DNA from: an uncultured Solirubrobacterales bacterium
Lineage (GTDB): Bacteria; Actinomycetota; Thermoleophilia; Solirubrobacterales; Solirubrobacteraceae
DNA length: 64,000 nucleotides
Reading direction: 5' to 3'
NCBI GenBank assembly: GCA_963808605.1
Contig: CAWEGQ010000009.1
Location: forward strand, 472,697 to 536,696
The position numbers and the translations under genes were made by a program. This document shows positions 1 through 64,000 of this stretch, in pieces (positions within the stretch are counted from its first letter, which is position 1; every line of letters starts with the position of its first letter). The notes below the pieces were generated by a model. That model saw only the letters and a program-made list of their open reading frames with translations. It was not told where the DNA came from and searched no databases.

Positions 1-58
1 TCTCAGCACCCCGCGCGGAGCGGTAGGCAGCTGAGCGGCGACGAGCCGCTGCTCCCCG

Positions 59-1012
59 ATGCCCGCAGCTCTAGACCTGCGCAGCCTCGAGGCCCCGATC
101 GTTCAGGCGGGGATGGGGGGCGTCGCGCGGCACGAGCTCGCTGCGGCCGTGTCCGACGTCGGCGGTCTCGGCACGATCGCCGGCGCACGCGCTCCGATCG
201 CAAGCGAGATTGCGGCTGTCCGCAGGCTCACCGGCAAGCCGATCGCGGTCAACCTCCTGCTGCCCTTCCTCCGACCCGGCGACGCCGAAGCCGCGGCGAC
301 TGCAGACGCGATCGTGACCTTCTGGGGCACGCCACGCAGGCTGGCTGCGAATACATGGATGCATCAGTGCGGTTCGGTCGAGGAGGCGAAGGCCGCCGCC
401 GCGGCCGGCGCCGACGCGGTGATTGCGCAGGGCCTCGAAGCCGGCGGCCATGTGCGGGGATCGATGCCGATGCTCGAACTGCTCGAGCGCGTCCGTGCCG
501 CGGTGCAGATCCCGGTCCTCGCGGCAGGAGGAATCGTCGACGCCGAAGGCGCGCGGGCGGCGCTGGACGCTGGCGCGATCGCGGTGGTTGCCGGGACGCT
601 GTTCTTGCTCAGCGACGAGAGCCGCGCACATCCCGACTACAAGCAACGCTGCCTCGACTCCAGCGAAACGATCCTGACCGAACTATTCGGGCTCGGATGG
701 CCCGACGCGCCGCATCGCGTGATCCCTAACGCCGCGACACGCCGTTGGCTGCGAGAGGACCCCCGCGGGCCTCGTTGGATCCGCGCCGCGAACCGCATCA
801 GCGCCCCCTTCGCGAGCCGGGCCCCTAACGCGATGCAACACCGCGCGATCACAACCCAGCGCCCGTCCCAGCCATTCCTCGGACCGCAGCCGCCCACCGA
901 TGACGGACCTGCCAACCTCCTGGACTCCGGCCCGCTCTACGCCGGCATGAACGTGGGGCGCGTCACAAACATCCGCCCAGCGGAGGAGCTCGTCAAGGCC
1001 CTCACACCATAA
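59..1012 (+). CDS. Nitronate monooxygenase family FMN oxidoreductase (2-nitropropane dioxygenase-like)
   Basis: 317 aa ORF with QAGMGGVA and AQGLEAGGH motifs typical of the NMO family; high GC3 coding frame. Confidence 0.8.
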   Translation: MPAALDLRSLEAPIVQAGMGGVARHELAAAVSDVGGLGTIAGARAPIASEIAAVRRLTGKPIAVNLLLPFLRPGDAEAAATADAIVTFWGTPRRLAANTWMHQCGSVEEAKAAAAAGADAVIAQGLEAGGHVRGSMPMLELLERVRAAVQIPVLAAGGIVDAEGARAALDAGAIAVVAGTLFLLSDESRAHPDYKQRCLDSSETILTELFGLGWPDAPHRVIPNAATRRWLREDPRGPRWIRAANRISAPFASRAPNAMQHRAITTQRPSQPFLGPQPPTDDGPANLLDSGPLYAGMNVGRVTNIRPAEELVKALTP

Positions 1013-1188
1013 GCGCGCACGATGCGCCTGCGCGCGCTCCACCTCATCACGGCGGCGCGGATCAGCCGTGCTTTCGTGTCGGCGCTCGTGCCAAGAATCA
1101 GCGCGCTCGGTGGCTGAGCGGGTTTGTGAGCGATCGCGCGGCAAGGACGCCTAAGAGTTCGGGCGCCGCCTAGCATACGTTGCTGCCA

Positions 1189-3945
1189 ATGAATGATCCT
1201 GCTCCGAGGCCGGGACGGGGCACAGAACTGGTCGGACGGGCCAGCGAATGTGCCCTGCTTGAGGGTTTGATCGGCGATATCTGCCGAAGCGAGAGTCGGT
1301 CGTTGGTTCTGGCGGGTGAGGCCGGCATCGGGAAGACAGCGCTGTTGGAGTATTTGACCGCGGTGGCGTCAAACCTGACTGTGCTGCGGGCAGCCGGCGT
1401 GGAGTCGGAAATGGAGTTGGCCTACGCCGGTCTGCACCAGCTGTGCGGGCCGCTGCTCGATCGGATTGCAACTCTCCCGGGCCCACAGCGCCAGGCGTTG
1501 GAGATCGTGTTCGGCCGGAGCGCCGGCGCTCCGCCGGATCGGTTCCTCGTTGGGCTCGCACTACTCAGCCTGCTCTCCGCGGCTGCCGACGAGCGAGCGT
1601 TGCTCTGCGTCATCGACGACGCGCAGTGGCTTGATGAAGCATCGATTCTGACCCTCGCTTTTGTGGCACGCCGCCTACTGGCTGAGCCGGTCGGGATCGT
1701 GTTCGCTGCACGCGATCCGCGGGAGGAGCTTATGCAGTTTCCCGAACTCGAGGTGCACGGTTTACAGGATGGCGATGCCCGGACGCTTCTGTCCTCGGCC
1801 GTACCATTCACCCTCAGCGAGCAAGCACGCGACCGGATCGTCGCGGAGACACGCGGAAACCCACTTGCTCTGATCGAATTGCCGCGCGGGTTGACAGCGA
1901 CGGAGATGGCCGCTGGGTTCGAGCTGCTCGGCGGGCAGGGTGTCACCAGTCGGATCGAGCAGAGCTTCGTGCGCCGAGTGAACGCGCTACCGGGCGATGC
2001 GAGGCGCCTGCTGCTGCTTGCATCGGCCGAGACGGTTGGTGATCCGCTCCTGCTGTGGCGCTCGGCCGACCGGCTCGGCATCGCTCGAGCAGCGGCGAGC
2101 GCGCTGGAGGCGGACGGGCTGTTGGCGATCCGCGAGCGCGTGACTTTTCGCCATCCGCTCGTCCGCTCCACCGTGTACCGATCGGCGGCGGTCATGGAGC
2201 GACGGGTCGCGCATCTGGCGCTCGCTGATGCCATTGATCGGGAGGCCGACCCTGACCGCCGGGCGTGGCATCTGGCCGCAGCCGCGACCGGAAATGACGA
2301 GCAAGTCGCGCTGGAGCTTGAGAGCTCGGCTGGCCGGGCGCAGGCGCGCGGCGGAGCCGCGGCCGCGGCAGCGTTCCTGCGGCGTGCGGTGGAGCTAACG
2401 CAGGATCTCGCGCGGCGCGCGGATCGCGCGCTGGCGGCGGCACAGGCGAGCCTGGACGCGGGCGCGTTTGAAGCCGTTCGCGAGCTCCTCACTGCAGCCG
2501 AGTCCGAACCTCTTGACGAGTTCCAGCGCGCGCGAGTTGAACTGCTCCGTGGCCATGTCGCCTTCGCGTCGGGTCTCGCCAGCGACGCTCCGCGGTTACT
2601 GCTGAAGGCTGCGAGTCGGCTTGAGCCGCTCGATCTCGGGCTCGCCCGCCAGACCTATTTGGACGCATGGGTGGCTGCGATGTTCGCAGGGTCTTTCGCG
2701 GGCGAAGGTCTCATGCAGGAGATCTCTCGGGCCGCTCTGTCGACGCTCCCGCCTACGGGGCAAAGACGTGCGTCGGATGTATTGCTGGACGGCTTGGCGG
2801 TCTCCGTCACCGAGGGACGAGCTGCGGCCGTTCCTCCGTTAAGCCAGGCAGCGCGTGCCTTCGCCGAGGAGGAGATCGGGAGCGAGGACGGGCTGCGGTG
2901 GGGTTGGATGGCCCAACGCGCGGCATTTATGCTTTGGGATGAAGAGCGCTGGCACTCGATGACTGTCCGGCAGCTGGAGTCGGTCCGTGAGGCGGGATTG
3001 ATGCTCCACCTTCCGCTCTATCTGAACGGACTGGGAGGAATCTTGACTTGGCGCGGCGACTTCGCGACTGCCAGCGCGTTGATCGCGGAGGCGGACGCGA
3101 TTGCGAACGCGACTGGGAGGCGCATCGTCCCGTACGCAGCCGTGCTTCTCGCTGCCCTTCGCGGCTCAGAGGCCGACGCTGCTCCTCTAATCAAGACGGT
3201 CATCAGGGCCGCGCAAGCGGCAGAACAAGGCGTCGGTCTCCAATGGTGCCAATTTGTGTGTGGAGTCCTCTACAACGGTCTGGGCGAGTATGAAAAGGCA
3301 TTGCGTGAGGCCGAGCGCGCCGCAGCGCAAGCGCCCGAGCTCTACGTTTCGATGTGGGCGCTTCCTGAGCTGATCGAGGCGGCCACCAGGACGGGAAAGC
3401 TCAGCGTTGCATCGAACGCGCTGGAGCGGCTGGTCGAGGCGACCAGCGTGAGCGACACCGACTGGGCATTGGGAATCCAGGCGCGCTCGCGCGCCCTGGC
3501 AACCGAAGGCGACGAGGCCGAGCACTTGTATCAGGAGGCGATCGAACGGCTGGGTCGGACTCGACTGGTGCCGGAGCTAGCACGTGCTCACCTGCTCTAC
3601 GGGGAGTGGCTGCGCCGCCAGCAGCGCCGGGTGGACGCACGACGCGCGCTCCGTAGCGCCTACGACCGTTTCGCAACAGTCGGGATGGAGGCATTCGCCG
3701 AACGCACGCGCAATGAGCTGCTTGCGACGGGCGAAGTGGTTCGCAAACGGACCCCAGACACGCGGGACGATCTGACCGCCCAGGAGCGGCAGATCGCGCG
3801 TATGGCCCAGGAGGGGCTCTCCAACCCAGAGATCGGCGTGCGCCTCTTCCTGAGCCCGCGCACCGTCGAGTACCACCTGCGCAAGGTGTTTCGCAAGCTC
3901 GACGTCACCACACGCAAGGAGCTTCGCGGCGCGTTCGCGGAGTAG
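1189..3945 (+). CDS. LAL-type (MalT-like) transcriptional regulator: N-terminal AAA/STAND ATPase plus C-terminal LuxR HTH
   Basis: Walker A GEAGIGKTALL, Walker B LLCVIDDAQWLD, long helical-repeat middle region, C-terminal LuxR HTH (GLSNPEIGVRLFLSPRTVEYHLRKVFRKL). Start is ATG 1189 or TTG 1180. Confidence 0.85.
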   Translation: MNDPAPRPGRGTELVGRASECALLEGLIGDICRSESRSLVLAGEAGIGKTALLEYLTAVASNLTVLRAAGVESEMELAYAGLHQLCGPLLDRIATLPGPQRQALEIVFGRSAGAPPDRFLVGLALLSLLSAAADERALLCVIDDAQWLDEASILTLAFVARRLLAEPVGIVFAARDPREELMQFPELEVHGLQDGDARTLLSSAVPFTLSEQARDRIVAETRGNPLALIELPRGLTATEMAAGFELLGGQGVTSRIEQSFVRRVNALPGDARRLLLLASAETVGDPLLLWRSADRLGIARAAASALEADGLLAIRERVTFRHPLVRSTVYRSAAVMERRVAHLALADAIDREADPDRRAWHLAAAATGNDEQVALELESSAGRAQARGGAAAAAAFLRRAVELTQDLARRADRALAAAQASLDAGAFEAVRELLTAAESEPLDEFQRARVELLRGHVAFASGLASDAPRLLLKAASRLEPLDLGLARQTYLDAWVAAMFAGSFAGEGLMQEISRAALSTLPPTGQRRASDVLLDGLAVSVTEGRAAAVPPLSQAARAFAEEEIGSEDGLRWGWMAQRAAFMLWDEERWHSMTVRQLESVREAGLMLHLPLYLNGLGGILTWRGDFATASALIAEADAIANATGRRIVPYAAVLLAALRGSEADAAPLIKTVIRAAQAAEQGVGLQWCQFVCGVLYNGLGEYEKALREAERAAAQAPELYVSMWALPELIEAATRTGKLSVASNALERLVEATSVSDTDWALGIQARSRALATEGDEAEHLYQEAIERLGRTRLVPELARAHLLYGEWLRRQQRRVDARRALRSAYDRFATVGMEAFAERTRNELLATGEVVRKRTPDTRDDLTAQERQIARMAQEGLSNPEIGVRLFLSPRTVEYHLRKVFRKLDVTTRKELRGAFAE

Positions 3946-4006
3946 TCGCACCGAGTCTGGCTCCTGGTCCCGACTGGGGACGTGACTAGGGAGAGACCCG
4001 GAAGCG

Positions 4007-4327
4007 ATGGCTGCTGTGTTCGGTCAGCCTCATCGCATGACTACTGCCCACGAGGTCCATCGTCATCACGCCGCGGAGATGGGCGCGGATGTCGCCGAGG
4101 TTGCGATCGGTGGCCTGCGTGCTGTCGAGGTCGCTGTGACCGTGTTCACGGGGTTGCTTGTGTGCCCATTGCTGCTGACCCTGGCCGTAACGGTGGCCGT
4201 CCCGACGATCGCGATCGCGGCCGTGATCGGGATCGTCGGGAGTGTGTTCGTGGCGCTGGGGGAGCTGGCGCCGACAACTGGGCGAACTTGGAACGGTCAA
4301 TCCCAACATGAAGGAGTCTCACCATGA
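4007..4327 (+). CDS. Hypothetical small membrane protein (two predicted TM helices)
   Basis: 106 aa ORF with a hydrophobic stretch (VFTGLLVCPLLLTLAVTVAVPTIAIAAVIGIVGSVFVAL). Its stop overlaps the next gene start (ATGA). No recognisable family. Confidence 0.4.
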   Translation: MAAVFGQPHRMTTAHEVHRHHAAEMGADVAEVAIGGLRAVEVAVTVFTGLLVCPLLLTLAVTVAVPTIAIAAVIGIVGSVFVALGELAPTTGRTWNGQSQHEGVSP

Positions 4328-5085
4328 GAATCGTGGTCATCGGTGGCACCGGGCGCATCGGCAGCAACGTCGTGCGCCGGCTGGTGGCGCACGGGCAAGA
4401 CCCGGTGCCGGCCTCGCCCGATACGGGCGTAAACACCATCACAGGCGAGGGCCTCGCCGAGGTAATGGCAGGTGCTGAGGTCGTCGTCGACGTCTCCAAC
4501 TCGCCGGTTTGGGACGACGACGCGGTGCTTGAATTCTTCACTACCTCGACGCGGAACCAGCTGGCGGCCGAGCGCTACGCCGGCGTCGGCCACCACGTCG
4601 CGGTTTCGATCGTCGGCTCCGACCGCCTGCCCGACAGCGGCTACCTGCGCGCCAAGGTCGCTCAAGAGGCCGAGATCGAGGCCGGCGGCATCCCGTACAC
4701 CATTCTGCGGTCCACGCAGTTCTTCGATTTCCTGCCTCAGATCGTCGAGACCGCGGCGGAGGGCGACACCATCCGGTTGTCTACCGGTCTGATGCAGCCA
4801 GTCGGCGCCGATGACGTCGCGGCGACCGTGGCCGAGCTGGCGACCGGCGCGCCGGTCCGCGGCCGCGTCGAACTGGGCGGGCCGGAGGCGCTGGGCATGG
4901 ACGCCTGGGCGCGGCGACTCTTCGCCGCGGCCGGCGACGAGCGAACGGTTATTGGGGACCCGCACGCGCGCTACTACGGCACGGAGTTGCACGACAGCGA
5001 GCTGACGACCGGCGACGGAGCGCGCATCGGGAAGGTCGACTTCGAGGCGTGGTTCGCCTCCTTCCGGCAAGGGGCTCGGCGATGA
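4324..5085 (+). CDS. NmrA-like / SDR-type NAD(P)H-binding protein
   Basis: N-terminal Rossmann motif MRIVVIGGTGRIGS; SGYLRAKV and STQF motifs shared with the paralog at 5324-6115. Confidence 0.8.
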   Translation: MRIVVIGGTGRIGSNVVRRLVAHGQDPVPASPDTGVNTITGEGLAEVMAGAEVVVDVSNSPVWDDDAVLEFFTTSTRNQLAAERYAGVGHHVAVSIVGSDRLPDSGYLRAKVAQEAEIEAGGIPYTILRSTQFFDFLPQIVETAAEGDTIRLSTGLMQPVGADDVAATVAELATGAPVRGRVELGGPEALGMDAWARRLFAAAGDERTVIGDPHARYYGTELHDSELTTGDGARIGKVDFEAWFASFRQGARR

Positions 5086-5300
5086 CCGAGATCAAAGTGA
5101 TCGTCACGGGCCCCGAGGAGGCCTATGACCTCGAGGCTGAGTTCTGGTGCGCGAACGAGCTGATGGGGTTCACCGTGCTCCACGAGGAACGGCTACACCT
5201 GCGCATCGACCCGCGCGCGGACGGCTCGCCGTGGCTGGCGGACGTCGCCAGCCTTGCCGGCGCGCTGGCCGAGGCCGACGCGCGCCTCGCTTCCTACTGA
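5082..5300 (+). CDS. Hypothetical small protein (72 aa) between the two NmrA-like paralogs
   Basis: ATGA overlap with the upstream stop; high GC3; no recognisable domain. Confidence 0.5.
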   Translation: MTEIKVIVTGPEEAYDLEAEFWCANELMGFTVLHEERLHLRIDPRADGSPWLADVASLAGALAEADARLASY

Positions 5301-5323
5301 CGCCACGAGCGAAAGGACACACC

Positions 5324-6115
5324 ATGAGGATCGTCGTAGTGGGCGGTAGCGGGCTGATCGGCGACAAGGTCATGACCGCGCTGCACAAGGCCGGGCACAA
5401 GCCCGTGGCGGCGTCCCCGGCGTTTGAGATTGACGCGTTCACAGGCGAAGGGCTCGACGAGGCCATGACCGGCGCTGACGTCGTCGTTGACGTCTCCAAC
5501 GCCCCGGTTTGGCGTGACGAGAAGGTGTTGGAGTTCTTCACGACCGTCACCCGCAATGCGCTGGCGGCCGGTCGACGGGCCGGGGCGCGTCACCATGTGG
5601 CGCTCTCGGTCCTCGGGTGCGACCGCTTGCCAGAGAGCGGCTACCTGCGCGCCAAGGTCGCGCAGGAGGAACTGATCCGTGCGGCAGGGCTCCCATTCAC
5701 GATTGTGCACTCGACGCAATTCATGGAGTTCCTAGCGCGCGTCGCGGAGGCGGGGACCGAGGGTGACGTGGTCCGCGTCCCCGATACCGACGTGCAGCCG
5801 ATCGCAGCGATCGAAGTCGCCAGGTTCGTCGCGGCGGTCGCGACGAGCCCCCCGGCCGAGGAGGTGGTCGAGATCGCCGGACCAGACGCCATCGCGTTCG
5901 AGGACGCGGTCGCCCGCGTCCTGGCCGCGACGAACGATCGCCGTCACGTCATCCATGATCCGGAGGCGCGGTACTTCGGGGCCGTCGTTGCCCACGGCGT
6001 GCTCCTGCCAGGACCAAACGCTCATATTGCGACCACGCGGCTCGCAGAATGGTTGTCGCCACGGGACGAGAACTCTGCGAATACTCCCTCACGCCTCGCC
6101 AATGTGAAGGTGTGA
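5324..6115 (+). CDS. NmrA-like / SDR-type NAD(P)H-binding protein (paralog of 4324-5085)
   Basis: MRIVVVGGSGLIGD Rossmann motif preceded by GAAAGGA SD-like sequence; roughly half of residues identical to 4324-5085 by eye. The N-terminal extension in the ORF track (5147) is Arg/Pro-rich and rejected. Confidence 0.8.
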   Translation: MRIVVVGGSGLIGDKVMTALHKAGHKPVAASPAFEIDAFTGEGLDEAMTGADVVVDVSNAPVWRDEKVLEFFTTVTRNALAAGRRAGARHHVALSVLGCDRLPESGYLRAKVAQEELIRAAGLPFTIVHSTQFMEFLARVAEAGTEGDVVRVPDTDVQPIAAIEVARFVAAVATSPPAEEVVEIAGPDAIAFEDAVARVLAATNDRRHVIHDPEARYFGAVVAHGVLLPGPNAHIATTRLAEWLSPRDENSANTPSRLANVKV

Positions 6116-6196
6116 CCGGCGGGCAGACAGTTCGAACTGCCCCGCCTCGCACAAAGCCACGCCAATGAACTCGAAAGTACGAAAGAAGGCTTCCGC

Positions 6197-6757
6197 ATGA
6201 ACATGATCGCCACCCCCACCACGGTCCCCACAGGCACCTGGGTCATCGACCAGGCTCACTCCCAGGTCGGCTTCGCCGTCAAGCACATGGGTATCGCAAC
6301 CGTGCGCGGCGAGTTCACCGACTTCGAGGGGGCCCTCGAGATCGGCGACGACTTGTCCTCCGCCACGGCCCACGGCACCGTCAAAGCCGCGTCTGTCGAC
6401 ACCCGGCAGCCGCAGCGCGACGCCGACCTGCGCTCCACCAACTTCCTCGATGCCGATCAGTACCCCGAGGTCCGGTTCGTGTCAACCGGCATCGAGGCAC
6501 TCGACGAGGACGAGCTTCGTATCACCGGCAAGCTCATGATCCACGGCGTCACCAACGAAGTCGTCCTGCATGCCGAGGTCCAGGGCACCGACATCGACCA
6601 ATCGGGGAACGAGCGCGTGGGTCTAGAGATCACCGGCGAGCTGTCCCGTGGCGACTATGGAATGAAGTTCAACCAGGCCCCGGGGAGCGGAAACCTGGTC
6701 GTCTCCGACAAGGTCAAGGTCACTCTCGACATCTCTGCCGTCAAGCAATCCTTTTAA
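6197..6757 (+). CDS. YceI family (polyisoprenoid-binding) protein
   Basis: WVIDQAHSQVGFAVKHMGIATVRGEFTDFEG is a typical YceI N-terminal signature. Confidence 0.85.
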   Translation: MNMIATPTTVPTGTWVIDQAHSQVGFAVKHMGIATVRGEFTDFEGALEIGDDLSSATAHGTVKAASVDTRQPQRDADLRSTNFLDADQYPEVRFVSTGIEALDEDELRITGKLMIHGVTNEVVLHAEVQGTDIDQSGNERVGLEITGELSRGDYGMKFNQAPGSGNLVVSDKVKVTLDISAVKQSF

Positions 6758-6903
6758 CGCACGGCGTTCTGCGGAGCTTCAAGCCGACCGGCGTTTTGAC
6801 CGAGGCGCAGGCCGAACGATTGTCCTGTCCACCTTCATGTCCACCGCTCGCTCTGACGGCAGCGAATGCCCGTAGGTAAAGGGGATCGTCGGTACAGACA
6901 GCT

Positions 6904-6948
6904 GGAATCATAATCCGCGTGTCGGGGTTCGAGTCCCTCCTCCGGCAT
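6904..6948 (+). repeat. tRNA-Met(CAT)-like 3-prime half fragment, direct repeat copy 1 (att-like)
   Basis: GGAATCATAATCCGCGTGTCGGGGTTCGAGTCCCTCCTCCGGCAT contains an anticodon-loop-like AUCAUAA, a T-loop TTCGAGT and an acceptor 3-prime strand. There is no matching 5-prime acceptor strand or D-arm upstream. Near-identical to 11151-11197. Confidence 0.7.
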
Positions 6949-6994
6949 CAAGCTCCGAGCTTTTCCTGGGCCGTCTCCGCCGATTACCCACGAC

Positions 6995-7024
6995 TTGACA
7001 TGCAGCCAGTTAGCTGCGTATTAT
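6995..7024 (+). promoter_or_regulatory. Putative sigma70-type promoter of the ArsR-SRPBCC operon
   Basis: TTGACA (6995-7000), 18-nt spacer, TATTAT (7019-7024), 10 nt before ATG 7035 (leaderless or very short leader). The spacer contains inverted repeat GCAGC-N6-GCTGC. Confidence 0.45.
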
Positions 7025-7034
7025 TGGGAGCCAG

Positions 7035-7883
7035 ATGGCTGCCTATTCGCACCTGGATGAGGTCTTTAAGGCGCTGGCCGACCCAAGTCGCCGGCTGCTG
7101 CTCGACAGCCTCAACGCGCGCAACGGCCAAACGCTGCGGGAGCTGTGCTCGCGGCTTGACATGGCTCGCCAGTCGGTGAGCAAGCACCTCGCGGTGCTCG
7201 AGGCGGCCAACCTGGTGACCACCGTTCGCCGCGGCCGGGAGAAGCACCACTACCTGAACGCAGCGCCCATCAACGACATCGCCGAGCGCTGGATCATGCG
7301 GTACGAGCAGGACCGCGTCAACGCGCTCGCCGACCTAAAAAGAGCACTGGAGGACGCCCCCGTGGACCCCGAGAAGCCTTCATTCGTCTACGCGACGTAC
7401 ATCCGGACAACGCCGGAGAAGCTGTGGCAGGCGCTGACCGAGCCGGCGTTCACCGAGCGCTATTGGTCGATCGCATTCGAGACCGACTGGAAGCCGGGCT
7501 CGCCGATGACCTGGAAGACGCGCGGCCTGGCGATCGCCGACCCCGAGCAGGTGGTGCTCGAATCAGAGCCCTTCCGTCGCCTGTCCTACACGTGGCAGAC
7601 GCATTCGCCGGAGTGGGCGCAGGCGCTCAACTTCACTGAGGAGGCCGGCGACCGGCTCGCCTCTGAGCCTCGCTCGAAGGTCACCTTCGAGATCGAGCCG
7701 CTCGGCGATCAGGTGAAGCTGACTGTGATCCACGACGATCTGGTGCCCGGCGGGCTCACCGGCTCAATGATCAGCAACGGTTGGCCGCGGGTCCTGGCCA
7801 ACCTCAAGACGCTGCTCGAGACCGGTGAGACCCTCCCGGACGTCCGGCTGAACACCCCGGCCAGGCTCGGGCTGACGCGATGA
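7035..7883 (+). CDS. ArsR/SmtB-family HTH regulator fused to an SRPBCC (Aha1-like) domain
   Basis: N-terminus ALADPSRRLLLDSLNARNGQTLRELCSRLDMARQSVSKHLAVLEAANLV is a winged HTH of ArsR type; the C-terminal ~160 aa resemble Aha1/SRPBCC. Confidence 0.85.
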   Translation: MAAYSHLDEVFKALADPSRRLLLDSLNARNGQTLRELCSRLDMARQSVSKHLAVLEAANLVTTVRRGREKHHYLNAAPINDIAERWIMRYEQDRVNALADLKRALEDAPVDPEKPSFVYATYIRTTPEKLWQALTEPAFTERYWSIAFETDWKPGSPMTWKTRGLAIADPEQVVLESEPFRRLSYTWQTHSPEWAQALNFTEEAGDRLASEPRSKVTFEIEPLGDQVKLTVIHDDLVPGGLTGSMISNGWPRVLANLKTLLETGETLPDVRLNTPARLGLTR

Positions 7884-8434
7884 ACGGCATGTCGATGCCG
7901 GGAATGCCGATGTCCGGGATGCACGGCACGCCGATGAGCGGCATGACGATGGCCCTCCCGCTGTTCGTGGTGATGATGGCCGCGATGATGCTGCCCAGCG
8001 CGGTCCCCGCGATCGTGCGGCGGGCGGGGGACGGCCGGGGTGTGCTCGCGGCGCCGTTGTTCGCCGGCTCCTATCTCGGCGTCTGGGCGCTCGCCGGTCT
8101 GGCGATCTGGCTGCTCTATCGGCCACCCGGCGCTGCCGCGTCCGGGGCGCTGCTCATCGGCGCGGGCGTCTACGAGCTCACGCCGCTGAAGCGCGAGTGT
8201 CGCCGGCGTTGCCGTGAGCGCGTCCGCTCGGGCGCCCGGTTCGGCGCTTTCTGCTTCGGCTCGAGCATCGGGCTGATGCTCGTGCTCGTCGCCGTGAACG
8301 TGATGAGCGTCGTGCTGATGGTCGCGATCGCCGCCGTCGTGCTTGCGCAGAAGCTGTTTCCGCCACGTCGCACCCTTGACCTGTCCCTGGCGCTGGGAAT
8401 CGTCGCCCTCGGCATCGCCACCGCCGCAGCCTGA
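7880..8434 (+). CDS. DUF2182-like integral membrane protein with Met-rich N-terminus
   Basis: ATGA overlap with the upstream gene; MNGMSMPGMPMSGMHGTPMSGMTM followed by MMAAMMLPSAVP and several TM helices. Confidence 0.7.
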   Translation: MNGMSMPGMPMSGMHGTPMSGMTMALPLFVVMMAAMMLPSAVPAIVRRAGDGRGVLAAPLFAGSYLGVWALAGLAIWLLYRPPGAAASGALLIGAGVYELTPLKRECRRRCRERVRSGARFGAFCFGSSIGLMLVLVAVNVMSVVLMVAIAAVVLAQKLFPPRRTLDLSLALGIVALGIATAAA

Positions 8435-8456
8435 ACCACCACAAGAGGAGACCCGC

Positions 8457-9212
8457 ATGAGCACCGCTACCCACCCGACCGGCACGCGCGAGCAGTGGCT
8501 CGCCGCCCGACTCGACCTGCTCGAAGCCGAGAAGGAGCTGACCCGCCGCGGCGACGAGATCACCCGCCAGCGGCAGCAGCTGCCCTGGGTGCCCGTCGAG
8601 AAGGCGTACCGCTTCGACACCGACGAGGGCGACGCGTCGCTCGCCGATCTGTTCGGTGGCCGTTCGCAGCTGCTCGTCTACCACTTCATGCTCGGCCCGG
8701 GCTACGAGTCGGGCTGCCCGTCGTGTTCGGCGATCGCCGACGGCTTCAACGGCTTCGCCGTCCACCTCGAGAACCACGACGTCGGTCTGGTCGCGGTCTC
8801 GCGCGCTCCCATCGAACAGATCCAGGCTTACAAGCGGCGCATGGGCTGGACGTTCCGCTGGGCCTCCGCGCACGACACCGATTTCAACTACGACTTCAAC
8901 ACATCATTCACCGAAGAGCAGCAGCGCTCGGGCAACACTGAGTACAACTACGCCGCGAGGGACATGCGTGGCGCGCTCGAGGCGACGCAGCCGAGCCCGC
9001 ACGCCGCGATGGCCGGCACCGACAACGCCACCTTCATGCGCGAGGCCCCCGGCATAAGCGCCTTCGCACGCGAGAACGGCGTCGTCTACCACACCTACTC
9101 TGCGTACGCGCGCGGTCTTGACTCGCTGTGGGGTATGTACCAGTGGCTGGATCGCGCGCCGCGGGGACGCAACGACAACGGGGCCTGGTTCCGGCACCAC
9201 GATCGGTACTGA
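8457..9212 (+). CDS. DUF899 thioredoxin-like family protein
   Basis: SD AAGAGGAG 7 nt upstream; REQWLAARLDLLEAEKELTRRGDEITRQRQQLPWV and the CPSCS motif are typical of DUF899. Confidence 0.85.
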   Translation: MSTATHPTGTREQWLAARLDLLEAEKELTRRGDEITRQRQQLPWVPVEKAYRFDTDEGDASLADLFGGRSQLLVYHFMLGPGYESGCPSCSAIADGFNGFAVHLENHDVGLVAVSRAPIEQIQAYKRRMGWTFRWASAHDTDFNYDFNTSFTEEQQRSGNTEYNYAARDMRGALEATQPSPHAAMAGTDNATFMREAPGISAFARENGVVYHTYSAYARGLDSLWGMYQWLDRAPRGRNDNGAWFRHHDRY

Positions 9213-9237
9213 TCGGCAGCGCATCCTCCGGGCGGGG

Positions 9238-9267
9238 GCGGAGGCGTTTCCGCGGAAACGCCTCCGC
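9238..9267 (+). terminator. Perfect 30-nt palindrome / hairpin downstream of the DUF899 gene
   Basis: GCGGAGGCGTTTCCGCGGAAACGCCTCCGC. No U-tract follows, so it is terminator-like only. Confidence 0.45.
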
Positions 9268-9446
9268 TCGTGATCGCGGCCGAGCCCGAGCGAGGTCCTC
9301 GTCAGGCGGCTCGACGGCGGCCGCCGACTTCCTCGGTCTAGCAGCCGAAAGTCGGTGGCGGCGTGCCACCATCAGCCGTGGCCCGCCGTGACCCCGCCTG
9401 AATCTCTTCACCCGCCCGCCGCCCCGCGCTTGTCTCGATCATCTGG

Positions 9447-11048
9447 TTGATGGAGCGGGCAAACCGGCCTATTCGAGCGACGGCGGCCATGGTGCGGGGG
9501 TCCCAGTGGTTGGCCCGCCTGCTGCGCGGTCGAGTCGTGGAGCTGGTCGGCGGCCCTGCCCGGGCGCGGGTGATCGGTCTGTTTGGGTGCGTGCTGGCCC
9601 TTTCCAGCGCGCAGATCTCCACCGTCGGGGCGGTGGCCCCACAGCTGGAGCATGACCTGCGCATCGGCAACACCAAGATCGGCCTGCTCAACTCGGTGGC
9701 TCTGCTGATCGGAGCCCTGGCGGTGATTCCGGTCGGGTTGCTGGTCGATCGGGTGCGACGGGTACCGATGCTGGCCGCGAGCATCGTCCTCTGGAGCGTG
9801 GCCACGTTGGTGGGAGCCCTCGCCGGTTCCTATTCCAGCCTGCTGCTCACCCGCGTCGGCCTCGGCGCCGTGGCCGCCACCGCGGGTCCGGCCATCGCCT
9901 CGTTGACCGGCGACTACTTTCCCTCTCCGGAGCGCGGACGCGTCTATGGCTACATCCTCAGCGGAGAGATCGCCGGAACGGCGGTCGGCTTTTTGATCAG
10001 CGGCACCGTCGCCAGCGTGATCTCCTGGCGGGTGGCCTTCGTGCTGCTGGCGCTGCCCGGTTTCTTCCTGGCCCGGTCTTTGTGGCGCACCGTGCCGGAA
10101 CCACTGCGCGGGGGCCACAGCCGCCTGCGGCGCGGAACCCTGGACCTGGCGGAGGCGCAGGCCAGTCCGGACGGCGGCGAGCAACCCGCCGATCCGGACG
10201 GAGTTGACGGGCCCGAACAGGAGCGAGCACAGGCGGCGGCCAGCCAACGCGGCGTCGCACCCGACCCAGAGCTCGTCCTAAACACCAATCCCGAGTCCAT
10301 GTCCCTCTCCGACGCGGTGCGCTACATCCTCCGCATCCCCACCAACACGCTGCTGATCATCAGTTCCTCGCTCGGATACTTCTTCTTCGCTGGGCTGTCG
10401 ACCTTCGCGATCATCTTCGTGCGCGGTCACTACCACGCTAGCCAGGCCACCGCGACCCTGGTGCTTGGCCTGTTGGTGTTGGGCGCGCTGATCGGGACCC
10501 TGCTGAGCGGGCCGCTGACCGACCTGCTCACCCGCCGCGGTCAGCTCGAGGCGCGGGTGTGGATCCCGGCGGTGTGTTACATCGGCGCCGCCGCGGTCCT
10601 GATCCCCGGTCTGCTGAGCAGCCGGCTGAGCTCGGCGATCTGGTTCGATGTGGCGGGCGCCGCGCTGATCTCCGCCGCCAATCCCCCGCTCGATGCGGCT
10701 CGCCTCGACATCATGCCGTCGGCGCTGTGGGGCCGGGCCGAGAGCACCCGGACATTCCTGCGCTCCCTCGCGCAAGCGCTGGCGCCGCTGCTGTTCGGGG
10801 CCGTCGCCGACCTGGTGGCGGGATTCGTGCCGACGCAGGCGCCGCTCGGTACGCATGTCCATCGCGTCGTTTCATCGGCGACCGGCACCGGGCTGCAGGT
10901 CACCTTCCTGATCATGCTGACCTCGCTCGCCGCGGGCGGAGTCTTTCTGCTCTACGCGCGCCACACCTACGTCCCCGACGTCGCCACCGCGGGCGCGGCC
11001 TGGAAACCGGACGCCGGGCCTTCGCCGGAGGTCGGGACCGCGGACTAA
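9447..11048 (+). CDS. MFS transporter
   Basis: About 12 hydrophobic segments; GLLVDRVRRVP loop motif typical of MFS. Start uncertain (9447 or 9489). Confidence 0.8.
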   Translation: MMERANRPIRATAAMVRGSQWLARLLRGRVVELVGGPARARVIGLFGCVLALSSAQISTVGAVAPQLEHDLRIGNTKIGLLNSVALLIGALAVIPVGLLVDRVRRVPMLAASIVLWSVATLVGALAGSYSSLLLTRVGLGAVAATAGPAIASLTGDYFPSPERGRVYGYILSGEIAGTAVGFLISGTVASVISWRVAFVLLALPGFFLARSLWRTVPEPLRGGHSRLRRGTLDLAEAQASPDGGEQPADPDGVDGPEQERAQAAASQRGVAPDPELVLNTNPESMSLSDAVRYILRIPTNTLLIISSSLGYFFFAGLSTFAIIFVRGHYHASQATATLVLGLLVLGALIGTLLSGPLTDLLTRRGQLEARVWIPAVCYIGAAAVLIPGLLSSRLSSAIWFDVAGAALISAANPPLDAARLDIMPSALWGRAESTRTFLRSLAQALAPLLFGAVADLVAGFVPTQAPLGTHVHRVVSSATGTGLQVTFLIMLTSLAAGGVFLLYARHTYVPDVATAGAAWKPDAGPSPEVGTAD

Positions 11049-11150
11049 ACGCGCCGAGCCGTGCCCCGGCGATCGGTCCAGCACGTCCGTTAGCCCGACG
11101 GGAAGCTCGCGATCGCCCGTGGTTGCGGGCGATAGGCGGCCACGACATGC

Positions 11151-11197
11151 GGAATCATAATCCGCGTGTCGGGGGGTTCGAGTCCCTCCTCCGGCAT
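11151..11197 (+). repeat. tRNA-Met(CAT)-like 3-prime half fragment, direct repeat copy 2 (att-like)
   Basis: Same sequence as 6904-6948 except 6 G instead of 4 G in the T-stem run. Complete anticodon stem GCGGA/TCCGC here. No 5-prime acceptor or D-arm. Followed by an intrinsic terminator. Confidence 0.7.
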
Positions 11198-11214
11198 GTG
11201 CGCAGTCCTTGGAA

Positions 11215-11237
11215 GGCCCCTCATTGGGGCCCTTTTT
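11215..11237 (+). terminator. Rho-independent terminator following the tRNA-like fragment
   Basis: GGCCCC-TCATT-GGGGCC followed by CTTTTTGTG. Confidence 0.7.
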
Positions 11238-11337
11238 GTGGGCGGGATAGTCGGTTAGAGCAGGCGAAAAGTGTGACGACCGCCGTATCAGCCGCTTTGC
11301 TCGATCAGCAGGTCCCGGCGAAGGGTCGGGTGATGGG

Positions 11338-11742
11338 TCACTCGGGCGCGGCGACCGACCAGCCGGCCTGCTTGGCGGCGGCGGCCATGCGTTCGTCGTA
11401 GGTGACGATCAGCCTGACTGCTGTGCCGAGCAGTCGGGCGCTGGCGAGGTGGATCGCGCCCAGCGACCGGAGCTCGTTGGGTTGCATTTGGCCGGCGTCG
11501 TTCAGAACGTGGTCGTTGACGCGTACGAGTTGGATCCGCCGCAAGACCTCCTGGCCGCGAGCGACGGCCTGCGCTCCGGCTGGATGCAGTGCGCGCGTCA
11601 CCTCGGTCCGCGCGAGCGCGCTGCTGACCAGGGGCTGGCGGCGAGTCAGGTAGCGGCGGAGGGCCGGCGACTCGGGTTCTGCGATTGCCAGCTTGACGAT
11701 TGCCGAGGAGTCGACGTAGGTCAGCCGCTGCTCAGCGTTCAT
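11338..11742 (-). CDS. vapC: PIN-domain toxin (VapC family)
   Basis: MNAEQRLTYVDSSAIVKL start with a conserved acidic residue; 134 aa; 11-nt overlap with the upstream antitoxin gene. The longer ORF-track extension is rejected. Confidence 0.85.
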   Translation of the reverse strand: MNAEQRLTYVDSSAIVKLAIAEPESPALRRYLTRRQPLVSSALARTEVTRALHPAGAQAVARGQEVLRRIQLVRVNDHVLNDAGQMQPNELRSLGAIHLASARLLGTAVRLIVTYDERMAAAAKQAGWSVAAPE

Positions 11743-12004
11743 CGCGGCGCTGCGACGCCAGCACCAGCGAGGGTGCTTCGCTACCGACGGGGAGAGGCAG
11801 CGGTTCCGGCAAGTCGTCGAGCTCGCCCTCGCCTGGTTGCAGGTCACCGGCCGCTCGCAGACGCTGCACCGGATCGTCGGGGAGGGGTGAGAGCACTGCG
11901 ACCGGCCTGCCACGGTCGGTGATCTCGATGCTCTCGCCGTTCTCGACACGACGAACCAGTTCGCTAGCTCGTTGTCGAAGCTCCCTGATACCTACGCTTG
12001 CCAT
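11732..12004 (-). CDS. Phd/YefM-family antitoxin
   Basis: MASVGIRELRQRASELVRRVENGESIEITDRGRPVAVLSP is a typical Phd/YefM N-terminus. Confidence 0.8.
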   Translation of the reverse strand: MASVGIRELRQRASELVRRVENGESIEITDRGRPVAVLSPLPDDPVQRLRAAGDLQPGEGELDDLPEPLPLPVGSEAPSLVLASQRRDER

Positions 12005-12005
12005 G

Positions 12006-12021
12006 GTGCTATTTGTAGCAC
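12006..12021 (-). promoter_or_regulatory. Palindromic putative operator abutting the antitoxin start codon
   Basis: GTGCTA-TTTG-TAGCAC lies 1 nt upstream of ATG (minus strand) and contains TACAAA(T), a -10-like sequence, which suggests a leaderless autoregulated TA operon. Confidence 0.4.
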
Positions 12022-12203
12022 AAGTTCCGGGCCACCCCACCGCGCTGACGACGACCGAGACTCATCCGCCAGCCGCCAACTGAGCCGTCGCATTGCGCTG
12101 GTCGCTGGCTGACATTCAGCTGGCATCTCGGCGGCTAGCCGGGCTCTCGTCATCTTCACTCTGGTCGCGAGGGCGTCACCGAGCCGGTCCTCACGGAGGT
12201 TCT

Positions 12204-14057
12204 TCAGTGGCTTCGGACGAGGGGTAGACGCGGGAGGTGTCCGTTGTCGGCGCGGATCAGGGTGGTGATGTCCGCGGCGGCCATCGGGCGAGCGAAGTAA
12301 ATGCCCTGGCAGCAGTCCGAGCCCAGGGTGGCGAGCTGCTCATGCTGCTCCGCCGTCTCGACGCCTTCCGCGATTACGGTCATATCGAGCCCATGTGCGA
12401 GCTGGATCATCGCGATCAGGATCGTCTGACCAGGGGATCCGCCGGCGAGGTTGGTGATGAAGCTCCGATCGATCTTGAGCGCGTCGATCGGGAGGGTCTG
12501 GAGGTAGCTGAGCGAGGAGTACCCGGTCCCGAAGTCGTCGAGAGCCAGCTTGACCCCGGCGGTCTTGAGATCATCGAGCACGATCAGGGCGCGTTCACGA
12601 TCGCGGACGAAGACGGTCTCGGTCACCTCCAGGGTCAACAGCGCGGGGTCGGTTGAGGTGGCCCTGAGGACGGCCGCGACCGAGTCGGCGAAGCCGGCGG
12701 ACATGAACTGGTGCGGCGATACGTTGACCGACATCCCGATCTCGTCGCTGCGGCGCCGCTGCCAGCTCTGTCTCTCCTGGCATGCTCGCTCAAGGATCCA
12801 GTGGCCCAGCTCGATGATCTGACCCGACTGCTCGGCGAACGGAATGAATATCGCTGGCGACACGGCTCCGCGACTCGGATGCGTCCACCGCAAGAGCGCC
12901 TCGACGCTGGTCACGCGGCCATCGCCGGTTTCGACGATCGGCTGGTATGCGACATGTAGCTCACCGCGTGCCAAAGCGCCCGGGAGGCCCCGCGCGAGGC
13001 CGGCTTGATGCTCGGCGAGGCGCAACCCGGGCGGCCCGAGAACCCGGCCGCGCGATCCCTTCCGGCGCTTCTCACGGTACATGGCGACATCTGCGTTATG
13101 GATGAGGTCCTCGGGCGCAAAATCACCGCCTCCGGTGAGGGCGATACCGATACTGCTATCAACGCTCAGCTCGACGTCTGCCAGCTCGTACGGTCTGGTC
13201 AAGGCGGATTCGAAGCGGGCCGCGATCGCGTCGGCCTGAGCAGGGTCGTTGAGCTCTTCGCAGAGCACGACGAATTCGTCGCCGGCCAGGCGGGCCAGAG
13301 TATCCCCCGGGCGTAGTACGCCAGCCAGGCGCTGCCCTGCGGCTATCAGCAACTCGTCACCGACCCGGTGGCCGTGGGTGTCGTTGATCGATTTGAATCC
13401 GTCGAGGTCTACGAAGAACAGGGCGCTGGTCTTGCCCGATCGCGCTGCACGATGAGACGCGTGCTCGAGGCGCTGCTTAAGCAGGGTGCGGTTAGCTAGC
13501 CCGGTCAGCGGGTCGTGCATCGCCGCCTCGCGTGATTGATCGGAGGAGTCCTGCAGATCTGACCGTGCTTGGGCGTTGATCAGGTAGGCCGCGGCCACGT
13601 CCGCAAGCGTCTGTGCGGCTCTCATCGAAACCGGCGTTAGCGGGCCTGCCGTGTCTCGGTAGAGGTCCAGTGCGCCGAGCGAGAGATCGTCATGGCGCAG
13701 CGGGAACGTGAACACCGCGGCCAGTCCGGCTGCCAACGCGCGGGGGGCGAATAGCGGGAAGCGATCCTCGTCGGTGAGATCCGGCACCGAAACCGCTTCG
13801 CGAGTACGGAAGGCGGCCAGGCATGGTCCTTCTCCCAGCTCGGTCTGCAGCTTCTCATAGCGTAGAGCCGAAGCGTTGGAGGCGGCGATGTAGCGCGGAT
13901 CGTGGCCGGATGAGATCAGGGTGACCCCGGCGGCGGAGATCGGCATGACGTCGACGATCCGCTCAACCAGGTGATCGAGAATGTCCTGAATGGGGAAATC
14001 CGTGACCATCGTGCGAGCGAACTCGCTGAGAACGTCCGCCAGCTCTTCTTTGACCAT
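12204..14057 (-). CDS. GAF-GGDEF-EAL c-di-GMP metabolism protein
   Basis: N-terminal GAF; GGDEF domain with AGDEF active-site variant and RxxD I-site (RPGDTLARLAGDEF); EAL domain with EALLRW, DDFGTGYSS, KIDRSF, EGVET, QG motifs. Confidence 0.9.
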   Translation of the reverse strand: MVKEELADVLSEFARTMVTDFPIQDILDHLVERIVDVMPISAAGVTLISSGHDPRYIAASNASALRYEKLQTELGEGPCLAAFRTREAVSVPDLTDEDRFPLFAPRALAAGLAAVFTFPLRHDDLSLGALDLYRDTAGPLTPVSMRAAQTLADVAAAYLINAQARSDLQDSSDQSREAAMHDPLTGLANRTLLKQRLEHASHRAARSGKTSALFFVDLDGFKSINDTHGHRVGDELLIAAGQRLAGVLRPGDTLARLAGDEFVVLCEELNDPAQADAIAARFESALTRPYELADVELSVDSSIGIALTGGGDFAPEDLIHNADVAMYREKRRKGSRGRVLGPPGLRLAEHQAGLARGLPGALARGELHVAYQPIVETGDGRVTSVEALLRWTHPSRGAVSPAIFIPFAEQSGQIIELGHWILERACQERQSWQRRRSDEIGMSVNVSPHQFMSAGFADSVAAVLRATSTDPALLTLEVTETVFVRDRERALIVLDDLKTAGVKLALDDFGTGYSSLSYLQTLPIDALKIDRSFITNLAGGSPGQTILIAMIQLAHGLDMTVIAEGVETAEQHEQLATLGSDCCQGIYFARPMAAADITTLIRADNGHLPRLPLVRSH

Positions 14058-14264
14058 GACACTCCAGCTTGAGCACGCTTCTGGCGAGACTGGATGATTT
14101 ATGGTCGCTGATCGACGTTGTGCCGGTGACCCAACGCCCTACCGCGTCCTTCGCTTCGGCTTCTCAGGCGTCAAGCGACAAGCCGGGCGCCTCAACGCAC
14201 ACGACCTAGGAGTGTCGCGGATTCGGCAGGCTTACACAATCGGCCGACCGGCCGATGGCTTGGG

Positions 14265-15722
14265 CTAGCGAATGAGTCCCAGCCGAAGGGCCTCTCCGAC
14301 GGCGGACGCCCGATCGTGGACCCCGAGCTTGCGGTAGATGTGTTCCATGTGCGTCTTGACCGTGGCCTGGCTGAGTTCCATCTCTTCGGCGATTTGGCGT
14401 CGCACATACCCGATGGCCGAGAGTTGGAGTACCTCCAGTTCACGAGGACTCAGCAGCGGCGCGGAGAGCTCGCCGGCACGTCGCGCGAGGAAGTGCCCGA
14501 TCTCGTAGCCGATGCCGAGTAGCGACCGCATGAACTGATCTGTCAGGACGGCCTGCCGTCGCGAAGCGAAGGTGAGCACCGCCAGCACCTCGGCACCATA
14601 TGTCGCCGGCACCGCCAGCGAGCCACGCAATCCGGTCTGACCATCCAGCGCCCGGACCGTACCGGACGCTTCATCCGTGAGGTCGGCCACCCTTGTCGGC
14701 TCGCCCGACGCCCAGGCTGATCCGGCCAGGCCCTCGCCCCGCCCGAGGCGAACCTGGCCCAGATCCAAGTTTCCCTCCAACGTGTTCAATCCTCGCGCAT
14801 GCCAGGCCACCCACACGGCCAGCACGTCGCCGCGCGGCGTCCATAACGCCCCCCAATCGAACTCCAACGCCTCAGCTAGATCCCTGACCAGACGGCGGGC
14901 GCCGAGGGCGCCAGGCTCCCAGCCGGCCAGGGCGTCCGAGACTGCGAACCGAGCCGCCAGCTCCAGCTGCGCCTGGTGCTGCTCGGTGAGGTCCCGGACC
15001 ATGCCGATCAGAGTGGACCTCCGGCCTTCCACCTCTGACTCGACGGTTGACGTCAGGTGACGCACTGTCCCGTCGGGCCAGATGAATCGGTAGCGCAGAT
15101 CCGGACGCGTGCCCGTCCGACGAAACTCGTCGTAGACCTGCTCGATGCGCTGTCGATCGTCGGGATGGCAATGGGCGAACACGTACTCGGCCGATGGGGT
15201 GATCTCACCGGGCTGCAGTCCATAAATCCGAAACAGATTGTCGGACCACAGCATCCGGCCAGCACTCAATTCCCAGCTCCCGAACCCAGCCAACTCCTCC
15301 GTGCGCTCGGCCAGGGTCTCTCGGCCCGGCGCCTGGCGCAGGACCCGGGGGTCCTCGGTCAGGTCTCGGATCCAGGTAGCCAAGTGCGACGGATCTTCGC
15401 TGGTTCGAGCAAAGCTCAGATTGGCGGCGAACTCACCTCCATCCGCGCGGACCGCGACGAACTCGCTGGGTGGGCCGGCACTGACCGACGGCCCACGTGC
15501 CAGGGCCAGCCGACGAGCCGCGCGGTAAACGGCCCGGTACCTCGACGCGATGATGAGATCCTCGACCGGCTCGTCAGAACCGCCGGAGTCCGAGATCGCG
15601 AACAAGGCCTCGAACGCGGCGTTCACCGCCAACACCCGCCCGTCCGGGTCGGTGATCACGACAGGATCCGGCGTGCTGGCGACCCACGCGTACTGCACCT
15701 CGTTCCGAACGGCTGACTCCAC
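14265..15722 (-). CDS. PAS-PAS-GAF sensor fused to a LuxR-type HTH output domain
   Basis: PAS-like VITDPDGRVLAVNAAFEALF; GAF region; C-terminal LSPRELEVLQLSAIGYVRRQIAEEMELSQATVKTHMEHIYRKLG. Start chosen at GTG 15722 behind GAAGGAAGG; the maximal ORF reaches 15953. Confidence 0.8.
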   Translation of the reverse strand: MESAVRNEVQYAWVASTPDPVVITDPDGRVLAVNAAFEALFAISDSGGSDEPVEDLIIASRYRAVYRAARRLALARGPSVSAGPPSEFVAVRADGGEFAANLSFARTSEDPSHLATWIRDLTEDPRVLRQAPGRETLAERTEELAGFGSWELSAGRMLWSDNLFRIYGLQPGEITPSAEYVFAHCHPDDRQRIEQVYDEFRRTGTRPDLRYRFIWPDGTVRHLTSTVESEVEGRRSTLIGMVRDLTEQHQAQLELAARFAVSDALAGWEPGALGARRLVRDLAEALEFDWGALWTPRGDVLAVWVAWHARGLNTLEGNLDLGQVRLGRGEGLAGSAWASGEPTRVADLTDEASGTVRALDGQTGLRGSLAVPATYGAEVLAVLTFASRRQAVLTDQFMRSLLGIGYEIGHFLARRAGELSAPLLSPRELEVLQLSAIGYVRRQIAEEMELSQATVKTHMEHIYRKLGVHDRASAVGEALRLGLIR

Positions 15723-16055
15723 GCCGCCCCTTCCTTCGCCTACACCATCCCCAGCTTCACGGAGCAGTATCCAACTCCTGCGAACCGGCTGCAATCGGCC
15801 AAACGGCCGATATGGGGAATCCTCTGGCGTGCCGATGTTCGTAGTCAAGGCCTCTGTTTGCGGAGATCGTGGCGCACGGGGCGCCGGCGGAGTGTCACGG
15901 ATCCTAATCGCGGAGAGTCGAGGCTGCTCAGCTTGCTGAAGTCCCTGAATCACGGAGGCTCGAGGTGGGGCGCTTCCAGGCTGGACCGTAACCTGCCGTC
16001 AGACAGCAGTCACGAACGCGAGCCGTTAGGCCTCGGCGGCGGCCAGACCGAGGTC

Positions 16056-18398
16056 GTGCGCTCCGAGTCGACCGAGCGCCGGGTTGTGCGCCTGGAAGCT
16101 GGATTGGCCAAATGCGAGGCGTGCTTCGATGTATCGGTCGGCTCGTTGATTGACCCGTTCGCTTTGCTGAGGCCGCTGCGCGAGAGCGGTGAGATCGTGG
16201 ATTTCGTCTACGAGTACACCAACGACGCGGTGTGCGAGGCCAGCGGGCTCCGCCATGAGCTGCTGATTGGAACGCGCATGCTCAAGCGGCGGACGCATCT
16301 CGCCCCGGTCGGCCTGTTTGATGCCTATGTGACCGTGATGGAGACCGACGAGCCCCTGGCTCTCGACGATTTCGCTCAGCCCGGCCGGCGGGGCGGAGAC
16401 TCTGAGCGGCGCTCCTTTGATCTGCGCGCGCTGAAGGCCGGTGAGCTGCTCGTCCTCACGTGGCGAGACGTGACCGAGCGTGACCGCGTCGACGGCGAAC
16501 ACGCACGGCTGGCCACGATCGTGCGCGCATCTGAGGACGCGATCATGTCACTCGATCGGAATCTGCGGATCACTACCTGGAACCGAGCGGCGGAGGAGGT
16601 CTTCGGTTACAGCTCAAAGGAGATTCTCGGCGAACCCAGCGACATCCTGATTCCAGCCGAGGCGACCGCTGAGAGCCGTGGCCTTCGCGAGCAGGCGGTC
16701 ATTGGTGGGAAGGTTCAGCGCTACGAAACCCGACGGCTGCACAAGGACGGCACCCTGATCGATGTCGCCATCACCGCGTTCGCGCAGACTGACTCAGCGG
16801 GAGACCCCTTGGGCATGACCACGATCACCCGCGACATCACCGAGCGGGCAGACGCTTCGCGGGCGCTGGCCGAGAGCGATGAGCGCTACCGCGAGATTCT
16901 CGAGGCCACACCCGACGGCGTCTGGCGCCTTGACGTCAGCGAGCGCACCAACTACGTCAACCCCCGGATGGCGGAGATGCTGGGCTACCGGCCAGAGGAG
17001 ATGCTCGGCCGCAGGCAGTCGGAATTCATGGACCTCAAGACGCAGCCGGTCGCGCGCCAGGAGCGCGAAGCCACTCGCAGCGAGGGACGAGCTGGGCTCG
17101 TCGAGACCTGCTTCGTACGCAAGAACGGCACGCAGTGCTGGGCACGGGTGTCACACCGGCCGCTGAGCGACCAGCAGGGCCAGCGTTCCGGTTCCCTGGT
17201 GATGGTGTCTGACATCAATGCGGAAAAGGCCCAGATGCTGGAGATGCGGGAAGCCGAGGGCTTCCTCGCCGCGTTGACCGACAGTATGGCCGAAGGCGTG
17301 TGCGCAATGAACCACGATGGTCATGTGACCTACATGAACCACGCCGCTGAGCGCCTTCTGGGCTGGAGCCAGCGGGAACTCGCCGGGCGCTCGCTGCACG
17401 ACACGATCCATTACCAGCACGATGATGGCTCACCCTATCCGTCCGCCGACTCCCCGCTCGTCGCCGTGTTGGACACGGGCTCGGTGATCCGAATCGAGGA
17501 CGACACATTCACCCGACGCGACGGGCGGCTGCTGCCCGTCGCATACAGCGCCGCCCCGATCACCAGCAACGACAAGGTCTCCGGTGTGGTCCTCGTCTTC
17601 GGCGACGTCAGCACCCGCCGAGCGGCCGAGCAGCACCGCGAGCGCGAGCGCCAAACAATGAACTGGGTCGGGCGCCTCAGAGACGCTCTCGACGAAGACC
17701 GCCTCGTCCTCTACGCCCAACCGATCATCGACCTGCAGACCCGCGAGGTCGTCATGCACGAACTGCTGCTGCGACTGATCGACCGTGACGGCGCGATCAT
17801 CGCTCCAGGCCAGTTCCTGCCCGCCGCCGAGCAATACGGTCTGATCGAAGACATCGACCGATGGGTCCTCGCCCAGGCGATCGAGCACGCAGCACGTGGC
17901 CACAAGGTCCACTTCAACGTCTCCGGCAAATCGCTGGGGTCTCGCGAACTCATCAGCGATCTCGTGCGCGGGCTGCGCCAGACCGCCGCGGACCCCGGGC
18001 TGCTGGTCTGCGAGATCACCGAGACCGCGCTCGCCAACGACGAGGGCCTCGCCGAAGCGTTCGTCCATGAGCTCTCAGACCTCGGCTGCGAAATCGCCCT
18101 GGACGACTTCGGGGTCGGGTTTGGCGGCTTTGCCTATCTCAAGCGGCTACCGGTGACCGTCATCAAGATCGACATTCAGTTCGTACGCGACCTGATCGAG
18201 AATCCTCAGAACCAGCACGTCGTCAAAGCGATCGTCAACCTCGCCCAAGGCTTCGGGCGCCAGACCGTCGCCGAAGGCGTCGAGGATCCGGCAGCGCTCG
18301 ACCTGCTCGAGCAGTACGGCGTCGACTACGCTCAGGGCTATGCGATCGGGCGCCCCTCGCCCAGCGAGGTCGTCCTCGGCGACGACCATCGAGCCTGA
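16056..18398 (+). CDS. Multi-PAS sensor with stand-alone EAL domain (c-di-GMP phosphodiesterase, no GGDEF domain)
   Basis: Several PAS modules (IMSLDRNLRITTWNRAAEEVFGY, VWRLDVSERTNYVNPRMAEMLGY, VCAMNHDGHVTYMNHAAERLLGW); EAL domain with ELLLRL, FNVSG, CEITE, DDFGVGFGG, KIDIQF, AEGVE, AQG. Start uncertain (15858-16056). Confidence 0.85.
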   Translation: MRSESTERRVVRLEAGLAKCEACFDVSVGSLIDPFALLRPLRESGEIVDFVYEYTNDAVCEASGLRHELLIGTRMLKRRTHLAPVGLFDAYVTVMETDEPLALDDFAQPGRRGGDSERRSFDLRALKAGELLVLTWRDVTERDRVDGEHARLATIVRASEDAIMSLDRNLRITTWNRAAEEVFGYSSKEILGEPSDILIPAEATAESRGLREQAVIGGKVQRYETRRLHKDGTLIDVAITAFAQTDSAGDPLGMTTITRDITERADASRALAESDERYREILEATPDGVWRLDVSERTNYVNPRMAEMLGYRPEEMLGRRQSEFMDLKTQPVARQEREATRSEGRAGLVETCFVRKNGTQCWARVSHRPLSDQQGQRSGSLVMVSDINAEKAQMLEMREAEGFLAALTDSMAEGVCAMNHDGHVTYMNHAAERLLGWSQRELAGRSLHDTIHYQHDDGSPYPSADSPLVAVLDTGSVIRIEDDTFTRRDGRLLPVAYSAAPITSNDKVSGVVLVFGDVSTRRAAEQHRERERQTMNWVGRLRDALDEDRLVLYAQPIIDLQTREVVMHELLLRLIDRDGAIIAPGQFLPAAEQYGLIEDIDRWVLAQAIEHAARGHKVHFNVSGKSLGSRELISDLVRGLRQTAADPGLLVCEITETALANDEGLAEAFVHELSDLGCEIALDDFGVGFGGFAYLKRLPVTVIKIDIQFVRDLIENPQNQHVVKAIVNLAQGFGRQTVAEGVEDPAALDLLEQYGVDYAQGYAIGRPSPSEVVLGDDHRA

Positions 18399-18427
18399 GC
18401 TGCTCCACAGATGACGCGAGGCGATCT

Positions 18428-20326
18428 TCAGGCCCCGCAAACCGAGACCTCGCCACCGGGTGCGCCTCGAGGGTTTCGAATACTGAGACGCCACGGCGTC
18501 GCGACCGTGTCCCGCGGGATCACCATCCTCCCGCTGAGCCTGGGAGCCACAAAGCCGACCGTGACGGCCATCCCGGTGGGGGCGAACCGCCTGACGCTGA
18601 CCAGCAGCGCGGCAGCGCTCTGATCCTTGATTACGGTCGTGCCGGTCGGCAGCGACAGTTCGGGTCCCCCCGGAACGGTCGAGGCCTTCAGCCGCCGGCA
18701 GCCCCTGCTGGGCCCCGGACCGCGGATCGGTCGCAGCGTCATCTGGTAGGCCGTGGCCAGCACGCTATCGACGGACTGCCGCTGGGCTGCTGGGGCGTCG
18801 GCGATCTCAGCCGGCGTGTAGAAGGACGGGGTACCGTGGGCTCGGGTCTCGGCGAAGTAGCGACCCGCTGTCACTCCGGACAGGAAGCGGTCGCGCGCGA
18901 CAGGCGGCCGTAGCCAAAGGCCGGCCGGCGCGTGGGAGCCGGCGATCTGCAGCGCGCCGGTGTCGGCTTTCGCGTATTCGGCCTGCGTGCGTAAGAAGCC
19001 GAAGCCAAAGCTCAGCGCGAACAGATTGGAAACCACGACGCCGATGGCGGCGACGGCGATGATCGCGGCAAGCCGGCGAGGGAGCGCGATCCCGCGCAGC
19101 AGCTCGGCTCCGATCAAGATCAGCAGCACCGCGTCGGTCAGCTGGTAGCGACTGGCGACCGGCTCGCGGCCAGGCATGTAACCGGCCCCAGCCAGAGCCC
19201 AGAAGGTCAGCGCCACGCTGCCGATCACCAGCAGCCAGGGTCCGGGCCGCGGTCCACGCAGCAACCTGAGGCCGACCGCTATCGCCAGGATCGGAGCCAG
19301 TAGGTACCCGTGACGCAAAGGCGTCGGCAGGCCTCCGTGGCTGAGACCGGTAACCGATGCCAGTCCGGACGAAATCGAGTCCAGCACGTAGGACGGCAGG
19401 TGCAGGATGTTGTGGAGCGTCACACCCGATGGCTGCTTGTGACCGTAGAAGACCCACCACAGGGCGAACAGCGCCAGCGGGACCGCGGGGATCCACAGCT
19501 GGGTTGGACGGCGCCGGAGCGCGATCACGACCGCGGCTCCGACACCGAACGGGATCCCAAGATTGAACAGCAAGGTCGCACAGACCAGGAGGAAACACGC
19601 GACCGCGTTTCGTCTCGGCGTGTCGACCTCCAATGCGAGCAAAGCCCCGAGCCCCAACGTCAGGGCGCCGAGATGGCTGAACGAAGCGAAGAACAGCATC
19701 ACCTCCCAGGCCGGGCCGAGAAACAGGATCACGGCCGCCGCGACCACACCGACCAGCGGTCCCATTCGCTCACGCACCAGCACGAACACCAGGGCGCCCA
19801 GGCACGCCATCGTGATGCCGAGCACGATGCGGTACGGCAGCTGCGAGCCGAGGCCGAAGACCGCGACCAGCAGTTTGTAGAGCCCGTCCAGCAGCGCCAC
19901 GATGTTGCCGTTGTGCGGGGCCAGCAGGGCGTCCAGCCCACCGTGGGACTCAAGTCCCGGCCGCTGGAGCAGGAACCACCAGTCGTCGTCGAAGAACGAC
20001 AACTTCAGGCCGAGGACCACCACCATCAACGCGCTGGACGTACACAGCAAAATCACCAGCGGCCAGGCCGGCCAAGCGGTCGGCCCCGGGCGCGAGGCAC
20101 CCGACCCGGTGGACGTCTGTTGAGCACCCCTTCGGCGGACCAGGTTCAGAAGCGCCCACCCGAGTCGCGTCGGCCGGCGGGAGCGCCGAGTCGAGGTGAT
20201 CGCATGCCGCGACCATAACCTGATGTGCCGGGCCGTGTCCCAAGCGGCTCGTTCGTGCGTCAGGAGGCGAATATAACACAAATTTGTGTCATCTGCGCGA
20301 TGTGTGCTATACCTGCCGCATGCCAC
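18428..20326 (-). CDS. Polytopic integral membrane protein of unknown function with extracytoplasmic C-terminal domain (GT-C-like topology)
   Basis: More than 10 hydrophobic helices followed by a ~170 aa soluble tail. True start probably lies downstream of 20326, because the first ~60 codons are Arg-rich and overlap the divergent promoter region. Confidence 0.6.
   Translation of the reverse strand: MACGRYSTHRADDTNLCYIRLLTHERAAWDTARHIRLWSRHAITSTRRSRRPTRLGWALLNLVRRRGAQQTSTGSGASRPGPTAWPAWPLVILLCTSSALMVVVLGLKLSFFDDDWWFLLQRPGLESHGGLDALLAPHNGNIVALLDGLYKLLVAVFGLGSQLPYRIVLGITMACLGALVFVLVRERMGPLVGVVAAAVILFLGPAWEVMLFFASFSHLGALTLGLGALLALEVDTPRRNAVACFLLVCATLLFNLGIPFGVGAAVVIALRRRPTQLWIPAVPLALFALWWVFYGHKQPSGVTLHNILHLPSYVLDSISSGLASVTGLSHGGLPTPLRHGYLLAPILAIAVGLRLLRGPRPGPWLLVIGSVALTFWALAGAGYMPGREPVASRYQLTDAVLLILIGAELLRGIALPRRLAAIIAVAAIGVVVSNLFALSFGFGFLRTQAEYAKADTGALQIAGSHAPAGLWLRPPVARDRFLSGVTAGRYFAETRAHGTPSFYTPAEIADAPAAQRQSVDSVLATAYQMTLRPIRGPGPSRGCRRLKASTVPGGPELSLPTGTTVIKDQSAAALLVSVRRFAPTGMAVTVGFVAPRLSGRMVIPRDTVATPWRLSIRNPRGAPGGEVSVCGA
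20276..20289. promoter_or_regulatory. Perfect 14-bp palindrome, putative operator of the MarR/GbsR-like regulator
   Basis: ACACAAATTTGTGT in an AT-rich patch 31 nt upstream of ATG 20320. TTGTGT-N18-TATACC is a possible promoter ending 8 nt before the ATG. Confidence 0.45.
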
Positions 20327-20808
20327 GCGATGAAGAGATCACCTACGCCGACCACCTGGGCCGCTTTTACGCCCGCCGCTACGCGTATCCGCCGATGGTC
20401 GGGCGCGTGCTCGGCTACCTGCTGGTATGCGAACCACGCGACCAGACGATTGCCGAGCTGAGCGAGGCGCTGCTGGCGAGTCGCAGTGCGATCACCGGCG
20501 CGCTGAACGTGCTGGAGCGGACCGACTCGGTTCGGCGCTCCCGGGCCGCGGGGGAGCGGATGGACCGCGTCCGGGTTGACCTCTCCTCGGCGGAAGCGCG
20601 GGGGTTTGACATCTCGGAGTATCAGGAGCTCGGTGATCTGGCCCGGGAGGGCCTCGAGGTGCTGAGCGATGCGCCGCCAGAACGCCGGGCGGAGCTGCTC
20701 GAGCTGGTGGCGTTCGCGGAGTTCTTGGTCGAGAGCATCCAAGCGCTTCGACAGGAGTGGGAGGCGCGTCGTGAAGTCCTCCGTGCCTCCGGGGAGTTGC
20801 CTTCCTGA
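20320..20808 (+). CDS. MarR/GbsR-like winged-helix transcriptional regulator
   Basis: GRVLGYLLVCEPRDQTIAELSEALLASRSAITGALNVLERTDSVRR resembles the GbsR/MarR wHTH. Confidence 0.75.
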   Translation: MPRDEEITYADHLGRFYARRYAYPPMVGRVLGYLLVCEPRDQTIAELSEALLASRSAITGALNVLERTDSVRRSRAAGERMDRVRVDLSSAEARGFDISEYQELGDLAREGLEVLSDAPPERRAELLELVAFAEFLVESIQALRQEWEARREVLRASGELPS

Positions 20809-20860
20809 GCTTTGTGTCGTGCCGCCGCAGGTAAATAAGAGTCTTGATCGGAAAGAAGCC

Positions 20861-21835
20861 ATGACAGTTCCAGCCTCACCGGCCATCACCGCCATCGATG
20901 TGCGCAAGTCCTTCGGCGACAACGTCGTCCTCGACGGACTCGACCTCGCCGTCGAGCCGGGCAGCGTGTTCGCGTTGTTGGGACCCAACGGGGCCGGCAA
21001 GACGACGATGGTCCGGATCCTCGCCACGCTGCTCGAGGCAGATCACGGCACGATCCGTGTCGCCGGACACGACGTGACGCGCGAGCCGGATGCGGTGCGG
21101 GACGTGATCGGCGTGACCGGGCAGTTCTCGGCCATCGACGAGCTGCTCACCGGTGCAGAGAACCTGAAGCTGATGGCCGACCTGCACCACCTCCCGCGCG
21201 CCGAGGGGCGCCGACGCATCGGCGAGCTGCTCGAGCGCTTTGAGCTGACTGAGGCCGGTGACCGGATCGCCATGACCTACTCGGGTGGGATGCGTCGCCG
21301 TCTTGACCTGGCGATGACCTTGATCGGCGCGCCGCAGGTCATCTTCCTCGACGAACCGACTACCGGTCTTGACCCGCGTAGCCGCCGCACCGTGTGGGAG
21401 ATCGTCCGCAGTCTCGCCGATGACGGCACCACGGTGTTCCTCACCACTCAGTACCTCGACGAGGCCGACAAGCTCGCCGACCGGGTGGCGATCCTCGATC
21501 GCGGACGACTGGTCGCGCAGGGCACCGCGCAGGAGCTCAAGCAGGGAATCCCCGGCGGCCGCATCGATGTCCACTTCGCCGACGCCGAGGCGCAACTCCT
21601 GGCCGGCGCCGTTTTGGGAGTGTCGGTCACCGACCAGGATTCGCCGCACTTGCAGATCCCCACCGACGGCAATGTCGCCACCCTGCGTCGCGTTCTCCGC
21701 GACCTCGACGAGGCCGGTGTCGATGTCGTCGATCTGGCGATTCACACCCCCGATCTCGACGACGTCTTCTTCGCGCTGACAGGCCGAGAAGCTCACGGAG
21801 ACGAGTTGAGAACAGCAGAGGAGCTCCACCGATGA
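20861..21835 (+). CDS. ABC transporter ATP-binding protein (DrrA/daunorubicin-resistance-like)
   Basis: Walker A GPNGAGKTT, signature YSGGMRRRL, Walker B IFLDEPTTGLD. Confidence 0.9.
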   Translation: MTVPASPAITAIDVRKSFGDNVVLDGLDLAVEPGSVFALLGPNGAGKTTMVRILATLLEADHGTIRVAGHDVTREPDAVRDVIGVTGQFSAIDELLTGAENLKLMADLHHLPRAEGRRRIGELLERFELTEAGDRIAMTYSGGMRRRLDLAMTLIGAPQVIFLDEPTTGLDPRSRRTVWEIVRSLADDGTTVFLTTQYLDEADKLADRVAILDRGRLVAQGTAQELKQGIPGGRIDVHFADAEAQLLAGAVLGVSVTDQDSPHLQIPTDGNVATLRRVLRDLDEAGVDVVDLAIHTPDLDDVFFALTGREAHGDELRTAEELHR

Positions 21836-22617
21836 CCAGCTCATACGCCCTACGCGATTCGACCACCATGCTGCGGCGCGACCTGCGCCACCTGCAGCGC
21901 TACCCCGGGCTGTCCCTGTTTCCGATCCTCATGCCGGTCGTGTTCCTGCTGCTGTTCGTGTACGTCTTCGGCGGCACGCTCGGCAACGGCATCACCACCG
22001 GCGGGGGACGCGGCGCCTACATCAACTTCCTCACGCCCGGGATGCTGCTGTTCACCGTCGCCGGCGCCGCTCAGATCACCGCCATCTCCGTGGCCAAGGA
22101 CATGACCGAGGGCATCATCGCCCGCTTCAAGACGATGCCAATCTGGCGACCCGCCGTGCTCGCCGGCCACGTGTTCAGCAGCCTGGTCCTGACTCTGATC
22201 AGCCTCGTCGTCACCATCGCCGTGGCTCTGCTGATCGGCTATCACTCCGCCGCCGGCCCGCTGCACTGGCTGGCCGTCTTCGGGGTCCTCGTGCTGCTGG
22301 CCGTTGCGCTGATCTGGCTATCGGTCGCTCTAGGCCTGGTCGCCAAGACCGTCGAGACCTCGAGCAACATACCGATGTTCCTCACCTTCCTGCCGTTCCT
22401 CGGCAGCGGCTTCGTGCCCGTCGCGTCGATGCCCGCCGGCCTCCGTTGGTTCGCCGAGAATCAGCCCTTCACCCCGGTCACCGACACCGTGCGCAGCCTG
22501 CTCGCCAATCAGCACGTCGGCAGCGCGGGCGTCAAGGCGATCGTGTGGTGCCTGGCGATCGCCGGCGCCAGCTATCTATGGGCCAGGTATCTCTACAACC
22601 GCCGACCCGTCCGGTAG
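21832..22617 (+). CDS. ABC-2 type transporter permease (DrrB-like)
   Basis: ATGA overlap with the ATPase gene; six hydrophobic helices; 261 aa. Confidence 0.85.
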   Translation: MTSSYALRDSTTMLRRDLRHLQRYPGLSLFPILMPVVFLLLFVYVFGGTLGNGITTGGGRGAYINFLTPGMLLFTVAGAAQITAISVAKDMTEGIIARFKTMPIWRPAVLAGHVFSSLVLTLISLVVTIAVALLIGYHSAAGPLHWLAVFGVLVLLAVALIWLSVALGLVAKTVETSSNIPMFLTFLPFLGSGFVPVASMPAGLRWFAENQPFTPVTDTVRSLLANQHVGSAGVKAIVWCLAIAGASYLWARYLYNRRPVR

Positions 22618-22720
22618 ACACGATCCCGTCGCGTGGGGCGGTTGTAGTCGAGCCCGGGAAAGCTCGGTTTCGTGTCCCGGCCGTGGGGGGTCATGTCAAG
22701 CACGCTCCAGATCGGCCAGA

Positions 22721-22903
22721 TCAGGTCCACGTGACGGGCGCGCGTCGCTGCGCGGCGACGGTCTCGAGCGTGCGCCGCAGCGCGACCTCCGAGGCGAGCA
22801 GCTGGTTGCGCGCGCGGCGGTATTCGTCGGACTCACCCGGGAAGCGGATTTCCGGGTCGACCGACGTCGCGGCTGAGTCATTTTCGCTGGGGTCCTGGCT
22901 CAT
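22721..22903 (-). pseudogene. Truncated DUF899 family remnant (N-terminal ~60 aa only)
   Basis: FPGESDEYRRARNQLLASEVALRRTLETVAAQRR aligns to the N-terminal helix of DUF899 proteins (compare 8457-9212). The frame then stops, and a possible frameshifted continuation (PDLADL) is seen downstream. Confidence 0.6.
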
Positions 22904-22971
22904 GGCTTCTCCCGTTTCGAGGTTTCAACTGGGTATGTTGATGTCCCCGACCGCGAGGCACACCGCACCAC

Positions 22972-23385
22972 ATGCAGATCACCCGCAGCAGCAGCATTGA
23001 CACGGCCAAAGGCCCGGCCGACTGGTTCACCGGCGACGTCTACATCGACGCCGTCGCCGTCCCCGCCGGCAGCTCGACGTTCGCCGCCGCGAGCGTCCAC
23101 TTCACCCCTGGCGCCCGGACCGCGTGGCACACCCACCCCCACGGACAGACGATCTACGTCATCGAGGGCGCCGGTCTCTGCCAGCGCGAGGGCGGCGCGG
23201 TCGAGGTCATCCGCCCGGGCGATCGCGTGTTCTTCGAACCCGGCGAGAACCATTGGCACGGAGCCGCCCCCAACCGCTTCATGGTCCACCTCGCCATGCA
23301 GCAGAACGATGAGTCCGGCAGCCCGGTCGTCTGGGGGCGTCATGTCACCGACGACGAATACACCACCGCTGCCGCCGACGTCTGA
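22972..23385 (+). CDS. Cupin domain protein
   Basis: GARTAWHTHPHGQTIYVIEG and PGENHWHGA are cupin motifs 1 and 2. Confidence 0.8.
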   Translation: MQITRSSSIDTAKGPADWFTGDVYIDAVAVPAGSSTFAAASVHFTPGARTAWHTHPHGQTIYVIEGAGLCQREGGAVEVIRPGDRVFFEPGENHWHGAAPNRFMVHLAMQQNDESGSPVVWGRHVTDDEYTTAAADV

Positions 23386-23418
23386 CCGGACGCCGGAGGT
23401 CTACCGGCTCCTGGGAGA

Positions 23419-23982
23419 TCAGGAAGCGCTTACCCGGTACCGAAGATGAACGACGCCGTTTCGGAACCGGCGCTCATCGAGGAGTTCAAGCTGCGCCCGG
23501 ACGTCGTCGGGTAATGCGCGCTTGCCGGCGCCCACCAAGATCGGCCCGAGGAACAGATGGCACTCATCGACCAGCCCCAGCGTGAGCGCCTGGCCGGCGA
23601 GCTCGGGGCCGCCGACCGCGATGTCCGCCGTGGAGGTCTGCTTGAGCCGGCGGATCGCGTCCGGATCGAAATCTCGTTCGATCCGGGTCCTGGCGCTGGC
23701 TACGGTCTGAAGTGTCCTCGAGTACACGATCTTGTCGGTGGCCCGCCAGATCGCGGCAAAGTCCCGACTCACCGCCGATGAACCAGGGCCGGCGCCGGCC
23801 GTCTCCCAGTAGACCATCGTCTCGTACATGCGGCGCCCGTATAGGCAGGTGCCGATCGGCCGCTCGAGCTCGTTCACGAAAGCATGAACTTCCTCGTCCG
23901 GCGCCGCCCAGTCGAACCCGCCGTGTTCGTCCTCGACGTAGCCATCGAGCGATGCGATTGCCGAGTAGATCAACTTGGCCAT
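23419..23982 (-). CDS. Dihydrofolate reductase family protein (RibD C-terminal domain type)
   Basis: MAKLIYSAIASLDGYVEDEHGGFDWAAPDEEVH and LFLGPILVGAGKR are typical of this family. Confidence 0.85.
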   Translation of the reverse strand: MAKLIYSAIASLDGYVEDEHGGFDWAAPDEEVHAFVNELERPIGTCLYGRRMYETMVYWETAGAGPGSSAVSRDFAAIWRATDKIVYSRTLQTVASARTRIERDFDPDAIRRLKQTSTADIAVGGPELAGQALTLGLVDECHLFLGPILVGAGKRALPDDVRAQLELLDERRFRNGVVHLRYRVSAS

Positions 23983-24107
23983 CTCTGAGTTCTCCTGTTC
24001 ACTGGAGTATGCGCGGGAGTCCGAAGTGGGGGAACACGCTGCTGTCCGAGAACCAGGTGCTACCGATACAAGCCCGGACGCTCCGACGATCTAGGACACT
24101 AGCTCGC

Positions 24108-25136
24108 GTGACGCAGGCGCGACTCCCATATCTAGGTCTCGCCCTGGCGGGCGTAGTCGCCGCCGCGGTTCTTGGCATCCCGGCAGCCGCCGGAGCGCAC
24201 CTGCGGACCGGCACGGTGGCCGTCGACTATCGCGCCGCCGTCCTGACTCCCGATACGCCCGCCTACGCCGTCCGGATCTACCAGAGCGACCGTGGCCTGA
24301 GTCTGACCCTCAGGCCCGGGCACGTGGTGGTCGCCCTGGGGTACCTGGGCGAGCCGATGTTCCGCCTCGACGCCTCCGGGCTGTGGGTGAACGCGGCGTC
24401 TCCGACGGCGGCCGTCAGCGGCCTGGTGCCCAAGGCCGAGCGGGTGGACGCGGTGGCGCCTCGCTGGCACCTGCAACGGGGGCGGGATGGGGTCGTCTGG
24501 CACGACCCGCGCACGCAGCGACTCCCGTCCGGGGTGGATCAAGGAGTCTGGAGCGTGCCGCTGAACGTCGACGGGAGGCGCGTTCGCCTGAACGGCGAGC
24601 TCAGACGTTTTCCCGCTCCACCGCTGTGGCTGTGGCTGGGGGCGCTCGTGTGCCTGCTCGGTGTGGGTGCGTCGCCGCTGCTGTTGCGCCGACCCGCGTT
24701 CGTGCGGACAGGAGCGATCGCTTGCGCCATCGCTGCCGCGGGCGCGTCGGTGCTGATCGCCCTGGCCTTCGCGCTCGACGCCTACAGCTCGCCGGGGACA
24801 TGGGTCGAAGGCCTGGACGAGATCGCCTTCCTCGCGGTCGGCCTCGGGGTGCTGCTGTGGGGCCCGCGGAACCTCCACGTGGGAGCCGCTATCGGCTCCG
24901 GCCTGGTGGCGGTCGCCGTCGGCCTGAGCAAAGGGGCGATCTTCCTCCACCCGCTCGTGTTGGCGCCATTGCCCGGCACCGCCGTCCGCGTGCTCGGCGT
25001 AGTGGCGATCGGTGTCGGGTTGACGGCGGCAACCCTCGGCTGCGCTTTCTACGTCGATCTCGAGCGGAAGGGTCGGGCCCGGCCCGGCCAGCGAGCGACT
25101 TGGAGTCACTTTTCCCTGCATACAGGCGAAAAGTGA
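24108..25136 (+). CDS. Hypothetical exported/membrane protein
   Basis: GTG start followed by a signal-like segment LALAGVVAAAVLGIPAAAGA, a soluble domain, then ~5 TM helices. The last ~12 codons are encoded by the palindromic repeat element. Confidence 0.55.
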   Translation: MTQARLPYLGLALAGVVAAAVLGIPAAAGAHLRTGTVAVDYRAAVLTPDTPAYAVRIYQSDRGLSLTLRPGHVVVALGYLGEPMFRLDASGLWVNAASPTAAVSGLVPKAERVDAVAPRWHLQRGRDGVVWHDPRTQRLPSGVDQGVWSVPLNVDGRRVRLNGELRRFPAPPLWLWLGALVCLLGVGASPLLLRRPAFVRTGAIACAIAAAGASVLIALAFALDAYSSPGTWVEGLDEIAFLAVGLGVLLWGPRNLHVGAAIGSGLVAVAVGLSKGAIFLHPLVLAPLPGTAVRVLGVVAIGVGLTAATLGCAFYVDLERKGRARPGQRATWSHFSLHTGEK

Positions 25137-25144
25137 CTCCAAGT
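25098..25144. repeat. AT-rich palindromic repeat element, copy 1 (REP/MITE-like; possible bidirectional terminator)
   Basis: ACTTGGAGTCACTTTTC-CCTGCATACAGGC-GAAAAGTGACTCCAAGT with 17-bp perfect arms, between convergent genes. Second copy at 35623-35659. Confidence 0.8.
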
Positions 25145-25151
25145 CAGGGCA

Positions 25152-26291
25152 TCAGAACGCCGTCGCGCCGTTCGGCGTCCCCAGTCCGGTCGGGCCGTCG
25201 TAGCCGGCGATCGCCGTACAGAGGTAGCTCCCACCGCACGAGCCGTTGGAGCCCCCGACCACATCGAACAGGGCGCTGACGTGCGCGTACGGGTCCGAGC
25301 CAAACGTGGGAGTTGTCCCGTTCAGCGCGTACACGCCGCTGATGATCGGCGCGGCGACACTGGTGCCACCGAACTTCAGCCAGCCGCCGGAGGGGTAGGT
25401 GTCGTAGACCGACACGCCGGTGCGAGGATCGGCGTCGGCGGAGACATCCGCCACGGTGCGCCGCGCGCAGCCGGTGTCGTGCTGCCAGGTGGGCTTCGGC
25501 TCGTAGGCCGAGCAGCCGGAGCCGGCTCCGGCCCAGGCCACCTCCGACCAGCCGCGGGCGTTCGTGGAGCGCGTCAGGGTGGTACCGCCGACGGCAGTGA
25601 CGTAGCGCGAGGCCGCCGGGAACTGGACGCCGTAGCCGGTATCCCCGCTCGAGGCCACCACCGCGATCCCCGGGTGGTGGTAGTACGCGTTCTCGTAGGT
25701 CGCCTCGGAGGAGAACTCGCTTCCTCCGTATGAGTTGGAGATCACGATCGCGCCCAGCCGGGCTGCCGTGTTGACGGCGGTGCCGAGGTTGACGATCGAT
25801 GAGCTCGCGGCCTCGACGAGCAGGATCTTGCAGTTCGGGCAGATCGCCGACGCCATGTCGAGGTCGAGCGAGATCTCCTGGCCCCAGCTGGCATTGCCTG
25901 CCGGGTAAGCCGTCCCGCCGTTCTGATCGACCTTCCGGAAACAGCCAGAGGCGGCGGTGCAGGCGGGGATCCCGAACCTCGCGCGGTAGACGCCCAAATC
26001 CGCGGCGGCGTTGGGATCGTCGTACGCATCGACGATCGCGATCGTCTTACCGGTGCCTGCCGTGGTGGCCGTCGTCAGCTTGTATGCGCTTCTCAAATCG
26101 CCGGGGCCGAGGCCTGTCGGGGCCGATGTCGCCGCCGGCCGGTCCTTGGCGTTGACCGCCACCAGCGCATGGCAGCGGGCGAACCCCTTCGCCTCCGGAC
26201 CGCAGACCTTTCGATCGCGCTCCGCCTGAGCGACGGCGGGGAACAACATCAACAGTCCCAGCAGTGCCACCAACACAGAACGACCGCGCAT
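25152..26291 (-). CDS. S53 (sedolisin-like) / S8-clan secreted serine peptidase
   Basis: Signal peptide MRGRSVLVALLGLLMLFPAVAQA; GKTIAIVDAYDDP, ISNSYGG, SSGDTGY, GGTSVAAP motifs. Confidence 0.8.
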   Translation of the reverse strand: MRGRSVLVALLGLLMLFPAVAQAERDRKVCGPEAKGFARCHALVAVNAKDRPAATSAPTGLGPGDLRSAYKLTTATTAGTGKTIAIVDAYDDPNAAADLGVYRARFGIPACTAASGCFRKVDQNGGTAYPAGNASWGQEISLDLDMASAICPNCKILLVEAASSSIVNLGTAVNTAARLGAIVISNSYGGSEFSSEATYENAYYHHPGIAVVASSGDTGYGVQFPAASRYVTAVGGTTLTRSTNARGWSEVAWAGAGSGCSAYEPKPTWQHDTGCARRTVADVSADADPRTGVSVYDTYPSGGWLKFGGTSVAAPIISGVYALNGTTPTFGSDPYAHVSALFDVVGGSNGSCGGSYLCTAIAGYDGPTGLGTPNGATAF

Positions 26292-26485
26292 AGATTGCTC
26301 CCTAGATTCGGACCCCAGAAACCCGCTGCTCGGCGGTCGGACACCTGCCACCGTCCGCCGACCTGAGAAACCTACCGCGAAGCGAGGCGTCCCGGGAAAA
26401 TTCCATTGATCCTCCTCGGCTCGGGCTCGCCGGCCTGCGGGGGAGACACTTGCGAATCGACGGCTGGTCACGTCGCCGCGGCCGT

Positions 26486-27532
26486 TCAGGACTGCTTGCT
26501 GCTCGAGACTCGGGCCCCGCAGCCGGCGAGGTCGTAGCCGCCGAAGTGGGCGACGCGCTTGGTGAACGCGCTCGTGGCCAGGAGGTCGCCGAGCCCGCTG
26601 ATGCCGGGGTGATCAAGCCACCGCTCGGCGAGCCAGATCTCGACGGTGTGGTACTCCAGGGCTAGGAAGCGAAGATCGAACGCCCGGGCGGCGCCTTCGG
26701 TGGTGATTGCTGCGCCGTTGATCGCGGCGGCGATACGCGCGGCGTCGATGTGCCCGGTGGCCCGCGGCCCGGATGGCGCGGCGGCGATCCCGGCTCGGGA
26801 GATCGCGCGCTCGAGCGCTTGCTGGCTGGCGGCGGCCGCGTCGCGCTGCGCGACCGGCACCCCGCCGCCGAGCACCGCCTCGAGGGAATCGCCGGCAAGC
26901 ATCGGCGCGACTGCGAGCCCGACCTGCCAGCGGGTGAGGTGCCAGCGGAGGACGGGGACGGGCGGTGGTGGCAGCTCGTTCGCCAACCCATGTACGACGG
27001 CGGCGTGTACGCGATTTCGCTTGAGCGCCCGCAGTGCCGTCCCGGTCGGCGCCGAAATAGCGAGCAGGCTGCGATGACCGAGCCCTTGCAGCATCGCTTC
27101 CGCGACCCCAAGGGCTGGATCGCAGCCGGCGACCACGATTCCGGCGGGGATCGGACCGGGGAACAGTCGTGGCGTGCCGGCCTGAACCACGCCATCGGGC
27201 TTGGCCCAGCCCGCTCCGGAGATGCCGTGGTCCGCTAGTTCGGCGGCTACGAATTGATCGGCGACGCGTCCGATGCGCAGCGGCGCCCCGTCGCGCAGTC
27301 GACCGCCGAGCGCCGCAACCACGCCGAGCGGGCTGTCGGCGAATAACTCCTCGACGCTCGTCGCCAGCGCCTGTGCCAATCCAAGCGCGGCGTCCACGGC
27401 CGGCTTGTTGAGGCCCGCCTCGACCGCCGCGACGAGCTGTCGGCTGACGCCAGCCCGAGCGGCGAGCTCGGTTTGGGTCAGCCCGCATTCCACTCGGCGC
27501 GCCCGCAAAGGAGACTCCGCCCTGTACTCCAT
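26486..27532 (-). CDS. XRE-type HTH regulator with C-terminal PBP-like (molybdate/tungstate-binding-like) domain
   Basis: LTQTELAARAGVSRQLVAAVEAGLNKP is the HTH. The C-terminal ~270 aa are periplasmic-binding-protein-like. Divergent from modABC. The upstream 210 codons of the ORF-track entry are Arg-rich and rejected. Confidence 0.8.
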   Translation of the reverse strand: MEYRAESPLRARRVECGLTQTELAARAGVSRQLVAAVEAGLNKPAVDAALGLAQALATSVEELFADSPLGVVAALGGRLRDGAPLRIGRVADQFVAAELADHGISGAGWAKPDGVVQAGTPRLFPGPIPAGIVVAGCDPALGVAEAMLQGLGHRSLLAISAPTGTALRALKRNRVHAAVVHGLANELPPPPVPVLRWHLTRWQVGLAVAPMLAGDSLEAVLGGGVPVAQRDAAAASQQALERAISRAGIAAAPSGPRATGHIDAARIAAAINGAAITTEGAARAFDLRFLALEYHTVEIWLAERWLDHPGISGLGDLLATSAFTKRVAHFGGYDLAGCGARVSSSKQS

Positions 27533-27580
27533 GATTCCGTTAGGGTGCCAGAATCCTGGCGTGCGGACAAGGAGGCAGTC

Positions 27581-28408
27581 GTGTGGCGGAGCGGAGTTTC
27601 GGCCCGACGTTTGTCGGCGTCGGTAATCGCGATTGGGGTCGTGGCCTTGCTTGCGGCGTGTGGAAGCAAGAGCAGTTCGAGCACGACAGCTTCGGTGGGG
27701 GCGCCTTCGCCGAGCAGTTCGTCCGCCGTCAGCCCGCCGGCCAGCGCCGGCGCTTCCGCCCCGACGGTGCTCGCCGCCGCGTCGCTGACGAAGGTATTCC
27801 CCACCATCGACCCGAGCGCTCAGTACACGTTCGGTGGCTCGGGCGCCCTGGAGACCGACATCGAGCAGGGCGCACCGGCTGACGTGTTCGCTGCGGCGAG
27901 TCCAAAGCAGCCGGCCGCGCTGCTGGCCAAGGGTCTGGTCGACAAGCCCGTCGAGTTCGCGACAAACACACTGGTGCTGATCGTGCCCAAGAGCAACCCG
28001 GCGCACATCACGTCGGTCAACGACATCACGAAGCCGGGGGTCAAGCTCGTGATCTGCAATGCGACGGTGCCATGCGGCGACTACGCCCGCACGGCCTTCA
28101 CGAACCTCGGGATCACCGCTCCCGCGATGAAGAATGTCGTCAGCCAGACGACCGACGTGACGCAAACCGTCGCGGAGGTTGCACTCGGGCAGGCTGACGC
28201 GGGCTTCGTCTACATCACCGACGCCGAGGCGGCGAAGGGCAAGGTCGCCGTGGTCCGGCTGCCGGCCAAGGCCAAGCCCGGAGCCAAGGATTTCATCGCG
28301 GTGGTCAAATCCGGCAAGAACCAGGCTGCGGCAAACGCGTTTCTGGCGATGGTGCTCTCGCCCGCGGGACAGGCCAAGCTCAAGGCGGCCGGGTTCGGCA
28401 AGCCGTGA
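27581..28408 (+). CDS. modA: Molybdate ABC transporter substrate-binding lipoprotein
   Basis: GTG start behind AAGGAGG; lipobox LLAACGS; VLAAASLTKVF, FGGSGAL and DAGFVYITDA motifs of ModA. Confidence 0.9.
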   Translation: MWRSGVSARRLSASVIAIGVVALLAACGSKSSSSTTASVGAPSPSSSSAVSPPASAGASAPTVLAAASLTKVFPTIDPSAQYTFGGSGALETDIEQGAPADVFAAASPKQPAALLAKGLVDKPVEFATNTLVLIVPKSNPAHITSVNDITKPGVKLVICNATVPCGDYARTAFTNLGITAPAMKNVVSQTTDVTQTVAEVALGQADAGFVYITDAEAAKGKVAVVRLPAKAKPGAKDFIAVVKSGKNQAAANAFLAMVLSPAGQAKLKAAGFGKP

Positions 28409-29250
28409 GTCGGCTCGGTCGGCTGGCCCTCGCCGCCGGGATCGCGATCGTGATCGCGGTCGTGCTCGGCTTCCTGTTGGTGCCGATCATTGCGCTGATC
28501 ACCTATCAACCCGTTCGAGACCTGATCCACGGGTTCGGGACGAAGGTCGCGACTGATGCGATTCTCGTGTCGCTGAAGACAAACGCGGCCGCCTTCACGC
28601 TCATGGTAGGACTCGGCACCCCGTTCGCGTACATCCTCGCCCGATCGCGGTTCCGCGGTCGCAGCGTGCTGGTCACCGTGGTCGAGCTACCGCTGGTCAT
28701 GCCGCCGGCGGTGGCCGGACTCGCGTTGTTGGTCGCGTTCGGGCGCTTCGGTCTGCTCGGACACACGCTGAGTGCGCTCGGGGTGGATCTCGCATTCACC
28801 CAGGCCGCGGTGGTGATCGCGATCCTGTTCGTCGCGAGCCCGTTCTACCTGCGCGGCGCGATCGCGGCGTTCGAAGCCATCGACTCAAACCTGATCGATG
28901 TCGCCCGGACACTGGGCGCCGGGCCCTTTCGCCGGATGCTGCGGGTGGCGATCCCACTCGCAGCCGGCGGGCTGGGAGCAGCGGCGGCGGTCGCGTTCGC
29001 GCGCGGATTGGGCGAGTTCGGCGCGACGATCCTGTTCGCGGGGAGCTTCCAGGGCAGCACTCAGACGCTGCCGCTCGCCGTGTATTCCCTATTTGACGCG
29101 AACCTCGACCAGGCGATCGCGATCGGGGTGCTCCTGATAATGCTGAGCGCTGCGATCCTGCTCACATCGAAGCTGTTCGTGCGCTCGTGGACCTCCTCGA
29201 AATCGACATCGCTCTCGCCCGGCGGTCGTTCGATCTTCGCGCCGCCCTGA
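28405..29250 (+). CDS. modB: Molybdate ABC transporter permease
   Basis: GTGA overlap with modA; EAA-loop-like IDVARTLGAGPFRRMLRVAIPLA; six TM helices. Confidence 0.9.
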   Translation: MSRLGRLALAAGIAIVIAVVLGFLLVPIIALITYQPVRDLIHGFGTKVATDAILVSLKTNAAAFTLMVGLGTPFAYILARSRFRGRSVLVTVVELPLVMPPAVAGLALLVAFGRFGLLGHTLSALGVDLAFTQAAVVIAILFVASPFYLRGAIAAFEAIDSNLIDVARTLGAGPFRRMLRVAIPLAAGGLGAAAAVAFARGLGEFGATILFAGSFQGSTQTLPLAVYSLFDANLDQAIAIGVLLIMLSAAILLTSKLFVRSWTSSKSTSLSPGGRSIFAPP

Positions 29251-30209
29251 ACGTCGGCGCCGAGACGATCGCGATCGTCGGCCCGTCCGGTGCCGGCAAG
29301 ACCTCGTTGTTGCGTTCGGTCGCCGGGCTCGAACGGTCGTGCGCTGGGCGGATTGCGCTCGCCGGCGAGCTGTGGCTCGAAAGCGCACGGGGAATCCATC
29401 TCAGCCCGGAGCGTCGTCGCGTTGGCTATCTACCGCAGGACTACGGTCTCTTCCCGCATCTCACAGTGGCGGGCAACGTGCGGTTCGCCGCCAAGCGCGA
29501 CCGGCCTGACCTACTCGAGCGTCTCGGGGTCGCCCACCTCGCTCACACGCGGCCCCGTCAGCTCTCCGGCGGCGAGCGCCAACGTGTGGCGCTCGCACGC
29601 GCACTCGCGCGCGAGCCCAGGGTGCTGCTGCTTGACGAGCCATTCGGCGCGCTCGACACGATCACCCGCCGGCAGGTACGCGACGAGCTCGCCGACATCC
29701 TCAGCGAACTCGGGCTCCCGGCTCTGTTGGTCACCCACGCCTTCGAGGACGCGGCCGTGCTGGCCGAGCGGATCGGGGTGATCGATCGCGGCCGGCTCGT
29801 GCAGCTCGGGGTGTCCTCCGAGCTGTTCGCTGCACCGGCGAGCGTGCTGGTCGCCGCGCTAACCGGTGCGAACATCGTCGAAGGAACGGCGATAGCAACG
29901 GACACCGGTTCGACCGTGCATCTGAGCGGCGGTGGTGCTCTGACCACAGCCACGCCCGCACACGGCCCGGTTCAGATCGCCATTCAGCCCTGGGAGTTGG
30001 AACTCGCCGACCCTTCAACCAGCAGCCTCACCGACAGGGTTCTGAGTGTCCGCCAGGACCGCGGGGGCGTTTCGATCCGCCTTACTCGGTTCACGATTAC
30101 GACTTCGTCGATTGCGAGCGGATGGCCGGTCGCCGAAGGTACGCTCGTGGGGGTGCGGGCCGTGCCTCACGATGTGCGTGTGTTCCGTTCCGTCGGATCG
30201 ATCCCCTGA
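29187..30209 (+). CDS. modC: Molybdenum ABC transporter ATP-binding protein with C-terminal TOBE-like domain
   Basis: Walker A GPSGAGKTS, signature LSGGERQRVALARAL, Walker B LLLDEPFGALD; overlaps modB by 64 nt. Confidence 0.9.
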   Translation: MDLLEIDIALARRSFDLRAALNVGAETIAIVGPSGAGKTSLLRSVAGLERSCAGRIALAGELWLESARGIHLSPERRRVGYLPQDYGLFPHLTVAGNVRFAAKRDRPDLLERLGVAHLAHTRPRQLSGGERQRVALARALAREPRVLLLDEPFGALDTITRRQVRDELADILSELGLPALLVTHAFEDAAVLAERIGVIDRGRLVQLGVSSELFAAPASVLVAALTGANIVEGTAIATDTGSTVHLSGGGALTTATPAHGPVQIAIQPWELELADPSTSSLTDRVLSVRQDRGGVSIRLTRFTITTSSIASGWPVAEGTLVGVRAVPHDVRVFRSVGSIP

Positions 30210-30229
30210 GCCTTCAGATAGGAGCACGT

Positions 30230-31372
30230 ATGCAGGAGCTGAGCCTGGGAGTGGTCGGGACGTCGCGCAAACCCGACGAGCGCCGGCTGCCAATCCACGC
30301 CGCGCACCTGGAGCGAATCGACGCAGGTCTGCGGCGCCGGATGGTCTTCGAACGTGGCTATGGGGAGCGCTTCGGCATCTCGGATGAGCGACTGGCGGCG
30401 CAGGTCGGTGGCCTGCGTTCCCGCGAGCAGCTGATGGCCGAGTGTGAGGTCGTGGTGCTTCCCAAACCCTTGGCCGAGGATCTGACCGTGCTTTCGCCCG
30501 GCCAGGTGCTGTGGGGGTGGCCACACTGCGTGCAGGACGAGGCGATGACCCAGGCAGCGATCGATCGTCGCCTGACGGTCATCGCCTGGGAGGCCATGAA
30601 TCACTGGACCGACGACGACAGCTTCAGCCTGCACGTCTTTCATAAGAACAACGAGCTCGCCGGCTACTGCTCTGTGCTGCACGCATTGCAGCTGATCGGC
30701 ACGACTGGGTCATACGGCCGGCGCTTGCGGGCGGCGGTGATCAGTTTCGGCGCGACCGCTCGGGGCGCGGTGACCGCGCTGTTCGCACTCGGGGTGCACG
30801 ACGTGACGGTGCTCACCCACCGCAGCATCTCCGCCGTCGCGGCGCCAATCGCGCCCGCGCGGTTGGTCAACTACGAGCGGGACCCCGAGCGTCCCTCTCG
30901 GACGCTGGCGCTGAGCAGCGCCGGGAGCAGCTCGGTAGCCGAGCTGCTCGCCGAGCACGACATCGTCGTCAACTGCATCCTGCAGGACACCGACGCGCCA
31001 CTCATGTTCGTTATGAACGACGAACTCGCACTCTTTACGTCCCGCAGCCTGTTCATCGACGTCTCCTGCGACGAGGGCATGGGCTTCGAGTGGGCGCGCC
31101 CGACCTCGTTTGCTGAGCCGATGTTGACCGTCGGAGCGGGCGCGCGCTACTACGCCGTCGATCACAGCCCTTCGTACCTGTGGGACTCGGCGACCTGGGA
31201 GATCAGCGAGGCGCTGATCCCATTCCTCGCGACCGTCATGTCCGGTGGCCGGGCGTGGGACGTCGATCAGACGATCCATCGAGCGATCGAGATCCGCGAT
31301 GGAATCGTTCAGAACCCGAGGATTCTGTCCTTCCAGGCCCGCTCGCCGACGTTCCCCCACCCGAAGCAATGA
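30230..31372 (+). CDS. Alanine dehydrogenase/PNT-family NAD(P)-dependent enzyme (N5-(carboxyethyl)ornithine synthase-like)
   Basis: MQELSLGVVGTSRKPDERRLPIH N-terminus and AAVISFGATARGAV Rossmann-like motif. The family call is approximate. Confidence 0.65.
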   Translation: MQELSLGVVGTSRKPDERRLPIHAAHLERIDAGLRRRMVFERGYGERFGISDERLAAQVGGLRSREQLMAECEVVVLPKPLAEDLTVLSPGQVLWGWPHCVQDEAMTQAAIDRRLTVIAWEAMNHWTDDDSFSLHVFHKNNELAGYCSVLHALQLIGTTGSYGRRLRAAVISFGATARGAVTALFALGVHDVTVLTHRSISAVAAPIAPARLVNYERDPERPSRTLALSSAGSSSVAELLAEHDIVVNCILQDTDAPLMFVMNDELALFTSRSLFIDVSCDEGMGFEWARPTSFAEPMLTVGAGARYYAVDHSPSYLWDSATWEISEALIPFLATVMSGGRAWDVDQTIHRAIEIRDGIVQNPRILSFQARSPTFPHPKQ

Positions 31373-31411
31373 CGCCGGCCGCCGGAGTTCGACCGCCCGG
31401 CGGCGTAGCGG

Positions 31412-31957
31412 CTATCCGGCTGACCGGGGGCGCTCGGCCAGCATCGTCTCGGTGAACCGGACGGCCGCGGTCGTGTTCTGCAGGCGCCAGAGCAGGAGCG
31501 TCCGATCGAACCCCACCGCGGCGTCGGCCGCCGCGGCGAGCCCCTCGGCGCGTAGCGAGAACTGCTCCCTCTGAGCCGCCAGCAGCGGCTCGGTGTCGGC
31601 CTCACGGCGACTCAGGAACAGCAGTTTGAGCATCAGCAGCGAACGGGCGTCGCGCACGTGAGCGACCGGGTCTCCGAGCCAGTGCTCGACCGCGGCCACA
31701 CCCGTCGGAGTCGGCTCGAGGACGGTTCGCCGCGGGCCGGCGCGACTCGGGAGGGTTTCTCCGGCGCGGATCAGGCCCAGCCGGGTCAGCGTCTCGAGCG
31801 CGCGATAGACCAGCGGCCGGCGCAGCGTCCAGACCTGGCCCACCTCGCCGTCGGGCGATAGCGCGCGGGCCAGCGCGAAACCGTGCGCGGGCTGCTCGGC
31901 GAGCAGGGCGAGCACGGCCCATTCGCCGACGGTGAGTTCCTCGCGAGCCCGCGGCAT
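31412..31957 (-). CDS. PadR family transcriptional regulator
   Basis: EWAVLALLAEQPAHGFALARAL...RPLVYRALETLTRLGLI is a typical PadR wHTH. Confidence 0.8.
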   Translation of the reverse strand: MPRAREELTVGEWAVLALLAEQPAHGFALARALSPDGEVGQVWTLRRPLVYRALETLTRLGLIRAGETLPSRAGPRRTVLEPTPTGVAAVEHWLGDPVAHVRDARSLLMLKLLFLSRREADTEPLLAAQREQFSLRAEGLAAAADAAVGFDRTLLLWRLQNTTAAVRFTETMLAERPRSAG

Positions 31958-32076
31958 GGTTCCGCCAACGCTAACGCGCGGGGCCGAGGCGTGGCTCGCG
32001 GAAATCCGCCGTAATCGGTAGTCAACGATGGACAGCGTGGGTGCGAGCCCCAGGCCGTACCATTGTCCCCGGCACA

Positions 32077-32490
32077 ATGACCAGTGGGGGAGAAGCATCC
32101 GACTCGCCGGAACCGGCTCCGGCTTCATTCGCGGTTCGACGGCACAACCTCGACCGAGGAACTTGCGTACTCGCGTTCGAGGGGGAGCTGGACATCGCTT
32201 CGGCCACCAGGTTCAAGCAGGAGTTGCACGAACCCCTGGGCGCGGACGTCCGCAGGATCGTGCTGGATCTCGCGCAGGTCACCTTCATCGACTCGACCGC
32301 GCTCGGCGTGCTGGTCAGCGTCAACTACGAGCGGAGGCTCGTCGCGGGGGAGGGTCTGGTGATGGCCGGCGTACGCCCGAGCGTCATGAAGGTCCTCGAG
32401 GTCACGGGCCTGGTCGGATCGTTCGATATCACCGCGGACGTCGAGACCGCGCTGTCCCGGGGCCGCGACGAGGCGTCCGGTCCGGAATGA
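32077..32490 (+). CDS. STAS-domain anti-sigma-factor antagonist
   Basis: LAFEGELDIASATRFKQEL...LDLAQVTFIDSTALGVLV is the SpoIIAA-like motif (conserved Ser in DST). Start is 32041 or 32077. Confidence 0.8.
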   Translation: MTSGGEASDSPEPAPASFAVRRHNLDRGTCVLAFEGELDIASATRFKQELHEPLGADVRRIVLDLAQVTFIDSTALGVLVSVNYERRLVAGEGLVMAGVRPSVMKVLEVTGLVGSFDITADVETALSRGRDEASGPE

Positions 32491-32514
32491 CCGCGAAGTA
32501 ATAGCCTTCCGCTG

Positions 32515-33753
32515 ATGGCCGCCGACCTCGGTTCGATCGACTTCTGGGGCGAGCCGGCCGAGCAGCGCGACGTTTACTTCGAGCAGCTGCGACAGGAGGC
32601 GCCGATTTCCCGGCACGAGCCTCCGGAGGACATTCTCGGCCTCCCCGACCAGGGGCGGATGCACTATTGGGCGATCGTTCGCTACGAGGACGTGCGCCGG
32701 ATCTCACGGGACCCGGCGACGTTCTGCTCGGGCGAGGGCGTCCAGTTCGCCGACGCACCGCCGGAGATGCTCGAGGCATCACAGTCGTTCCTGGCCATGG
32801 ATGCACCGCGGCACAGCAAGCTGCGCGGGCTGGTGTCCGCCGCCTTCACGCCCCGCCAGGTCGCCCGGATCGAGGCCGGGATCCGCGTCAACGCGCAGCG
32901 GATCATCGAGGAGGCGGCGCCCACCGGTGGAGGCGACTTCGTCGACCTGATCGCCAAGCGGCTCCCGCTCCAGACGATCTCCGACATGCTCGGGGTGCCC
33001 GAGGCGGATCGTCAGCGGGTGATGGAGGCCGCCGATACGTTGATCGCCGCCGCCGACCCGGAGGTGTTCGGCGACCGTCAGCCGATCGAGGTGCTCGGCG
33101 GCGCGCTGTGGACGCTGACCGAGTTCGCCACCGAGCTGGCCAAACACCGCGAACAGCATCCCGGCGAGGACCTGATGACCGCGCTGGTCCAGGCCGAGGT
33201 CGACGGCGAGCGGCTCACCCATCCCGAGATCGCCGCCTTCCTGGTTCTGCTCTCGGTGGCCGGCAACGACACGTCCCGGCACACCACCTCGCACGCGCTG
33301 CGGGCGCTGACGCTCAATCCCGATCAACGAGCGCTACTGCTCGAGGATCTCGACGCCCGGCTTCCGGATGCCGTCGAGGAGTTCGTCCGCTGGGCCTCGC
33401 CGGTGCTGACCTTCCGGCGCACCACGACGCGCGAGGTCGAGCTCCACGGGCGAGCACTGGAAGCGGGGGAGAAGGTGGTGCTCTTCTACCACTCGGCCAA
33501 CCGGGACGAGCTGGCCTTCCCCGACCCGTGGCGCTTCGACGTGACCCGCAACCCGAACCGGCACCTCGGTTTCGGCGGCGGCGGCCCCCATTACTGCATG
33601 GGTGCCTCGCTGGCTCGGATGCAGCTCAGGGCGATCTTCGCGGAGATGATGCGGGTGATGCCCGACATCGAGGCCGGCGAGCCCGAACTGCTCCGCAGCG
33701 CATTCATCCACGGCATCAAGCGGATGCCGTGCAGCTTCACCGCCCGTGGCTGA
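32515..33753 (+). CDS. Cytochrome P450
   Basis: Heme loop FGGGGPHYCMGASLAR, ExxR (EEFVRW), I-helix AGNDTS. Confidence 0.9.
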   Translation: MAADLGSIDFWGEPAEQRDVYFEQLRQEAPISRHEPPEDILGLPDQGRMHYWAIVRYEDVRRISRDPATFCSGEGVQFADAPPEMLEASQSFLAMDAPRHSKLRGLVSAAFTPRQVARIEAGIRVNAQRIIEEAAPTGGGDFVDLIAKRLPLQTISDMLGVPEADRQRVMEAADTLIAAADPEVFGDRQPIEVLGGALWTLTEFATELAKHREQHPGEDLMTALVQAEVDGERLTHPEIAAFLVLLSVAGNDTSRHTTSHALRALTLNPDQRALLLEDLDARLPDAVEEFVRWASPVLTFRRTTTREVELHGRALEAGEKVVLFYHSANRDELAFPDPWRFDVTRNPNRHLGFGGGGPHYCMGASLARMQLRAIFAEMMRVMPDIEAGEPELLRSAFIHGIKRMPCSFTARG

Positions 33754-33774
33754 GGGCGAGAATATGATCAGCGG

Positions 33775-34731
33775 ATGCCAGACCTCGGACCTGCGGTAAG
33801 CACCGTCATCCACAAGTGCCTCGGAGTCCGGGCCGGCGAGGACGTCCTGGTGGTCGTGGACAGCCCCACGCGCGGGATCGGAGAGGCCCTGCGCGAGGAG
33901 GCCGCGGATGCGGGAGCCGACGCGGTGCTCGCGGTGATGGACCCGCGCGCCAACGATGGGACGGAGCCGGCGCGGGCGATCGCCGCCGCCTGGCTCGGCT
34001 GCGATGTGTTCATCGCGCCGACGAGTCGATCGCTCAGTCACACGGTCGCGCGCAAGGCGGCGACCGATGCCGGCGCCCGGGGAGCGACGATGCCGGGCGT
34101 CACCGAGGACATGCTCGCCCGCGTGATGGCCGTCGACTTCGACCAGATGGCCGGCCGCTCGCGCGCGGTCGCGGCCGTGCTCGACGCGGGGGCGATCGCC
34201 CGGGTCACCTGCCCGCTGGGGACGCAGCTGACGCTGGACCTGACCACCCGCCCCGGGATCTCCGACGACGGGGATCTGACGGCCGCCGGAGCCTTTGGAA
34301 ACCTGCCCTGCGGCGAGGGCTTCATCGCCCCGATCGGCGGCGAGGGGCAGATCGTCGCCTCCAGCTTGGCGCCGCTCGGGCTGAGCGACGAGCCGGCGAC
34401 GCTGACGGTGGCCGATGGCCGGATCGTCGCGGCGGCGGGTGGACTCGGGCCGGACTATCTGGAGCGGCTGCAGGCGCACGGCGAGCTCGGCGTCAACCTC
34501 GCGGAGCTCGGCGTCGGCACCAACGACCGGGCGATGCTGACCGGAAACATCCTCGAGGACGAGAAGCTCCTGGGCAGTGTGCACGTCGCCTTCGGCGCCA
34601 GCGCGGGGATCGGCGGCACCGTGTCGGTGCCGATCCACCTCGACGTGGTGATCCTCGACGCCAGCCTCGAGGTGGACGGCCGGCCGATTCTCGAAGCCGG
34701 GCGTTACGTGCTCCCTGAGCACGTGATGTGA
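33775..34731 (+). CDS. M29-family (aminopeptidase T-like) metallopeptidase homolog
   Basis: GNLPCGEGF and GSVHVAFG motifs resemble M29 metal ligand regions; shorter (318 aa) than typical members. Confidence 0.7.
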   Translation: MPDLGPAVSTVIHKCLGVRAGEDVLVVVDSPTRGIGEALREEAADAGADAVLAVMDPRANDGTEPARAIAAAWLGCDVFIAPTSRSLSHTVARKAATDAGARGATMPGVTEDMLARVMAVDFDQMAGRSRAVAAVLDAGAIARVTCPLGTQLTLDLTTRPGISDDGDLTAAGAFGNLPCGEGFIAPIGGEGQIVASSLAPLGLSDEPATLTVADGRIVAAAGGLGPDYLERLQAHGELGVNLAELGVGTNDRAMLTGNILEDEKLLGSVHVAFGASAGIGGTVSVPIHLDVVILDASLEVDGRPILEAGRYVLPEHVM

Positions 34732-35585
34732 CGCTGCTCGCGATTCCGAACGTCTCCGAGGGTCGCGACGCCGGCCGGATCGCCGAGATCGCCCGGAGCT
34801 TCGACGCACGGCTGCTCGGCGTCCACTCGGACCCCGATCACCACCGCAGCGTGTTCACCCTGGCCGGAGCGCCGGGGCAGCTCGCGCTCGGTGTGCTGGG
34901 CGGCGCCGCTGCCGTCGTCCGCCTGGTCGACCTGCGCGGCCATCGGGGCATCCATCCCCGGGTGGGGGCGCTCGATGTGGCGCCGATCGTGTACCTCGGC
35001 GACTCCGAGCGGGGGGCGGCCTGCGCCGAGGCGCTGGTCCTCGCGGATCTGTTGGGCGAGCGACTCGGCCTTCCGGTGTTCCTCTACGGCGAGCTCGCGG
35101 GTGGCCGGACCCGCGCGCAGCTGCGCCGGGGCGGACCGGAGGAGCTGGCCCGGCGAATCGAGGCGGGCGAGCTGACCCCGGACTTCGGCCCTGTGAGGCT
35201 GCATCCGACCGCCGGGGCGGTCCTGGTCGCCGCCCGCCCTCCGCTGATCGCGTTCAACGTCGAGCTCTCCGCGCCGGCCACGCTCGCGCAGGCCAGGGCG
35301 ATCGCCGCGCGGATCCGCGAGTCATCGCCGGGCGGGCTCCCGGGAGTCAGGGCACTCGGCCTCTGGTTGGAGCACCGTGGCGTCGCCCAGGTCTCGACGA
35401 ACCTCGAGGCTTACCGCGAGGCCGGGCCCGCCGACGTGCTCGCGGCGATCGCGCGCGACGCCGATCCGGCCGAGGCAGAACTGGTCGGGCTCGCCCCCCG
35501 GGCCGCATTCGCCGACTTTCCGAGCTCGGTCCCGGTCCGGAACCTGCGCCTGCTGGAGGACGCGCTGCAGACTTCGGACCTCTGA
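34728..35585 (+). CDS. Glutamate formimidoyltransferase (FTCD N-terminal domain type)
   Basis: GTG start overlapping the upstream stop; LLAIPNVSEGRD matches the hallmark PNxSEGR motif. Confidence 0.8.
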   Translation: MTLLAIPNVSEGRDAGRIAEIARSFDARLLGVHSDPDHHRSVFTLAGAPGQLALGVLGGAAAVVRLVDLRGHRGIHPRVGALDVAPIVYLGDSERGAACAEALVLADLLGERLGLPVFLYGELAGGRTRAQLRRGGPEELARRIEAGELTPDFGPVRLHPTAGAVLVAARPPLIAFNVELSAPATLAQARAIAARIRESSPGGLPGVRALGLWLEHRGVAQVSTNLEAYREAGPADVLAAIARDADPAEAELVGLAPRAAFADFPSSVPVRNLRLLEDALQTSDL

Positions 35586-35622
35586 GCCGAGCGGTGCCGG
35601 CTCACGTGAGCCACGCCTGACA

Positions 35623-35659
35623 CGGAGTCACTTTTCCCCGATACAGGGAAAAGTGACTC
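35623..35659. repeat. AT-rich palindromic repeat element, copy 2
   Basis: GGAGTCACTTTTCCC-CGATACA-GGGAAAAGTGACTCC, followed by AAGT as in copy 1, between convergent genes (formimidoyltransferase and catalase). Confidence 0.8.
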
Positions 35660-35728
35660 CAAGTGGGGCCCGGGCCGGGCGGGGCAGCCGACCCTCGCGC
35701 TCGACCGGCCCCAACTGACGGAGCGCTC

Positions 35729-37267
35729 CTAGAGCCCGGTGGAGGCTCCGCTGCCGACCGGCATGCCGTCCTTGCCGGCGCCATTGGCCGGAGCGTGGTC
35801 GTAGTCCGGCCCGCCGGCGTCCTTGATGCCCTGGGCCACCGTCGCGCCGAGATCCTGGTCGACGTTGGTCCAGTACTCGACGACGCGCTTCTGCATTTCC
35901 GCGGAGACCGCGTTGGTGGCGTGCCCGACGATGTTGGAGGCGAGGTTGGCGCGATCCTGGTCGGAGAGCACCTTCCGCACCAGCGTGCCCGCCTGGCCAA
36001 AGTCGTCGTCATCGCGGCGCTTGGTGTAGGCGTGGCGAACCATCTCGCCGCCTTCGACGCCCCAGACCGTCTCGGCGAAGCTCGGATCGGCCTGCGGACC
36101 GCCGTGGCTGTTGGGCGCGTACACCGGCTGGTTGCCGTTGTGCCGGTAGCGCATGGCGCCGTCCTTGTTGTAGCTGTTGACCTCGGACTTCGGCTGGTTG
36201 ATCGGCAACTGCAGGTAGTTGGTGCCGATCCGGTAGCGGTGGGTGTCGGGGTAGCTGAACAGCCGCCCGAGCAGCATCTTGTCCGGGCTCGCGCCGATCC
36301 CCCGCACCATGTTGGCGGGCTCGAACGCGGCCTGCTCCACCTCGGCGAAGTAGTTCTCCGGGTTGCGGTCGAGCACCATCCGGCCGACCGTGATCTCCGG
36401 GTAGTCGCCGTGGGGCCAGACCTTGGTCAGGTCGAACGGGTTGAAGCGGTAGTCGGCCGCGTCGGCGAACGGCATGATCTGCATCTTCAGCGTCCACTCC
36501 GGCGCATCGCCCTTGGCGATCGACTCGAACAGGTCCCGGATGTGAAAGTCCGGCTCATCGGCGACCATCGCCTTGGCCTCGTCGTCGGTGAAGTTGTCCG
36601 CGCCCTGGACGGTCTTGAAGTGGTACTTGACCCAGAACTTCTCGCCGCCCTCGTTCTCCCACAGGAACGTGTGGCTGCTGTAGCCGTTCATGTTCCGCCA
36701 GGTGCGGGGGGTGCCGCGGTCCGACATCAGGATCGTGACCTGGTGGGCCGATTCGGGCGACAGCGTCCAGAAATCCCACTGCATGTCATTGCTGCGCAGG
36801 TTCGTATCGGGCAGCCGCTTCTGGGAATGGATGAAGTCCTGGAACTTCGACGGGTCCCGTACGAAGAAGACCGGCGTGTTGTTGCCGACCATGTCGTAGT
36901 TGCCCTCTTCGGTATAGAACTTGATCGCGAAGCCGCGGGGGTCGCGCACGGTGTCCGGGCTGCCGAGCTCGCCGGCCACCGTCGAGAAGCGAATGAACAG
37001 CGGGGTCCTCTTCCCGGGCTGGAGGAAGTCGGCCTTGCAGTACTGCGAGACGTCCTCGGTCACCTCGAAGAAGCCGTGCGCGCCGCCCCCCTTGGCGTGG
37101 ACCACTCGCTCGGGGACGCGTTCGCGGTTGAACTGGGCCATCTTCTGGATGACGTAGTGATCCTGAAGCAGAATCGGGCCGTCGGGCCCAACCGTCAGGG
37201 AATGCTCATCGCTGGCCGCCGGAATCCCGGCGTCGGTGGTCGTGCGGGGAGGCTGTCCATCGCTCAT
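35729..37267 (-). CDS. katA: Monofunctional heme catalase (small-subunit type)
   Basis: RERVPERVVHAKGGGAHGFFEV, FDLTKVWPH, RLFSYPDTHRYRIG are canonical catalase motifs. Confidence 0.95.
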   Translation of the reverse strand: MSDGQPPRTTTDAGIPAASDEHSLTVGPDGPILLQDHYVIQKMAQFNRERVPERVVHAKGGGAHGFFEVTEDVSQYCKADFLQPGKRTPLFIRFSTVAGELGSPDTVRDPRGFAIKFYTEEGNYDMVGNNTPVFFVRDPSKFQDFIHSQKRLPDTNLRSNDMQWDFWTLSPESAHQVTILMSDRGTPRTWRNMNGYSSHTFLWENEGGEKFWVKYHFKTVQGADNFTDDEAKAMVADEPDFHIRDLFESIAKGDAPEWTLKMQIMPFADAADYRFNPFDLTKVWPHGDYPEITVGRMVLDRNPENYFAEVEQAAFEPANMVRGIGASPDKMLLGRLFSYPDTHRYRIGTNYLQLPINQPKSEVNSYNKDGAMRYRHNGNQPVYAPNSHGGPQADPSFAETVWGVEGGEMVRHAYTKRRDDDDFGQAGTLVRKVLSDQDRANLASNIVGHATNAVSAEMQKRVVEYWTNVDQDLGATVAQGIKDAGGPDYDHAPANGAGKDGMPVGSGASTGL

Positions 37268-37421
37268 CGCGTGCGGCTCCTGTTTCGGGTCGTGGAGGTC
37301 TGGCGCAAGTCCATCCTTAAACTCCTACCCGGTCGGTCGCGGCCCTCACGCGGTTCCGACGCAAAATAATCGGCGGTTTCCAGGAGTCGGTACGGGCGAA
37401 GGCTCTAAGCTCCCAGTGGCC

Positions 37422-37775
37422 ATGGCTCAGACCAAGAAGAAGCGCCGCAGCAAGCACCGCGGCACCGCCGCCGGAACGATTTCGGCCCGCGGGCGCACCG
37501 GGCGCCCGCCCTCCCCGGAGGAGCGCAAGAAGGCCGCCCGCGCGACGGTCCGCGAGAACCGGCTGAACACCCCGCCGACGTGGGCGTCCTCGTCCAAGCG
37601 CGCGGGACTGGCCGCCGGCTTCATGTTCGTCTTCCTGTTCTTCACCAACAAGAACAAGGTGGCGCCCGCGGCGGTGTTCGCGATCCTGGCGTTTGTCCTC
37701 TACGTCCCGGCGGGCTACTACATGGAGGTCTTCCTGTTCCGCCGCCGCCAGGAGAAGAGGGCCAGGGAGAAATGA
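37422..37775 (+). CDS. Small basic membrane protein (hypothetical)
   Basis: MAQTKKKRRSKHRGT Lys/Arg-rich N-terminus followed by two TM helices; ATGA-coupled to the next gene. Confidence 0.6.
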   Translation: MAQTKKKRRSKHRGTAAGTISARGRTGRPPSPEERKKAARATVRENRLNTPPTWASSSKRAGLAAGFMFVFLFFTNKNKVAPAAVFAILAFVLYVPAGYYMEVFLFRRRQEKRAREK

Positions 37776-38419
37776 TCGACGTCCGGATGTTCACCGTCGG
37801 ACCGGTGGCGGAGAACTGCTTCATCGTTCGCGCCCAGGGCTCCGATCGAGGCCTGGTGATCGACCCCGGCGAGGAGCCCGATCGGCTGATCGAGGCGCTG
37901 AGCGCGCTGGGGATCACGCAGGTCGAGGCGATCCTGCTGACCCACACGCACTTCGATCACATCGGCGCGGTGGCCCCGCTGGCCCGGGCCACCGGCGCGC
38001 CCGTGTGGTGCCCCGAGCTCGAGACCCACGTGCTGGCCAACATCATGGACTTCGTGCCCTGGCCGGGCTTCGGTCCATTCGAGAGCTACGACGCCGACCA
38101 CACCGTCAAGGGCGGCGAAACGCTCGAGCTGGCCGGACTGAGCATCGAGGTGGTGTTCACTCCGGGACACAGCCCGGGCCACGTCACCTATGCGGTCCGG
38201 GACGAGGCCGCCTTGTTCTCCGGCGATGTCCTGTTCCAGGACTCGGTCGGGCGGGTCGATCTCCCCGGGGGCGACTGGCCGACGCTGCTCGCCTCGATCG
38301 AGGGCCTGATCAACGAGTTTCCGCCCGAGACGACCGTCTACCCAGGCCACATGGGCATCACCACGCTGGGACGCGAGCGCGGGAGCAACCCGTTCCTGCG
38401 CGAGCTCGCCGGTCAGTGA
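37772..38419 (+). CDS. MBL-fold metallo-hydrolase (hydroxyacylglutathione hydrolase-like)
   Basis: THTHFDH motif; GHSPGH; PGHM. Confidence 0.85.
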   Translation: MIDVRMFTVGPVAENCFIVRAQGSDRGLVIDPGEEPDRLIEALSALGITQVEAILLTHTHFDHIGAVAPLARATGAPVWCPELETHVLANIMDFVPWPGFGPFESYDADHTVKGGETLELAGLSIEVVFTPGHSPGHVTYAVRDEAALFSGDVLFQDSVGRVDLPGGDWPTLLASIEGLINEFPPETTVYPGHMGITTLGRERGSNPFLRELAGQ

Positions 38420-38441
38420 CACCTCCCGCTCGGAGGACGAC

Positions 38442-39694
38442 GTGCCGTTGATCCAGGCGCCCCGCGGAACGTTCGACATCCTGCCCGAGGATGAGGCCCG
38501 CCGCGAGTACGTCGAGGCCCAGGCCCGGCGCATACTCGGCGCCGCCGGCTTCCGCCGGATCGAGACCCCGACGTTCGAATCGACCGAGTTGTTCGCTCGC
38601 GGGGTCGGAACGGCGACCGACATCGTCGAGAAGGAGATGTATACGTTCGACGACGGCGGCGGACGCTCGCTCACGCTCCGACCGGAGGGGACAGCGCCGG
38701 TGTGCCGCGCCTACATCGAGCACGGCATGCACAAGCTGCCTCAGCCGGTCAAGTTCTGGTACCTCTCGAGCTTCTTCCGCAGCGAGGCGCCACAGCGCGG
38801 GCGCTACCGCCAGTTCTGGCAGGTGGGGGCCGAGTCGATCGGATCGGCCGGCCCTGAGACTGATGCCGAGCTGATCGTGCTGTTGGCCGAGCTGCTCGAC
38901 GCGTTGTCGGTCAAGGACACGCATCTGCACCTGGCCAGCCTCGGCAGCCCCGAGACCCGCGCCGCCTACCGGGACGAGCTGAGCCAGTACCTCCGGGCCA
39001 ACCAGTCGCGGCTCTCGGCCGAGGTGATCCGCCGAATCGACCTCAACCCGATGCGGGCCTTCGATGCCAGCGACCCATCGACGCGCGAGGTGATGGCAGC
39101 CGCGCCGAAGCTGATGGACCGCCTGGCCCCTGAGGACGCCGAGCACTTCGCCCAGGTCCGCGCCCTGCTCGACGACGCCGGTCTGCGCTACGAGCTCGAT
39201 CCTACGCTGGTGCGCGGCCTCGATTACTACACGCGGACTCTGTTCGAGTTCTCCAGCGATGCGCTCGGCGCCCAATCGGGAGTCGCGGGCGGCGGCCGCT
39301 ACGACCGCCTGATCGAACAGCTCGGCGGCCCGGTGACGCCCGCCTCCGGCTGGGCGGCGGGGGTCGAGCGAATGTTGCTGGCGGCGGGCGAGCTGCCGGT
39401 TTCCCCCCCACCGGTCGACCTGTTCGTGGCCATCGCCGACGCTGGCGCGCAAGCCACGCGCACCGCCTTCGGTCTGGCCTCCGAGGCGCGGCGGGCCGGG
39501 CTGGCGGCCCAGCTCGAGCTGGCTGGGCGTTCGCTCAAGGGCCAGCTCAAGCAGGCGGATCGAATTCGCGCCCGCTACGTTGCCATCGTGGCCGGATCCG
39601 AGCAGGTGACCCTCAAGAACATGGAATCGAGCGAGCAGGACGAGCTCGCGCTGGCCGCGGTCATCCCGACGATCCTGCGGGGCAGCAGGCTCTC

Positions 39695-39698
<4 letters not shown>
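38442..39698 (+). CDS. hisS: Histidine--tRNA ligase
   Basis: RGTFDILPED, YTFDDGGGRSLTLRPEGTA, FWQVGAE, GGGRYDRL are class II HisRS motifs. Confidence 0.95.
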
Positions 39699-41458
<1,760 letters not shown>

Positions 41459-41503
41459 CGAGCCTTAGCCGCCCGACCCGTCCACGCGGGCTCATGCTGG
41501 GAC

Positions 41504-42175
41504 GTGCGCCTGCCGAAAATGTCTTCGATGCATGTTTCCCGCCCATTGGTAGGGCTGCTCGTCGGCACGGTTGCGTTCTTCGCGCTCTGGCTCGTCGCGC
41601 TCAAGCCCAGCGCCTCGACGAGCCCGGGCGGCTCTCAGGGCCTGGGTCAGTATCAATCGGCGATCGACAAGGCCCACGCAGCGGTCAACCTGGCCAACGC
41701 GACCAGCGCCGCTCACGGGGGCACGATCGCTGCCAAGCCCGCGGCCACGGTCAAGCCCGCGGCGGTGGTGGTCAAACCCGCGACCGTGGTGGTCAAGCCG
41801 GCGACCCCGACACCGGTTCGGCCGGCCCCGGTGACCAGTACCTCCCGTTTGCAGCTGGTCCAGCAGGCGCTGCGCTCGGGCAAGGTCCTCGCGCTGCTCT
41901 TCTACAACGGCGCGGCCGCGGATGACCGCGCCGTCAAGCAGGAGCTCGCCGCGGTTCCCGGGCACGGCAGGCGCGTGGTCAAGCTGGCGATTCCCATCTC
42001 CGAGCTCGCCCGCTACACGGTCGTCACCAACCAGGTGCAGGTCAGCACGGCACCGACGCTGGTGATCATCGACCGCCGCCACCAGGCGGTGACGATCACC
42101 GGGTTCACCGATCGCTTCGAGATCGCGCAGCGGATCGCGGACGCGCTCGCCGTCAAGTCGCTCGCCGTCAAGTAG
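41504..42175 (+). CDS. Hypothetical membrane-anchored protein with VKPA repeats and a thioredoxin-fold-like C-terminal domain lacking CxxC
   Basis: N-terminal TM LVGLLVGTVAFFALWLVAL; repeat AAKPAATVKPAAVVVKPATVVVKPAT; C-terminal LALLFYNGAAADD...APTLVIID. Start is 41504 or 41519. Confidence 0.6.
   Translation: MRLPKMSSMHVSRPLVGLLVGTVAFFALWLVALKPSASTSPGGSQGLGQYQSAIDKAHAAVNLANATSAAHGGTIAAKPAATVKPAAVVVKPATVVVKPATPTPVRPAPVTSTSRLQLVQQALRSGKVLALLFYNGAAADDRAVKQELAAVPGHGRRVVKLAIPISELARYTVVTNQVQVSTAPTLVIIDRRHQAVTITGFTDRFEIAQRIADALAVKSLAVK
41734..41810 (+). repeat. In-frame tandem repeat (about 21 nt unit) encoding VKPA-type repeats
   Basis: GTGGTGGTCAA(A/G)CC(C/G)GCGACC reiterated. Confidence 0.6.
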
Positions 42176-42203
42176 CGCCCGCAGCGCCTCTATCCTGGCT
42201 CGG

Positions 42204-43679
42204 ATGGACTCCGTCGCCTTCGAGCATCATCTGACCTCGCCGCAGGGGCAGGGCCGGCTGCCCGACGAGGCTTTTACCGTGCTGGCCGACGGCGGCTCGT
42301 GCTGTGACCGCATCCGCTTCTCGCTCAGCATCGACGGCGAGCGGGTCACCGACGCCGGCTTCGACGCTGAGGGTTGCGGATCGGCGTCCGCCGCCGGCAG
42401 CGCCGCGGTGACGCTGGTGCGAGGCCGGGGCGTGCTGGCGGCGGCCCGGATCGGGGCCCCCGAGATCGCCGAGGAGCTCGGCGGCCTCAGTCCCGGCAAG
42501 CTGCACGCCGCCGAGCTGGCCGCCGACGCGCTGGCGCGCGCGCTCGGCGCGGCCGTGCGAGCCCGGGCCGCTCTGGCCACGGCGCCGCAGGGACGCACGC
42601 TGGTCGCCCTCAGCGGCGGGGTCGACAGCGCCGTGGCCGCGCTCCGCTGCGCCGCCGACCGCGAGACGGTGGCGGTCACGCTCGAGCTGTGGGCCGATCA
42701 GGAGAACGACGGCGAACGTAGCTGCTGCTCGGCCTCAGCGGTGGCCGGCGCCCGTCGCCTGGCCCACTCGCTCGGCCTGCCCCACTTCACGATCGATCTG
42801 CGGGAGGAGTTCCGTGCCGGCGTCGTCGAACCGTTCATCGCCGGCTACGCGGCGGGGGAGACGCCCAATCCGTGCGTCGGCTGCAACGGGCACGTGCGGC
42901 TCGACGCGATGCTCGAGCTCGCATCCCGGCTGGGCTGCGAGAAGCTCGCCACCGGTCACTACGCCCGCATCGCGGAGCGAGATCACCCCGCCGGCCCGCT
43001 GCTGCGCGTCGCAGTCGACCCCGACAAGGACCAGACGTACATGCTGGCCGGGCTCGGCCCCGCCTCACTGGCGCGCATGAGCTTTCCGCTCGGCGAGCTG
43101 ACCAAGCCCGCCGTCCGGCGGATCGCGGCCGGCGCGGGGCTGGCCGTGGCCAGCAAGATCGACTCGCAGGACCTTTGCTTTCTCGCGGGCACCGATCGCG
43201 GCCGGTTTCTGGCCCGGCATGGCGGGATCGGCGATCGGCCGGGGACGATCGTCGACCGGGAGGGCGCCGTGCTGGCCCGTCACCGCGGCCACCACCTGTT
43301 CACGGTGGGGCAGCGCCGGGGCATCGGTGTGGCGTCGCGAGAGCCGCTGTACGTGCTGGAGAAGGACGCCACCGGCAATCGCGTGGTGGTCGGGCCGCGC
43401 GCGGAGCTGTCCGCCGAGCGCGTCGTCGTCCGTGGGGCCCGACTGCATCGAGACGGGGCTCGCGTGGACCGGGTCAAGCTGCGTTATCGCTCCGAGCCAC
43501 TGGCCGCGCGCCTGCGGGATGAGGCGCCGGCGGGGCGACACCCGAGCCTGACCGTCGAGCTGGACGAGCCGGTTCTGGGCACGGCGCCGGGACAGCTCGC
43601 CTGTCTGATGGACGGCGAGCTGGTGGTCGGCTGGGGCACGATCGTGCGGGCCCCCGGCGGCACCGGGATCGTCTCGTGA
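42204..43679 (+). CDS. mnmA: tRNA 2-thiouridine(34) synthase MnmA with N-terminal IscU/NifU-like domain (fusion)
   Basis: Residues 1-~115 align to IscU (GGSCCDRIRF, EGCGSASA, GKLHAAELAADAL). Then come the PP-loop LSGGVDSAVAA, NPCVGCN, GHYAR and KDQTYML motifs of MnmA. Confidence 0.9.
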   Translation: MDSVAFEHHLTSPQGQGRLPDEAFTVLADGGSCCDRIRFSLSIDGERVTDAGFDAEGCGSASAAGSAAVTLVRGRGVLAAARIGAPEIAEELGGLSPGKLHAAELAADALARALGAAVRARAALATAPQGRTLVALSGGVDSAVAALRCAADRETVAVTLELWADQENDGERSCCSASAVAGARRLAHSLGLPHFTIDLREEFRAGVVEPFIAGYAAGETPNPCVGCNGHVRLDAMLELASRLGCEKLATGHYARIAERDHPAGPLLRVAVDPDKDQTYMLAGLGPASLARMSFPLGELTKPAVRRIAAGAGLAVASKIDSQDLCFLAGTDRGRFLARHGGIGDRPGTIVDREGAVLARHRGHHLFTVGQRRGIGVASREPLYVLEKDATGNRVVVGPRAELSAERVVVRGARLHRDGARVDRVKLRYRSEPLAARLRDEAPAGRHPSLTVELDEPVLGTAPGQLACLMDGELVVGWGTIVRAPGGTGIVS

Positions 43680-43698
43680 CCGGCCTACACTGCGTCCG

Positions 43699-46353
43699 GT
43701 GACCTCGGACGAGATCCGCAGCAGATTCCTCGAGTTCTTCGCGCAGCGCGACCACCTGGTGTTGCCCTCGGCCTCCCTGGTGCCGGCCGAGCACGATCCC
43801 TCAGCGCTGTTCACGGTCGCCGGGATGCACCCGCTCAAGCCGTACTTCTCGGGCACCGAGCAGCCGCCCCACCCGCGCGCCGCGAGCTGCCAGAAGACGT
43901 TTCGCACCGCCGACATCGGGATCATCGGCACCACGACGCGGCATCTCACCCTGTTCGAGATGCTGGGCAATTTCTCGTTCGGCGACTACTTCAAGCGCGA
44001 GGCCGCCCGCTTCGCCTGGGACCTGTCCCGCGACGGCTTCGGATTTGCGGCCGAGAGCATCTGGATCACCGTGTTCGGCGGCGACGATGAGCTCGGTCTG
44101 GGCCCGGACGAGGACGCGATCGCCGCTTGGCTGGAGATCGGCGTACCGCGCGAGCGGATCGTCGAATGCCCGCGCTCGGAGAACTTCTGGCAGGTCGGTC
44201 CGACCGGTCCGTGCGGGCCATGCTCGGAGCTCTACTTCGATCGCGGCGTGGAGTTCGGGCGGTCTGACGACCTGCCCGGTGGCGAGAACGAGCGCTTCCT
44301 CGAGTACTGGAACCTGGTGTTCATGCAGTTCGACCAGAACCCCGAGCTGACGCTGACGCCGCTCCCGGCCAAGAACATCGATACCGGCCTGGGACTGAAT
44401 CGGCTCGCGGCGCTCCTCCAGGACAAGGAGACCGTGTTCGAGACCGATCAGTTCGCGCCGCTGCTCGAGCTCGGTCAGCAGCTCTCGGGTCGGCGTTACG
44501 GGGACGACTTCCAGACCGATCGGGCGCTGCGGATCCTGGCCGACCATTCCCGCGCGATGACGTTCCTGATCGCCGACGGCGTCGTCCCGTCCAACGAGGA
44601 CCGCGGCTACGTGCTGCGCCGGATCATGCGCCGGGCGATCCTCCAGGGGCGCCACACGCTCGCGCTCGAGCCCGGCTTCCTCGGCACCTACTCCGATCTG
44701 GTGGCCGAGCTGATGGGCTCCACCTACCGAGAGCTCTACGAGCAGCGCGACTCGATCATGAAGTGGCTGAGCTCCGAGGAGGAGGGCTTCGGGCGCACGC
44801 TCGACCAGGGCAGCAAGCTCCTTGACGATCTGATCGCCCGGGCGAAGGATGAGGGCGCGGAGGGCATCGCGGCCGCCGACGCGTTCCTGCTGCACGACAC
44901 CTACGGCTTCCCGATCGACCTGACCCTCGAGCTCGTCGCCGAGCACGACCTCGGCGTCGACGAGGCGGGCTTCGAGTCGCTGATGGAGGACCAGCGGCGC
45001 CGTTCGCGCCTGGGCTCCCCGCGCGGGGTGGAGCGCGGATCCCTGCGCGAGTCGGCGCAGGCGCTGGCCCGTGAGGCCGGGTTCCCCACCGACTTCCGCG
45101 GCTATGAGGCGACGGGGCTCGAGACCACGATCGGCGCAGTGGCATACGAGGACGGGCCCGCGAGCGGGCGCGTGCTGGTCAAGCTGGCGGAATCTCCCTT
45201 CTACGCCACCGGCGGCGGTCAGGTGGCCGATTCCGGGTTTGTCGAATGCACCGACGGCGACTGCCTGGCGCGGGTGGAGGACGTTGTCCGCCTGGGCGAT
45301 GACCAGGTGATCGCGCTGGTGGCGGAACGCGGCGAGCTGAAGCCGGGCGAGCGCGTGCACGCCCAGGTCGACCGCGCCGCCCGGCACGCCACCGAGTGCA
45401 ACCACACCGCCACGCACCTGCTGCATGCCGCGCTGCGTCAGGCACTCGGCCCGCACGTGAAGCAGGCCGGCTCGTACGTCGGTCCGGACAAGCTGCGATT
45501 TGACTTCACCCACGGCGGGGCGCTGACCCCGGACGAGCTCGCGCAGGTCGAGGATGCGGTCAACGGGTGGATCGCTCGAGGCGACCCGGTGCGGGCCCTC
45601 ACCACGACGCTGGACGAGGCGAAGCGACTGGGCGCGATGGCGCTGTTCAGCGAGAAGTACGGCGACGTGGTGCGGATGGTCGAGGTCGGGGACGGCTCGT
45701 ACTCGCGGGAGCTATGCGGTGGCACGCACGTACGTAACACCGCCGAGATCGGTCTGCTGAAGGTGCTCGCTGAGACCTCGAGTGCCGCCAACGTCCGCCG
45801 GATCGAGGCGGTCACGGGGCCGGCGGTGATTGAGCTCGTGCGCAACCACGATCGCGCGCTCGGCCGGGCCGCGCTCACGCTGAGGGTGCCGCCCGAGCGG
45901 GTTCCGGATGCCGTCGAGGAGCTGCGCTCGCGCGTGCGCGACCTCGAGAAGGCAGCCCGGCAAGGCGGCGGCAACGGTGCGGTGGACGTGGACGCTCTGG
46001 CCGGACAGGCCGGCGAGCTCGACGGCGCGCTGGTGCTCGCGGTCGCCGTCCCCGAGATGGACGGCCAGGCATTGCTCGAGCTCACCGACAAGCTCAAGGC
46101 GAAGCTGGGCGACGCCGCGATCGTGCTGGGCAGCGCCGGCGAGGGTCGGGTCGACCTGATCGCCAGCGTGCCGCCCGGGCTGGTTTCGCGCGGGGTCCGC
46201 GCCGGCGAGATCGTCAAGGCCGCGGCGGCCGAGGTCGGCGGCGGTGGCGGCGGCCGGGACACGCTCGCGCGCGCAGGAGGCCGCGACCCTTCGAAATTGC
46301 CCCAGGCGATCGAAGCGGCGCGGGAGGCGATCGCTTCCGCGCTGGGTGCGTGA
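43699..46353 (+). CDS. alaS: Alanine--tRNA ligase
   Basis: FTVAGMHPLKPYF, FEMLGNFSFGDYFK, HTATHLLHAAL, editing domain CGGTH. Confidence 0.95.
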   Translation: MTSDEIRSRFLEFFAQRDHLVLPSASLVPAEHDPSALFTVAGMHPLKPYFSGTEQPPHPRAASCQKTFRTADIGIIGTTTRHLTLFEMLGNFSFGDYFKREAARFAWDLSRDGFGFAAESIWITVFGGDDELGLGPDEDAIAAWLEIGVPRERIVECPRSENFWQVGPTGPCGPCSELYFDRGVEFGRSDDLPGGENERFLEYWNLVFMQFDQNPELTLTPLPAKNIDTGLGLNRLAALLQDKETVFETDQFAPLLELGQQLSGRRYGDDFQTDRALRILADHSRAMTFLIADGVVPSNEDRGYVLRRIMRRAILQGRHTLALEPGFLGTYSDLVAELMGSTYRELYEQRDSIMKWLSSEEEGFGRTLDQGSKLLDDLIARAKDEGAEGIAAADAFLLHDTYGFPIDLTLELVAEHDLGVDEAGFESLMEDQRRRSRLGSPRGVERGSLRESAQALAREAGFPTDFRGYEATGLETTIGAVAYEDGPASGRVLVKLAESPFYATGGGQVADSGFVECTDGDCLARVEDVVRLGDDQVIALVAERGELKPGERVHAQVDRAARHATECNHTATHLLHAALRQALGPHVKQAGSYVGPDKLRFDFTHGGALTPDELAQVEDAVNGWIARGDPVRALTTTLDEAKRLGAMALFSEKYGDVVRMVEVGDGSYSRELCGGTHVRNTAEIGLLKVLAETSSAANVRRIEAVTGPAVIELVRNHDRALGRAALTLRVPPERVPDAVEELRSRVRDLEKAARQGGGNGAVDVDALAGQAGELDGALVLAVAVPEMDGQALLELTDKLKAKLGDAAIVLGSAGEGRVDLIASVPPGLVSRGVRAGEIVKAAAAEVGGGGGGRDTLARAGGRDPSKLPQAIEAAREAIASALGA

Positions 46354-46357
46354 GGTC

Positions 46358-46762
46358 GTGAGGGTGCTGGCGCTCGACTACGGCAGCGCGCGCTGCGGGT
46401 GCGCCATCAGCGACCCGACCGGCGTCCTGGCCACCCCGATAGAGCCCGTGCTAGCGCCCGGGTCAAAGCGCGGGCGCGCCCGGCTGGCCGAGCTGGTGGC
46501 CGAGCTCGGCGTGCAGCGCGTCGTCGTCGGGCTGCCGCTGACGCTGGCCGGGACCGATTCCGCTCAGACCCGGGAGACCCGCGCCTTCGCCCAGTCTCTG
46601 CAGAGCGTTCTGCCGGTCGCCGTCGAGCTCTACGACGAGCGCTTCACCACGCGGCTGGCCACCCGGACCGGGGGACAGGCCAGCGAGGACTCGCGGGCGG
46701 CGGCGCACCTGCTCGAGGGCTGGCTGGCTCGTCGCGCCACCACGGGAGCCCACAGTGTCTGA
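46358..46762 (+). CDS. ruvX: Holliday junction resolvase-like RuvX/YqgF
   Basis: VLALDYGSARCGCAISDP and VVVGLPLTLAG motifs; conserved position after alaS. Start is one of the GTGs at 46346, 46358 or 46364. Confidence 0.85.
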   Translation: MRVLALDYGSARCGCAISDPTGVLATPIEPVLAPGSKRGRARLAELVAELGVQRVVVGLPLTLAGTDSAQTRETRAFAQSLQSVLPVAVELYDERFTTRLATRTGGQASEDSRAAAHLLEGWLARRATTGAHSV

Positions 46763-48134
46763 GTGGAGTCAGCGGACCGCCGCCGAGCGGGAGGCGGCGC
46801 GGCTCGAACGCGAGCGCCGACGCGCGGGTGACGTTTCGCAGCCGGTCGCCGACGAGCCCGGCCCCGCGCCCGCCAGGCCGGCCCCCGCGCCCGAGCCGGA
46901 CCCCGCGCCCGCCGAGCCCGACCCCGCGCCCGCCAAGCCGGCCCCCGCCCGCGCCGAGCAGGGCGCCGTCCTCCAGGACGCTCACGAGACGCCCGCAGGA
47001 ACGCGGCGCGTCTCGGCCCTGCAGCGCAAGCCCGGCAGCACGCGCCCGGTGCGCCGACGCAGCTCGCCCCGGGTTCCCGGCCGCCGCCACTCGCTCCGGG
47101 GTCGGGCCGGAGGGGTGTTGGCGATCGTGGTCGGGGTCGCCCTGATCTGGTTCCTGATCCAGCTGTTTGAACCATTTCAGGGCTCCGGTCACGGCAGCGT
47201 CACCGTGACGATTCCCGCGAAGTCGGGGGTCAGCCAGGTCGGCGACCTGCTCGAGCACGACGGCGTGATCGCCTCGAGCTTCTTCTTCGGTCTGCGAGCC
47301 ACCCTGGAAGGAGATCGGAGCAAGCTGCTGTCGGGCACCTATCAGCTGAAGCTCGGGATGTCCTACGGCGATGTGCTGAGCATCCTGACGACGCCGCCGC
47401 GGGCCGCCAAGGTCACCGCGCTCACCCTGATCGAGGGCCGCACCCGGAGTCAGATCGATGTGCTGCTGCGCCACCAGGGCGTCCGCGGCAGCTACGCGGC
47501 GGCGTCTCGCCATTCGCGCCTACTGGACCCGCACAAGTACGGCGCCCCGCGGAGCACGCCGTCGCTCGAGGGCTTCCTGTTCCCGTCGACCTACCAGTTG
47601 CGCGAGCCGATCAGCGTGGGTGCGCTCGTCGCCGACCAGCTGAACCAGTTCCGCAAGGTGTTCGCCGGGGTGAACCTGAACAGCGCGCGCCGGCGCCACC
47701 TCACCCCGTACGACGTGTTGATCGTCGCCTCGATGATCGAGGGGGAGACGCCGACCGGCCACGATCGCCCACTGATCGCGTCCGTGATCTACAACCGCTT
47801 GCGCGACGGCATGCCGCTCCAGATCGACTCGACCGTTCGCTACGCGGTCGGTAACTACACGACGCCGATCACCCAGTCGCAGCTGGGCTCGCGGTCGCCC
47901 TGGAATACGTATAAGCACAAGGGGCTCCCGCCGACGCCGATCGACAACCCAGGTCTGGCGTCGATTCAGGCGGCCGCCCACCCGGCGAGCACCAACTACC
48001 TCTACTTCGTGGCCAAGCCGTGCGGCAACGGCGCGAGTCTGTTCGCTTCGACGTACGCGCAGTTCCAGGCCGACAACGCCCGGTACGAAGCGGCGCGCGC
48101 GAAGCGGGGCGGGCGCTCGCCGGTGCACTGCTAG
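46755..48134 (+). CDS. mltG: Endolytic murein transglycosylase MltG (YceG-like) with Pro/Ala-rich N-terminal repeats
   Basis: TM segment, LIEGRT, ASMIEGET, NTYKHKGLPPTPIDNPG motifs. Confidence 0.9.
   Translation: MSEWSQRTAAEREAARLERERRRAGDVSQPVADEPGPAPARPAPAPEPDPAPAEPDPAPAKPAPARAEQGAVLQDAHETPAGTRRVSALQRKPGSTRPVRRRSSPRVPGRRHSLRGRAGGVLAIVVGVALIWFLIQLFEPFQGSGHGSVTVTIPAKSGVSQVGDLLEHDGVIASSFFFGLRATLEGDRSKLLSGTYQLKLGMSYGDVLSILTTPPRAAKVTALTLIEGRTRSQIDVLLRHQGVRGSYAAASRHSRLLDPHKYGAPRSTPSLEGFLFPSTYQLREPISVGALVADQLNQFRKVFAGVNLNSARRRHLTPYDVLIVASMIEGETPTGHDRPLIASVIYNRLRDGMPLQIDSTVRYAVGNYTTPITQSQLGSRSPWNTYKHKGLPPTPIDNPGLASIQAAAHPASTNYLYFVAKPCGNGASLFASTYAQFQADNARYEAARAKRGGRSPVHC
46860..46955 (+). repeat. 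In-frame tandem repeat (18-21 nt units) encoding PAPA(R/E/K)P repeats
   Basis: CCCCGCGCCCGCC(A/G)AGCC(G/C)G(G/A)C reiterated 4-5 times. Confidence 0.7.
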
Positions 48135-48937
48135 TGCAGTTAGTGCCGACTCGCCTCGGCGTGCTCGGCTGGCCGGTGGCCCACAGCCGGTCGCCGGCGA
48201 TGCAGAACGCGGCGCTGGCCGCGGTCGGGCTGGAGTCCTGGCGCTACCAGCTGCTCCCGGTTCCGCCCGAGCGCTTCGCCGAAACCGTCGCTGCCCTGCC
48301 CGGCGCCGGCTTCCGCGGGGCCAACGTGACGATTCCTCACAAACGGAGCGCGTTGGCGCTGGCCGACGTGGCCACCGCCCGGGCGCGGGCGATCGGAGCC
48401 GCGAACACGCTCGTGTTCGAGCCCGACGGCACCATCCACGCCGATAACACCGATGCGCCGGCGCTGCTGGCCGCGCTGCCGTTTCCGATGCCCGGGCGCT
48501 CGGCGCTGGTACTCGGGGCGGGCGGCATCGCGCGCGCCGCGGTCTGGGCGCTGCTGGACGCCGGAGCGAGCGAAGTGTCGGTTTGGAACCGCACGCCCGG
48601 CCGGGCTGAGGAGCTTTGCGCAGAGATTGGAGGCCGCCCGGTCCGCGATCTCGCCTCAGCGGACCTGCTCGTCCACTGTACGTCCAGCGGACTGGACAAA
48701 AATGCCTCGGCGTTCAAGCAGCTGCCGCTGAAGGCCGAAAACCTCGATAGGTACGAATGCGTGGTTGATCTGGTCTACAGCGACTCGGGCACCGAGCTAG
48801 TGCGAGCGGCACGCGCGCGCTCGCTGCACGTCGTCGACGGTCTCGAGTTGCTGGTCGGCCAGGGAGCGCTCAGCTTCGAACAGTTCACCGGCCGCCCGGC
48901 CCCGGTGGACGTGATGGACCGAGCGGTGCGGAAGTGA
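48134..48937 (+). CDS. aroE: Shikimate dehydrogenase
   Basis: LGVLGWPVAHSRSPAMQNAA, GANVTIPHK, NTDAPA, LGAGGIARA. GTG start overlaps the mltG stop. Confidence 0.85.
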   Translation: MQLVPTRLGVLGWPVAHSRSPAMQNAALAAVGLESWRYQLLPVPPERFAETVAALPGAGFRGANVTIPHKRSALALADVATARARAIGAANTLVFEPDGTIHADNTDAPALLAALPFPMPGRSALVLGAGGIARAAVWALLDAGASEVSVWNRTPGRAEELCAEIGGRPVRDLASADLLVHCTSSGLDKNASAFKQLPLKAENLDRYECVVDLVYSDSGTELVRAARARSLHVVDGLELLVGQGALSFEQFTGRPAPVDVMDRAVRK

Positions 48938-50724
48938 CCGACAACGTATCCCCGCTGCGACCCGTGCAGGACGGTGCGACCGGCCGCGGGGCGCAGGGTG
49001 CTGGTGGTGTCACCCAACCCTCGCTGCGCGGCGGTTCGGGCCGGTTCCTCACCGACGTGCTGGTCGAGCTCGGATTCGTTGACCGCGAGCGCGTGCAGAA
49101 GGCGATCGAGGAGGCCCGCCAGGCCGGCGTCCCGCCAGAGCGCGTGCTGCTCGACGCGCGCACCATCACCTCCGAGCAGCTCTCTCACGCGATCGCCGAG
49201 CGCTACGGATTGGATCACATCGACCTCGGCGTGTTCAAGGTCGACATGGCGGCGGCCAATCTGCTCAGCGCCTCCGCCGCGAAGCGCTACAGCGCCGTCC
49301 CGGTCGCCTACGTCGATGAGCACACGCTCCTGCTGGCCATGTCTGATCCGGCCAACGTGCTCGCCGTCGACGACATCGCGCTGCTGACCCGGCTGGACAT
49401 TCGCCCGGCCGTCGCCTCCGCCGATGACATCGTCTCGCTGATCACCCGGATGAATCGCTTCGAGGCCGCCGTCCAGGAGGCGGTCGACCAGAGCGAGGAC
49501 GCCGCGGCCCCGCTGGAGATCGTCGACCTGCGCGAGTCCGCCGAGGACGCGCCGGTGATCAAGCTGGTGCACTCGATCATCGCGCAGGCGACCGAGCGGG
49601 GCGCATCCGACATCCACTTCGAGCCGCAGCCCGACTCGACCGGCCGGTCCGGACGCGAATTACGGGTGCGGATGCGGATCGACGGCGTCCTCACCGACGA
49701 GATGATCGTGCCCAAGCGGATGGTGGCCGGCGTCGTCTCGCGGATCAAGATCATGAGTGACCTGGATATCGCCGAGCGCCGCCTGCCGCAGGACGGCCGC
49801 GTCGGACTGACCATCGAAGGCCGCCAGGTCGACGTGCGCGTCGTGACCATCCCGAGCGTGCACGGGGAGTCCGTCGTGCTGCGGATCCTCGACAAGGAGA
49901 GCATCCGGCTGGAGCTCGACCGGCTCGGGATGTCTCCGCCCGAACTCGATCGCTTCCGTCGTTCGTTTCATCGCTCGCACGGGGCCGTGCTGACCACCGG
50001 TCCGACCGGATCCGGCAAGTCCACATCCCTGTACGGCGCGCTGCTCGAGCTCAACACGCCGGAGAAGAACATCATCACGATCGAGGATCCGGTCGAGTAC
50101 CAGATCAAGGGCATCACCCAGATGCAGGTCAACAACAAGGCCGGGCTGACGTTTGCCACCGGCCTGCGCTCGATGATGCGCGCCGATCCCGACATCCTGA
50201 TGGTGGGGGAGATCCGCGACCGCGAGACCGCGCAGATCGCGATCGAGGGAGCGCTGACCGGCCACATGGTGCTCTCGACCCTGCACACCAACGACGCGCC
50301 CTCGGCGATCACCCGGCTGATCGAGATGGGAATCGAGCCGTTCCTGGTCGCCTCCTCGATTGACTGCGTGGTCGCCCAGCGTCTCGCCCGCACGCTCTGC
50401 TCCCACTGCAAGAAACGCACGATCGTTCCCGCCGCGATCCTGCGCGATCACGGCTTCGCCGCCCAGTTCGACATCGAGGCGTATGAGGCGGTCGGTTGCG
50501 TGCGCTGCGGGCAGATGGGCTACCGCGGACGCACCGGGCTGTACGAGGTGATGACCGTGTCGGAGGAGATCCGCTCGCTGATCCTGACGCGCGCATCCGC
50601 CGATCAGATCGCCGCCGTGGCGGTGCGGGAGGGAATGAGGCGTCTACGGGAGGACGGACTCGACAAGGTCAAGTCCGGGCTCACTTCGATGTCCGAAATC
50701 TCCCGGGTCACCGGCAGCGGCTGA
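48934..50724 (+). CDS. pilB: Type IV pilus assembly ATPase PilB (GspE family) with N-terminal T2SSE_N domain
   Basis: GTGA overlap with aroE; Walker A GPTGSGKST; Asp and His boxes; tetracysteine CSHCK...CVRCG. Confidence 0.9.
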   Translation: MTDNVSPLRPVQDGATGRGAQGAGGVTQPSLRGGSGRFLTDVLVELGFVDRERVQKAIEEARQAGVPPERVLLDARTITSEQLSHAIAERYGLDHIDLGVFKVDMAAANLLSASAAKRYSAVPVAYVDEHTLLLAMSDPANVLAVDDIALLTRLDIRPAVASADDIVSLITRMNRFEAAVQEAVDQSEDAAAPLEIVDLRESAEDAPVIKLVHSIIAQATERGASDIHFEPQPDSTGRSGRELRVRMRIDGVLTDEMIVPKRMVAGVVSRIKIMSDLDIAERRLPQDGRVGLTIEGRQVDVRVVTIPSVHGESVVLRILDKESIRLELDRLGMSPPELDRFRRSFHRSHGAVLTTGPTGSGKSTSLYGALLELNTPEKNIITIEDPVEYQIKGITQMQVNNKAGLTFATGLRSMMRADPDILMVGEIRDRETAQIAIEGALTGHMVLSTLHTNDAPSAITRLIEMGIEPFLVASSIDCVVAQRLARTLCSHCKKRTIVPAAILRDHGFAAQFDIEAYEAVGCVRCGQMGYRGRTGLYEVMTVSEEIRSLILTRASADQIAAVAVREGMRRLREDGLDKVKSGLTSMSEISRVTGSG

Positions 50725-50793
50725 GCCGTCCAGACGCGTCCAGCTTTCGCGACGGCCCTCAATACGAGCCTTGTAACTGCCGATAGGGGGCGC

Positions 50794-51888
50794 ATGGAGC
50801 TTGACTTCGCCGACGTCTTGATGGAGGTCGTCGACCGTCGTGCCTCCGACCTCCATCTCACCGCGGGCGCTCCCCCGATGCTGCGCGTGCGCGGGCGCCT
50901 GGCCCCGCTCGAGGGATATCCGGCCCTGACGCCGAGCGACACGCGCGAGATCGTCTATTCGATCCTCTCCAATGCCCAGCGCCAGAAGCTGGAGAACAAC
51001 TGGCAGCTCGACTTCGCCTATCAGATCCCGGGAACCGCCCGGTTCCGGGTCAATGCGTACTTCCAGCGCTCGGCGCTCGGTGCCGCGTTCCGTCTGATCC
51101 CGTTCGAGATCGCGCCCCTGGCTTCGCTTGGATTGCCCCCGGCGGTGGCCGAGTTCGCCAACCGTCCGCGCGGTCTGGTGCTGGTCACCGGTCCCACCGG
51201 CTCAGGGAAATCGACCACGCTCGCCTCACTGCTCGACGTGATCAACATGGAGCGCGAAGAGCACATCATGACGATCGAGGACCCGATCGAGTTCCTCCAT
51301 TCGCACAAGCGCTGCATTGTCAACCAGCGCGAGGTCGGCTCGGACGCCACCAGCTTCGCCGATGCCCTGAAGTCCGCCCTGCGCCAGGACCCCGACGTGA
51401 TCCTGGTCGGCGAGATGCGCGACCTCGAGACGATCGGCACGGCGATCACCGCGGCGGAAACGGGCCATCTCGTGTTCGCCACGCTCCACACCCAGGACAC
51501 GCCGCAGACGATCGACCGCATCATCGACGTGTTCCCATCGGCGCAGCAGGCCCAGGTCCGGGCCCAGCTTTCGGTGGCCCTGCAGGGAATCGTCACGCAG
51601 ACGCTGCTACCCACCGCCGACGGCGCCGGCCGCTGTGTCGCCGCCGAGGTGCTGGTTCCCACTCCGGCCGTGCGCAACCTGATCCGGGAAGGCAAGAGCC
51701 ACCAGATCTACTCGGTGCTGCAGACTGGTGGCGCCCATGGGATGCAGACCATGGACTCGGCGCTGGCCCAACTGGTCCGGGCCGGCAAGATCTCCCGTCA
51801 GCTCGCCGAATCCCGCGCCCACTCGGCCGAGGAGCTCAGGCGCCTGATCGGCGGGGTCGCCACGGGCGGCAGCCAGATGGCGGCGTAG
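50794..51888 (+). CDS. pilT: Type IV pilus retraction ATPase PilT
   Basis: ASDLHLTAGAPP, GPTGSGKSTT, GHLVFATLHT, AIRNLIREGK-like VRNLIREGK motif. Confidence 0.9.
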   Translation: MELDFADVLMEVVDRRASDLHLTAGAPPMLRVRGRLAPLEGYPALTPSDTREIVYSILSNAQRQKLENNWQLDFAYQIPGTARFRVNAYFQRSALGAAFRLIPFEIAPLASLGLPPAVAEFANRPRGLVLVTGPTGSGKSTTLASLLDVINMEREEHIMTIEDPIEFLHSHKRCIVNQREVGSDATSFADALKSALRQDPDVILVGEMRDLETIGTAITAAETGHLVFATLHTQDTPQTIDRIIDVFPSAQQAQVRAQLSVALQGIVTQTLLPTADGAGRCVAAEVLVPTPAVRNLIREGKSHQIYSVLQTGGAHGMQTMDSALAQLVRAGKISRQLAESRAHSAEELRRLIGGVATGGSQMAA

Positions 51889-51892
51889 CGCG

Positions 51893-53101
51893 GTGGCCAC
51901 CTTCCAGTTCAAGGCGATGGACCTCGCGGGCGTGCCCGCCGCCGGCGAGGTGGAGGCGGTGTCCAAGCAGGACGTCGCCGATCAGCTCAGGCAGCGCGGG
52001 CTCGTCGTCATCGACATCGCCCACAAGTACCGCTCCAAGGAGCTCAACCTTGAGCTGTTCGCGCGGGTCAAGGCGAACGATCTCTCCCTGGCCACCCGGC
52101 AGCTCTCGACGATGGTCAGCTCCGGTATGTCGATCCTGCGGGCGCTCTACGTGCTCGAGACGCAGACGAAGTCGAAGCTCCTGCAGAGCACCGTGGTGGC
52201 CGTCCGCAACGACGTCGAGGCCGGCCTGCTGCTGTCCGACGCGCTCGAGCGCCATCCGAAGGTGTTCGGCCCGCTGTACGTCTCGATGGTGCGCGCGGGG
52301 GAGACCGGAGGCGTGCTCGAGGAGTGCCTGCTCCGCGTCGCCGACCAGCTGGAGAAGGATGCCTCGCTGCGTCGCCAAGTGCGCGCCGCGATGGTCTACC
52401 CCGCGGTGGTGATCTCGTTTGCGGTGATCGTCCTGCTGGCGCTGGTGGCTTTCCTGATCCCCGTGTTCGAGGGGGTCTTCAAGGAGTTTCCAGGGAAGCT
52501 GCCCGCCCTCAGTCAGGTCATGGTCGACTTCTCACACCTGCTGACCAAGCAGTGGTACGTGTTGATCGTCTTCGTCGCCGCCGTCGTCTTCGGCTTCCTG
52601 TCGTTCAAGAAGTCGAAATGGGGACGTCCCCATTGGGACGCCTTCAGGCTGCGCGTGCCGATGAAGATCGGCGAGGTCGTCCAGAAGGTCTCGATCGCCC
52701 GCTGGTCGCGCACGCTCTCCTCGCTCACCTCGGCCGGAGTCCCGATCATCCAGGCGCTCGAGATCACCGGCAAGACGGCCGGCAACATGGTGGTGGAGAA
52801 GGCCATGGCGCAGGTGATCAACTCGGTCAAGTCGGGCGGGACGATCTCCGAGCCGCTCAAGCACGCCAGCGTGTTCCCCCCGATGGTCGCTCAGATGGTG
52901 GGCGTCGGCGAGGAGACCGGCGGTCTCGACACGATGCTGAGCAAGATCGCCGACTTCTACGACGACGAGGTCGACGCCGCGGTCAAGGCGCTGACCTCGA
53001 TCCTCGAGCCCGTCATGATCATCGTGGTCGGCGGCATCGTCGGCGTGATCGTGATCTCGATGTACCTGCCGCTGTTCAGCGTTTACAACAGCATCAAGTA
53101 A
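51893..53101 (+). CDS. pilC: Type IV pilus platform protein PilC (GspF family)
   Basis: Two GspF repeats (MVRAGETGG, MVGVGEETGG), three TM segments, 402 aa. Confidence 0.9.
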   Translation: MATFQFKAMDLAGVPAAGEVEAVSKQDVADQLRQRGLVVIDIAHKYRSKELNLELFARVKANDLSLATRQLSTMVSSGMSILRALYVLETQTKSKLLQSTVVAVRNDVEAGLLLSDALERHPKVFGPLYVSMVRAGETGGVLEECLLRVADQLEKDASLRRQVRAAMVYPAVVISFAVIVLLALVAFLIPVFEGVFKEFPGKLPALSQVMVDFSHLLTKQWYVLIVFVAAVVFGFLSFKKSKWGRPHWDAFRLRVPMKIGEVVQKVSIARWSRTLSSLTSAGVPIIQALEITGKTAGNMVVEKAMAQVINSVKSGGTISEPLKHASVFPPMVAQMVGVGEETGGLDTMLSKIADFYDDEVDAAVKALTSILEPVMIIVVGGIVGVIVISMYLPLFSVYNSIK

Positions 53102-53112
53102 CGCGCGGTGGT

Positions 53113-53694
53113 TCAGCCTGAGCGGAGGGCTCGCAACGGCTGCGGCGTCCATTGAGGCCAGGCCGGGCTGCGGGCCGCGATGCCGCCGTGGAACTCGGCG
53201 ACGATTGCCGGCCCGCTGTGACGGGAGTTGTCGTAGACGATCACCGTGTCCGCGAGCGGGACCGACGCTGCGACGTTCTTCCACAGACGGCCGTAGCGCT
53301 CTCGGATCTTCTTCACCGGCACGTCATGTCCGCCGGCCGCCACTCGGTAGGCGACTCGTCGGACTGCCAGATCCTCCGGGATCAGCAGCACATGCAGAAT
53401 GACCGTGAAGCCGTTCCGTTTGGCGGCCTGCACCAGCTGCACCTTCGACGGATGCGAGAAGACGGTCTCTGCGATGAACGACGCTCCGCCGGCGATCAAC
53501 TTCGCGCGCGTGCGCTCGGCTATCCCAGCCGCGTCGTAGGCATGAGCTTCGGGCTCGTCCGGCCACTGTTGACGAGCGATCTGGTCGGCATTCACGAACG
53601 GAAATCCCGCTGGAAGCTGGACCGAGAGGATGTCTTCTACGAACGTGGTCTTGCCGGCGCCGTTCGGGCCGACGACCAGGTCAAGGCGTCTCAA
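53113..53694 (-). CDS. Zeta-toxin-family P-loop kinase-like protein (putative TA toxin)
   Basis: Walker A GPNGAGKTT; ~190 aa; 14-nt overlap with the upstream small antitoxin-like gene. Confidence 0.75.
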   Translation of the reverse strand: MRRLDLVVGPNGAGKTTFVEDILSVQLPAGFPFVNADQIARQQWPDEPEAHAYDAAGIAERTRAKLIAGGASFIAETVFSHPSKVQLVQAAKRNGFTVILHVLLIPEDLAVRRVAYRVAAGGHDVPVKKIRERYGRLWKNVAASVPLADTVIVYDNSRHSGPAIVAEFHGGIAARSPAWPQWTPQPLRALRSG

Positions 53695-54067
53695 GCGGCC
53701 GGCTGGTTCCGTCGGGCCGGTGTTCGATCAGTTCTCCGTCCTCATCCAGGGACACGGTGGTGATGCCCCTGGCGTTCAGCACCGCTCCCAGATCCATGCT
53801 GCGCAAGTTCTCCTCAACCCGCGCCTGCACCTCTGCATTGAACACGGTGGCTTCTTCACCGCTGAGCTGGCTCAGCGGAAGCGTTCCAGCGAACGCCGCT
53901 TCGACGCGCATACGAGCAGCGCCCTGCTGCGCGCACACGGCGCGCCCGACCCGCGTCCAGTGGTCGAGCTGCTGCTTGGCTGAGCGACTCTGACGGGCGC
54001 CCTCCACCGTGGCGCTGTCAAGCAGATCGGAGGCGATCCGGGTTGGGCGGTCAGCGGTCGCCGACAT
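53681..54067 (-). CDS. ParD-like antitoxin family protein
   Basis: PTRIASDLLDSATVEGARQSRSAKQQLDHWTRVGRAV resembles the ParD-like antitoxin N-terminus. Only the last 128 codons of the 349-aa ORF-track entry are accepted. Confidence 0.65.
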   Translation of the reverse strand: MSATADRPTRIASDLLDSATVEGARQSRSAKQQLDHWTRVGRAVCAQQGAARMRVEAAFAGTLPLSQLSGEEATVFNAEVQARVEENLRSMDLGAVLNARGITTVSLDEDGELIEHRPDGTSRPLETP

Positions 54068-54199
54068 CACGGGCTCTCTAACGGTCGCATTACGATACGA
54101 CTGTAACACAATGCTACGACCACTCGGCCCCGACCGCGGCGCGAGCGCCACGTTGGATGTCATTCCGCCGGCGACGCGCTCGCGCGCCTGAGCGCCGCT

Positions 54200-54850
54200 A
54201 TGGTGCGGTCGATGATCGTCACCGAGGCAGTCGACAGCTATCTGGCCAAGCTGCGGCCCGAGTCCGATCCCGTTCTGGCCGAGATGGAGGCTCATGGCGC
54301 GCGCGATCGGATACCGATTGTCGCCCCTGAAACCGGTGCGTTGCTGCACATCCTGGCTCTGTCCCGGCGCGCCGAAAGGGTGGTCGAGGTGGGCACCGCG
54401 ATCGGGGTCTCGACGCTGTACCTGGCTCGGGCACTGCCGGCCGGCGGCAAGATCGTCTCGTTCGAGATCGATGCCGAGCGCCACGCCGCCGCCCGGGCCT
54501 ATCTCGATCGCGCGGGGGCGAGCGACCGCGCAGATCTTCGACTGCAGGACGCGCGCGAGGGTCTGGCCGGCCTCGAGCCCCCCTTCGACATGGCTTTCAT
54601 CGATGGGGTCAAGGCTCAGTACATCGACTACTTCGACCTGGTGCTGCCGCTGCTGGGTCCCGGCGCGGTGCTGGCGGTCGACAATGTGCTGATGTCGGGC
54701 ACGGTCGCCGAAGGCCGGTCCGATGGCCACTGGACCGACGAGCAGATCGCCACCGCCCGGGCGTTCAATGAGCGCCTGTTGGCCCGGCCCGAACTGGTCG
54801 GCACGGTCACGCCGGTGGGCGACGGCGTGCTGGTCGCGGTGCGAAGGTGA
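54200..54850 (+). CDS. Class I SAM-dependent O-methyltransferase (caffeoyl-CoA OMT-like)
   Basis: VVEVGTAIGVSTLYLA (SAM motif I), FDMAFIDG, LAVDNVL. Confidence 0.85.
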   Translation: MVRSMIVTEAVDSYLAKLRPESDPVLAEMEAHGARDRIPIVAPETGALLHILALSRRAERVVEVGTAIGVSTLYLARALPAGGKIVSFEIDAERHAAARAYLDRAGASDRADLRLQDAREGLAGLEPPFDMAFIDGVKAQYIDYFDLVLPLLGPGAVLAVDNVLMSGTVAEGRSDGHWTDEQIATARAFNERLLARPELVGTVTPVGDGVLVAVRR

Positions 54851-55053
54851 GCCCGGCGGCCAAACGGCGGGAGCGGGCAGAGCTGCCGCCCGAGGATCGC
54901 AGCGTATGCACTCCGTGCCGGGGAACCGGCAAGGTGATCTCCGGGCTGGACGGCTCGCCGCATGAGGTCACCTGTCCGTGGTGTGGCGGCTCGGGCGCGT
55001 TCGCGCAGGGCCGGGATGCGCAGGACCCGGACCGAACGTCCAGCGCCGACTGA
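54847..55053 (+). CDS. Small DnaJ-type zinc-finger protein (two CxxCxGxG motifs)
   Basis: GTGA-coupled to the OMT gene; CTPCRGTG and CPWCGGSG motifs; 68 aa. Confidence 0.55.
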   Translation: MSPAAKRRERAELPPEDRSVCTPCRGTGKVISGLDGSPHEVTCPWCGGSGAFAQGRDAQDPDRTSSAD

Positions 55054-55125
55054 ACACTCCGCCTTCCGGGGTAGCACAAATGTCCAATGCGTTCAAGTCG
55101 GCGCAGGCCCCGCCGATACATGCTC

Positions 55126-55218
55126 TGCCAGAGTCAGAGTGCCAAAGGCAAACCGTCTGCGAGGACGGGACGCAAAGCCACGGACCTCTCATGTCAGAGG
55201 GAGCCGGGCTGCCACCAA
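55126..55218 (+). promoter_or_regulatory. c-di-GMP-I (GEMM-I) riboswitch aptamer, copy 1
   Basis: AAAGGCAAACC-[CCGTCT-GCGA-GGACGG]-GACGCAAAGCC-[CGG.CCTCT-loop-AGAGG.CCG]-GGCTGCC. The conserved GGCAAACC and GGGACGCAAAGCC blocks, with a GNRA-capped P2 hairpin between them, match the class I c-di-GMP aptamer architecture. Confidence 0.85.
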
Positions 55219-55309
55219 AGGCTTTACTAGTGCTGTCGTAGTCACTATTGGTGTGCTTGGGGCCCACGGGATCTGGCGTAGACCCAATCCCACGATCCGA
55301 GGAGGATCA

Positions 55310-55747
55310 ATGCTCCACAAGCTCCGCAAGCGCGCCGAGGACGAAAAGGGTTTTACCCTGATCGAGCTCCTCGTCGTCATCCTGATCATCGGCATTCTGG
55401 CCGCGATCGCGATCCCGTCGTTCCTGAACCAGAAGTCCAAGGCCAATGACGCCTCGGCGAAGGAGCTGGCGCGGACCGCTCAGACCACCGCCGAGACGGT
55501 CGCCACCGACCACAACGGCAGCTACACGACGGTGAGCCCGACCACGCTGAACGCGGCTGAGGCCTCGATCCCGATCGTGTCAGGCAACAACGCCTGGCTG
55601 AGCGCGGCGTCCGGCACGGCCACCGGCTATGTCGTGACCACCACTTCGGTCCCGACCGGTAACACGTTCACGATCACCAACACGGCGGGCGTCGTCTCCC
55701 GCACGTGTACCGGTACCACCGGCGGGTGTGTGGGCGGTACCTGGTAG
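55310..55747 (+). CDS. pilA: Type IV pilin (major pilin candidate), copy 1
   Basis: SD GAGGAGG; class III signal peptide MLHKLRKRAEDEKG/FTLIELLVVILIIGILAAIAIP with Glu at +5; C-terminal Cys pair C-TGTTGG-C. Confidence 0.9.
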   Translation: MLHKLRKRAEDEKGFTLIELLVVILIIGILAAIAIPSFLNQKSKANDASAKELARTAQTTAETVATDHNGSYTTVSPTTLNAAEASIPIVSGNNAWLSAASGTATGYVVTTTSVPTGNTFTITNTAGVVSRTCTGTTGGCVGGTW

Positions 55748-55776
55748 TCCACCGCAAACGCAGTTCAACTGTTGTC

Positions 55777-55802
55777 GAGAGGCGGCCTTCGGGCCGCCTC
55801 TC
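55777..55802 (+). terminator. Hairpin terminator after pilin 1
   Basis: GAGAGGCGGCC-TTCG-GGCCGCCTCTC followed by GTGCGTTCT. Confidence 0.6.
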
Positions 55803-55912
55803 GTGCGTTCTGGTGGTCGCGTTTAGGACGAAAGAACGATGCTCGCGCCGGCGCAGATCGTAGATACGTCCAATGCACCTAAGCCCAGTCCGTAGTTTGC
55901 CGATAAGTGCTT

Positions 55913-56005
55913 TGCCAGAGTCAGAGTGCCAAAGGCAAACCGTCCGTGAGGGCGGGACGCAAAGCCACGGACCTCTCAATTCAGAGGGAGCCGGGCTACC
56001 ACCGT
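55913..56005 (+). promoter_or_regulatory. c-di-GMP-I (GEMM-I) riboswitch aptamer, copy 2
   Basis: Same architecture as copy 1. The P2 hairpin is CCGTCC-GTGA-GGGCGG, so pairing-preserving changes and a GNRA loop are retained. Confidence 0.85.
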
Positions 56006-56092
56006 GGGCTTTAGTGCTGTCGTGCCCGGGATGGCGAATGGACGACGGATCTGGTGCGAGATAACCCAATCCACCCGATCCGAGGAGGATCA

Positions 56093-56530
56093 ATGCTCCA
56101 CAAGCTCCGCAAGCGCGCCGAGGACGAGAAGGGTTTTACCCTGATCGAGCTCCTCGTCGTCATCCTGATCATCGGCATTCTGGCCGCGATCGCGATTCCG
56201 TCGTTCCTGAACCAGAAGTCCAAGGCCAATGACGCCTCGGCGAAGGAGCTGGCGCGTACCGCTCAGACCACGGCCGAGACGGTCGCCACCGACCACAACG
56301 GTGACTACTCGACGGTGAGCCCGACGACGCTGAACGCGGCTGAGGCCTCGATCCCGATCGTGTCAGGCAACAACGCCTGGCTGAGCGCGGCGTCCGGCAC
56401 GGCCACCGGCTATGTCGTGACCACCACCTCGGTGCCCACCGGTAACACGTTCACGGTGACCAACGCCTCCGGCGTGATCACCCGAACCTGCACCGGCACC
56501 ACCGGTGGGTGCGTGGGCGGCACCTGGTAA
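56093..56530 (+). CDS. pilA: Type IV pilin, copy 2
   Basis: Prepilin leader and N-terminal helix identical to copy 1. About 7 substitutions, all in the C-terminal globular part. Confidence 0.9.
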   Translation: MLHKLRKRAEDEKGFTLIELLVVILIIGILAAIAIPSFLNQKSKANDASAKELARTAQTTAETVATDHNGDYSTVSPTTLNAAEASIPIVSGNNAWLSAASGTATGYVVTTTSVPTGNTFTVTNASGVITRTCTGTTGGCVGGTW

Positions 56531-56578
56531 CCGGCCGCGATCTGGATCTCGATTCAGGTCACCGGCCCGCAGCAATGT

Positions 56579-56608
56579 CGATGGGGCGGCCTCCGGGCCG
56601 CCCCATCG
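56579..56608 (+). terminator. Hairpin terminator after pilin 2
   Basis: CGATGGGGCGGCC-TCCG-GGCCGCCCCATCG followed by GCGTTTCC. Confidence 0.65.
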
Positions 56609-56653
56609 GCGTTTCCGGCCCGGGCTGAGTCAAGTCCGGATGGCCGCCCGCCG

Positions 56654-58399
56654 ATGCCTCTCTCGATGCACAGCTACCGACGCCACCCGTCGCTGATCGC
56701 CGCGCTGATCGTCCTCGCGGTCACCGCGGTTGCGTTGACGTTGGCGCGCCGGCCTCAGCAACTCGCGCTGCCCAAGGCCACCGCGGTCGCCGCGGTGTTG
56801 CGCGACGGTCCGGCCGCCCGCGACCTACGCCAATCCGGGTGGAACCACGTGTCGGTTGACATGCTCGACAGCCGGCTCGAGCGGGTCAGCTTCTACTTCC
56901 ACGGGCGAGTGGTGTTCGAGGGAGCGGTCGACCGTAGCGGGTCGGTCGCACACGCCTACGAGTTCGCGGGCCGAACGGTGCCCTACGGCAGCCCGCTCGC
57001 GTTCGAGCCGTCCGTGCTGATCGGCCTGGCCGTGCTGTTCGCGATGATGACGCTGGTGGTTCCGCTGAGGCGGATCCGGAACCTCGATGTGGCCGCCTTG
57101 CTGTCGTTCCTCGCGCCGGTCGTCCTTCTGCAGCAGCGCTACGTCGACGCATCGGTGATCTCGGCGGTTCCCGGGATGTCGTACCTGGCGCTGCGCTGCG
57201 CCTGGGCCGCGCTCGGCCCGCCACCTCAGCCGGCCGGCTCGACGCCGCTCTACCTGCAGCTGACCGCCAGATGGCAGGACGCCGAGCGCCTGCGGGTGCT
57301 TCGCCTGACCTTGGGCGCGCTCGCGCTGGTGTTCCTGCTGGTCGGCGTCAGCTCTCCCGGCGCGGTCGATGTCGCCTACGCGGTGATGGAGGGCGCGACG
57401 AAGCTACTGCACGGCGTTCTTCCCTACGGGCACATGCCGGGCGACGTCGTCCACGGTGACACCTATCCGATCCTCAGTTACCTGCTCTACACGCCCCTCG
57501 CCGCGATCTCGCCGGTCGGGTCGACCTGGGATTCGGTCGACCTCGCCCTGGGAGCGGCGGTCCTGGCCGCGCTGTCCGCGGCCGGGGCGGCGTTCTGCTT
57601 CGCCGCCGGTCCCCGCCGCCGTCGCGCCAAGCGCTCAGCCGCCGCGGAGGCCCACGGACTGCGGACGGCGATCGCCTGGCTGTCGTTCCCGCCCCTGCTG
57701 ATCGCCGTGTCGACCGGAACCTCGGACGTCATCCTCGGAGCGATGCTCGTGTTCGCGATCGTGCTCTGGCGGCGGCCCGCCGCCTCCACGGCGGTGCTGG
57801 CCGCGGCAGGCTGGTTCAAGCTCGCACCGTTCGCGCTCCTGCCGCTCTGGCTCGCGCCGCTCCGCGGCCGCCGGCTGGTGGCCGCCATCGCGGCGATCGC
57901 CGGCGTCTGCACCGCGATGCTGGCGGTGCTGGTCGGAGTCGGAGGCACGGGAGGGTTGGCGGCAATGGCGCGCGCGATGGGCTACCAGTTCCAGCGCGGC
58001 TCGCCGCAATCGCCCTGGGCGGCGCTGGGGCTCAGCGCCATCCAACCGCTCGGCCAGGCCGCCGTACTGGCGCTGATCGCCGGCGCCTGCGTGCGGCTGC
58101 GCAGGGATCCCGGTCTGGCCACGCCGGAGCGGATGGCCGCACTCGCCGCCGCCGTGCTGCTGGGGCTGCAGCTGGCGGCGGACTACTGGGCCTTCCTGTA
58201 CCTCGCCTGGATCGTCCCCTTGATCGCGCTGTCGGTGCTGGCCGACGCCGCACCGGTCGCCGCGGCGTACCGGGCCGCGCCGGAGCGCCACTCGTCCCGT
58301 GCGGATCTCGACCTGCTGACGCCGGCCGGTCAGGTCATCGCCACAGCGCCCGATTTGCTCTCAACATCGGGCCAGATCCCGCCGATACACGCCTCGTGA
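56654..58399 (+). CDS. Polytopic membrane protein, putative GT-C-fold glycosyltransferase (DUF2029/GT87-like)
   Basis: More than 12 TM helices; an extracytoplasmic loop with GVLPYGHMPGDVVHGDTYPILSYLLYTP resembles polyprenyl-phosphate-sugar-dependent transferases. Family call tentative. Confidence 0.6.
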   Translation: MPLSMHSYRRHPSLIAALIVLAVTAVALTLARRPQQLALPKATAVAAVLRDGPAARDLRQSGWNHVSVDMLDSRLERVSFYFHGRVVFEGAVDRSGSVAHAYEFAGRTVPYGSPLAFEPSVLIGLAVLFAMMTLVVPLRRIRNLDVAALLSFLAPVVLLQQRYVDASVISAVPGMSYLALRCAWAALGPPPQPAGSTPLYLQLTARWQDAERLRVLRLTLGALALVFLLVGVSSPGAVDVAYAVMEGATKLLHGVLPYGHMPGDVVHGDTYPILSYLLYTPLAAISPVGSTWDSVDLALGAAVLAALSAAGAAFCFAAGPRRRRAKRSAAAEAHGLRTAIAWLSFPPLLIAVSTGTSDVILGAMLVFAIVLWRRPAASTAVLAAAGWFKLAPFALLPLWLAPLRGRRLVAAIAAIAGVCTAMLAVLVGVGGTGGLAAMARAMGYQFQRGSPQSPWAALGLSAIQPLGQAAVLALIAGACVRLRRDPGLATPERMAALAAAVLLGLQLAADYWAFLYLAWIVPLIALSVLADAAPVAAAYRAAPERHSSRADLDLLTPAGQVIATAPDLLSTSGQIPPIHAS

Positions 58400-59691
58400 G
58401 CCAGATCGGACCGAGACGCATCGCGAGTCGCCTCGCCGGGCCCAAAGGCGCGCTGATCGCCTGTGCGTTGCCGGCGATCGCGATCGTGGCCTACATCGCG
58501 CTGAACTCAGGGACCAGTGGCGACTACTCCACCCAGGCCCCGGTCGCCGGAGACAACGCGGGGCCGGCGCTCGATGCGCTGATCCACGGCCATCTGACCA
58601 GCTTCGTGACCCACCAGCCGCTGATGGGCCTCAGCTCACTGCTTCTGCGCGCGCCGGTGGCCGGACTCGGCGTTCTGATGGGAGCCGACCGCGGGCTGGT
58701 CTACGGGCTCGGGGCACTGGTCTGCCTCCTGCCGCTGGCGCTGCTCAGCGCGTGGATGGTCGGCAGGTCCGGACCGCCGGAGCAACGAGTCGGCGCGATG
58801 TTCGCCGCCGGGATCCTGCTGATCGGCCCGGCCACCGTCGCCGCCGTCCATGTCGGCCATCCAGAGGAGGTACTGGCCGCGACGCTGGCCACCGGGGCGG
58901 TCGTGGCGGCGTGTCGCCACCGGCCGGGCTGGGCCTGGCCACTGCTCGGCCTGGCGGTCGGCACCAAGCAATGGGCACTGCTGGCCGCCCCCTGCGTGCT
59001 GCTGGCCCTGCCGGACCGCCGGGTGGTTACCGGGCTGAAGGCCGGTGCGCTCGCCCTCGCCCTCTCGGCGACGCTGCCGCTCGCCGATCCGGCCGCGTTC
59101 GCCCGCGCCGACTCCGTCGTCGGCGGACTGCGCTTCACCGATCCCTTCAGCCTCTGGTGGCCGCTGGGCACGCCGATTTCCGCCCCCGCCCACGCGAGCT
59201 TCCTGCCTACCGCGCATCTGCTGCCCTTCGCCCTCCCGCGATCGTCGGCCGCGGGGGCGGGGCTGATGCTCGCGCTCGCCGCGCTATGGCTGTACTGCTC
59301 CCGGAGAGCCGACCTGAAGACTCCGATCGACCCCCTTGCGCTGCTGGCGTTGCTGGGGCTGTTCCGCTGCATAACCGACCCGGATCCGCTGCAGTACAAC
59401 TTCGTTGCGCTCCTGATCCCGCTCGCGGCGTGGGAGGTCGTCGGGTTGCGCCGGCTCCCGCTCGCCACAACGGTGGCGGCCGGAGCGGTGGCAGCACTGG
59501 CCCGGGGGTCGGAAGCGCTGCACGCCGGCGCCGGGCTGCATCTGACCCCCAGCCTCCTGAGTGCCCTGTCGATTGCCTGGACGGTGCCGCTCGGCTTCTA
59601 TCTGGCCCGCCGGGTAGTTCACGCCCCGGCTCTGTTCGCATCAAGCCGGCTCGGGGCGATCGCCCTTGGTCCGGCGAGGAGGAGCGGATAG
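58396..59691 (+). CDS. Polytopic membrane protein, putative GT-C-fold glycosyltransferase
   Basis: GTGA overlap with the upstream gene; more than 10 TM helices. Family call tentative. Confidence 0.55.
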   Translation: MSQIGPRRIASRLAGPKGALIACALPAIAIVAYIALNSGTSGDYSTQAPVAGDNAGPALDALIHGHLTSFVTHQPLMGLSSLLLRAPVAGLGVLMGADRGLVYGLGALVCLLPLALLSAWMVGRSGPPEQRVGAMFAAGILLIGPATVAAVHVGHPEEVLAATLATGAVVAACRHRPGWAWPLLGLAVGTKQWALLAAPCVLLALPDRRVVTGLKAGALALALSATLPLADPAAFARADSVVGGLRFTDPFSLWWPLGTPISAPAHASFLPTAHLLPFALPRSSAAGAGLMLALAALWLYCSRRADLKTPIDPLALLALLGLFRCITDPDPLQYNFVALLIPLAAWEVVGLRRLPLATTVAAGAVAALARGSEALHAGAGLHLTPSLLSALSIAWTVPLGFYLARRVVHAPALFASSRLGAIALGPARRSG

Positions 59692-60450
59692 ATGCCCGTC
59701 GCCGGAATCGCCCTCGCCGCGCTCAGCGGACTGCTGTTCGGCTCGTTCTTCAACGTGGTCGCCTACCGCCTCCCCCTGGGGCAATCGCTCGCCGTCCCCG
59801 GCTCGCACTGCCCCAGCTGTGGGGTACCGGTCAAGCCCTATGACAACGTGCCGGTGCTCGGCTGGCTGTTGCTGCGGGGACGCTGTCGCGCCTGCCGGAT
59901 CCCAATTTCGGCGCGCTACCCGATCGTGGAGGCATTGACGGCGATCCTGGCGGTGGCGGTCGTGGTGGTCAAGCACTCCCCACGCGACATCGTGCTCGGG
60001 CTGGTGCTCGTCGCGGTGCTCGTGCCGACCGCGCTGATCGACCTCGACAACCGCATCATTCCCAACAAGATCATGCTTCCGGCCGCCATTCTGGCGGTGG
60101 CGATCGGTTTGGCGCTCGCACCGAGCCACGTCCCCGAGCAGCTGATCGCCGGCGCGGCGGCGGGCGGATTCCTGCTGTTGTTCGCGCTGGCCTACCCCCG
60201 CGGGATGGGGATGGGCGACGTCAAGCTCGCCGCAGTGCTCGGCCTGTTCCTCGGCCGGTCGGTGGCCGTGGCGATCCTCGGCGGGGTCCTCGCCGGGACC
60301 GTGATCGGACTCGGGATCATGGCCAAGGTGGGCGTGGAGAAAGGGCGAAAGACGGCCGTTCCGTTCGGCCCCTTCCTCGCGCTGGGCGGGATCGTCGGGC
60401 TGCTCCTCGGGCCGACGCTCGTCCACTGGTATCTGCACACCGCGGTCTGA
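59692..60450 (+). CDS. pilD: Prepilin peptidase / N-methyltransferase PilD (A24 family)
   Basis: Zinc-ribbon CPSCG...CRAC; aspartyl protease motifs LIDLDN and GMGMGDVKL. Confidence 0.9.
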   Translation: MPVAGIALAALSGLLFGSFFNVVAYRLPLGQSLAVPGSHCPSCGVPVKPYDNVPVLGWLLLRGRCRACRIPISARYPIVEALTAILAVAVVVVKHSPRDIVLGLVLVAVLVPTALIDLDNRIIPNKIMLPAAILAVAIGLALAPSHVPEQLIAGAAAGGFLLLFALAYPRGMGMGDVKLAAVLGLFLGRSVAVAILGGVLAGTVIGLGIMAKVGVEKGRKTAVPFGPFLALGGIVGLLLGPTLVHWYLHTAV

Positions 60451-60517
60451 GCGAACGGAACCGCGCGGCCGACGAGGCTGCGGCGCGACCCGCGCGCCAA
60501 CGACTAATCGAGCTCCG

Positions 60518-61798
60518 ATGTCAGCCACATCCGCATCCCTCTCCACCACCGCCGCGTCGGGAGCGGGGGATGCGGGTCGCCGATCGGCCGGCCACCGCGC
60601 GGCCGGGCTCGCTCGCTCGCATTACGCGTTACTCCTCGGCGCGTTTCTGGGCTCCCGCCTGTTGGTCCTCGCCGGCGGGCTCACCGGGTCGCTGACCACC
60701 GGGCGCCGCGCCGACTGGAGCATGTTCGATCCCGGCCGGATCACCGCGCACCTCGGCCCGATCGGCGACGCGTTGGCGGCCGTCGCCGTGCGCTGGGACT
60801 CGCTCCACTATCTGGCAATCGCTCGCCACGGATACTCGACGGTCGGCAACGCCGTCTTCTATCCGCTCTATCCGATTCTGCTCAGGGCGCTCGGCCTGAT
60901 CCTGGGCTCCGATGTGATCGCCGGTGTGGCGATCTCGTGCGCCTCGTTCATTGTCGCCCTCGAGCTCCTGCATCGTCTGACCGAGCTCGAGCTCGGCCGT
61001 GGAGCGGCTGACGCCGCCGTGCTGCTGCTGTGTTTCGCGCCGCTGTCGTTCTTCTTCTCGGCCGTCTACACCGAATCGGTGTTCTTGGCGTTGTCGCTCG
61101 GGGCGGTCTACGCTGCGCGACGCGAGCGGTGGGCGCTGGCCTGCGGCCTCGGCGCGCTCGCCACCCTGACCCGGGTGCCGGGCGTACTGCTCGCCGCCCC
61201 GATCGCCCTGCTCTTCTGGCGCGCCAACCGCAGGGCGCCGGATCGACGCCTCGCCTGGCTGCTGCTGATCCCGGCCGCTCTCGCCGCCTACCCCGCCTAC
61301 CTGGCGAGCCGTGGCTTCGGGCTGCTGGCACCCGTGACCCAGCAGGGCGCCGCTCAGCACGGGCACCGCTTCACCGGGCCGGTCAGCTCGATCGTGGCCG
61401 CGCTGCAGTCGGCCGCGTCGGGCTTGGGCGCAATCGCGGGCGGCACCGACCCGGTTTTCTCGCCCACGATCGGCGGACCGCTATCGCCCAGCGCGGAGAG
61501 CGTCCTCCTGCTCGCCGTCCTGTGCCTGGCCGGGTGGGCTCTGGTGGCTTGCTTTCGCCGGTTACCGCTCGCCTATTCCCTCTATGCCGCGCTCGCGCTG
61601 GTCGTGTGCGTATCCAGTCCGGTCTCGCGGCAGCCACTGATCTCCCTCGACCGGTACGCCCTGACCATCTTTCCCCTGTGGATGGCGGCGGGCGCGGCGC
61701 TCTCCCGGCGACGCCTGTTGTGGCCCGTTCTCGGGCTGATGGGGGCGCTGCTGGCGTTCTATTCCTTCCAGTTCGCGACGTGGGCATTTGTGGCCTGA
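60518..61798 (+). CDS. Polytopic membrane protein, PIG-V-like mannosyltransferase family (GT-C)
   Basis: VRWDSLHYLAIARHGYS...FYPLYPILL resembles the PIG-V/GPI-mannosyltransferase-2-type signature; ~10 TM helices. Confidence 0.65.
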   Translation: MSATSASLSTTAASGAGDAGRRSAGHRAAGLARSHYALLLGAFLGSRLLVLAGGLTGSLTTGRRADWSMFDPGRITAHLGPIGDALAAVAVRWDSLHYLAIARHGYSTVGNAVFYPLYPILLRALGLILGSDVIAGVAISCASFIVALELLHRLTELELGRGAADAAVLLLCFAPLSFFFSAVYTESVFLALSLGAVYAARRERWALACGLGALATLTRVPGVLLAAPIALLFWRANRRAPDRRLAWLLLIPAALAAYPAYLASRGFGLLAPVTQQGAAQHGHRFTGPVSSIVAALQSAASGLGAIAGGTDPVFSPTIGGPLSPSAESVLLLAVLCLAGWALVACFRRLPLAYSLYAALALVVCVSSPVSRQPLISLDRYALTIFPLWMAAGAALSRRRLLWPVLGLMGALLAFYSFQFATWAFVA

Positions 61799-61873
61799 TC
61801 GGGGCCGGACAGCGTCCAGATTCCTCTGGACGGGCTTAACCCGAACGTCTGTCCAGCCGATGAGTACCTAGCT

Positions 61874-62920
61874 ATGCGAACGACCGCAGGGAAATCGATC
61901 GTTGGGCTAGACATCGAGCCTGGTTACGTGGCCGCCGTAGAGGGACGCGGTGGCCGGGTCGCGGTCGAGCGGGCGGCGATGGCGCCGCTGTCTCCGGGCG
62001 TCGTCCGCGAGGGCGAGGTACTCGACGTCGACACGCTCGCCACGGTGCTCAGGGAGATGTTCGCCGAGCACAAGCTGTCCAAGCGGGTTCGGCTCGGTGT
62101 CGCCAACCAGCGCATCGTGATGCGGACGATCGATCTTCCGCCGCTCAAGGATGAGAAGCAGCTCGCATCGGCGATCCGCTTCCAGGCCCAGGAGCACATT
62201 CCCATGCCGCTGGATCAGGCCGTGCTCGAGCATCATTCGCTCGGTTTGGTGGAGACGCCCGACGGCACCCGCAGCCGCGTCGTCCTGGTCGCCGCCCGCC
62301 GCGACATGATCGACAGCCTGCTCGAGGCCACCCGCCGCGCGGGCCTGCGCCCACAGGGAATCGACCTGTCGGCCTTTGCGATGATCCGCGCTCTGTACCG
62401 CCCGGGAGCCGGCGACGCCACGCTGTACATGAGCGTGGGTGGAGTCACCAACCTGGCGGTCGCCGTCGGTACCACCTGCGTCTTCACCCGCGTCGTCGCC
62501 CACGGGACCGAATCGATGGCCAGCGAGCTGGCCGAGCGCCGCGCGCTCACGCTCGAGCACGCCCACGGTTGGCTGAAGCACGTCGGCTTGCTGATGCCGA
62601 TCGACGACATCGACGGCGACCGCGAGATCATCGTCGAGGCCCGCACCGTGCTCGGCGAAGGAATGCGGCGGATCGTCGACGATGTCCGCAACTCGCTCGA
62701 CTTCTACACGATGCAGACCGGCGCCACGGCCGTCGGGCGCGTCGTCCTGACGGGTCCGGCGGTGTCGATTCCCGGCTTTTCCGAGCAGCTCGACTCGGGT
62801 CTGCTGCTACCCCTCGAGGTCGGCATCGTGTCCGAGGCTCGTCCGGGCGCGTTCGGCAAGACCGATCCTGGGCATCTGGCCGTGGCGGCAGGGCTGACGC
62901 TCGAAGAGGTTGCGGCGTGA
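61874..62920 (+). CDS. pilM: Type IV pilus assembly protein PilM (actin-like ATPase fold)
   Basis: IVGLDIEPGYVAAVE, GIDLSAFA, VVLTGPAVSIPGF. Confidence 0.9.
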   Translation: MRTTAGKSIVGLDIEPGYVAAVEGRGGRVAVERAAMAPLSPGVVREGEVLDVDTLATVLREMFAEHKLSKRVRLGVANQRIVMRTIDLPPLKDEKQLASAIRFQAQEHIPMPLDQAVLEHHSLGLVETPDGTRSRVVLVAARRDMIDSLLEATRRAGLRPQGIDLSAFAMIRALYRPGAGDATLYMSVGGVTNLAVAVGTTCVFTRVVAHGTESMASELAERRALTLEHAHGWLKHVGLLMPIDDIDGDREIIVEARTVLGEGMRRIVDDVRNSLDFYTMQTGATAVGRVVLTGPAVSIPGFSEQLDSGLLLPLEVGIVSEARPGAFGKTDPGHLAVAAGLTLEEVAA

Positions 62921-63810
62921 AGGCAGTAAACCTGATCCCGGCTGACACTCGCCGGGGCGGAGGAGGACGACCGCGAGCGTCGTCGTTGAGTCCGGTCCAT
63001 GGCGTGCTCGGCCTGCTCGCCGTCGCCGTGCTGTTCATGACGGTCTACGTGCTGACCAACAACACGATCTCTCAGCGCAAGAGCCAGCTGGCCAGCCTGC
63101 AGGCGGAGGTCGCCCAGGCGAACGCCCAGGCCGCCCGGCTCACCAACTACACCCAATTTGCCACTCAGGCCCAGGCTCGGGCGGAAACCGTCAGGGAGAT
63201 TGCCGCGAGCCGCTTCGATTGGAAGGGCGCCCTCTCGGATCTCGCCAGGGTCGTCCCGGCCGACACCTCACTGCAGTCGCTGCTCGGGACCGCGGCGAGC
63301 GGGGCATCGGCCGGCGCCTCGAGCGGTGGCTCAGGCGCGACGACAGGTGCTCTGAGAGGCAGCGTCGCCGCCCCGGCGTTCGAGATCCGCGGGTGCACGT
63401 CCACGCAGGACGAGGTCGCGCAGCTGATGTCGCGCCTGCGACTCATCAACGGTGTCACGCGCGTCACGCTGTCCGACTCGCAGAAGAGCGACACGACGCA
63501 GCCCGGCACGCCGGTCAGCTCCGCCGGCGGCACCGGAGCGACGACCGGTTGCAAGCCGAACACGCCGACCTTCGATCTCGTCATCTTCTTCCAGCCGCTG
63601 CCGTCGGCGGGCCCCAGTGGCGTGGCCTCGGTGGCCTCGGTGCCGGTGGCCGGCGCGACGGGCGCCGCCGCGAGCACGACCATCCCGGCCGGCACGACCA
63701 CGACACCGGCGGCGAGTGCAGCGGCGACGACGCCTGCGGCCACTACGACGCCGGCCACGGCGCCGGCCGCGGCTCAACCCGTCAGCACGACGACCCCCAG
63801 CGGAGGCTGA
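62917..63810 (+). CDS. pilN: Type IV pilus assembly protein PilN with Ala/Thr/Pro-rich C-terminal tail
   Basis: GTGA overlap with pilM; VNLIP motif, single TM, coiled-coil region. Confidence 0.8.
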   Translation: MKAVNLIPADTRRGGGGRPRASSLSPVHGVLGLLAVAVLFMTVYVLTNNTISQRKSQLASLQAEVAQANAQAARLTNYTQFATQAQARAETVREIAASRFDWKGALSDLARVVPADTSLQSLLGTAASGASAGASSGGSGATTGALRGSVAAPAFEIRGCTSTQDEVAQLMSRLRLINGVTRVTLSDSQKSDTTQPGTPVSSAGGTGATTGCKPNTPTFDLVIFFQPLPSAGPSGVASVASVPVAGATGAAASTTIPAGTTTTPAASAAATTPAATTTPATAPAAAQPVSTTTPSGG

Positions 63811-63811
63811 G

Positions 63812-64000
63812 ATGACCGCTCGAGACCGCACCGTACTCGTCGTGGTGATCACCCTCGCCCTGGTGGTCGGATCGTGGCTGCTGGTGATCCAGCCCAAGCG
63901 CAGCCAGGCCTCGAAGCTCGGCACGCAGGTGAGCGCCGCCCAGAGCCAGCTTTCCGCGGCTCGCTCCCAGGTGGCGGCCGGCGACGGCGGCGCGCAGTTC
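63812..64000 (+). CDS. pilO: Type IV pilus assembly protein PilO-like (5-prime partial, runs off the window)
   Basis: MTARDRTVLVVVITLALVVGSWLLVIQPKRSQASKL: short cytoplasmic N-terminus, TM, coiled-coil; position after pilN. Confidence 0.65.
   Translation, partial: MTARDRTVLVVVITLALVVGSWLLVIQPKRSQASKLGTQVSAAQSQLSAARSQVAAGDGGAQF

Follow-up and report, generated by a model that had tools for sequence, protein, structure and literature searches.

In the window (the whole stretch of 64,000 nucleotides that was analysed), we found that each of two type IV pilin genes, nearly identical and arranged in tandem, is preceded by an element that belongs, by covariance-model score, to the c-di-GMP-I (GEMM-I) clan, and a functional c-di-GMP riboswitch very probably governs pilin expression at this locus. 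Each aptamer lies about 90 nt ahead of its own 145-aa pilin gene, on the coding strand. The leaders around these aptamers point to a broader scheme, which we regard as probable, in which a WhiG-type promoter, the aptamer and two exclusive leader folds would act together so that c-di-GMP lowers pilin translation. Because riboswitches of this class, and their association with genes for pili, have long been established, the aptamer itself adds a lineage (Thermoleophilia-type Actinomycetota) and not a principle; in the literature that we searched, where matches to "Gemmatimonas" crowded part of the results, no c-di-GMP riboswitch was described ahead of actinobacterial pilins.

Two c-di-GMP-I aptamers and their Rfam label

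We ran cmscan on the window with all 4227 Rfam families, using their curated gathering thresholds and E-values scaled to the whole 64 kb. Copy 1 matched over the full length of the model (1-80/80) with 61.9 bits (E = 3.4e-12), and copy 2 scored 64.9 bits (E = 4.8e-13); the positions of these and all other features are collected in Table 1. The copies are identical at 73 of 80 positions, and their differences in P2 preserve pairing. The structure line of the alignment contains the P1-P2-P3 three-helix junction, and among 46 relatives each pair of P2 and P3 is altered on both sides in 1-12 sequences. A first-pass annotation of this DNA had proposed a class I c-di-GMP riboswitch in a type IV pilin leader, and the full-length clan match and the canonical contact nucleotides bear this out; the sequence blocks that it quoted are present on the + strand, with the P2 and P3 hairpins as it described them. 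It had named RF01051 as the model to be matched. The clan was right, but the best model for both copies was RF03167 (c-di-GMP-I-GGC; clan CL00126; threshold 59 bits). For each site the scan output gives the best-scoring clan member, and lower-scoring matches of the same clan number two at gathering level and four at E-value level. A close relative (L110) scores 59.6 bits on RF01051, for which the threshold is 35, and the window copies would very probably pass that threshold too.

The RF03167 label could mean that the window aptamers are true GGC variants with altered ligand specificity, since this model outscores the other clan models on both copies, but we consider such a reading very improbable. 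From the name and the model consensus, "GGC" would denote G20/G47/C92. The ligand-contact nucleotides G20, A47 and C92 (Vc2 numbering) have roles described in PMC4744006, and both window copies carry G, A and C at these positions, spaced as in Vc2. The RF03167 consensus reads GACGCGAAGCC where both copies read GACGCAAAGCC, and this A47-aligned column is the only conserved-block column at which the consensus differs from the window sequences; the G that is diagnostic of the binding-site variant is replaced by A in both. In a genome scan that permitted either A or G, all matches among the at least 120 loci listed carry A in this column, and when some of these loci were run against Rfam, most were still labelled RF03167. 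Because the label is assigned even where A47 is kept, it mirrors overall shape and G+C content and not the binding site. The window aptamers do resemble RF03167 in overall length and stem composition, and it is their compact G+C-rich P3 and short P1 (3-4 bp) that place this model first. For databases this is a caution: the "GGC variant" label is given to many compact G+C-rich aptamers that retain the canonical A47, and automated annotations of this kind are no proof of altered ligand specificity.

With the canonical G20, A47 and C92 nucleotides in both copies, we read the two aptamers as ordinary c-di-GMP sensors despite their label, and as such they would be expected to bind c-di-GMP and to gate pilin mRNA directly. 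Both have G at the G20-equivalent position, whereas c-GAMP riboswitches (GEMM-Ib) have A there. They share with the Vibrio cholerae Vc2 aptamer (RF01051, CL00126) the three-helix junction, the conserved blocks GGCAAACC and GGGACGCAAAGCC, a P2 loop of GNRA sequence, the equivalents of G20, A47 and C92, and a location in the 5'-UTR; they differ from it in the compact P3 and short P1 noted above. The 27-nt spacing from G to A is that of Vc2, Vc1 and Bc1. By sequence positions alone, C55171 and G55203 align to C44 and G83 of the Vc2 interhelical pair.

Table 1. Features of the two aptamer-pilin units, in order along the window
Feature	Position	Strand	Remarks
Conserved upstream box, copy 1	55076..55086	+	ACAAATGTCCA; family consensus ACAAACGTCCA; in most of 50 aligned leaders
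Sigma-28/FliA/WhiG-type promoter look-alike, copy 1	55093..55119	+	TCAA-N15-GCCGATAC
5' leader, copy 1	55127..55135	+	GCCAGAGUC; 5' strand of P0; at or adjoining predicted transcript start
P1x 5' strand, copy 1	55131-55135	+	GAGUC; within 5' leader; extends P1
c-di-GMP-I aptamer, copy 1	55138..55217	+	G20 = 55147, C44 = 55171, A47 = 55174, C92 = 55212; P2 GNRA loop GCGA
P1, copy 1	55138-55141 : 55213-55216	+	(A)GUG : CAC(C); cmscan alignment
P2, copy 1	55153-55168	+	CCGUCU-GCGA-GGACGG; cmscan alignment
P1x 3' strand, copy 1	55220..55224	+	GGCUU; pairs with GAGUC 55131-55135
Shared strand, copy 1	55268..55277	+	GGGAUCUGGC; P0: UCUGGC 55272-55277 with GCCAGA 55127-55132 of the 5' leader, or SQ: CGG(G)AUC (CGGGAUC 55267-55273) with GAUCCG 55294-55299
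SD hairpin, copy 1	55294..55308	+	GAUCC-GAGGA-GGAUC around AGGAGG 55300-55305; 5' arm is the SQ 3' strand
Type IV pilin gene 1	55310..55747	+	ATG at 55310; 145 aa; leader peptide MLHKLRKRAEDEKG, then FTLIE...
G+C-rich hairpin after pilin 1	55777..55802	+	GAGAGGCGGCC-UUCG-GGCCGCCUCUC; read from sequence
Conserved upstream box, copy 2	55862-55872	+	equivalent of copy 1 box
Sigma-28/WhiG-type promoter look-alike, copy 2	55880..55906	+	TAAG-N15-GCCGATAA
5' leader, copy 2	55914..55922	+	GCCAGAGUC; 5' strand of P0 and P1x
c-di-GMP-I aptamer, copy 2	55925..56004	+	G20 = 55934, A47 = 55961, C92 = 55999; P2 loop GUGA
P0 3' strand, copy 2	56046..56055	+	CGGAUCUGGU; CGGAUC perfectly complementary to GAUCCG 56077-56082 (SQ)
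SD hairpin, copy 2	56077..56091	+	GAUCC-GAGGA-GGAUC; SD AGGAGG 56083-56088
Type IV pilin gene 2	56093..56530	+	145 aa; 138/145 identical to pilin 1

Pilin units, their relatives and a candidate promoter

The products of the downstream genes are type IV pilins by their N-terminus (...EKG followed by FTLIELLVVILIIGILAAIAIP), which comprises a class III signal peptide, a cleavage site between G and F, and FTLIELLVV, with E5 and a hydrophobic alpha1-N; by their matches to Pfam N_methyl (PF07963) and TIGR02532; and by a Cys pair at the C-terminus. The aptamer-pilin units sit in a cluster with the gene order pilB-pilT-pilC...pilD-pilM, which encodes PilB, PilT, PilC, PilD and PilM, and the PilB has an MshEN-type N-terminal domain. 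Queried by exact sequence, neither pilin 1 nor PilT matched a public contig. The pilin call of the first-pass annotation is thus upheld, as is its description of the genome as Actinomycetota-like: the window has a GC content of 68.5%, and among the matches listed the nearest aptamer-plus-pilin leaders come from Solirubrobacterales/Solirubrobacteraceae MAGs. It had put the aptamer some 90 nt upstream of the pilin SD; the SD of copy 1 lies 82 nt past the aptamer end. That annotation lacked the second copy and did not cover the expression platform, the promoter type or the Rfam "GGC" label.

Between the two units, the G+C-rich hairpin that follows pilin 1 is likely a terminator or insulator, judging by its sequence; a simple terminator scan did not call it because it has no T-run. 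A match of the Rfam family BASRCII26 at this hairpin was set aside as spurious, its score being 27.9 bits where the threshold is 218.

A DNA pattern limited to the 5' half of the aptamer matched 58 soil-metagenome loci. In every one of these that had enough downstream DNA, a pilin gene (in one case pilD) lies 80-128 nt downstream. For comparisons we used about 50 distinct leaders, in subsets of 50, 49, 48, 47 or 46 depending on the test; these sequences are related, so that the counts given here are not of independent events. All of the leaders precede pilin genes, which makes them an unusually clean natural set for dissecting a translational GEMM-I platform with a long-range helix to the 5' end.

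Upstream of each aptamer we found a sequence that resembles a promoter of the sigma-28/FliA/WhiG type, for which the consensus has a -35 TAAA separated by about 15-16 nt from a -10 GCCGATAA (PMC8325347, PMC12871210). The pattern T[AC]AA-N14-17-[GC][CT]CGA is present in 29 of 50 related leaders and in 0.6% of shuffles, and the -10 was found in 47 of the 50. The distance from this -10 to the leader GCCAGA was measured in 47 leaders and is 7-8 nt in 40 of them. By this spacing the transcripts would start near 55126 and 55913, at the first nucleotides of the leader helix P0 described below. A consensus promoter scan returned no sigma-70 promoter in either leader, and neither whiG nor rsiG was seen among the window ORFs tested.

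Leader helices and a possible translational switch

A consensus scan of the two leaders for terminator-like sites found none on the + strand, and since no terminator follows the aptamer, control is probably translational. We propose that each pilin unit is transcribed from the sigma-28/WhiG-type promoter into a leader of about 184 nt, of which nucleotides 13-92 would be the class I aptamer, and that the output is initiation of translation, which would depend on two alternative leader folds that exclude each other. In fold A the aptamer would be closed, with P1 lengthened by P1x, a pairing of the leader GAGYC with a GGCUY that lies directly 3' of P1. The 5' leader would then be occupied, so that (C/G)GGAUC could form helix SQ with the GAUCC(C/G) next to the SD. 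In fold B the aptamer would be open, and the 5'-terminal GCCAGAG(Y)C would form helix P0 with GG(G)AUCUGG(C/U), which lies about 140 nt further on; P0 would take up the 5' strand of SQ, so that only a weak local SD hairpin is left.

Each of these helices recurs in the related leaders. P0, which consists of 6 bp, a mismatch and then 2-5 bp, was found in 49 of 49 leaders and was also predicted independently by RNAalifold; 96.7% of its cells are paired, as against 21-51% with a slid partner, and it has compensatory variants (GCCACA:UGUGGC in L127; GCCAGC:GCUGGC in L132 and L154). P1x is present in nearly all leaders; compensatory variants of its family form, GAGCC:GGCUC, occur in L140, L167, L122, L127 and L156. 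In SQ, a C:G swap alters the outer pair, this being the one pair altered on both sides, while two pairs of the SD hairpin are altered on both sides and L127 has CUUCC:GGAAG. When the duplex energies of matched strands were set against those of permuted strands, P1x (z = -2.8), SQ (z = -5.1) and the SD hairpin (z = -3.7) gave a signal and P0 gave none; nor does alignment A3 contain P0 pairs altered on both sides. Column-based covariation of the P0 and SQ blocks is weak. Because these blocks are almost invariant, they may be conserved for other reasons, such as protein binding or a role as initially transcribed sequence.

Four further candidates in the leader were dropped. A 3-codon mini-ORF in the platform (AUG/GUG-CUG-UCG-UAG) is not conserved, and three helices, an anti-P1 helix (GCCA:UGGC), a UUGG:CCAA helix and an inner stem (GGG(A)UCU:AGACCC), gave no partner-specific signal against permuted duplexes, although variants can be seen by eye.

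Nearest-neighbour ensembles of the leaders, in which the P1 and P0 states were enforced or softly penalised, are consistent with the two folds. Closing of P1 and formation of P0 are anti-cooperative, by a mean of +6.5 kcal/mol and with a positive value in 48 of 49 leaders, and the probability of P0 rises from 0.15 when P1 is enforced to 0.64 when it is penalised. In the model this anti-cooperativity arises because P1x occupies the 5' leader. The aptamer fold lies only 3.7 kcal/mol above the free ensemble. With the aptamer closed, opening of the region from -20 to +15 around the AUG becomes dearer by 3.2 kcal/mol (above +1 in 36 of 49 leaders), or by 1.8 kcal/mol in a second run (above +1 in 33 of 48), while opening from the SD to the AUG differs by 0.3 kcal/mol between states. 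The two copies in the window either lack this effect or show its reverse (+0.8 and -1.5 kcal/mol; +0.2 and -2.2 in the second run), and the probability of P0 is low for copy 2. Plain minimum-free-energy folds of the two window leaders were uninformative (z about -1.5). All of these values come from equilibrium models, which leave out ligand-induced tertiary structure and co-transcriptional folding. We lean slightly towards translational control through competition among P0, P1x and SQ.

The aptamer might instead act on mRNA decay, with P0 shielding the 5' end from 5'-end-dependent RNases, or on Rho-dependent termination in the leader. The predicted transcript start at the first nucleotides of P0, with the -10 at its regular distance, would suit such a role, as would the lack of an intrinsic terminator and the small modelled change in SD accessibility. 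However, that start is a prediction, the conserved complementarity extends to the SD region, where the hairpin covaries, and by eye the leaders contain no C-rich, G-poor stretch resembling a rut site. We rate this explanation as improbable.

The proposed platform differs from those of better-known c-di-GMP riboswitches. Compared with Vc2, it is a region of about 90 nt with a long-range helix to the transcript 5' end and no terminator. The Clostridioides difficile pilA1 leader (Cdi2_4; Bordeleau and colleagues 2015, listed in PMC6916266) is similar in that a c-di-GMP riboswitch precedes a major type IV pilin gene in a monoderm; that riboswitch is reportedly a class II ON switch acting by transcription termination, whereas the aptamers here are class I, are followed by no terminator and probably control translation. 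The Bacillus thuringiensis Bc1 riboswitch likewise has a class I aptamer and a platform of unusual length and complexity; it uses two intrinsic terminators (PMC11218506), and no terminator was found in the window leaders.

The sign of control and a possible second c-di-GMP sensor

Under the translational scheme, c-di-GMP would close the aptamer and reduce pilin translation, the same direction in which, among related Actinomycetota, the c-di-GMP-armed anti-sigma factor RsiG acts on promoters of the WhiG type. The modelling leans towards repression, which we hold to be about an even chance for the family as a whole and less than that for the two copies in the window. Against repression, c-di-GMP often favours type IV pili.

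The opposite sign, in which c-di-GMP turns pilin translation on, appears unlikely. Here P1 closure would aid P0, which encloses the aptamer, by proximity or coaxial stacking, and P0 would withdraw the SQ strand from the SD. P0 is topologically compatible with P1 itself, and in the window copies closing the aptamer leaves the modelled cost of opening the RBS unchanged or lowers it. Moreover, SQ in the window (CGGAUC:GAUCCG) ends just short of AGGAGG, and what covers the SD nucleotides there is the local hairpin, a structure that would be lost if SQ formed. The C. difficile pilin riboswitch, reportedly an ON switch, and the MshEN-family domain of the PilB encoded here also speak for activation. 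What weighs against it is the anti-cooperativity of P1 and P0 across the leaders, together with P1x, which has compensatory variants and in L136 is continuous with P1. In addition, SQ runs into the first GG of AGGAGG in most relatives, and its extension into the SD in many of them (CCUAGGGAUC:GAUCCCUAGG) fits sequestering. An activating riboswitch behind a c-di-GMP-inhibited WhiG promoter would, if real, form an incoherent circuit that yields pilin only at intermediate or changing c-di-GMP.

Returning to the promoter, we tentatively suggest, at somewhat less than even confidence, that two c-di-GMP sensors stacked on one transcript govern the major pilin of Solirubrobacterales-type Actinomycetota: a WhiG promoter whose sigma factor is sequestered by c-di-GMP-armed RsiG, and a class I riboswitch whose expression platform, as part of the same joint proposal, would work through the helix that joins an anti-SD-sequestering block to the transcript 5' end. 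Such an arrangement could be a double lock or a band-pass or pulse filter for pilus production, according to the sign of the riboswitch. It offers a testable proposal of two-layer second-messenger control of surface appendages, given that WhiG-type promoters are shut by c-di-GMP and RsiG in related bacteria. The stacked arrangement is not described in the RsiG/WhiG papers or the other texts searched, and neither the RsiG/WhiG paper nor its 2026 follow-up preprint mentions a riboswitch. RsiG and WhiG have been reported in Conexibacter and Patulibacter, in the order of the window's nearest relatives. As is proposed here, the RsiG/WhiG system places type IV pilus genes of a basal actinobacterial lineage under c-di-GMP control, through promoters of the TAAA-N15/16-GCCGATAA type within the pil cluster, to which the candidate promoters of the window are similar. 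Its target is the sigma factor and its step is initiation, whereas here an RNA sensor lies downstream of a promoter of like type.

Two tandem aptamer-pilin units in a type IV pilus cluster

A search of the whole 64-kb window with each of the 4227 Rfam models, run at the curated thresholds, returned only two matches, both full-length, on the + strand and in the c-di-GMP-I clan CL00126, and both were recovered again on a rescan of the sub-region. The first is the element that the first-pass annotation had described, from + strand blocks at 55126-55218 that are present as written, as a class I c-di-GMP (GEMM-I) aptamer in the leader of a type IV pilin gene. Its full-length clan match at E = 3.4e-12 shows that the element is real, far beyond chance, and the pilin ORF does follow it. 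The second aptamer, absent from that annotation, lies 787 nt downstream. The two are identical at 73 of 80 positions, and their differences fall in loops or preserve the pairing of helix P2.

Both downstream proteins are type IV pilins, as judged from their N-terminus (MLHKLRKRAEDEKG followed directly by FTLIELLVVILIIGILAAIAIP), a pair of Cys residues at the C-terminal end, and matches to Pfam N_methyl and TIGR02532. They are nearly identical (409/438 positions in the coding sequences, 138/145 in the proteins). Tandem aptamer-pilin pairs also occur in two relatives, L039 and L076, and there the copies are more alike within than between genomes, which suggests that such pairs arose by recent duplication or gene conversion.

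Housekeeping genes (hisS, mnmA-like, alaS, mltG/yceG and aroE) lie on the upstream side of the pilus cluster. Downstream of the pilins, in a stretch shared with pilD, are two large membrane glycosyltransferase-like proteins (one with a weak GT87 match, the other PIG-V/mannosyltransferase-like) and an unassigned 431-aa ORF, which may have a role in pilin glycosylation. PilB, the extension ATPase, carries a Pfam MshEN domain at residues 39-177, through which c-di-GMP may also act on this pilus; the NCBIfam 'c-di-GMP_motif, MshE-related' match is sub-threshold (26.2 bits; cut-off 38), and inspection shows only partial conservation of the binding motif.

Features of the pilus cluster, in window coordinates
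Feature	Position	Strand	Remarks
PilB	48934-50724
WhiG-type look-alike before pilT	50759-50786	+	motif match
PilT	50794-51888
PilC	51893-53101
O-methyltransferase gene			between PilC and pilin units
Small Cys-rich ORF	54847-55053		68 aa; CxxC...CxxC motifs, weak DnaJ-zinc-finger-like matches; ends 40 nt upstream of pilin 1 look-alike
WhiG-type look-alike before pilin 1	55093-55119	+	motif match
Aptamer copy 1	55138-55217	+	61.9 bits, E = 3.4e-12
Pilin gene 1	ATG 55310, stop 55747	+	145 aa
G+C-rich hairpin	55777-55802		between the two pilin units
WhiG-type look-alike before pilin 2	55880-55906	+	motif match
Aptamer copy 2	55925-56004	+	64.9 bits, E = 4.8e-13
Pilin gene 2	ATG 56093, stop 56530	+	145 aa
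WhiG-type look-alike before GT87-like gene	56630-56657	+	motif match
Glycosyltransferase-like pair and 431-aa ORF	56654-58399, 58396-59691, 60518-61798		
WhiG-type look-alike before 431-aa ORF	58361-58388	+	motif match
PilD	59692-60450
PilM	61874-62920

Ligand class and relatives of the aptamers

The top-scoring Rfam model for both copies was RF03167 ('c-di-GMP-I-GGC'), not RF01051. We infer that 'GGC' stands for G20/G47/C92 in Vc2 numbering. Inside the invariant block, both window copies have GGGACGC-A-AAGCC where the RF03167 consensus has GGGACGC-G-AAGCC, the A-for-G column being the sole mismatch. This A aligns with Vc2 A47 and lies 27 nt after the G20-aligned G, a spacing equal to that in Vc2, Vc1 and Bc1, and a C92-aligned C is found at 55212 and 55999. 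Because c-di-GMP is contacted by G20, A47 and C92 (PMC4744006), both copies carry the canonical G/A/C signature. A GGC ligand variant was rejected on the A at the A47-aligned column in both copies, and a cGAMP (A20) variant on the G at the G20-aligned position.

A scan of a genome collection that permitted A or G at the A47 column yielded at least 120 loci, with A in every one of the matches listed. Of 17 loci tested in this set, 16 were nonetheless labelled RF03167; the seventeenth, a close relative, L110, was labelled RF01051 (59.6 bits; threshold 35). L002, L008, L011, L021, L024, L039 and others have the canonical A47 yet are labelled RF03167 at 61-74 bits. Since canonical-A loci mostly receive this label, it reflects clan competition among models for compact, G+C-rich aptamers and is no reliable indicator of a binding-site variant. 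The Rfam scan also reported lower-scoring clan matches in the window that reached the gathering score; these are almost certainly RF01051. By every feature testable, the window elements are class I c-di-GMP riboswitches in predicted function. In four other pilin-linked aptamers (L124, L134, L152 and L135; 3' junction GCUGUCACC or GUUGUCAUC), U replaces the C aligned with ligand-pairing C92, which may represent natural variation in affinity or specificity.

The window has a G+C content of 68.5%. Among the matches listed, the pilin-followed genome loci were Actinomycetota MAGs, and the nearest relatives belonged to the Solirubrobacterales/Solirubrobacteraceae (L039, L076 and L087), with near relative L110 labelled only Actinomycetota. 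The source is thus probably Solirubrobacterales-like (class Thermoleophilia); look-ups of exact protein sequences recovered no public contig. Metagenomes searched with a pattern limited to the 5' half of the aptamer yielded 58 loci; where enough downstream DNA was available, a pilin started 80-128 nt after the aptamer, with three apparent exceptions (in one the pilin is frameshifted, in another it starts with GTG, and in the third pilD comes next). Across about 50 distinct leaders, the link to type IV pilus genes is essentially absolute. In one metagenome contig, L164 (528-1026), the 5' platform of the aptamer is kept, the remainder is replaced, and the prepilin peptidase PilD is next. In Cellulomonas genomes (L014, L017, L026 and L061), an aptamer of this kind is followed after about 45 nt by a MerR-like protein of 71-74 aa (…LLTPGEVAVLFRVDPKTVTRWAQAGKLSAVRTLGGHRRFHE…), which we take to resemble the Streptomyces developmental regulator BldC.

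GEMM-pilus associations date back to the discovery of the motif. The major pilin of C. difficile is under riboswitch control (cited in PMC6916266), but that riboswitch is reportedly class II and acts by termination as an ON switch, whereas the window aptamers are class I and a terminator scan found no intrinsic terminator in either leader. Our search of the literature, whose searchable coverage is incomplete, returned no description of c-di-GMP riboswitches in the leaders of type IVa pilin genes in Actinomycetota, and none of such riboswitches placed after a WhiG-type promoter.

Predicted expression platform and modelled direction of control

The leader sequences point to a platform of competing helices, and as a clean set they lend themselves to comparative study of a probable translational platform with long-range pairing. 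In the first helix, P0, the 5'-terminal GCCAGAG(Y)C is complementary to GG(G)AUCUGGC about 140 nt downstream. P0 can form in 49/49 leaders (6 bp and, past a mismatch, 2-5 bp more), was predicted unprompted by RNAalifold, and has 96.7% of its cells paired, against 21-51% with the partner slid; a few outliers are compensatory (L127 GCCACA:UGUGGC; L132/L154 GCCAGC:GCUGGC). The second, P1x, lengthens aptamer helix P1 by pairing leader GAGCC with GGCUC directly 3' of P1, overlaps the 5' strand of P0, and has compensatory variants in L140, L167, L122, L127 and L156. In the third, SQ, GGGAUC in the P0 3' strand can pair with GAUCCC, which stands just before the Shine-Dalgarno (SD) AGGAGG; the helix runs into the SD in many relatives (CCUAGGGAUC:GAUCCCUAGG) and ends at the SD edge in the window (CGG(G)AUC:GAUCCG). 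A local SD hairpin, GAUCC-CAGGA-GGAUC, also covaries (L127 CUUCC:GGAAG). Comparison of matched with permuted duplex energies showed significant partner specificity for three helices, with z = -5.1 for SQ, -3.7 for the SD hairpin and -2.8 for P1x; P0, with its nearly invariant strands, gave no significant signal.

In nearest-neighbour ensembles, which ignore tertiary and co-transcriptional effects, enforcing the aptamer fold drove the leader into P1x and suppressed P0: p(P0) was 0.15, against 0.64 with P1 penalised, and P1/P0 coupling averaged +6.5 kcal/mol (positive in 48/49 leaders). Since the aptamer fold costs no more than 3.7 kcal/mol relative to the unconstrained ensemble, binding of the ligand could plausibly be enough to shift the equilibrium. 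With the aptamer closed, opening the ribosome footprint (-20..+15) cost 3.2 kcal/mol more than with P1 penalised (above +1 in 36/49 leaders, below -1 in 4/49) and 1.8 kcal/mol more than when unconstrained (33/48 and 6/48, respectively). This greater cost favours a translational OFF switch for the leader family, a reading to which we give about even odds because the sequences are kindred, column-based covariation is thin and equilibrium models have their limits. In window copies 1 and 2 themselves the modelled footprint effect vanishes or changes sign (+0.8 and -1.5 kcal/mol against P1 penalised; +0.2 and -2.2 against unconstrained). We regard an ON switch as a rival to be taken seriously. The riboswitch might also control mRNA decay, since P0 pairs the predicted 5' end of the transcript.

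Candidate WhiG-type promoters

A -10-like element, (G/C)(C/T)CGATA(A/C), lies 7-8 nt upstream of a conserved UGCCAGAG and is present in 47/50 leaders, most of which have TAAA or TCAA 14-17 nt further upstream. The combined motif, T[AC]AA-N14-17-[GC][CT]CGA, occurs in 29/50 leaders but in 0.6% of shuffles. This putative promoter matches in sequence the sigma-28/FliA/WhiG consensus, TAAA ... GCCGATAA, with which Schumacher et al. found Rubrobacter WhiG promoters (PMC8325347). In Rubrobacter, type IV pilus genes are controlled by the c-di-GMP-armed anti-sigma RsiG, and RsiG and WhiG are reported in Conexibacter and Patulibacter, both Solirubrobacterales (PMC8325347). Five of the seven + strand motif matches in the 64-kb window fall within the pilus cluster (50.7-58.4 kb). 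The main interest, together with the leader data set, is a possible two-layer c-di-GMP circuit of promoter and riboswitch, in which the effects of an OFF riboswitch and of RsiG-WhiG would have the same sign; the word 'riboswitch' is absent from the RsiG-WhiG paper (PMC8325347) and its 2026 follow-up preprint.

A conserved box, ACAAACGTCCA, at 55076-55086 and 55862-55872 is also present in most of the pilin leaders L121-L178. In the window copies about 7-10 nt separate it from the -35-like element that follows, and the spacing varies among relatives; it may represent a binding site for a transcription factor or resemble an UP element. On the Rubrobacter marinus chromosome (L069, 232-290, - strand), in the same genus as the described RsiG-WhiG pilus control, a perfect TAAA-N16-GCCGATAA is followed, after 20 nt, by the first conserved block of an aptamer, GGCAAACC.

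Follow-up and report, generated by a model that had tools for sequence, protein, structure and literature searches.

GEMM RNAs, whose association with pilus genes has been known since 2007, are described as having a P2 helix of 2 plus 6 bp, 3-nt internal loops, a GYRA loop, and an AAA linker (PMC1950547). Among class I c-di-GMP riboswitches, both ON and OFF switches are known (PMC4744006, PMC6366702), and c-AMP-GMP variants carry a nucleotide change at the ligand-contacting G20 equivalent (PMC9481103). The class I aptamers Bc3-5 of Bacillus thuringiensis lie in series in one leader and serve one gene, with a sharper response (PMC4759541, PMC9481103). For type IV pilins, the closest described system is Cdi-2-4 of Clostridioides difficile, a class II (c-di-GMP-II) riboswitch of pilA1 that acts as an ON switch by transcription antitermination (PMC6366702; Bordeleau 2015); there, a single pilin gene is served, with read-through into the pil operon.

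We scanned the whole 64-kb stretch of DNA analyzed here (the window) with cmscan at Rfam gathering thresholds and obtained exactly two matches, both to RF03167 (c-di-GMP-I-GGC; clan CL00126; threshold, 59 bits). Two more matches from the same clan reached threshold at the same two sites and were suppressed as lower scoring. There was no third aptamer in the window, where the next best model match scored 14 bits (E 0.77). The preliminary description had given the second pilin an aptamer of its own, which the Rfam match bears out, and had proposed RF01051 (threshold, 35 bits) as the model for both leaders; both do score above threshold within the clan, the best model being the GGC variant, RF03167. 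The range given in that description, 55913-56005, corresponds to the aptamer plus a conserved 12-nt 5' box, UGCCAGAGUCAG. Two type IV pilin genes stand here in tandem, and copy 2 precedes the second of them by 88 nt.

55925-56004, + strand: c-di-GMP-I (GEMM-I) aptamer copy 2 (Rfam RF03167, 64.9 bits, E 4.8e-13)
55138-55217, + strand: c-di-GMP-I aptamer copy 1 (Rfam RF03167, 61.9 bits, E 3.4e-12)
55926-55928 (GUG) with 56000-56002 (CAC), + strand: P1 of copy 2, from the sequence and the cmscan alignment
55935-55960, + strand: P2 hairpin of copy 2, with a 2-bp plus 6-bp stem, 3-nt internal loops, and the GYRA tetraloop GUGA at 55946-55949
55963-55997, + strand: P3 hairpin of copy 2, with a bulged A at 55967, the distal stem CCUCU/AGAGG, and the loop CAAUUC at 55977-55982

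Judged by sequence, both leaders are intact class I c-di-GMP aptamers. Each has the features that define the family, namely, the P1-P2-P3 junction, the loop (GUGA in copy 2, GCGA in copy 1), and the AAA linker (55961-55963 in copy 2), and the P2 of the window agrees with the published GEMM description. The minimum-free-energy fold of copy 2 gives the same P2 and P3 (z -3.1); P1 is merely 3 bp plus an A.C mismatch in both copies. At the equivalents of G20 (55934), A47 (55961), and C92 (55999), the ligand-contacting nucleotides (Vc2 numbering), copy 2 is canonical throughout, and copy 1 has these c-di-GMP-specific pocket nucleotides as well, so that c-di-GMP is the expected ligand. Compared with GEMM-I (RF01051; Vc2 and Vc1 of Vibrio cholerae), the window aptamers are alike in the three-helix junction, the 2-plus-6-bp P2, the 3-nt internal loops, the GNRA loop, the AAA linker, the G20/A47/C92-equivalent pocket, and their place in the 5' leader of a surface or motility gene. 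They differ in their very short P1 (3 to 4 bp), in the nesting of the aptamer within a conserved long-range helix, P0, that spans ~140 nt, in an expression platform built on a Shine-Dalgarno (SD) hairpin without a terminator, and in belonging to an uncultured high-GC actinobacterial order. They are of the GYRA-loop, receptor-less type with a bulged A in P3 (PMC1950547). As a new example of a known riboswitch class, the window pair is real yet ordinary, and nothing known about the class is changed.

The type IV pilus gene cluster of this Solirubrobacterales bacterium contains two paralogous cassettes in tandem, cassette 2 being the second. In order, cassette 2 comprises promoter-like boxes, a 5' box, its aptamer, an expression platform of 88 nt, the pilin 2 gene, and a terminator-like hairpin.

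48934-50724, + strand: PilB-like ATPase (Pfam T2SSE + MshEN)
50794-51888, + strand: PilT-like ATPase (Pfam T2SSE)
51893-53101, + strand: PilC-like platform protein (Pfam T2SSF)
55114-55119, + strand: -10-like box CGATAC of cassette 1, counterpart of CGATAA at 55901-55906
55310-55747, + strand: pilin 1, type IV pilin precursor of 145 aa (Pfam N_methyl)
55776-55803, + strand: terminator-like 12-bp GC hairpin in the interval between pilin 1 and cassette 2 (-31.3 kcal/mol, z -4.65)
55866-55872, + strand: conserved upstream box ACGTCCA of cassette 2 (consensus aAACGTCCA, at a fixed distance from the CGATA box in ~50 leaders)
55879-55884, + strand: -35-like box CTAAGC of cassette 2 (in relatives, a conserved gTcAA box 16 to 17 nt upstream of the CGATA box)
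55901-55906, + strand: -10-like box CGATAA of cassette 2 (CGAT invariant in 39/39 aligned leaders, ~7 nt upstream of UGCCAGAG)
56093-56530, + strand: pilin 2, type IV pilin precursor of 145 aa (Pfam N_methyl, E 4.9e-09)
56574-56613, + strand: terminator-like 18-bp GC hairpin after pilin 2 (-40.8 kcal/mol, z -5.6; the U tract is weak)
59692-60450, + strand: prepilin peptidase, PilD-like (Pfam A24_N_bact + Peptidase_A24)

The two pilins share 95% protein identity (dS 0.19, dN 0.027). A scan for the sigma-70 consensus found no promoter, and the -35- and -10-like boxes were assigned by conservation only; each cassette has promoter-like boxes of its own, as well as a terminator-like hairpin. The ACGTCCA box is possibly an operator or UP-like element. 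None of the window's ORFs has a GGDEF motif, and the strict RLGxx(L/V/I)... c-di-GMP-binding motif was not found in the MshEN domain of PilB.

[quoted passage not shown] Cdi-2-4, however, is a class II antitermination switch serving a single pilin gene, whereas the window aptamers are class I, have no terminator, and belong to a family in which each of two to three pilin paralogues has its own copy. With Bc3-5, the window shares the occurrence of several class I aptamers within ~1 kb. Its arrangement is not that of a tandem riboswitch, with one leader and one gene: a complete pilin gene, the terminator-like hairpin at 55776-55803, and the second set of promoter-like boxes part the two aptamers, each of which serves its own gene.

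For comparison, we assembled 49 homologous aptamers from the pilin leaders of 36 Solirubrobacterales loci, 12 of which have two to three such cassettes; with the two window copies, the set comprises 51. All of them lie ~85 to 95 nt upstream of the SD and ATG of a pilin gene, and the relatives score 60 to 70 bits on RF03167 or 41 to 62 bits on RF01051. The pocket equivalents are G20 in 51/51, A47 in 51/51, and C92 in 48/51. Selection on RNA structure in this pilin-leader family is supported by the pairing of the aligned sequences: 98.9% of the pair cells hold standard pairs, and 10 of the 22 pairs have changed on both sides, values reached by 0/500 shuffles (slid controls, 34 to 48% paired). 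Helix 3 (P2) is 99.1% paired, with four pairs showing both-side changes, and helices 4 and 5 (P3) are 97.6 to 99.2% paired, also with four such pairs. RNAalifold recovered P2 and P3 on an independent MAFFT alignment.

The two copies differ at 7 of 80 aptamer positions. The five listed in the preliminary description are correct: the P2 stem is CCGUCU/GGACGG in copy 1 and CCGUCC/GGGCGG in copy 2 (U.G to C-G at 55945 and U-A to U.G at 55952), its loop is GCGA or GUGA (55947), GNRA in both cases, and the P3 loop is CAUGUC or CAAUUC (55979-55980) on an unchanged CCUCU/AGAGG stem. Two differences had been left out, G>A at 55998, the junction nucleotide immediately 5' of the C92 equivalent, and A>G at 56004. 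The P2 changes were also worded in the wrong direction, as the relatives place the family-consensus P2 in copy 2 and the derived one in copy 1.

That the substitutions spare the conserved blocks and keep the helices paired holds for all seven: no pair is broken and no column invariant across the 49 relatives is hit, the copy 2 differences being confined to positions that also vary in relatives. Under random placement, the probability of breaking no pair is 0.04, and that of both outcomes together is 0.0056. With the adjacent pilin genes as a synonymous yardstick (pS 0.167, dS 0.19), the aptamer is under-diverged (P = 0.03 for ≤7/80; P = 0.012 for ≤2/46 paired sites). The two stem substitutions are one-sided wobble changes that by themselves would prove little, and the strength of the case for selection comes from the relatives and from the rate and placement tests. 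The earlier argument for selection on structure over a decaying duplicate is supported to this extent; gene conversion, which it left out of the choice, is considered below.

The leaders contain the following further elements between the promoter-like boxes and the start codon.

55913-55922, + strand: 5' box UGCCAGAGUC of cassette 2, 5' strand of the long-range helix P0; conserved, with RNAalifold pairing to the distal box
55126-55135, + strand: 5' box UGCCAGAGUC of cassette 1, identical to that of cassette 2
56007-56012, + strand: GGCUUU, weak candidate P1-extending partner of AGAGUC at 55917-55922, from the minimum-free-energy and centroid folds of 55913-56020
56046-56056, + strand: distal box CGGAUCUGGUG of cassette 2, 3' strand of P0; the GGAUC within it has the anti-SD as an alternative partner
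55268-55278, + strand: distal box GGGAUCUGGCG of cassette 1, from the leader comparison
56064-56072, + strand: C-rich box ACCCAAUCC of cassette 2, nearly invariant in the leader alignment
56077-56091, + strand: SD hairpin of cassette 2, anti-SD GAUCC (56077-56081) with GGAUC (56087-56091)
56082-56088, + strand: SD GAGGAGG of cassette 2, within the SD hairpin region

The 5' box at 55913-55922 is probably located at the 5' end of the mRNA. No intrinsic terminator was found on the + strand of the leaders, which rules out attenuation of transcription at a classical terminator. RNAalifold arrived at P0 independently and with covariation; the P0 duplex has a z of -2.5, with 93% of leaders at p ≤ 0.05, and compensatory examples occur at loci L046 (ACCAGA/UCUGGU), L045:4680 (GCCACA/UGUGGC), and L006:1982 (CG/CG). 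The SD hairpin (-7.3 kcal/mol, 92% of the ensemble, z -1.6) leaves part of the SD in its loop and is conserved, with a compensatory variant in L045:4680 (CUUCC/GGAAG). The hairpin and the duplex of distal box and anti-SD are both conserved, with compensatory variants in L045:4680, L041, and L014:2208. From the SD hairpin, P0, and the absent intrinsic terminator, translational control of the pilin seems likely.

Folding was less informative about the switch itself. In a ribosum-scored consensus fold, P0, P1, P2, and P3 coexist and no mutually exclusive structures are visible. When 50 leaders, each cut at the start codon, were put through constrained partition-function folding, SD accessibility was 0.54 bound versus 0.53 free and showed no consistent shift (8 leaders moved in one direction and 6 in the opposite one). 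When the two window leaders were folded with 18 nt of coding sequence, SD accessibility did not change, and the coding part paired with the 5' end. When column pairs were scanned for alternative helices, many GCCA/UGGC complementarities came out, too redundant to choose between. GGCUY is conserved across leaders at the position of GGCUUU, and the P1 extension AGAGUC:GGCUYU was rejected as a switching element, its duplex energies being no better than those of shuffles (z -0.3); the extension helix is a weak hypothesis drawn from folds.

We consider it probable that copy 2 functions as a canonical class I c-di-GMP riboswitch aptamer within a self-contained cassette, most likely exerting translational control. 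In the mechanism that we propose, c-di-GMP binding would close P1, and P1 closure would alter the pairing of P0 (UGCCAGAGUC with GGAUCUGGYG). The GGGAUC of P0 could otherwise capture the anti-SD, GAUCC(C), which is normally hairpinned with the SD region, and the output would be control of translation initiation. As to polarity, we lean slightly toward an ON switch, in which c-di-GMP would raise pilin synthesis, because of the pilA1 precedent and because the 5' box can be read as a strand-exchange element.

The same functional aptamers could form an OFF switch, which we regard as possible but doubtful: ligand would stabilize a nested P1/P0 junction, GGGAUC would be locked in P0, the anti-SD would pair with the SD, and pilin translation would fall. 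This polarity, known like its opposite among class I c-di-GMP riboswitches, suits the ribosum-scored fold, where P0 encloses the intact aptamer with P1 in a compatible and plausibly mutually stabilizing arrangement. The P1 extension that proved nonsignificant is one the ON model needs, and in the constrained folds of copy 2, the SD is slightly more accessible without P1 (0.76 versus 0.68). On the other hand, pilA1, the only pilin riboswitch studied, works as an ON switch (PMC6366702); simple coexistence of P0 and the aptamer would offer the ligand no obvious competing structure on which to act; and in L006:1982, both alternative partners of the 5' box have changed in a compensatory way, which favors strand exchange.

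Translational control could also be replaced by an effect on transcript elongation or stability, for example, Rho-dependent termination at the C-rich ACCCAAUC(C) box, exposed or hidden by the partner of the distal box. The box at 56064-56072, G poor and conserved without a firm pairing partner, may be a Rho-loading site, or it may pair with the linker GGnUGG or with GGGAU, alternatives suggested by constrained folds. In those of copy 1 and of loci L001 and L004, GGGAU, once released, takes AUCCC of the box as its partner and not the anti-SD, and the absence of an intrinsic terminator suits such an output as well. As this account is pure inference, and the SD hairpin with its compensatory variants points to the ribosome-binding site as the target, we think it unlikely.

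Gene conversion bears on the likeness of the two copies. At loci L001, L003, L008, and L055, in-genome aptamers are 97 to 100% identical, whereas the promoter flanks are merely 52 to 64% identical. The window flanks are positional orthologs of the L001 flanks (0.80 and 0.76, versus 0.58 to 0.59), and this comparison shows the duplication to be older than the split of the window genome from L001. By these figures, gene conversion contributes to the likeness of the window copies. That copy 2 looks intact only through overwriting by copy 1, with no independent selection and perhaps nothing to regulate, is nevertheless highly improbable: the family-consensus P2 sits in copy 2, the copy 2 linker is 62% identical to that of copy 1 yet keeps every conserved box, and the seven differences avoid pairs and invariant columns. 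Moreover, the more diverged in-genome pairs, at 70 to 89% identity (L006, L016, L023, L030, L002, L007, L014, and L045), all retain full aptamers, and selection is therefore still needed besides gene conversion.

We give very little credence to the reading of the window aptamers as GGC-type or c-AMP-GMP-type specificity variants that sense something other than c-di-GMP, even though RF03167 is their top model and the junction nucleotide next to the C92 equivalent is A in copy 2 and G in copy 1. With the GGC variant defined by the RF03167 model consensus and one true member (L081), the backbone sequence is very similar (e.g., GCCACGG...AGCCGGGCUGCC), but the diagnostic G after CGC (model position 37, CGC-G-AAGCC, replacing the A47 equivalent) is A in both copies and all 49 relatives, and GACGCGAAGCC is absent from all 80 loci searched. 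L081 does carry this G; it reaches 76.5 bits and, unlike the window leaders, has an intrinsic terminator downstream. Relatives below the RF03167 threshold come out as RF01051. In c-AMP-GMP (GEMM-Ib) variants, the change at the G20 equivalent is to A. All 51 aptamers here have G at that position, unlike those variants (PMC9481103), and the junction nucleotide is free to vary in the family (G in 35, A in 14, U in 2).

Some 38 more distant relatives have the same leader frame with a remodeled aptamer, in which P3 is cut to a 3- to 4-bp mini-hairpin. In single-sequence folds and covariance-model alignment, their P2 loop departs from GNRA and they lack the C92-equivalent junction; no Rfam family matched the RNA of these truncated-P3 pilin leaders. 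A broken P3 in relatives had been named in the preliminary description as what would speak against it, and was found only in these more distant leaders. There, P3 is consistently replaced by the mini-hairpin, and on their aligned sequences, these leaders are a remodeled variant, not the product of random decay.

We tentatively raise the somewhat improbable idea that Solirubrobacterales pilin leaders go beyond ordinary c-di-GMP-I switches, with copies tuned to different c-di-GMP thresholds and the truncated-P3 leaders forming a riboswitch class of their own, a new variant whose ligand recognition is altered or lost. Between the two window aptamers, the P1/junction context and the platform linker are not the same, so different thresholds would be possible, and if such tuning is true, rising c-di-GMP would change which pilin paralogue the cell makes. 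The 51 natural variants, with within-genome pairs 70 to 100% identical, provide material for studying the tuning of class I aptamers and platforms, and the data show concerted evolution of riboswitch and gene cassettes; the aptamer-enclosing long-range helix and the truncated-P3 sister leaders are unusual parts for riboswitch specialists. With this finding, type IV pilin production under c-di-GMP control is placed in an order of soil Actinomycetota that is abundant and almost uncultured; this suggests that, in these bacteria, surface attachment or motility is coupled to c-di-GMP via RNA.

An Rfam scan over the whole window at curated thresholds returned only two matches, copy 2 (64.9 bits; E = 4.8e-13) and copy 1 (61.9 bits). 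The best model at both sites was RF03167 (c-di-GMP-I-GGC; clan CL00126), and two lower-scoring matches of the same clan, located at these sites, were suppressed. The range 55913-56005 put forward in the preliminary description does hold the copy 2 aptamer but also takes in a 12-nt upstream box, UGCCAGAGUCAG. In both copies an ATG lies ~90 nt downstream of the aptamer and starts a 145-aa protein with a prokaryotic N-terminal methylation motif, which marks both products as type IV pilin precursors. The pilin genes are surrounded by genes for two ATPases, one PilB-like (MshEN domain) and one PilT-like, and for a PilC-like platform protein and a PilD-like prepilin peptidase. The G+C content of the window is 68.5%, and its nearest relatives are Solirubrobacterales metagenome-assembled genomes.

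Features of the two cassettes
55084-55090: aAACGTCCA-type box of copy 1 (ATGTCCA), in the same place in ~50 related leaders
55126-55135 with 55269-55278: long-range helix P0 of copy 1
55138-55217 (+): copy 1 aptamer
55310: ATG of pilin 1
55776-55803: strong GC hairpin after pilin 1 (z -4.65)
55866-55872: aAACGTCCA-type box of copy 2, in the same place in the related leaders
55913-55922 with 56047-56056: long-range helix P0 of copy 2
55925-56004 (+): copy 2 aptamer
56093: ATG of pilin 2
56574-56613: strong GC hairpin after pilin 2 (z -5.6)

We take G55934, A55961 and C55999 to be the counterparts of G20, A47 and C92 (Vc2 numbering). At the A47 place, the RF03167 consensus has G (CGC-G-AAGCC), whereas both window copies and 49/49 relatives have A; GACGCGAAGCC was absent from all 80 related loci. 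Relatives just below the RF03167 threshold were reported as RF01051 at 41 to 62 bits (threshold, 35). Together with the A, these scores indicate that the window aptamers are, by sequence, canonical c-di-GMP-I and that the GGC label reflects backbone similarity only. A true GGC-type aptamer from a metagenome, unlike the window aptamers, has the G (score, 76.5 bits), with a classical terminator downstream of it. That contig (Ga0209515_10000418) carries six RF03167 aptamers within 14 kb (2523-2610, 6457-6592, 7532-7612, 7808-7942, 8698-8819 and 8920-9021), the first with an intrinsic terminator after it. In the cmscan alignment, the window aptamers have all GEMM-I hallmarks of the first description (PMC1950547): a hairpin of 2 bp plus 6 bp whose internal loops are 3 nt long and which is capped by a GNRA loop (GYRA in this case), the AAA linker and, as in GYRA-type members, a second hairpin with a bulged A and without the 11-nt receptor.

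With pilin 2 as the query and one genome per species, we retrieved 80 loci, all from Solirubrobacterales or Solirubrobacteraceae. A covariance model built from both window aptamers found 49 more full-length aptamers (60 to 101 bits) in 36 of these loci, all on the pilin strand and each followed by a Shine-Dalgarno (SD) sequence and ATG after ~85 to 95 nt; 12 loci have two or three aptamer-pilin cassettes inside 6.4 kb. In the 51-sequence alignment, standard pairs fill 98.9% of pair cells and 10/22 pairs change on both sides, values matched by 0/500 shuffles; sliding the 3' partners reduced pairing to 34 to 48%. P2 and P3 were also recovered by RNAalifold from 39 full leaders aligned independently with MAFFT.

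A gapless alignment of the two 80-nt aptamers has seven differing positions.

Differences between copy 1 and copy 2 (copy 2 coordinates)
55945 (position 21): U in copy 1, C in copy 2; U.G becomes C-G
55947 (position 23): C to U; loop GCGA becomes GUGA
55952 (position 28): A to G; U-A becomes U.G
55979-55980 (positions 55-56): UG to AU; P3 loop
55998 (position 74): G to A; junction nucleotide adjoining the C92 equivalent
56004 (position 80): A to G; 3' end

The first five had been listed correctly in the preliminary description, which overlooked 55998 and 56004. Of all the substitutions, 0/7 break a pair and 0/7 fall in columns invariant among the 49 relatives. Random placement of seven substitutions (transition:transversion, 2:1) left every pair intact in 4% of trials and spared the invariant columns as well in 0.56%. 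The adjoining pilin genes differ at dS 0.19 and dN 0.027; measured against their synonymous proportion of 0.167, the aptamers have too few differences overall (7/80; P = 0.03) and at paired sites (2/46; P = 0.012). By placement and by rate, the pattern thus exceeds chance. The two stem changes would prove little on their own, being one-sided wobble transitions. For each P2 pair, the relatives include both of the window's states (pair 19-28: U.G 27, C-G 22, U-A 4; pair 21-26: C-G 47, U.G 4), and outgroup comparison places the family-consensus P2 in copy 2 and the derived P2 in copy 1.

The promoter flank of copy 1 resembles that of the first cassette in the related locus L001 (0.80 versus 0.58), and that of copy 2 resembles the second (0.76 versus 0.59). 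As the flanks are orthologous by position, the tandem duplication is older than the split between the two genomes. Both aptamers and linkers of L001 are nonetheless 100% identical, and pairs in L003, L008 and L055 are 97 to 99% identical, a pattern of concerted evolution, most simply through gene conversion of riboswitch-plus-pilin cassettes. The in-genome promoter flanks of these four loci share 52 to 64% identity, and from one genome to another they are orthologous by position. Gene conversion was left out when selection was first preferred to decay, yet the case for selection stands, because pairs at 70 to 89% identity (L006, L016, L023, L030, L002, L007, L014 and L045) have complete aptamers throughout and the copy 2 linker, which shares only 62% identity with its copy 1 counterpart, retains every conserved box.

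Every leader is preceded by the same order of boxes: aAACGTCCA, gTcAA, 16 to 17 nt, CGATA(C/A), ~7 nt and UGCCAGAG. A sigma-70 consensus scan found no promoter, so we can only infer that these are an operator or UP-like box, a -35, a -10 and the transcript start. The conserved aAACGTCCA box lies ~35 nt 5' of the -10-like CGATA in every cassette and may be a transcription factor site serving all pilin cassettes. With its own promoter-like boxes and 3' GC hairpin, each cassette looks like a separate transcription unit.

Downstream of the aptamer, the 39-leader alignment has the conserved blocks GGCUY, GUGCUGUCG, GGnUGGCGA, GGGAUCUGGCG, ACCCAAUC and GAUCC-n-AGGAGGAUCC-AUG. In the RNAalifold prediction, the 5' box and the distal box form P0 (UGCCAGA.UC with GG.UCUGGYG), a helix of 7+2 bp that surrounds the entire aptamer and a ~45-nt linker, an unusual architecture among class I c-di-GMP riboswitches. 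P0 has compensatory cases in three leaders (L046, ACCAGA/UCUGGU; L045:4680, GCCACA/UGUGGC; L006:1982, CG/CG), and in 93% of leaders its duplex energy is better than that of shuffles (z -2.5). The SD lies inside a 5-bp hairpin, GAUCC/GGAUC (-7.3 kcal/mol), with compensatory variants CUUCC/GGAAG (L045:4680), CCUC/GAGG (L041) and CUCC/GGAG (L014). The distal-box GGGAUC can also base-pair with the anti-SD GAUCCC (main group, -9 to -17 kcal/mol), with a compensatory change in L014:2208 (GGGGU/ACUCC). Between distal box and SD hairpin, a nearly invariant C-rich box, ACCCAAUC(C) (56064-56072 and 55282-55292), is without a firm partner and may pair with the linker GGnUGG or load Rho.

The conserved GGGAUC can thus pair with either the 5' box or the anti-SD. 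This dual partner, the conserved SD hairpin and the lack of terminator-like sites on the plus strand of both window leaders make control of translation initiation the most likely output, and we read the leader as a putative c-di-GMP-responsive translational switch. By analogy with pilA1 (PMC6366702), and from L006:1982, in which the 5' box has two alternative partners, both with compensatory changes, we lean slightly towards an ON switch. Ligand-stabilised P1, with a short extension (AGAGUC:GGCUUU), would occupy the inner 5' box; GGGAUC, thereby released, would capture the anti-SD and open the SD. Four results count against ON: the extension does no better than shuffles (z -0.3); P0 and the closed aptamer are compatible in the consensus fold; constrained folding of 50 leaders did not shift SD accessibility consistently (0.54 versus 0.53; 8 leaders moved in one direction, 6 in the opposite); and some constrained folds place the freed GGGAU against the ACCCAAUCCC box, so that a different output, for example Rho loading on this C-rich box, is conceivable. 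An OFF switch seems possible, if rather doubtful.

At ~38 loci with more distant pilins, only weak model matches lie in the same place (e.g., L079:2065-2227, L076:2839-3005, L025:2864-3005; ~35 further loci). These leaders retain the frame (CGATG and GCTGACAAGCCAG, followed by a distal GGGCUGGCGCCC box and a GGAUCCUAGGAGGAUUC hairpin) and the aptamer 5' half (CAAGGCAA, stem, then GGCAAAGCC). They differ from the window aptamers in a P3 reduced to AGCC-GGC-GGCU, a non-GNRA P2 loop and a missing C92-bearing junction, and the ten of them compared with Rfam matched no family at E<=1; the window itself has no such RNA. Their P2-like hairpin is preserved across many different stem sequences; aligned to a covariance model, it is 95.5% paired and has four pairs changed on both sides, while the closing helix is only 64.7% paired and mini-P3 variation is uninformative for pairing. 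Such conservation is that of a remodelled RNA rather than of random decay, and the leader may be a new GEMM-I variant or a ligand-independent derivative.

Pfam found the MshEN domain in the PilB-like ATPase (48934-50724), and a pattern search of this protein for the c-di-GMP-binding motif of MshE (strict form, 24 residues; PMC5013675) gave no match. In this pilus cluster, c-di-GMP may act mainly through the riboswitches. An O-methyltransferase gene (54200-54850) precedes the pilins and a GT87-like glycosyltransferase gene (56654-58399; weak Pfam match, 24.9 bits; cut-off, 25) lies immediately 3'; a role of both in pilin modification is possible.

GEMM RNAs have been tied to pilus genes since their first description (PMC1950547), C. 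difficile pilA1 is switched on by a class II c-di-GMP riboswitch (PMC6366702), and class I riboswitches often occur in tandem inside a single leader (PMC9481103, PMC4759541), so the window pair belongs to an already known kind of riboswitch. A full-text literature search for Solirubrobacter plus riboswitch matched only a Mycobacterium genome paper containing each word once. Specific to the pair are the host order Solirubrobacterales; a separate aptamer for each pilin paralogue, in arrays of two or three, rather than several in a single leader; the predicted long-range helix enclosing the aptamer; and the concerted evolution of the cassettes.
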